Virus record (IMG/VR): IMGVR_UViG_2778261635_000007
Location: 1 to 3,295 of that record
DNA length: 3,295 nucleotides
Direction: 5' to 3' (one strand)
From: a virus
Lineage: Duplodnaviria > Heunggongvirae > Uroviricota > Caudoviricetes
Positions 1 through 3,295 of the stretch are shown here, one piece after another. How positions within the stretch are numbered: the first letter of the stretch is position 1; each line of letters opens with the position of its first letter. The position numbers and the translations under genes were made by a program. The notes under the pieces are model-generated. The model searched no databases. It worked only from the letters and a program-made list of their open reading frames with translations, and was not told where the DNA came from.

Positions 1-486
1 GTGGGTGTCGGCATTCCGGCATGTTCCTGTTTAGATGATCCAGGCGCATACAAAGCTGGTTATGCAATCTGCCGTTCTGCAGATTTTAACTCATGGGAAT
101 ATGTGCCAGACCATCGCGGTGAAATCATCTATAGCACCGAAACAGGAGAATCGAAAGAAATCACAGCTCCGGGTGATTACCCTGATAATACAACCACTAT
201 CGCCCCGTTAACGCCATATGATAAATGGGATGGTGAGAAATGGGTGACGGATACTGAGGCACAGCATAGTGCCGCAGTAGACGCGGCAGAAGCAAAGCGC
301 CAGTCACTGATTGATGCAGCAATGGCTTCCATTAGTCTGATTCAGCTGAAATTACAGGCCGGGCGGAAACTGACGCAGGCAGAAACAACCCGGCTTAACG
401 CTGTGCTGGATTACATTGACGCGGTGGCGGCAACAGATACCAGCACCGCGCCGGATGTCATCTGGCCTGAACTGCCGGAGGCGTAG
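1..486 (+). CDS. Phage tail fibre assembly protein (Tfa/U family), 5' end outside the window; copy in the currently expressed orientation
   Basis: Frame 1 is open from the window edge to TAG at 484-486. The translation ends in DTSTAPDVIWPELPEA, the C-terminal motif shared by lambda/e14/Mu-type tail fibre assembly proteins, and contains an SWEYVPDHRGE block resembling the Tfa N-domain. The GTG at position 1 is very unlikely to be the real start; the true start is probably 80-100 nt upstream. Confidence 0.8.
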   Translation: MGVGIPACSCLDDPGAYKAGYAICRSADFNSWEYVPDHRGEIIYSTETGESKEITAPGDYPDNTTTIAPLTPYDKWDGEKWVTDTEAQHSAAVDAAEAKRQSLIDAAMASISLIQLKLQAGRKLTQAETTRLNAVLDYIDAVAATDTSTAPDVIWPELPEA

Positions 487-895
487 GCCATTCAATATCT
501 GGCGCACCGGAAGTATCGACCAGTTCCAGTGCGTCCAGATAATCCAGCCATAAATTATATTGTTCCAGCTCGTCACCTTTCAGACGACCAATAGCAGCTT
601 TGCCGGGCCATTGTTTACTGTTCATGTATTCGTTGGCCTGATTAATTAATAGCTGTCTTTTTGACTCAGAAATTTCAATAAGTTCTTCATGCGTGGGTGA
701 AGGAATATCTGCCCACGCAGGCATTCCGTCTGCACCTGCAATACGTCGCTTACCCTGCGGAGGTGTCGCCATAAACGACTCGGCACGTCGGGTTTCAATA
801 TCTTTTGCATCATCAGGCCATGTGCCGGAATCGCGGTATACGGCCTCATTACCAGCCAGATAAAACGCATTTTTTTTAGCACTGTATTTGTACAT
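458..895 (-). CDS. Phage tail fibre assembly protein, alternative copy (145 aa) in the silent orientation
   Basis: 145-aa ORF ending in VDTSGAPDIEWPTPPAVQAR, the same Tfa C-terminal motif. Its ATG (895-893) lies 1 nt after the TAA (899-897) of the upstream tail-fibre module, suggesting translational coupling. It converges on and overlaps the + strand Tfa gene by 29 nt (458-486). Confidence 0.8.
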   Translation of the reverse strand: MYKYSAKKNAFYLAGNEAVYRDSGTWPDDAKDIETRRAESFMATPPQGKRRIAGADGMPAWADIPSPTHEELIEISESKRQLLINQANEYMNSKQWPGKAAIGRLKGDELEQYNLWLDYLDALELVDTSGAPDIEWPTPPAVQAR

Positions 896-896
896 A

Positions 897-1316
897 TTAT
901 TTCCCTACCGCAATCCAGAAAAATGAACTCATGCTGGCTACTGGTACTCCGCCCGCTGTTGGAATCATCAGATTTCGGACGCCGCATCCTAAATTAGTTA
1001 TCGTTGGCGCTGAAATTACTGGCGACTGAACTACGTTAGGAAGCGATACCTGCTGAGGACCAAATCCCACATACATCGGGTATGCAGAGAACGCGACAGG
1101 AAACGTAATAAAGACCTCTCCAGTTGATGATGGATTGGCTGTCCCCCACTGAATAATCAGACCTGACGGTAATTTTTGCCAGCCAGGGCTGGTCAGGCTG
1201 GATGTGAAGTTATTCATATCCGGTATCTGATTTTTCCCTGTCCCCACATTCCGTTTTGCCGCTTCTCCCAAACCAACGTTTATGAAAATGCAGAGATAAT
1301 GGCTAACTGGCATCAT
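897..1316 (-). CDS. Tail fibre protein C-terminal variable module (promoterless alternative host-specificity segment); the in-window ATG is probably not a real start
   Basis: ORF on the - strand whose frame runs through the crossover site at 1263-1288. The translation is Gly/Pro/Ser/Thr/Val-rich, typical of tail-fibre distal domains, and it is immediately followed by a Tfa gene. The arrangement matches the Sv' U' half of Mu G / P1 C / e14 P invertible segments. The functional protein would only be made after inversion fuses it to the constant 5' part of the fibre gene outside the window. Confidence 0.6.
1263..1288. other. Site-specific DNA inversion crossover site (hix/gix/cix/pix family), invertase-proximal copy
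   Basis: TTCTCCCAAACCAACGTTTATGAAAA is an imperfect 26-bp palindrome. It matches the recalled Salmonella hixL site (TTCTTGAAAACCAAGGTTTTTGATAA) at 20 of 26 positions, including the central AA dinucleotide, and sits 55 bp upstream of pin at the junction with the tail-fibre module. Confidence 0.7.
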
Positions 1317-1343
1317 CCCCGGTTTTTATTCAGGGGATTGATC

Positions 1344-1898
1344 ATGCTTATTGGCTATGTACGCGTGTCAACAAATGACCAGAACACCGATTTGCAACGT
1401 AGTGCGCTGAACTGCGCGGGATGTGAGCGGATTTTTGAGGATAAAATCAGCGGCACTAAGTCCGACAGACCGGGGCTGAAAAAACTGCTCAGGACATTAT
1501 CGGCAGGTGACACTCTGGTTGTCTGGAAGCTGGATCGGCTGGGGCGTAGTATGCGACATCTGGTCATTCTGGTTGAGGAGTTGCGCGAACGAGGCATCAA
1601 CTTTCGTAGTCTGACTGATTCAATTGATACCAGCACACCAATGGGACGCTTTTTTTTCCATGTGATGGGTGCCCTGGCTGAAATGGAACGTGAACTGATT
1701 GTTGAACGAACAAAAGCAGGACTGGAAGCTGCTCGCGCACAGGGACGAATTGGTGGACGACGTCCCAAACTTACACCAGAACAATGGGCACAGGCCGGAC
1801 GACTAATTGCATCAGGAGCTCCTCGCCAGAAGGTGGCGATTATCTATGATGTTGGTGTGTCAACTTTGTATAAGAGGTTTCCGGTCGGAGATAAATGA
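1344..1898 (+). CDS. pin: Serine-recombinase DNA invertase (Pin/Gin/Cin/Hin family), 184 aa
   Basis: ATG at 1344 preceded by AGGGGA (1332-1337) with a 6-nt spacer; TGA at 1896-1898. The N-terminus MLIGYVRVSTNDQ carries the catalytic Ser of small serine recombinases, and a C-terminal helix-turn-helix-like region (GAPRQKVAIIYDVGVSTLYKRF) follows. Near-identical, from memory, to E. coli e14 PinE. The longer ORF from 1176 in the track is an upstream in-frame extension without a ribosome-binding site. Confidence 0.92.
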   Translation: MLIGYVRVSTNDQNTDLQRSALNCAGCERIFEDKISGTKSDRPGLKKLLRTLSAGDTLVVWKLDRLGRSMRHLVILVEELRERGINFRSLTDSIDTSTPMGRFFFHVMGALAEMERELIVERTKAGLEAARAQGRIGGRRPKLTPEQWAQAGRLIASGAPRQKVAIIYDVGVSTLYKRFPVGDK

Positions 1899-2160
1899 AA
1901 CCGTAGCACGTCGTATGCAAGAACGTGCCACGGCTGGCTGATGGACGTTCGATAGCGCGAGTTTGAATGAAAATCAGCCGGAGATGATTTTACATAATTG
2001 CTACGGAATTATTCAATACAGGAATTGCTTGTGTCTGCATGGATTGACCTGAAATAGTCCCGAAAATTTCTCTAAAAAACCCGAAAAAAATGGTAACTAA
2101 TTGAATGTATTAATATGTAATGGTACGTGTTAGGGATTAAAAGATGAGCATGAATTTATT

Positions 2161-2173
2161 TAACGCATTGATT
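2161..2173 (-). promoter_or_regulatory. Candidate IHF binding site in the att arm
   Basis: TAACGCATTGATT matches the reverse complement (YAANNNNTTGATW) of the IHF consensus WATCAANNNNTTR at all defined positions, about 30 bp from the att core. The consensus is degenerate and the region is AT-rich, so a chance match is possible. Confidence 0.25.
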
Positions 2174-2195
2174 CTAAAAAATTTTGTTGCTTGTT

Positions 2196-2228
2196 GACGA
2201 AAACAGGAATCGTGTTCGGTCTCTTTTT
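2196..2228 (+). terminator. Hybrid (partly degenerate) intrinsic terminator derived from the SdsR terminator
   Basis: Left arm GACGAAAAC (2196-2204), 7-nt loop AGGAATC, right arm GTGTTCGGTC (2212-2221), then TCTTTTT (2222-2228). The stem has one bulge and one mismatch, whereas the native SdsR hairpin as I recall it is a perfect 10-bp stem. Confidence 0.45.
2203..2228 (+). ncRNA. sdsR: 3'-terminal fragment of the SdsR (RyeB) sRNA, a partial copy acting as prophage attachment core; the SdsR body is absent
   Basis: ACAGGAATCGTGTTCGGTCTCTTTTT matches the recalled 3' end of E. coli SdsR (ACAGGAATCGTATTCGGTCTCTTTTT) with one mismatch. The about 80 nt upstream is AT-rich and does not resemble the GC-rich SdsR body, so this is a displaced 3' end rather than the intact gene. 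Confidence 0.55.
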
Positions 2229-2362
2229 ATCTGTTAAAAGCCAGAAGCATTTCCTTCGCTGACTTTATAGTCAACCATAACACACACTCTACTGTCTGAG
2301 TCCAGCGTTTTTTAACATTCTTGTTAAGATTATGTGATCTTTAGCGCGGGAGGAAAATATTG

Positions 2363-3019
2363 ATGAAACAGCCTGCGCCCGTTTATCAGAGAATTGCGGG
2401 TCATCAATGGCGACATATCTGGCTTTCTGGCGATATACACGGTTGTCTTGAGCAGTTGCGCCGCAAATTATGGCATTGTCGTTTTGATCCGTGGCGAGAT
2501 TTACTTATCTCAGTGGGAGACGTTATCGATCGTGGGCCGCAAAGTTTACGTTGTCTGCAGTTACTGGAACAACATTGGGTTCGTGCGGTAAGAGGCAATC
2601 ATGAACAGATGGCGATGGATGCGCTGGCATCCCAGCAGATGTCTTTGTGGTTGATGAATGGCGGCGACTGGTTTATTGCGCTGGCAGATAATCAACAGAA
2701 ACAAGCGAAAACGGCGCTGGAAAAATGTCAGCATTTGCCCTTTATTCTTGAAGTACACAGCCGCACCGGCAAACATGTTATTGCTCATGCCGATTATCCA
2801 GATGATGTTTATGAATGGCAAAAGGACGTTGATTTGCATCAGGTCTTGTGGAGCCGCTCACGATTAGGTGAACGCCCAAAAGGGCAGGGAATTACAGGTG
2901 CTGATCATTTCTGGTTTGGTCATACACCGTTGCGACATCGCGTGGATATTGGCAACCTGCATTATATTGATACCGGTGCTGCCTTTGGGGGCGAACTGAC
3001 TCTTGTGCAATTGCAATAA
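2363..3019 (+). CDS. pphA: Serine/threonine protein phosphatase 1 (PPP-family, lambda-phosphatase-like metallophosphoesterase), 218 aa
   Basis: ATG at 2363 with GGGAGG at 2348-2353; TAA at 3017-3019. The metallophosphatase signature is present: GDIHG, GDVIDRG, GNHE. Length and sequence match my recollection of E. coli PphA/PrpA. The TTG at 2360 used by the ORF track is a less likely start. Confidence 0.85.
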   Translation: MKQPAPVYQRIAGHQWRHIWLSGDIHGCLEQLRRKLWHCRFDPWRDLLISVGDVIDRGPQSLRCLQLLEQHWVRAVRGNHEQMAMDALASQQMSLWLMNGGDWFIALADNQQKQAKTALEKCQHLPFILEVHSRTGKHVIAHADYPDDVYEWQKDVDLHQVLWSRSRLGERPKGQGITGADHFWFGHTPLRHRVDIGNLHYIDTGAAFGGELTLVQLQ

Positions 3020-3211
3020 TTAAAAATCACCGTACTCCTGCGCAGGTCGCCAGAAACCATCTATAAAATCCTCAATCGGAAAACAACCGCCCTGGCGGAT
3101 CCGTTGATCGCTCATAGAATGAAGACACTGCTGTTCCGTGTTGTAGACATCCACAACAATATCTTCACAACCGCCATCCAGGTAGCAAACAAAAAGTACC
3201 AGCGCGAACAT
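3020..3211 (-). CDS. yebW: Small conserved protein, probably YebW (63 aa); start uncertain, ORF is open to the window edge
   Basis: Convergent with pphA, with a stop codon abutting the pphA stop. Starting at the internal ATG (3211-3209) gives exactly 63 aa, the length I recall for E. coli YebW, which lies next to pphA. A GGGG motif sits 4-5 nt upstream of that ATG. The identification rests on synteny and length only; I do not recall the YebW sequence. Confidence 0.4.
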   Translation of the reverse strand: MFALVLFVCYLDGGCEDIVVDVYNTEQQCLHSMSDQRIRQGGCFPIEDFIDGFWRPAQEYGDF

Positions 3212-3295
3212 TTCATCCCCGAAGTGTGGTGCCGTACCGTTAAGTTTAGGAGAGATTTTACAACGGGGGAATAACCAGGACAAATAACCCGCCAT

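Follow-up and report, generated by a model that had tools for sequence, protein, structure and literature searches.

The best described counterparts of the locus analysed here are the P segment of e14 in E. coli K-12 (stfP-tfaP / tfaE-stfE / pinE) and the G segment of Mu (S-U / U'-S' / gin). The system is well known; in its mechanism, recombinase and crossover site, and in half of its cassette, the locus essentially corresponds to e14, known since 1985. More recently, StfE2 was described as a chimeric product of the inverted e14, and its overproduction was reported to block the adsorption of T2 (Kirigo et al. 2025, PMC12529663). On the recombinase side, the residues Q-x-x-R-L have been described as unique to the invertases that depend on Fis and an enhancer (PMC3798978).

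We compared these systems to a window of 3,295 nucleotides, by which we mean the whole stretch of DNA that was analysed. The window is a 100% match to positions 121-3415 of contig NLSQ01000033.1 from the E. coli draft assembly GCA_002232435.1 (L010). A likeness to Mu G and the e14 P region had been proposed in the first-pass annotation, and it was borne out by a gene order that is equal in both systems. Gene order and strands are identical to those in e14, the 29-nt overlap between the 3' ends of the convergent tfa genes (458-486) is also found between tfaP and tfaE in K-12, and the GLGE junction is the same. The identity to K-12 amounts to 95.7% for Pin (to PinE) and 93% for the Tfa protein encoded on the + strand (positions 1-486, to residues 40-200 of TfaE), while the crossover site matches the pin-proximal e14 site at 26 of 26 positions. 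In addition, the second crossover site in several relatives of the window is exactly the published e14 pixL (PMC3241671). The differences to e14 are that the StfP/TfaP-type half represents another allele, with only 31% identity to the C-terminus of K-12 StfP for the Gp53-like tip and 50% identity to K-12 TfaP for the 145-aa chaperone, that the segment is oriented opposite to MG1655, the reference, and has the Gp53-like tip beside pin, that tfa carries an IS2 element, and that the prophage is of the myovirus type and located at sdsR/pphA, whereas e14 is lambdoid and located at icd. The Mu G segment shares with the window its architecture, an invertase that is transcribed away from the segment and a crossover site of 12-2-12 design, but the site sequence differs (core AA here, as compared to GA in Mu), the tips and chaperones are not closely related, and the segment is about 1.9 kb here versus about 3 kb in Mu.

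We put the probability that the locus is an e14-type Pin tail-fibre switch at roughly 0.88, and the region very probably corresponds to the pin-proximal two-thirds of an e14-type P segment. The following features were located in the window:

1 to 486, + strand: the 3' 161 codons of a TfaE-type tail-fibre chaperone gene (Pfam Caudo_TAP, E = 3.6e-32)
458 to 895, - strand: tfa', a TfaP-type chaperone of 145 aa (Pfam Caudo_TAP, E = 9.5e-29)
897 to 1274, - strand: an alternative fibre C-terminal tip, Gp53-like_C (Pfam, E = 7.5e-14), the variable module inside the invertible segment
897 to 1316, - strand: a chimeric ORF of 139 aa (ORF list), with the Gp53-like_C domain at residues 48-138
1263 to 1288, no strand: the pixR crossover site, with its inner half at 1263-1274, core AA at 1275-1276 and outer half at 1277-1288
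1289 to 1343, + strand: the leader from the crossover site to the pin start codon, in alignments conserved with e14 and partly with Mu gin
1344 to 1898, + strand: pin, a Din-family serine DNA invertase of 184 aa (Pfam Resolvase, E = 2.9e-52; HTH_7, E = 4.5e-13)
1414 to 1428, no strand: a candidate Fis-binding motif, GCGCGGGATGTGAGC, in the 5' part of pin (motif match)
2363 to 3019, + strand: pphA (ORF list and Pfam scan)
3020 to 3295, - strand: yebW (ORF list and Pfam scan)

The order and strands first proposed for the genes, with Tfa (+), convergent Tfa' (-), fibre tip (-), crossover site and pin, were all recovered with the ORF list, Pfam and the site search, and the PHROGs labels (tail fibre assembly, tail fibre as a virion structural protein, and DNA invertase) agree with them. 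The tfa ORF on the + strand is truncated by the window edge, so that its true start lies upstream and the GTG at position 1 does not serve as a start. The two Tfa copies had been called clearly different, which they are, since the identity between them is only 38% and confined to the C-terminal 72 residues. The window contains Tfa (+), Tfa' (-) and the Gp53-like tip (-); the 145-aa Tfa' is the partner of this tip, and the Collar-type tip that is partnered with the + strand Tfa is present in a sister contig (L011) and in the relatives. Judged by sequence, the TfaE-type half is nearly the K-12 allele, and the half with the Gp53-like tip and the 145-aa chaperone is a diverged allele. No match was obtained when the 145-aa chaperone was used as query in a sequence search of the PDB. 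The Gp53-like tip yielded weak matches to the fibre tip of R1-pyocin (6CXB, E = 6.8e-4) and to gp53 of AP22 (4MTM). Tip domains of the R-pyocin/gp53 type bind LPS sugars, and by analogy an LPS-type receptor for the tips is a reasonable guess, but no more.

The crossover site pixR at 1263-1288 reads TTCTCCCAAACC AA CGTTTATGAAAA and is letter-for-letter equal to the pixR sequence tabulated in Table 3 of PMC3241671. A search tolerating 3 mismatches still detected it a single time in the window, as compared to 0.00 expected occurrences in 200 shuffles. No second crossover site was identified in the window, neither with up to 3 mismatches over the full site nor with up to 2 mismatches over the inner half and core. 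A shufflon-like system with multiple inversions was rejected, since pixR was the sole site in both of these window searches. The Pin protein combines an N-terminal resolvase catalytic domain with a C-terminal helix-turn-helix domain, as seen both with Pfam and in the alignment to Gin, and thereby qualifies as a member of the Din family. Its residues 1-181 align with the solved structures of Mu Gin (3UJ3/4M6F, E = 1.7e-93), and the catalytic nucleophile Ser9 as well as the motifs YVRVSTNDQ, DRLGRS and QAGRL are all intact, the last of these being the form that Q-x-x-R-L takes in this protein.

The motif GNNYRNNWNNYRNNC was matched at gene coordinates 71-85 in pin of the window, K-12 pinE and Mu gin. 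The Fis consensus is degenerate, with 7 matches in the window versus about 6 expected by our own estimate, and no second Fis site to pair with 1414-1428 was conserved among pin, pinE and gin. By sequence comparison, the Fis-like motif at 1414-1428 may be part of a recombinational enhancer. The consensus scan gave no match to a promoter for pin between pixR and pin, and the sole match near the crossover site was weak (9/12) and placed inside pin on the - strand. A hairpin over the ribosome-binding site of pin (about 1309-1348) was considered and dropped, since its folding was no better than that of shuffled sequences (z = -0.79), and no structured element was demonstrated in the leader at 1289-1343.

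The cassette consists of two convergent modules, each of which has an alternative fibre C-terminus with a dedicated Tfa chaperone behind it. In the mechanism that we propose, Pin would act like Gin by cutting two inverted 26-bp pix sites at their AA core and exchanging the strands. The left site, pixL, would lie inside the fibre gene after the codons for ...LGLGE, and the right site, pixR, adjoins pin. Whichever tip faces the constant N-terminal part would be fused to it in frame and transcribed with its own chaperone, and the other tip would be left beside pin without a constant part. In the state captured in the window, the Gp53-like tip and the 145-aa chaperone would be off, and the Collar-type (StfE-like) tip and the TfaE-type chaperone would face the fibre gene. 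Inversion is presumed to depend on Fis and the enhancer, and by analogy the two orientations would yield virions with different receptor specificity.

We searched 12 related loci for the second site. In 11 of them a second, inverted site with an identical inner half and core, TTCTCCCAAACCAA, was found in the fibre gene at a distance of 1.85-1.9 kb from pixR; the exception is L005, which has one site only under the search criterion used. An inverted site had been anticipated 0.5-1 kb upstream of the window. This holds for L001, a relative at the same chromosomal locus, in which the site is found at 8421-8446, about 570 bp upstream of the equivalent of window position 1, but not for the source genome, in which pixL, with IS2 counted, should be expected at about 1.9 kb from the window. 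The constant part of the fibre in L001 has the sequence ...ALEYL|GLGE..., and that of the silent tip is ...FINV|GLGEAAKRN..., so that the frame is kept; the exchange point is the TT/AA core, and the site encodes GLGE in both contexts. The anticipated opening of the - strand fibre frame upon joining to a constant region is realized elsewhere, as the identical Gp53-like tip is fused in frame to fibres of 475 aa in the P2-like L002 and L007, 222 aa in the Mu-like L003, L006 and L009, and 215 aa in L008, with three constant regions that are unrelated to each other. The identical Tfa' protein is encoded in the same cassette of P2-like, Mu-like and other myovirus prophages. Positions 1-1281/1288 of the window show 99.5-99.8% identity to cassettes that are inverted relative to pin in L002, L003, L006, L007 and L009, and the similarity to these inverted copies stops precisely at 1262-1288. 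A cassette collinear with pin is instead present in L004 and L005.

The source contig L010 ends 120 bp upstream of the window, inside one end of the IS2 element, and pixL together with the constant region of the fibre would be located on another contig. We compared L010 to a sister contig, L011, from the assembly GCA_002232095.1. The two agree at 100% along 10,637 bp that extend from the site past pin and pphA, with the identity starting at window position 1262, at the inner half and core of the pix site. In L011, however, the Collar-type (StfE-like) tip adjoins pin instead of the Gp53-like tip. Since the two contigs share an identical 10.6-kb flank and pin, but have opposite ends of the cassette next to pin, the segment was flipped recently. 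The expectation that both orientations of the segment should exist was thereby confirmed, within the lineage by L010 versus L011 and among the relatives by the five inverted cassettes versus the two collinear ones. The opposite orientation in the sister assembly implies a pixL in this lineage, and we infer that pixL and the constant fibre region still exist in the source genome. The case for the present invertibility of this exact locus is built on the sister assembly together with the relatives.

Both contigs also start within an insertion sequence. The first 55 bp of L010 and the first 55 bp of L011 are 100% matches to the right and left end, respectively, of an annotated 1331-bp element of the IS3 family (L017, 325-1655), which we take to be IS2 from its length and termini. 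In the source contig, the element splits the + strand tfa after codon 19, at 65 bp before window position 1. The junctions carry a 5-bp duplication, TAACC: tfa codons 1-19 in L011 end with ...ATAACC, and L010 continues with TAACC and the rest of tfa. When the element and one copy of TAACC were removed in silico, a Tfa of 200 aa that is collinear with TfaE was restored. The insertion is thus reconstructed from one junction in each of two sister assemblies, and neither of the tfa::IS2 junctions was present in any of the 5,426 complete E. coli genomes searched. The most parsimonious interpretation is that IS2 was inserted once in tfa, that the two isolates share this insertion, and that Pin inverted the cassette at least once afterwards. 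With IS2 included, the invertible cassette is about 3.2 kb in this lineage, as compared to roughly 1.88 kb otherwise. The + strand module had been thought to be the one expressed; by inference it does have the corresponding orientation, but in functional terms its expression is doubtful, and with the + strand tfa split by IS2, proper assembly of a fibre is probably not possible in the orientation of the window. The sister isolates represent a natural pair that differs by a Pin inversion of an IS2-carrying cassette, and they show a switch that remains operative on a segment of about 3.2 kb with a damaged phage function.

The difference in orientation between L010 and L011 could also be an assembly artefact, or the outcome of recombination between IS2 copies rather than of Pin. 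Such an origin is suggested by the fact that both assemblies are short-read drafts in which the contigs end in a multicopy element, found at up to 39 places per genome. We nevertheless consider it highly improbable, because the contigs diverge exactly at the inner half and core of the pix site and not at the IS, because the repeat that they share is only about 15-20 bp and too short to mislead an assembler, and because identical breakpoints are seen in independent genomes. Another reading is that the switch is a locked fossil, in which the cassette has stopped inverting, for example through loss of pixL or of the constant region. It draws on the IS2 element in the prophage region and the further IS insertions in relatives at the same locus, and on the source contig itself, which shows only the right part and ends before the left half. 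Yet Pin is full length with all its catalytic and invertase-specific residues, pixR is unmutated, and the sister with the identical flank has both the opposite orientation and the complementary IS2 junction; inversion therefore took place after the insertion of IS2. A locked cassette is very improbable on these grounds.

A different view of the locus is opened by the 139-aa ORF on the - strand. The module on this strand had been regarded as promoterless and silent, a description that is not supported in this form, since the module is part of an ATG-initiated chimeric ORF of the StfE2 type (PMC12529663). The ATG is located outside the segment, and the ORF consists of a 14-aa pin-proximal leader, the GLGE encoded by the site, and the Gp53-like tip. 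The build is the same as that of StfE2, with a leader ending in FINVGLGE before the Gp53-like tip, and it is created only in this orientation. The source contig was the sole carrier of the exact 139-aa protein in the collection. It is conceivable, if rather unlikely, that the ORF yields a functional standalone product, by which the host blocks the adsorption of other phages in the manner reported for overproduced StfE2. The start codon and the build speak for this, as does the IS2 element, which compromises the prophage's own use of the switch. However, the published effect is based on overexpression, the tip has only the low identity to K-12 StfP given above, the - strand sequence that precedes the ORF showed neither a promoter-like site in the consensus scan nor a good ribosome-binding site, and intact P2-like and Mu-like prophages use the same tip as an ordinary part of their fibres. 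As compared to StfE2, the 139-aa ORF is a prediction from sequence with a divergent tip. If the anti-phage role of StfE2 is general, it would be a ready comparison allele.

Apart from its role in the e14-type switch, the cassette has a distribution of its own. Invertible tail-fibre cassettes are present in P2-like and Mu-like prophages from E. coli, Klebsiella and Salmonella, and related cassettes in deposited phages. An IS-free cassette rebuilt from L011 and L010 measures 1877 bp from site to site and shows 99.7-99.9% identity over all 1870-1877 bp to the P2-like L002 and L007 and the Mu-like L003, L006 and L009. The last 300 bp at each end of the cassette contain zero mismatches as far as the AA core, and the first mismatches appear within the outer half-site or shortly after it. 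By contrast, these prophages have different flanks with unrelated constant fibre parts, and their pin either reaches only 83-86% identity or is replaced. In other strains, prophages located at the same sdsR/pphA site have cassettes that are only 87-91% identical. Since the near-identity across unrelated prophages stops at the crossover sites, the sequence comparison indicates that the cassette is a recently exchanged unit bounded by these sites. Sandmeier reportedly raised the idea in 1994 that Din sites help phages acquire fibre segments. Tentatively, the cassette could have been swapped between unrelated co-resident prophages by Pin-type recombination in trans at pix sites, and a more mundane alternative is that homologous recombination in short conserved flanks moved it. 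The sharp boundaries at the crossover cores across unrelated phages could provide a test of cassette exchange by Din invertases.

The position of the prophage could be read from its junction to the host chromosome. Homology to K-12 begins at about window position 2198, inside the terminator hairpin of sdsR, which marks the prophage/host junction; only the last 26-33 nt of sdsR (about 2196-2228) are in the window, and Rfam gave a partial, sub-threshold match to RyeA at 2129-2232. About 300 bp of phage DNA separate pin from this junction, and pin is the last gene of a prophage that is inserted beside pphA, in the sdsR/ryeA small-RNA locus of E. coli. The chromosomal flank in L010 shows 98.2% identity to an E. 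coli genome. Where complete E. coli genomes have a prophage at the sdsR site, the genes upstream form a baseplate and tail module of the myovirus type with a short fibre gene at its end, and the host element is a myovirus-type prophage with the cassette at its right end.

Across loci L002-L009 (positions 9608-11535), the same cassette, that is, the invertible segment between the crossover sites, is present at 99.7-99.9% identity in P2-like and Mu-like prophages, and a copy with 97% identity was identified in a prophage of the Gp138-spike-type myoviruses (L008). The presence of near-identical cassettes in these prophages, with an identity that stops at the crossover cores in L002-L009, suggests from the sequence comparison that horizontal exchange takes place at the level of the whole cassette.

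Within the cassette, the 3' ends of the convergent chaperone genes tfa and tfa' share 29 nt (window 458-486), and an overlap of identical length was found in tfaP/tfaE of E. coli K-12 and in all related cassettes. The products of both genes are closed by a conserved ...DTS.APD(V/I).WP... motif, which is coded on opposite strands (inverted repeat, 405-427 / 526-548).

The + strand tfa gene is interrupted after codon 19 by IS2 (IS3-family, 1331 bp, named from its length and termini), which is flanked by a 5-bp duplication, TAACC. Two other insertions were identified in the switch of L015 (NZ_CP148483.1), a relative whose prophage is located at the same sdsR/pphA site, and IS insertions thus recur in the switch locus. 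The elements are located as follows:

L010 (source contig) 1-60, lying 65 to 120 bp before the start of the window, and L011 (sister assembly contig, cassette flipped) 1-60; same direction as tfa; IS2 ends
L015 821-2029; ISVsa5, upstream of the fibre gene
L015 4335-5548; IS3-family element, separating the silent tip from pin

An open frame that starts inside the right end of IS2 continues into tfa and is annotated as a gene of 195 aa, and a truncated chaperone might therefore be produced by read-through.

A short TGGCAT(C/G)AT box (window 1308-1316) was observed in the leader that separates the crossover site from the start of the invertase gene. The box is invariant from pin through Mu gin, while the leader around it differs, and it may be a promoter or a regulatory element. 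At the other end of pin, a partial, sub-threshold match (29.6 bits versus 76, Rfam) to CssrB, a chromosomal sRNA in Shigella, was recovered at window 1872-1932. This match is confined to the 3' hairpin ACCGTAGCACGTCGTATGCAAGAACGTGCCACGG, located directly after the pin stop codon. The hairpin is probably the terminator of pin and the counterpart of a hairpin that follows a pin gene in Shigella.

The junction between the prophage and the chromosome was placed at about window 2196-2203, inside a region (2129-2232) with a sub-threshold match to RyeA (29.2 bits versus a gathering score of 37, Rfam). Homology to K-12 starts within the hairpin that terminates the small RNA SdsR (antisense RyeA). No more than the final 26-33 nt of sdsR remain in the window, and the left hairpin arm is supplied by the phage as a diverged copy. 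This position fits with the ryeA/ryeB locus being a known hot spot for insertions.

Further into the chromosome, the yebW frame was identified:

window 3020-3295; yebW frame, open for 91 codons from an ATG that lies right at the window end

In the draft assembly yebW is called with a length of 91 aa, and RefSeq lists no more than 63 codons for it in K-12 and relatives; the two differ in the annotated start codon.

Follow-up and report, generated by a model that had tools for sequence, protein, structure and literature searches.

What kind of junction joins phage genes to the bacterial chromosome at positions 1899-2228 of the 3,295-nucleotide stretch of DNA analyzed here (the window), and what becomes of the small RNA gene at which the two meet? 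The last 26 nucleotides of sdsR (ryeB) in Escherichia coli K-12 (L001 1506-1531) are found unchanged at window positions 2203-2228 on the plus strand (ACAGGAATCGTGTTCGGTCTCTTTTT), where they make up the loop, the right half of the stem and the U-tract of the SdsR terminator. Host DNA follows directly, as the preliminary description had reported: the 26-mer and the next 134 nucleotides up to pphA show 0 mismatches in 160 nucleotides to K-12. An exact 26-nucleotide match that runs into 134 nucleotides of syntenic host DNA cannot be a product of chance. In the MG1655 annotation, sdsR occupies 1923104-1923207 on the minus strand and ryeA occupies 1923066-1923337 on the plus strand; mapped onto the window, the sdsR 3′ end (1923104) falls at 2228 and the RyeA 5′ end at 2266 on the minus strand. 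The host flank further comprises pphA itself, a serine/threonine phosphatase gene (2363-3019, plus strand; Pfam Metallophos) that is annotated as pphA in all matching genomes, and yebW (3020-3211, minus strand), which is placed by synteny with the K-12 annotation.

The position of the boundary is evident from a comparison of genomes. Window positions 2198-2360 are matched in 5426 of 5426 complete E. coli genomes, whereas the whole of 1899-2360 is matched in only 228, which indicates that host DNA begins at about 2198-2203. In alignment with the uninterrupted sdsR-pphA locus of K-12, a comparison that had been proposed beforehand, the identity runs from 2203 rightwards. The host/phage boundary is confined to 2198-2213, inside the last ~23-26 bp of sdsR. 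The SdsR body had been said to be missing upstream of this copy, and no full-length match is found in the window: an Rfam search of the whole window at E≤1 returned no SdsR (RF00111) match and only a sub-threshold 29-bit RyeA match on the terminator, and only sdsR nucleotides 70-100 were recovered when the window was compared with sdsR by blastn-short. For annotation, the 26-mer is best entered as the displaced B′ copy of an attachment (att) core and not as a second sRNA gene.

To the left of this copy, the phage modules end in 304 bp (1899-2202) that are AT-rich and non-coding, in agreement with the ~300 bp described earlier. The GC content is 36.8% in this segment versus 49% in the phage genes, and it holds no open reading frame of at least 40 codons except a mechanical 44-codon frame (1807-1941) that lies partly within the 3′ end of pin. 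The segment is phage-derived, sharing 85% identity with the DNA left of the attP core in PP818812.1, and it can be annotated as the P arm of the attachment site.

Reading the 26-mer as a displaced att core carried the expectation of a complete sdsR, with the core repeated in it, beside an integrase gene at the other end of the element. Such an arrangement is found in E. coli PEC422, whose identity with the window is 100% across 1899-2360 and 97% across 1262-3295. A 41.8-kb prophage sits there between yebY and pphA, and its yebY-side end carries a lambda-type tyrosine integrase gene, an excisionase gene and a complete sdsR. Full-length sdsR (118.1 bits) and ryeA (179 bits) are reached 130 bp past the integrase stop codon, and the core is repeated 41.8 kb left of the junction, where it forms the 3′ end of the full-length sdsR. 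A core copy is also present at the integrase-linked sdsR in L008 and L009. With an attL query that runs from sdsR through the P′ arm into the first part of int, we identified complete matches in 228 of the 5426 genomes, the same number as carry attR; thus ~4% of complete E. coli genomes have this prophage type, and the empty, uninterrupted sdsR-pphA site is found in 5191. The distance between attL and attR, examined in five lysogens, is 40-44 kb. A scan for the integrase in one genome per species detected two near-identical loci only, one in E. coli and one in Shigella. The window holds the attR side alone and the attL of its own genome is deduced from relatives; in these close relatives, every testable prediction of integration into the 3′ end of sdsR is borne out, and the integration is supported.

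The junction could also be a true attR whose element, in the window's own genome, is degraded or a tandem remnant, with no intact int-sdsR end about 42 kb to the left. Decay does occur at the same site in a Shigella-like contig (IMGVR_UViG_2690316286_000019, hereafter L010), and the tail-fibre region of the window is 3-7% divergent from every complete genome, the best whole-window matches having only 93-97% identity across this part. However, attL and attR are equally frequent in complete E. coli genomes, their spacing in the lysogens checked is 40-44 kb, and all phage open reading frames in the window are intact. A remnant is therefore unlikely, and integration of an element with an intact integrase-proximal end is the reading that we prefer.

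The identity of this element was addressed from its genes. The left part of the window encodes a tail-fibre assembly protein (1-486, plus strand; Pfam Caudo_TAP, 3.6e-32), whose gene lies in a Pin-invertible segment and may run off the left edge, a second, convergent tail-fibre assembly protein (458-895, minus strand; Caudo_TAP, 9.5e-29), an alternative tail-fibre C-terminal segment (897-1316, minus strand; Gp53-like_C, 7.5e-14) and the serine DNA invertase Pin (1344-1898, plus strand; Resolvase and HTH_7). The right inverted repeat of the invertible segment, the Pin crossover site TTCTCCCAAACCAACGTTTA, can be read directly at 1263-1288, and an inverted copy lies 1.8 kb away in PEC422. It had been suggested that the element is e14-like, that is, an e14-type phage, normally integrated at icd, that was retargeted to sdsR and is a mosaic. 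The cryptic prophage e14 of K-12 indeed has a pin invertase and an invertible tail-fibre/tfa module: Pin is 95.7% identical to e14 PinE, and window positions 1-625 and 1262-1899 are ~91% identical to e14 DNA. These are the only e14 matches in the window, though, and the similarity ends exactly at the pin stop codon. Outside the pin/tail-fibre module, the PEC422 prophage is almost without e14 DNA similarity, only 118 bp (75% identity) being matched, and its integrase shares 39% identity with IntE. The early genes of this prophage are Rac-like (recET, kilR, ralR/RalA, DicF and ydaT); in the late region, identity reaches 96% with the induced myophage vB_EcoM-611R5 and 81% with Salmonella phage SEN34. 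The suggestion thus holds for one module and fails for the element, which differs from e14 in its site, its integrase and all its other genes. On these comparisons, retargeting of an e14-type element is refuted for the relatives and appears highly improbable for the window. vB_EcoM-611R5 is absent among the close integrase matches; late genes and integration module can therefore be exchanged independently of each other, as is usual in temperate phages. The invertible segment (1-1316) carries two convergent tfa genes, and the tfa at 1-625 is inverted relative to that of K-12 e14.

We further sought the uninterrupted phage site from which the junction would have been formed. PP818812.1 contains at 45978-46431 an attP in which both arms are joined through the same core: DNA with 85% identity to window 1906-2229 leads, in one piece, into the P′ arm of the PEC422 attL and from there into an integrase 99.4% identical to that of PEC422. 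All four sites can accordingly be aligned, with attB as GACCGAATACAGGAATCGTgTTCGGTCTcTTTTTATCTG, attP as GAC-GAAAACAGGAATCGTaTTCGGTCTtTTTTTAATTG, attL as B-O-P′ (attB left of the core, attP right) and attR, in the window, as P-O-B′ (attP left of the core, attB right). The sequence ACAGGAATCGT (2203-2213) is the same in attB, attP, attL and attR and is bounded in the window by a phage-type A at 2202 and a host-type G at 2214, from which it follows that strand exchange took place within these 11 bp. In SdsR, ACAGGAATCGT corresponds to the 7-nucleotide terminator loop AGGAATC plus 2 bases on each side. The stem halves that flank the loop form an imperfect inverted repeat in attB and likewise in attP, the phage attP having a near copy of the SdsR terminator hairpin (GACGAAAACAGGAATCGTATTCGGTCTTTTTTT); E. 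coli attB and the phage core differ at two positions, both in the B′ half. Left of the core, a degenerate left half of the terminator stem (2196-2202, plus strand), with phage-derived GACGAAA replacing host GACCGAAT, is evident in the same four-way alignment. Because attP does hold this near copy, the 26-mer might be thought a phage-borne terminator mimic brought beside pphA by rearrangement or by an assembly chimera, a scarcely credible reading that the diagnostic bases of the window refute, the copy being host-type at both G2214 and C2222, continuing into 134 nucleotides of perfect host sequence and recurring at the same junction in 228 independent complete genomes.

The equal numbers of attL and attR and the fit of the att alignment both uphold the displaced core. 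We conclude that 1899-2228 is almost certainly the attR (P-O-B′) of a temperate phage, a SEN34-like myovirus whose early genes are Rac-like, integrated at the sdsR terminator. The phage would enter by lambda-type site-specific recombination into the sdsR (ryeB) terminator hairpin, a heterobivalent tyrosine integrase exchanging strands inside the 11-bp ACAGGAATCGT, and the complete sdsR at the int/xis end would then finish in ...ACAGGAATCGTATTCGGTCTTTTTTT. Most likely, the loop AGGAATC is the 7-nucleotide overlap and the stem halves are the inverted core-type integrase sites, a layout well known from att sites in tRNA genes. For the E. coli sdsR site, the four att sequences are thereby mapped to the base; this map and the frequency of the prophage in E. 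coli are useful details and not a discovery.

PP818812.1 (L003 45978-47508) is titled "Actinobacillus phage vB_Apl-pPE4". The stated host is doubtful, since the record has an sdsR-type enterobacterial attP, an E. coli-like integrase and Rac-like genes. pPE4 shares its attP system with the window, as the near identity of its integrase to that of PEC422 also shows; it differs in a P arm that is only 85% identical, in another tail-fibre end and in having no pin. When the exact attP pattern was searched across viral contigs, the single match was L010. This match was considered as a free phage and rejected, the contig being a chromosomal tandem or degraded array. Over 440-3580, an sdsR that breaks off ahead of the terminator is followed by a truncated effector gene of the ipaH type (NEL and LRR) and a full-length CssrB (151.6 bits), after which the P arm leads through an attP-type junction into the P′ arm and int.

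The recombination machinery resembles the Int-Xis-IHF systems of lambda and HK022. The PEC422 integrase has an arm-binding domain (PF09003; 29.7 bits with a cut-off of 22), a central domain and a catalytic domain (PF00589), and all six lambda catalytic positions are kept in the alignment (R212, K235, H308, R311, H333 and Y342). It is therefore a heterobivalent integrase of the lambda kind, the adjacent gene encodes Xis (PF07825), and int is transcribed towards attP, as in lambda. The integrase probably acts with IHF, and additionally with Xis for excision. Identity to the integrases of lambda, HK022 and e14 is nevertheless only 39-41%, and the arm motif here is C[CT]CGAAA, not that of lambda. 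The target also differs, being the terminator hairpin of an sRNA here and an intergenic gal-bio site in lambda.

Putative integrase sites are found in both arms. The motif C[CT]CGAA has 5 copies on the same strand in the 481-bp attP, compared with 24 forward and 18 reverse copies in the 47.5-kb phage. Relative to the core centre, the P arm has two repeats, at -149 and -128, and the P′ arm has a tandem run of three, at +56, +66 and +77. The five repeats are strongly enriched in attP, and we predict that they are arm-type sites; their 2 + 3 arrangement recalls the Int sites of lambda annotated as P1, P2 and P′1-3. The two in the window are a candidate P1-like site at 2059-2069 (CCCGAAAATTT) and a candidate P2-like site at 2080-2090 (CCCGAAAAAAA), both on the plus strand. 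A predicted IHF site in the P arm lies at 2161-2173 on the minus strand (AATCAATGCGTTA); it is the sole consensus match in the window (0.2 expected) and is without conservation in pPE4. A second predicted IHF consensus, in the P′ arm between the core and P′1, is kept in all three att copies examined, and its place next to the core is another point of likeness to lambda. AATACAGGAAT, a sequence overlapping that of the core, recurs in the P arm at 2015-2025, ~190 bp to the left of the core; this further copy is found in L010 and absent from pPE4, and is probably due to chance (blast E = 0.06).

At its left end, the P arm takes part in a hairpin that follows pin. On the minus strand, a 14-bp hairpin at 1899-1935 is followed by UUUCAUUUAU, hairpin and U-rich tail together spanning 1889-1935, and its fold energy, its covariation and its match to CssrB make it a candidate terminator. 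The minus strand folds at -21.5 kcal/mol (z = -4.2), against z = -0.6 for the plus strand. Comparison of the window with pPE4 and HK97 shows covariation at three of its base pairs, and the series A-U, G.U and G-C works only on the minus strand. In Rfam, the hairpin corresponds to the 3′ end of CssrB; counterparts are found in L003 (45971-46007), L005 (~1505-1545) and L010 (2046-2080). In HK97 it lies just past the annotated sib site. A lambda sib site was considered for the P arm and is absent, the segment conserved in HK97 adjoining sib and not lying on it. It is plausible that the hairpin terminates leftward transcripts, including those of the ryeA promoter stranded at attR (see below), and it would in this way shield the late genes.

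Integration divides the sdsR/ryeA locus between the two ends of the prophage. At attL, the SdsR terminator is composed of the host left stem, the core, and the phage right stem and U-tract. Its predicted fold (-15.8 kcal/mol) is as good as that of the K-12 terminator, with seven U at the end; the attL sdsR scores 118.1 bits with the Rfam model, versus 114.4 for K-12 sdsR. Judged by sequence and predicted fold, SdsR is intact at attL after integration. In the attL terminator (L002 6325-6360, compared with L001 1497-1531), a U-A pair stands for the U.G of K-12 and seven U for UCUUUUU. At attR, the terminator remnant, which consists of the phage left half-stem and the host loop, right stem and U-tract, shows no fold (z = 0.24).

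RyeA, in contrast to SdsR, is disrupted. Its nucleotides 1-64, identical to those of K-12 ryeA, are stranded at attR and fused to phage DNA (2203-2266, minus strand). The ryeA promoter region, assigned from K-12 identity and the annotated ryeA 5′ end, lies at 2267-2310 on the minus strand and contains TGTTATGGT, an extended -10-like motif at 2275-2283. Both now face the phage P arm, and the other ~208 nucleotides of ryeA, among them the whole stretch complementary to the SdsR body, lie behind phage DNA at attL. In the P′ arm, TGATATAAC is also extended -10-like (L002 6445-6453, minus strand) and is 39 nucleotides farther from the sdsR 3′ end than TGTTATGGT is in K-12. Scans for consensus promoters and terminators detected nothing significant in the P arm, the ryeA promoter region or the P′ arm, the promoter scan making no call at 2267-2310.

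SdsR and RyeA behave as a toxin/antitoxin-like sRNA pair, and in K-12, transcription of pphA is due largely to read-through that starts at the sdsR promoter. Once the phage is integrated, 42 kb of its DNA lie between that promoter and pphA. We tentatively propose, as a possibility that falls short of an even chance, that lysogeny rewires the SdsR/RyeA/pphA circuit of E. coli by four joint effects. The phage half of the terminator, with its U-A pair and seven-U tail, could improve SdsR termination and Hfq binding; the stranded ryeA promoter would yield a chimeric RNA of ~370 nucleotides ending at the minus-strand hairpin (1899-1935); TGATATAAC in the P′ arm would serve as a replacement ryeA promoter; and pphA would lose its sigma-S-dependent read-through expression. 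Given the toxin/antitoxin-like behavior of the pair and the reliance of pphA on the sdsR promoter, researchers on SdsR and RyeA have in these lysogens useful natural variants, in which the ryeA promoter is affected and pphA is uncoupled.

A related effect has been described in Salmonella, where, according to PMC7380047, which cites Balbontin 2008 (J Bacteriol 190:4075), lysogeny by PhiW104 is reported to change the 5′ end of ryeA, to reduce ryeA and to increase ryeB. By analogy, similar changes in RyeA and SdsR levels are likely in E. coli lysogens. In Shigella and Salmonella, SraC (RyeA) is reported to be ~35 nucleotides longer and to have an upstream -10 box (PMC3333887). The 39-nucleotide displacement of TGATATAAC fits this extra length, and TGATATAAC of the P′ arm could be the upstream sraC -10 box that explains the longer SraC.

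The attachment site itself has precedents. The preliminary description named ryeA/ryeB as an insertion hot spot, which is a real one in Salmonella: PMC7380047, again citing Balbontin 2008, describes it so and places the PhiW104 att site within the last 23 bp of ryeB. PhiW104, compared here by that description only, agrees with the present element in an att site in the last ~23 bp of ryeB, internal to ryeA, in keeping sdsR and in replacing the 5′ part of ryeA; it differs in host, the present element residing in E. coli, with the two attB mismatches to the phage core noted above. ECO26_P14, a prophage of E. coli O26:H11 11368, is reported as "inserted at ryeB" (PMC7649339), and "RyeB" is a site label in the name of a Citrobacter prophage island, Cfr111.52.RyeB (PMC10111431). 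Both share the named site, in E. coli and Citrobacter respectively, and are likened to the present element by description alone. The window junction is thus another instance of the known sdsR/ryeB attachment site and is not conceptually new. When phages integrate at the 3′ ends of tRNA and tmRNA genes, attP reconstitutes the gene. The sdsR site is similar in that crossover takes place in a stem-loop with a 7-nucleotide loop and that the 3′ part supplied by the phage keeps the RNA gene functional, and it differs in that the target is the terminator of an Hfq-dependent sRNA overlapping an antisense gene, with ryeA disrupted as a result. Integration at tRNA and tmRNA genes is discussed in PMC3603311 with reference to Williams 2002.

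Two further variants were observed at this site. In Shigella flexneri SFBU1023 (L008 2706-2850), the integrase-side sdsR is unusually divergent (81 bits), with several substitutions and deletions in its terminator, reflecting either real decay or sequencing error. In strain 17MR471 (NZ_CP051158.1; L011 4158-5358), the sdsR 3′ end and pphA are separated by ISApl1, an IS30-family element, and this disruption of the site is a non-phage insertion unrelated to the prophage.

Follow-up and report, generated by a model that had tools for sequence, protein, structure and literature searches.

Introduction

Positions 2132-2197 of the window, as the whole 3,295-nt stretch of viral DNA that was analysed is called here (positions 1 to 3,295 of IMG/VR record IMGVR_UViG_2778261635_000007), raise the question whether a short open reading frame (ORF), which begins behind a Shine-Dalgarno (SD)-like motif and ends in an inverted repeat, is a small gene, a leader peptide, part of an RNA or merely an accident of the DNA in which it lies. 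On the plus strand, AGGGA (2132-2136) is followed by the 7-nt spacer TTAAAAG and by an ATG (2144-2146) that opens 17 sense codons, encoding MSMNLFNALILKNFVAC, before the TGA at 2195-2197, and this stop codon extends into the beginning of the inverted repeat GACGAAAAC/GTGTTCGGTC. All these letters, as a preliminary description of the DNA had given them, were confirmed in the sequence. The same description had likened the arrangement to a leader peptide or attenuator that ends in a terminator hairpin, had cautioned that such an ORF easily arises by chance in AT-rich DNA, and had guessed that the region is an arm of a phage attachment (att) site, which turned out to be right. Region 2132-2197 is very probably the core-proximal P arm of a lambda-type attachment site, in which the ORF is accidental.

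The right junction of a prophage in sdsR

The window contains attR, the right junction of a lambda-type prophage of ~42 kb that is inserted in the 3' end of the chromosomal sRNA gene sdsR (also ryeB), upstream of pphA, and occupies the last ~25 bp of this gene. In BLAST comparisons with 5426 complete Escherichia coli genomes, window positions 2198-2362 were matched in every genome and positions 1899-2197 in only 228, many of which are O26/O111; most of the 5426 genomes carry the empty site. In strain K-12, the matching site is located between yebY and pphA and the sequence directly to its left is sdsR, the terminator of which reads GGACCGAATACAGGAATCGTGTTCGGTCTCTTTTT. Strain PEC422 is 100% identical to the window and harbours the complete ~42-kb prophage between yebY and pphA. 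Since this prophage has int and xis at the yebY end, beside an intact sdsR, and ends with pinE as its last gene at the pphA side, the junction seen in the window is attR.

At attL of PEC422, the whole sdsR is joined to phage DNA via the same core, which there has phage-type bases (GTATTCGGTCTTTTTTT). Because attR displays the bacterial-type G2214 and C2223, while attL displays the phage-type A and T at these positions, strand exchange is assigned to ACAGGAATCGT (2203-2213), the corresponding segment of the att core. The core as a whole, ACAGGAATCGT(G/A)TTCGGTCT(C/T)TTTTTA, is shared by attR, attL, attP and the K-12 attB. Its attP form is represented by the free phage vB_Apl-pPE4, in which the same left arm is followed by the core and then by a convergent int gene. 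The ORF (2144-2197, plus strand) ends a few bases before the exchange region and lies wholly in phage P-arm DNA.

Pfam assigns region 1-1316 to two genes for tail-fibre assembly plus a cassette for a tail-fibre C-terminus and recognizes, among the other flanking genes, one of the DUF1482 family on the minus strand and, at 1344-1898 on the plus strand, pinE, which encodes a Pin-type invertase and is the last prophage gene, in agreement with the PEC422 annotation. To the right of the exchange region, the chromosomal spacer between sdsR and pphA (2214-2362, plus strand) is present in all 5426 E. coli genomes and holds the ryeA promoter. It is followed by pphA (2363-3019, plus strand), the chromosomal Ser/Thr phosphatase gene of K-12 and PEC422, the product of which is a metallophosphatase by Pfam.

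Several observations on the phage itself may be added. The tail-fibre genes, next to which pinE is found, constitute an invertible module: a tfa gene at 1-486 (plus strand) is opposed by a second one at 458-895 (minus strand), these two ORFs sharing 458-486 at their 3' ends, and 897-1316 on the minus strand codes for an alternative tail-fibre C-terminus. The early region of the PEC422 prophage (L063:8921-14411, L063 being the PEC422 locus) is Rac-like and comprises ralR, recT, recE, kilR and ydaE, with hokD also present, and its combination with a contractile-tail, baseplate-type late region makes the prophage a mosaic. The recorded host of vB_Apl-pPE4 (PP818812.1, L004 3001-3454) is Actinobacillus pleuropneumoniae, a label that looks doubtful because this phage has an attP core that corresponds to the 3' end of enterobacterial sdsR and shares 85% identity in its arm with the E. 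coli prophage. Furthermore, IMG/VR loci L007, L021, L040, L025, L029 and L032 display the same P arm and core next to right flanks that are unlike the pphA side of E. coli (examples are ATCTATAAAGCC, ATTTCGATTATA and ATTAATATTAAA); judging by these flanks, the loci may be attP forms or insertions in other host species.

Anatomy of the attachment site

The attP of phage lambda has the order P1-H1-P2-X1-X2-F-H2-COC'-H'-P'1-P'2-P'3, with two arm sites in P and three in P', and its IHF sites H2 and H' flank the core. A similar layout is apparent here. The motif CYCGAAAWW has two matches in the window against 0.2 expected by chance, both equally oriented in the P arm with a spacing of 21 bp, where conservation of the arm is highest: CCCGAAAAT (2059-2067, plus strand) and CCCGAAAAA (2080-2088, plus strand) are putative arm-type Int sites that resemble P1 and P2, respectively. 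The P' arm of PEC422 contains three tandem copies of the slightly broader motif CYCGAAWWW (L063:7395-7424), and all five copies of the latter, two in P and three in P', have the same orientation and may represent a set of arm-type repeats that, as sequence matches, are distributed as in lambda.

The window matches the IHF consensus WATCAANNNNTTR only once: AATCAATGCGTTA, at 2161-2173 on the minus strand, lies inside the ORF, ~41 bp left of the core centre, and is a candidate counterpart of lambda H2. A mirror-image match is located in the P' arm ~39 bp right of the core (L063:7372-7384, plus strand), and the two candidate sites, both perfect matches to the consensus, are in inverted orientation and symmetric about the core at ~40 bp on either side, in positions comparable to those of the lambda IHF sites. 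Among 34 arms, 8 of the 9 specified positions of the candidate IHF site are invariant, while the variable ones are three N positions, the R position and a C/T toggle; 31 of the 34 arms feature one mismatch to the consensus (T for C, position 4). In addition, the direct repeat ATGTAT/ATGTAA, with its copies 10 bp apart (2105-2120, plus strand), stands in a conserved block where lambda has its Xis sites and is a weak candidate for a Xis site.

The proteins agree with this picture. The integrase matches PF00589, PF22022 and PF09003, the last being the lambda arm-binding domain (29.7 bits, cutoff 22), while the excisionase that adjoins the site matches PF07825 and is lambda Exc-like. A tyrosine integrase with an arm-binding domain and an excisionase are hence encoded beside the att site, with int and xis next to P' as in lambda. 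Unlike lambda, however, the core and arm-site sequences are different (CYCGAAWWW here) and the interval between the P-arm repeats yielded no H1-like IHF consensus.

According to this layout, region 2132-2197 would work as DNA. The core-proximal site inside the ORF would serve as the IHF bending site, the putative Xis sites and the two arm-type Int sites would be occupied farther out in the P arm, and the P arm together with its mirror-image P' arm would let the heterobivalent integrase assemble the intasome around the core. At attR, recombination has fused the imperfect left half of the sdsR terminator that the phage carries with the genuine right half, and this gives the hairpin in which the ORF ends. 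An intact terminator is rebuilt at attL for the real sdsR, and the attR copy is left without predicted terminator strength.

Insertion at this position has precedents. Balbontin et al. reportedly described, in 2008, a phage attachment site in the 3' end of ryeB/sdsR that is used by PhiW104 and other elements. Phage PhiW104 of Salmonella attaches within the last 23 bp of ryeB, and the ryeB locus is described as an insertion hot spot (PMC7380047; PMC3333887; PMC3603311). The site of the present prophage, as likened from published descriptions, coincides with that of PhiW104 in its target, namely the last ~23-27 bp of sdsR, which lie within the antisense gene ryeA and comprise the loop, right arm and U-run of the terminator. 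Moreover, the 3' end of the gene is duplicated in the phage in both cases, and sdsR is thus rebuilt at one junction. Unlike PhiW104 of Salmonella, the present prophage resides in E. coli (228 of 5426 complete genomes), and it has a Rac-like early region and a pin-invertible tail fibre. A lambda-type att site in the 3' end of sdsR is a known kind of site at a known hot spot, and its documentation in the sdsR terminator of E. coli is of modest value.

A probably accidental reading frame

In the preliminary description, conservation of the reading frame in homologous att arms had been proposed as a check on the ORF. The arms examined here stem from 43 IMG/VR contigs with arm and core and from E. 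coli lysogens of each identity band, and amount to 45 arms with 34 unique arm sequences and 20 distinct ORF variants. They were collected by an 18-nt pattern that spans the left arm of the hairpin together with the final two bases of the stop codon; because the pattern covers them, the invariance of the stop end and of the left arm in the IMG/VR set is not independent. The E. coli arms collected by BLAST have the same sequence at the stop-codon end and hairpin left arm. A search of 596 Gb of contigs for the junction 18-mer was uninformative, since its 15 matches, in unrelated MAGs, compare with ~17 expected by chance.

From three sequences, it had appeared that the ORF is simply broken in homologues, but this was too hasty. 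In the larger sample, the ATG is conserved in all arms and most lineages keep the 17 codons, as exemplified by the common O26/O111 lineage (MSINLFNTLILKDFVVC) and by another one (MNVNLFNALILKGFIVC), and a formal comparison of synonymous and nonsynonymous changes with control frames was therefore needed. At the same time, an in-frame TAA at codon 11 occurs in 4 ORF variants from 9 of the 45 arms and in E. coli strains M19, E423 and AVS0196, and marks one lineage that includes several E. coli lysogens and the isolated phage pPE4, while a 1-nt deletion breaks the frame in one further arm (L031). Such stops and frameshifts, in arms that are conserved otherwise, are what the preliminary description had named as refuting the ORF.

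Fitch reconstruction on a neighbour-joining tree for region 2144-2197 yielded 41 substitution events in the ORF, of which 13 are synonymous and 28 nonsynonymous. The resulting synonymous fraction of 0.32 compares with a neutral expectation, weighted for transitions and transversions, of 0.31, and the control frames give equal or better ratios of synonymous to nonsynonymous events (13/28 in the +1 frame, 14/27 in the -1 frame). Events are distributed over the three codon positions as 10:13:18 (p = 0.30). Hence, neither a synonymous excess nor a third-position bias indicative of purifying selection on the ORF frame was seen in the 45 arms. Values of omega up to 0.3 are rejected with p = 2e-4 and values up to 0.5 with p = 0.03; a weak constraint, with omega at about 0.7-1, is compatible with the data, about one third of the changes being synonymous. 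Within the arm, variation is highest in the ORF body (2151-2190) and conservation at 2051-2120. The distance from the ATG to the core is 59 nt in nearly all arms, with almost no length variation, and this fixed spacing is explained equally well by phasing constraints on the att arm together with shared descent, although it is also compatible with a dispensable micro-peptide.

Frames of this kind are, furthermore, expected by chance. The intergenic region between pinE and pphA (1899-2362, 464 nt) has a GC content of 37.5% and the arm alone of 30%. Among 2000 dinucleotide-preserving shuffles of 1899-2362, 99% contain at least one ATG-initiated ORF of at least 17 codons (mean 4.0), and in 30% an SD-like 4-mer is found 5-12 nt upstream of such an ORF. 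The SD-like motif in front of the ORF (2132-2136, plus strand) is itself a weak match that is not conserved across the arms, being replaced by AGAGA in the common O26/O111 lineage and by TGGGA elsewhere.

These results weigh against the notion that the ORF encodes a genuinely translated, hydrophobic phage micro-peptide of 17 residues, for instance a small membrane peptide, that is dispensable in some lineages. The ATG kept in all arms, the 17 codons open in most variants, including the O26/O111 lineage, and the weak G-rich SD-like motif 7 nt upstream would suit such a peptide. Its probability is nevertheless very low, because the synonymous fraction equals that of neutral expectation and control frames, omega at or below 0.5 is rejected, the SD-like motif varies, and the lineage with the nonsense codon persists, has diversified and occurs in an isolated, viable phage. 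Moreover, a scan detected no plus-strand promoter-like site for the ORF, no gene is annotated at 2144-2197 in any record examined, and a literature search with three variants of the peptide retrieved no paper containing it.

The 17-codon ORF is very probably an accidental open frame in a 30%-GC att arm, ordinary and of low interest, and has no significance as a gene. The sceptical reading offered at the outset, that of a chance ORF in AT-rich DNA, is borne out by the shuffles, the neutral pattern of substitutions and the broken frames. The locus may instead serve as a cautionary case, given that AT-rich phage att arms readily produce short ORFs with SD-like motifs upstream and that a duplicated gene end at an att junction can mimic a terminator.

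A crippled copy of the sdsR terminator

With CTCTTTTT behind it, the inverted repeat GACGAAAAC...GTGTTCGGTC constitutes a crippled duplicate of the sdsR/ryeB terminator at 2196-2229 on the plus strand, as revealed by alignment to K-12 sdsR and by folding. Its left arm comes from the phage, its loop, right arm and T-run from sdsR. Compared with the real left arm GACCGAATAC, that of the phage lacks one C (a 1-nt deletion) and has one mismatch, A for U. The consequences are evident from predicted stabilities: native-like pairing of the attR copy reaches only -3.5 kcal/mol versus -14.9 kcal/mol for the genuine sdsR terminator, and window positions 2190-2232 fold at -6.6 kcal/mol into a different structure that is no more stable than shuffled sequences (z = -0.16). 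On the contrary, the native sdsR terminator, both in K-12 and at attL, folds at -15.8 kcal/mol (z = -3.8). A terminator scan of 1850-2420 detected no terminator-like site either, and the designation of the inverted repeat as a terminator hairpin in the preliminary description was not confirmed. Recombination at a duplicated gene end left the attR hairpin as a by-product, without predicted terminator strength.

The affinity of this segment to sdsR and its antisense partner is also reflected by a partial match of the minus strand (2232-2129) to the Rfam family SraC_RyeA (RF00101 / CL00105), which scores 29.2 bits against a gathering score of 37; the alignment convinces over no more than the first ~40 positions of the model, where the terminator complement lies. 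A full-length SraC/RyeA-SdsR locus was not found here, the score being below gathering and the sdsR body being replaced by phage DNA.

Probable transcription through the arm

According to Choi et al. (PMC6610125), the sigma-70-dependent start of ryeA lies at sdsR +141. In the window, this start would map to ~2266 on the minus strand and would now point into the phage arm. A -10-like TATGGT with an upstream TG is seen at 2277-2272 on the minus strand in the ryeA promoter. Another minus-strand promoter-like match, at 2200-2171, has hexamers that vary among the arms. In the circular phage, int also reads minus-ward through the arm.

Downstream of pinE, a hairpin at 1900-1932 is strong on the minus strand only, with -21.5 kcal/mol and z = -3.7 versus z = -0.8 on the plus strand, and is followed by UUUCAUUUAU. 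HK97 and pPE4 retain it with paired changes in the stem, and ~95 nt around it (context 1872-1996) are 77-83% identical to HK97, phi80 and many Stx phages. A match of this hairpin to the Rfam family CssrB is below threshold (29.6 versus 76 bits). Its identification with lambda sib/tI was rejected, since the annotated sib retroregulation site of HK97 adjoins the homologous hairpin, which lies just beyond it, and does not overlap it. From its predicted fold and position, the hairpin may be a leftward terminator for int or for transcripts that enter the att site.

With these elements in view, the stretch could be thought to act as RNA, either as a plus-strand phage sRNA with a borrowed sdsR terminator or as the body of a chimeric minus-strand RNA that starts at the ryeA promoter (~2266), or at int in the free phage, and extends antisense through the ORF to the 1932-1900 hairpin. 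This would accord with the ryeA promoter and start that remain at attR and point into the arm (PMC6610125), with the partial SraC_RyeA match, with the strong, conserved minus-strand hairpin and its U-rich tail at 1900-1932, and with altered ryeA/ryeB levels in Salmonella lysogens of PhiW104 (PMC7380047). However, RNAalifold analysis of 26 unique arms (2120-2229), compared with column-shuffled alignments, revealed no conserved RNA structure on either strand, with z = -0.37 for plus and -1.30 for minus and only one pair with a double change; beyond the core, the arm has no recognisable similarity to RyeA or SdsR, and the scan for plus-strand promoters found none that could serve a borrowed-terminator sRNA. 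An RNA function of the stretch is accordingly very improbable. Minus-strand transcription through the ORF region is nevertheless likely; it would probably be a mere consequence of the insertion and would give the ORF no meaning.

The leader-peptide or attenuator layout, in which translation of the ORF into the hairpin would set termination and hence read-through into pphA, is the least probable reading and can practically be discarded: although the stop codon reaches into the left arm of an inverted repeat that precedes a T-run, much as the short ORFs of trpL, hisL and pheL stop at the foot of an inverted repeat with a T-run, and although pphA is expressed by read-through of the sdsR terminator (PMC6610125), the arrangement differs from attenuator leaders in lacking regulatory codon runs, alternative terminator/anti-terminator folds and covariation, in its unstable hairpin (-3.5 kcal/mol for native-like pairing, z = -0.16), in the absence of a downstream operon in the phage and in a frame that bears no coding signature and is not conserved, the ORF of one entire lineage ending at codon 11, ~20 nt short of the hairpin. 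The ORF and hairpin are, moreover, already present in the free phage, in which the next gene is int on the opposite strand and leaves nothing to attenuate, and pphA comes to lie downstream of the ORF only after integration. Region 2132-2197 is better understood as the P arm of the attachment site, and what remains to be considered is the effect of its joining to the host chromosome.

Predicted consequences for the host

In E. coli without the insertion, pphA is expressed mainly from the sdsR promoter via read-through of the sdsR terminator, and transcription of ryeA interferes with sdsR (Choi et al., PMC6610125). The prophage puts ~42 kb between the sdsR promoter and pphA and parts the ryeA promoter from sdsR. 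Because both pphA and the ryeA promoter are thus separated from sdsR, altered expression of SdsR, RyeA and pphA is expected in lysogens, an uncoupling of the sRNA pair and the phosphatase gene that is predicted from the published work on sdsR, ryeA and pphA. A comparable effect of PhiW104 on ryeA/ryeB has already been reported in Salmonella (PMC7380047).

More tentatively, ~4% of E. coli genomes, many O26/O111 EHEC among them, could have a host regulatory module rewired by the junction, in that the antisense and interference control of the SdsR 'toxin' sRNA by RyeA would be lost and a hybrid host-phage RNA would run antisense through the ORF towards pinE. If this suggestion, which we consider possible but somewhat less than probable, were true, lysogeny would raise SdsR, lower pphA and create a new chimeric RNA.

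A minor observation concerns the sdsR copy at attL (L063:7256-7360). Here, the phage-type core turns a U:G pair of the terminator into U:A and the tail CUCUUUUU into UUUUUUU, while the predicted stability is unchanged at -15.8 kcal/mol. Since sdsR is rebuilt at attL with the phage-type core, lysogens would, judging from the attL sequence, express SdsR with a slightly altered terminator.

Follow-up and report, generated by a model that had tools for sequence, protein, structure and literature searches.

A host ryeA promoter orphaned by a prophage integrated into the 3′ end of sdsR

The window, by which we mean the whole 3,295-nucleotide stretch of DNA analysed here, spans the attR junction of a prophage whose insertion site lies within the last ~26 bp of sdsR. 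As judged by alignment, its positions 2229-2362 are the unaltered host spacer between sdsR and pphA and hold the mapped sigma-70 promoter of ryeA. We consider it likely that this intact promoter at attR reads leftward through the phage arm to a hairpin, giving a chimeric non-coding RNA of ~376 nt. A preliminary description of the interval had proposed an orphaned RyeA promoter at the junction; on the evidence of the sequence the feature is real and this central inference is right, with the coordinates of the promoter corrected below.

The ryeA promoter and its position

Sequence alignment showed that the K-12 MG1655 chromosome is base-for-base identical to window positions 2203-2362 and differs at 8 positions over 2363-3295, whereas the homology stops at 2202/2203, with the phage arm to the left. 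In the K-12 RefSeq annotation pphA occupies 1922313-1922969 (minus strand), ryeA 1923066-1923337 (plus strand, 272 nt) and sdsR 1923104-1923207 (minus strand). By colinear mapping, the ryeA +1 (K-12 1923066) falls on window position 2266 of the minus strand, the sdsR 3′ end (K-12 1923104) on 2228 and the pphA ATG on 2363. RyeA would thus begin 38 nt past the 3′ end of SdsR and 97 nt short of the ATG of pphA, on the strand opposite to pphA. The window gene corresponding to K-12 pphA lies at 2363-3019 (plus strand) and is followed by yebW from 3020 (minus strand). The identity to K-12, the RefSeq coordinates and the published primers all agree with the earlier proposal, which located the promoter and 5′ end of RyeA between the SdsR 3′ end and pphA, within 2229-2362 on the minus strand.

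The oligonucleotides used by Choi et al. (2019, PMC6610125) allowed the individual elements to be located. The hexamer mutated with primer PM_RyeAF is ACCATA on the plus strand, that is, TATGGT on the minus strand, and is found at 2279-2274. Primer BHIA+10R ends at RyeA +10, which corresponds to 2257, primer 3RACE_RyeAF (AAAGTCAGCGAAGGAAATGC; opening AAAGTCAGCG...) begins at 2266, and the K-12 RyeA_NP oligonucleotide (CGTGTTCGGTCTCTTTTTATCTG) matches 2213-2235. In K-12, primer extension gave three adjacent RyeA starts, of which 5′ RACE gave the most downstream; in vitro, ryeA was transcribed by the sigma-70 holoenzyme only; and substitution of the -10 hexamer by CTCGAG removed RyeA from Northern blots and lowered the ryeA reads by 6.62 log2 units (Table S1 of Choi et al. 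2019, PMC6610125). The most downstream start in the window is A2266 (+1), and from the wording "1 or 2 nucleotides" in the same paper the remaining two would be at 2267 and 2268, so that the start cluster spans 2266-2268 on the minus strand.

Upstream of TATGGT, the nearest -35-like hexamer is TGGACT (2304-2299), with a poor spacer of 19 nt. We read the TGT at 2282-2280 of the minus strand (T2282, G2281, T2280) as a TGn motif, which, by the general rule for such promoters, would make this an extended -10 promoter. A generic consensus scan for sigma-70 promoters found no promoter-like site on either strand within 2229-2362, and hence the ryeA promoter is recognisable only by its homology to the mapped K-12 element.

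Two other hexamers on the minus strand had been put forward as possible promoter elements in the preliminary description, TATAAA at 2269-2264 and an adjacent TTGACT at 2275-2270. TATAAA is located exactly there; TTGACT occupies 2274-2269 (2275-2270 reads GTTGAC) and so fills the gap between the ryeA -10 and the +1. Both resemble the sigma-70 consensus and are on the correct strand, but they share one base, leaving no spacer between them, and TATAAA contains the mapped +1. Moreover, mutating TATGGT alone abolishes RyeA in K-12, a result which, together with the start-site mapping, already refutes a promoter composed of these two hexamers. We give practically no chance to the idea that they form the RyeA promoter, or a second one.

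Since the promoter elements and the first 64 nt of transcribed host DNA are identical to K-12, RNA polymerase should initiate here as it does in K-12, and we infer that the promoter is active in the lysogen, where TATGGT at 2279-2274 and its TG extension would direct starts at about 2268-2266 on the minus strand. A promoter that is effectively silent or irrelevant in the lysogen, owing to nucleoprotein complexes at attR, silencing of the AT-rich DNA or rapid decay of the product, appears very unlikely to us. In its favour, RyeA of K-12 is a short-lived RNA with a monophosphate at its 5′ end, Int and IHF sites would be expected in the AT-rich arm, and a review of the Salmonella work reports lower ryeA transcription in lysogens, although that decrease concerns the RyeA body at the other junction. 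Against this stand the promoter DNA itself, which from upstream of the -35 to +64 is of host origin, identical to K-12 and more than 60 bp from the junction, the activity of the K-12 promoter in all growth phases, and the predicted 3′ hairpin, which would stabilise the RNA. Int, IHF and possibly H-NS bound to the arm could nevertheless change the output of the promoter.

The attR junction and its separation from the RyeA body

Insertion of the prophage at the sdsR 3′ core, as proposed earlier, was borne out by the alignment of attL, attR and the intact attP of a sequenced phage. The att core (ACAGGAATCGTGTTCGGTCTCTTTTTA, 2203-2229) corresponds to the 3′ end of sdsR and lies between phage DNA and host DNA. 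A three-way alignment of K-12, the attL of E. coli strain PEC422 and the window gave the shared core ACAGGAATCGT(G/A)TTCGGTCT(C/T)TTTTTA, common to attB, attL and attP except for two polymorphic positions, 2214 (G/A) and 2223 (C/T). PEC422 is the closest complete genome, 100% identical over window positions 1850-2420. Its prophage of ~41.7 kb lies between yebY and pphA in the order yebY, attL, int ... pin, attR, pphA, with int and xis beside attL at the yebY end and the invertase gene, annotated as pinE, at the pphA end. On the yebY side, attL holds the sdsR promoter and the complete SdsR, with the 3′ half of the SdsR terminator supplied by the phage. In phage PP818812.1, attP is uninterrupted, with arm, core, arm and then int in one piece, and window positions 1906-2229 are 85% identical to the attP-adjacent arm of this phage. 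PP818812.1 is recorded as 'Actinobacillus phage vB_Apl-pPE4', a surprising host, because its intact attP matches the 3′ end of E. coli sdsR and the 85% stretch spans the region just past pin, the arm and the core.

The consequence of the insertion for ryeA can be seen from the distribution of the Rfam matches. The SraC_RyeA family (RF00101) scored 175 bits in K-12 and 179 bits at the PEC422 attL, and SdsR scored 114 and 118 bits, respectively. A permissive-threshold Rfam scan of the window returned two weak matches only, to the Shigella sRNA CssrB and to SraC_RyeA, the latter with 29.2 bits at 2232-2129 of the minus strand; this is below the gathering score of 37, so the window holds no full-length RyeA/SraC RNA above that score, and only the first ~40 positions of the model align convincingly, at 2232-2193. 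This split (179 bits at the far junction versus 29 in the window) means that the body of RyeA has been severed from the promoter, whose transcription must enter the phage arm, as the preliminary description had supposed. The ryeA promoter is truly orphaned: of RyeA, no more than the initial 64 nt (2266 down to 2203) remain attached to it. The native segment retained downstream of the +1, 2203-2265 on the minus strand, does not differ from K-12 and takes in the complement of the 3′ half of the SdsR terminator. The folding energy of the SdsR terminator was -16.8 kcal/mol at attL and -15.8 kcal/mol in K-12, in comparison with -7.3 kcal/mol (z 0.1) at attR. The attR remnant was rejected as a working terminator for either strand, as it does not fold as one.

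Several features of the two junctions were noted in passing. The sequence AATACAGGAAT in the phage arm (2015-2025) repeats the left edge of the att core at 2200-2210 (AAAACAGGAAT; K-12 has GAATACAGGAAT) and may be an extra core-type binding site for the integrase. At the PEC422 attL (locus L002, 5219-6567), int (5491-6567, minus strand) is directed towards the RyeA body (5363-5219), which has no promoter there, and the stretch between the two drew no terminator call; read-through of the int mRNA could therefore supply RNA antisense to SdsR. The PEC422 prophage (L002, 6925-22335) is also rich in regulatory RNAs, with Rfam-level matches to RalA, sok, DicF, C4 and IsrK.

The junction is not confined to this record. 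The yebY-pphA spacer is in one piece in 5,189 of the 5,426 complete E. coli genomes but not in the other 237, and in 227-228 of the 5,426 the host flank adjoins the same arm. Among these are O26:H11 str. 11368 and strains of O103, O45:H2, O111 and O55:H7. The same attR is present in 22 IMG/VR contigs, across which the 110 host-flank bases that include the promoter show one T-to-C change, found in four contigs. In E. coli O26:H11 str. 11368 (locus L125, 1829-3340), which has the same attR arm and ryeA promoter (RyeA +1 at L125 3337), the type III effector gene nleG7 (L125 1829-2479) lies past the arm instead of pin. This gene is on the same strand as the transcription from the ryeA promoter, with the conserved hairpin (2969-3008) between them, and read-through of the hairpin would there be sense to nleG7.

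The phage arm and the hairpin at the pin stop codon

The phage side of the window begins with an invertible tail-fibre module (1-1343), in which a tail-fibre assembly gene (1-486, plus strand) faces an opposed one (458-895, minus strand), the two overlapping at 458-486, and an alternative tail-fibre C-terminal fragment (897-1316, minus strand) adjoins pin. This segment is unlike that of PEC422, though the right end of the window is 100% identical. The pin-type DNA invertase gene (1344-1898, plus strand), a homologue of which is annotated as pinE in PEC422 and many other genomes, is the last prophage gene and is convergent with transcription from the ryeA promoter. It is followed by an ORF-free stretch of ~300 bp (1899-2202), most of which (1936-2202) is, by ORF search and attP alignment, the AT-rich, non-coding P arm of attR. 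No minus-strand ORF of at least 20 aa was found between 2266 and 1932. From the ryeA promoter, transcription would therefore run leftward through the att core into AT-rich, ORF-free phage DNA.

At the far end of the arm we found a hairpin (1935-1899) that, with its tail, covers 1889-1935. On the minus strand it has a 14-bp stem and a folding energy of -22.7 kcal/mol (z -3.1), which makes it a stable, GC-rich stem-loop, and it is followed by the tail UUUCAUUUAU, whose last eight bases are 1898-1891; the tail is U-rich and interrupted, with 7 U in 10, and extends over the stop codon of pin (1896-1898). Folded as a whole, the predicted RNA (407 nt) was no more stable than shuffled sequence (z -0.22), so only this 3′ hairpin stands out. 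Its loop and inner stem (20 nt) were found in at least 119 viral contigs, as 31 variants of which almost all adopt the same fold. In an alignment of 27 distinct variants, 95.2% of the cells were paired, compared with 20-61% in slid controls, four pairs changed on both sides, and none of 500 shuffles reached the observed pairing or covariation score. The hairpin is common to many lambdoid and pin-carrying phages, where it is placed between the tail-fibre or invertase genes and attP (in HK97, locus L003, 1510-1550). Its left flank varies widely and its right flank is conserved, placing it at a mosaic boundary.

We regard this element as a candidate intrinsic terminator of the minus strand, and the folding and conservation data are consistent with that prediction. 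The evidence on the strand served by the hairpin is, however, mixed. Read on the plus strand, the window's hairpin contains an A.C mismatch and lacks a U tail, and among the variants the plus-strand tail is never U-rich. In the nine outer pairs, which are those left unfixed by the search pattern, 92.6% of the cells are paired on the minus strand versus 86.8% on the plus strand, with 20 G.U cells versus 6. By contrast, the per-variant folding energies favour the minus strand in 13 variants and the plus strand in 18; the tails also vary among the phage variants, that of the commonest other variant not being U-rich. The partial Rfam match to CssrB (1872-1932, plus strand) places the hairpin at the 3′ end of a plus-strand RNA; a literature search on this Shigella sRNA found nothing relevant.

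A consensus scan called no minus-strand terminator in 1850-2450. It skipped the hairpin, whose loop of 9 is longer than the maximum of 8 that the scan accepts, and since it also missed the experimentally defined RyeA terminator, its silence on the hairpin is not decisive. Earlier minus-strand terminators or promoters within the arm were considered and set aside: the scan gave three promoter-like matches versus 1.3 +/- 1.1 expected and no terminator call, an uninformative outcome.

In our preferred reading, leftward transcription from the ryeA promoter would meet the hairpin and its U-rich tail (1935-1889) at the pin stop codon and would yield an RNA of ~376 nt, composed of 64 nt of RyeA and ~310 nt of phage arm, whose overlap with pin would be 10 nt or less. 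This bears on the earlier suggestion that the transcript would be antisense to pin: the entry into the phage arm holds, whereas the antisense part is doubtful, as the hairpin ends on the pin stop codon. A long antisense RNA over pin and the invertible tail-fibre segment, by which expression of the Pin invertase could be lowered through RNA pairing or polymerase collision, is in our estimation unlikely, albeit not negligibly so. The promoter is intact and points towards pin, no canonical minus-strand terminator was called in the region scanned, and with its interrupted U tract the hairpin may terminate only partially. However, a strong, conserved and covarying hairpin followed by UUUCAUUUAU is positioned exactly between the arm and the pin stop codon, and an untranslated RNA of ~370 nt is also open to Rho-dependent termination. 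Wide antisense transcription across pin is thus the less likely outcome. A Rho-dependent stop may also occur earlier in the untranslated arm, or some transcripts may read through into pin, and transcription that begins at the ryeA promoter could still run into rightward transcription exiting pin in the direction of pphA.

Expected consequences for SdsR, pphA and the lysogen

Choi et al. (2018/2019) described an RNA toxin-antitoxin pair formed by SdsR and RyeA. RyeA of K-12 pairs over the entire length of SdsR; transcription of ryeA also interferes with that of sdsR and with sdsR-pphA read-through, and in growing cells it holds down SdsR and pphA. The SdsR-antisense portion of RyeA would be missing from the chimeric RNA, and the complementarity left, to the SdsR terminator, would amount to ~26 nt with one mismatch and one G.U pair. 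With so short a complementarity, RyeA-like action on SdsR, which involves full-length pairing and collision with sdsR transcription, would be lost. Nor would the chimeric RNA qualify as the antitoxin of this pair as defined by Choi et al. (2018/2019), which needs pairing with the whole 104-nt SdsR and convergence on the sdsR promoter: it would be complementary to ~26 nt of the SdsR terminator, and the sdsR promoter is ~41.7 kb away in PEC422. By removing the RyeA promoter from the locus, the prophage should free SdsR from RyeA control.

The prophage also cuts pphA off from its sigma-S-dependent promoter. In K-12, pphA is read mainly from the sigma-S sdsR promoter via read-through of the sdsR terminator, and its older heat-shock promoter is further upstream than the sdsR promoter; the prophage now lies between pphA and both of them. 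The interval 2229-2362 had been thought to contain the pphA promoter as well. Our results speak against this, since the scan found no plus-strand sigma-70-like site in 1850-2450 and the K-12 experiments point to the sdsR promoter as the main origin of pphA transcription. With the terminator remnant at attR defective and no plus-strand promoter-like site, pphA may depend on read-through from pin in the lysogen, which may be its only visible source of transcription.

We think it improbable that the chimeric RNA, which would be expressed constitutively wherever this junction is present (~4% of complete E. coli genomes), is a functional product of lysogeny and not a by-product. If it were functional, transcription of the attR arm might alter the occupancy of Int, Xis or IHF and thereby the frequency of excision, or alternatively might block phage-to-host read-through into pphA. 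A second version would apply to O26:H11 str. 11368, where partial read-through of the hairpin would bring nleG7 under a host sigma-70 small-RNA promoter.

The ryeA promoter and, from work in Salmonella in 2008, the insertion hot spot were already known, and our result is confirmatory and describes an ordinary case, one more host promoter reading into the end of a prophage. What is gained is the precise placement of the promoter, of the start site and of the likely stop. The predicted rewiring by lysogeny would affect ~4% of sequenced E. coli, including Shiga-toxin strains of O26, O103, O111 and O45.

Comparison with known systems

The ryeA locus of K-12 (Choi et al. 2019, PMC6610125) is the same as that in the window from at least -96 to +64, including the -10, the starts, the strand and the position. 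It differs in its product: K-12 RyeA is a 272-nt transcript that is fully antisense to SdsR and has its own terminator near yebY, whereas the transcript predicted from the window would leave host DNA after 64 nt and enter the phage arm. In PEC422 the RyeA body is ~41.7 kb from the promoter, at attL.

In lambda and HK97, the int-attP-sib/tI arrangement likewise has a structured RNA element located across attP from int, which integration parts from int and moves to the attR end, beside host DNA. Homologues of the window's hairpin occur between the tail-fibre genes and attP of HK97 and other lambdoid phages. It is nevertheless not an equivalent of lambda sib/tI: neither the HK97 nor the lambda sib sequence matched the window in alignments, and the annotated sib of HK97 (TTAGCGCAAG...CTTGCGCTAA) is another element, neighbouring the shared hairpin, which lies beyond it as a separate one; the window has nothing that corresponds to this sib. 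RNase III retroregulation by the hairpin is therefore not implied.

A precedent is PhiW104 of Salmonella DT104, which uses the same site. According to a review of Balbontin et al. (2008, J Bacteriol 190:4075), its insertion changed the 5′ part of ryeA, lowered ryeA and raised ryeB. The two systems share integration in the last ~23 bp of ryeB/sdsR, internal to ryeA, which leaves SdsR restored and RyeA deprived of its promoter and native 5′ part; in our case the host is E. coli and the phage another one. The phage at this site has an early region with recET, kilR, ralR and RalA, contractile-tail and baseplate genes and the pin invertible tail-fibre segment. The reviews on PhiW104 deal with the levels of RyeA and RyeB, and not with what becomes of RNA made from the orphaned promoter at the opposite junction. 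The expected loss of RyeA effects on SdsR fits the decrease in ryeA and increase in ryeB given for PhiW104 in the review of that work.
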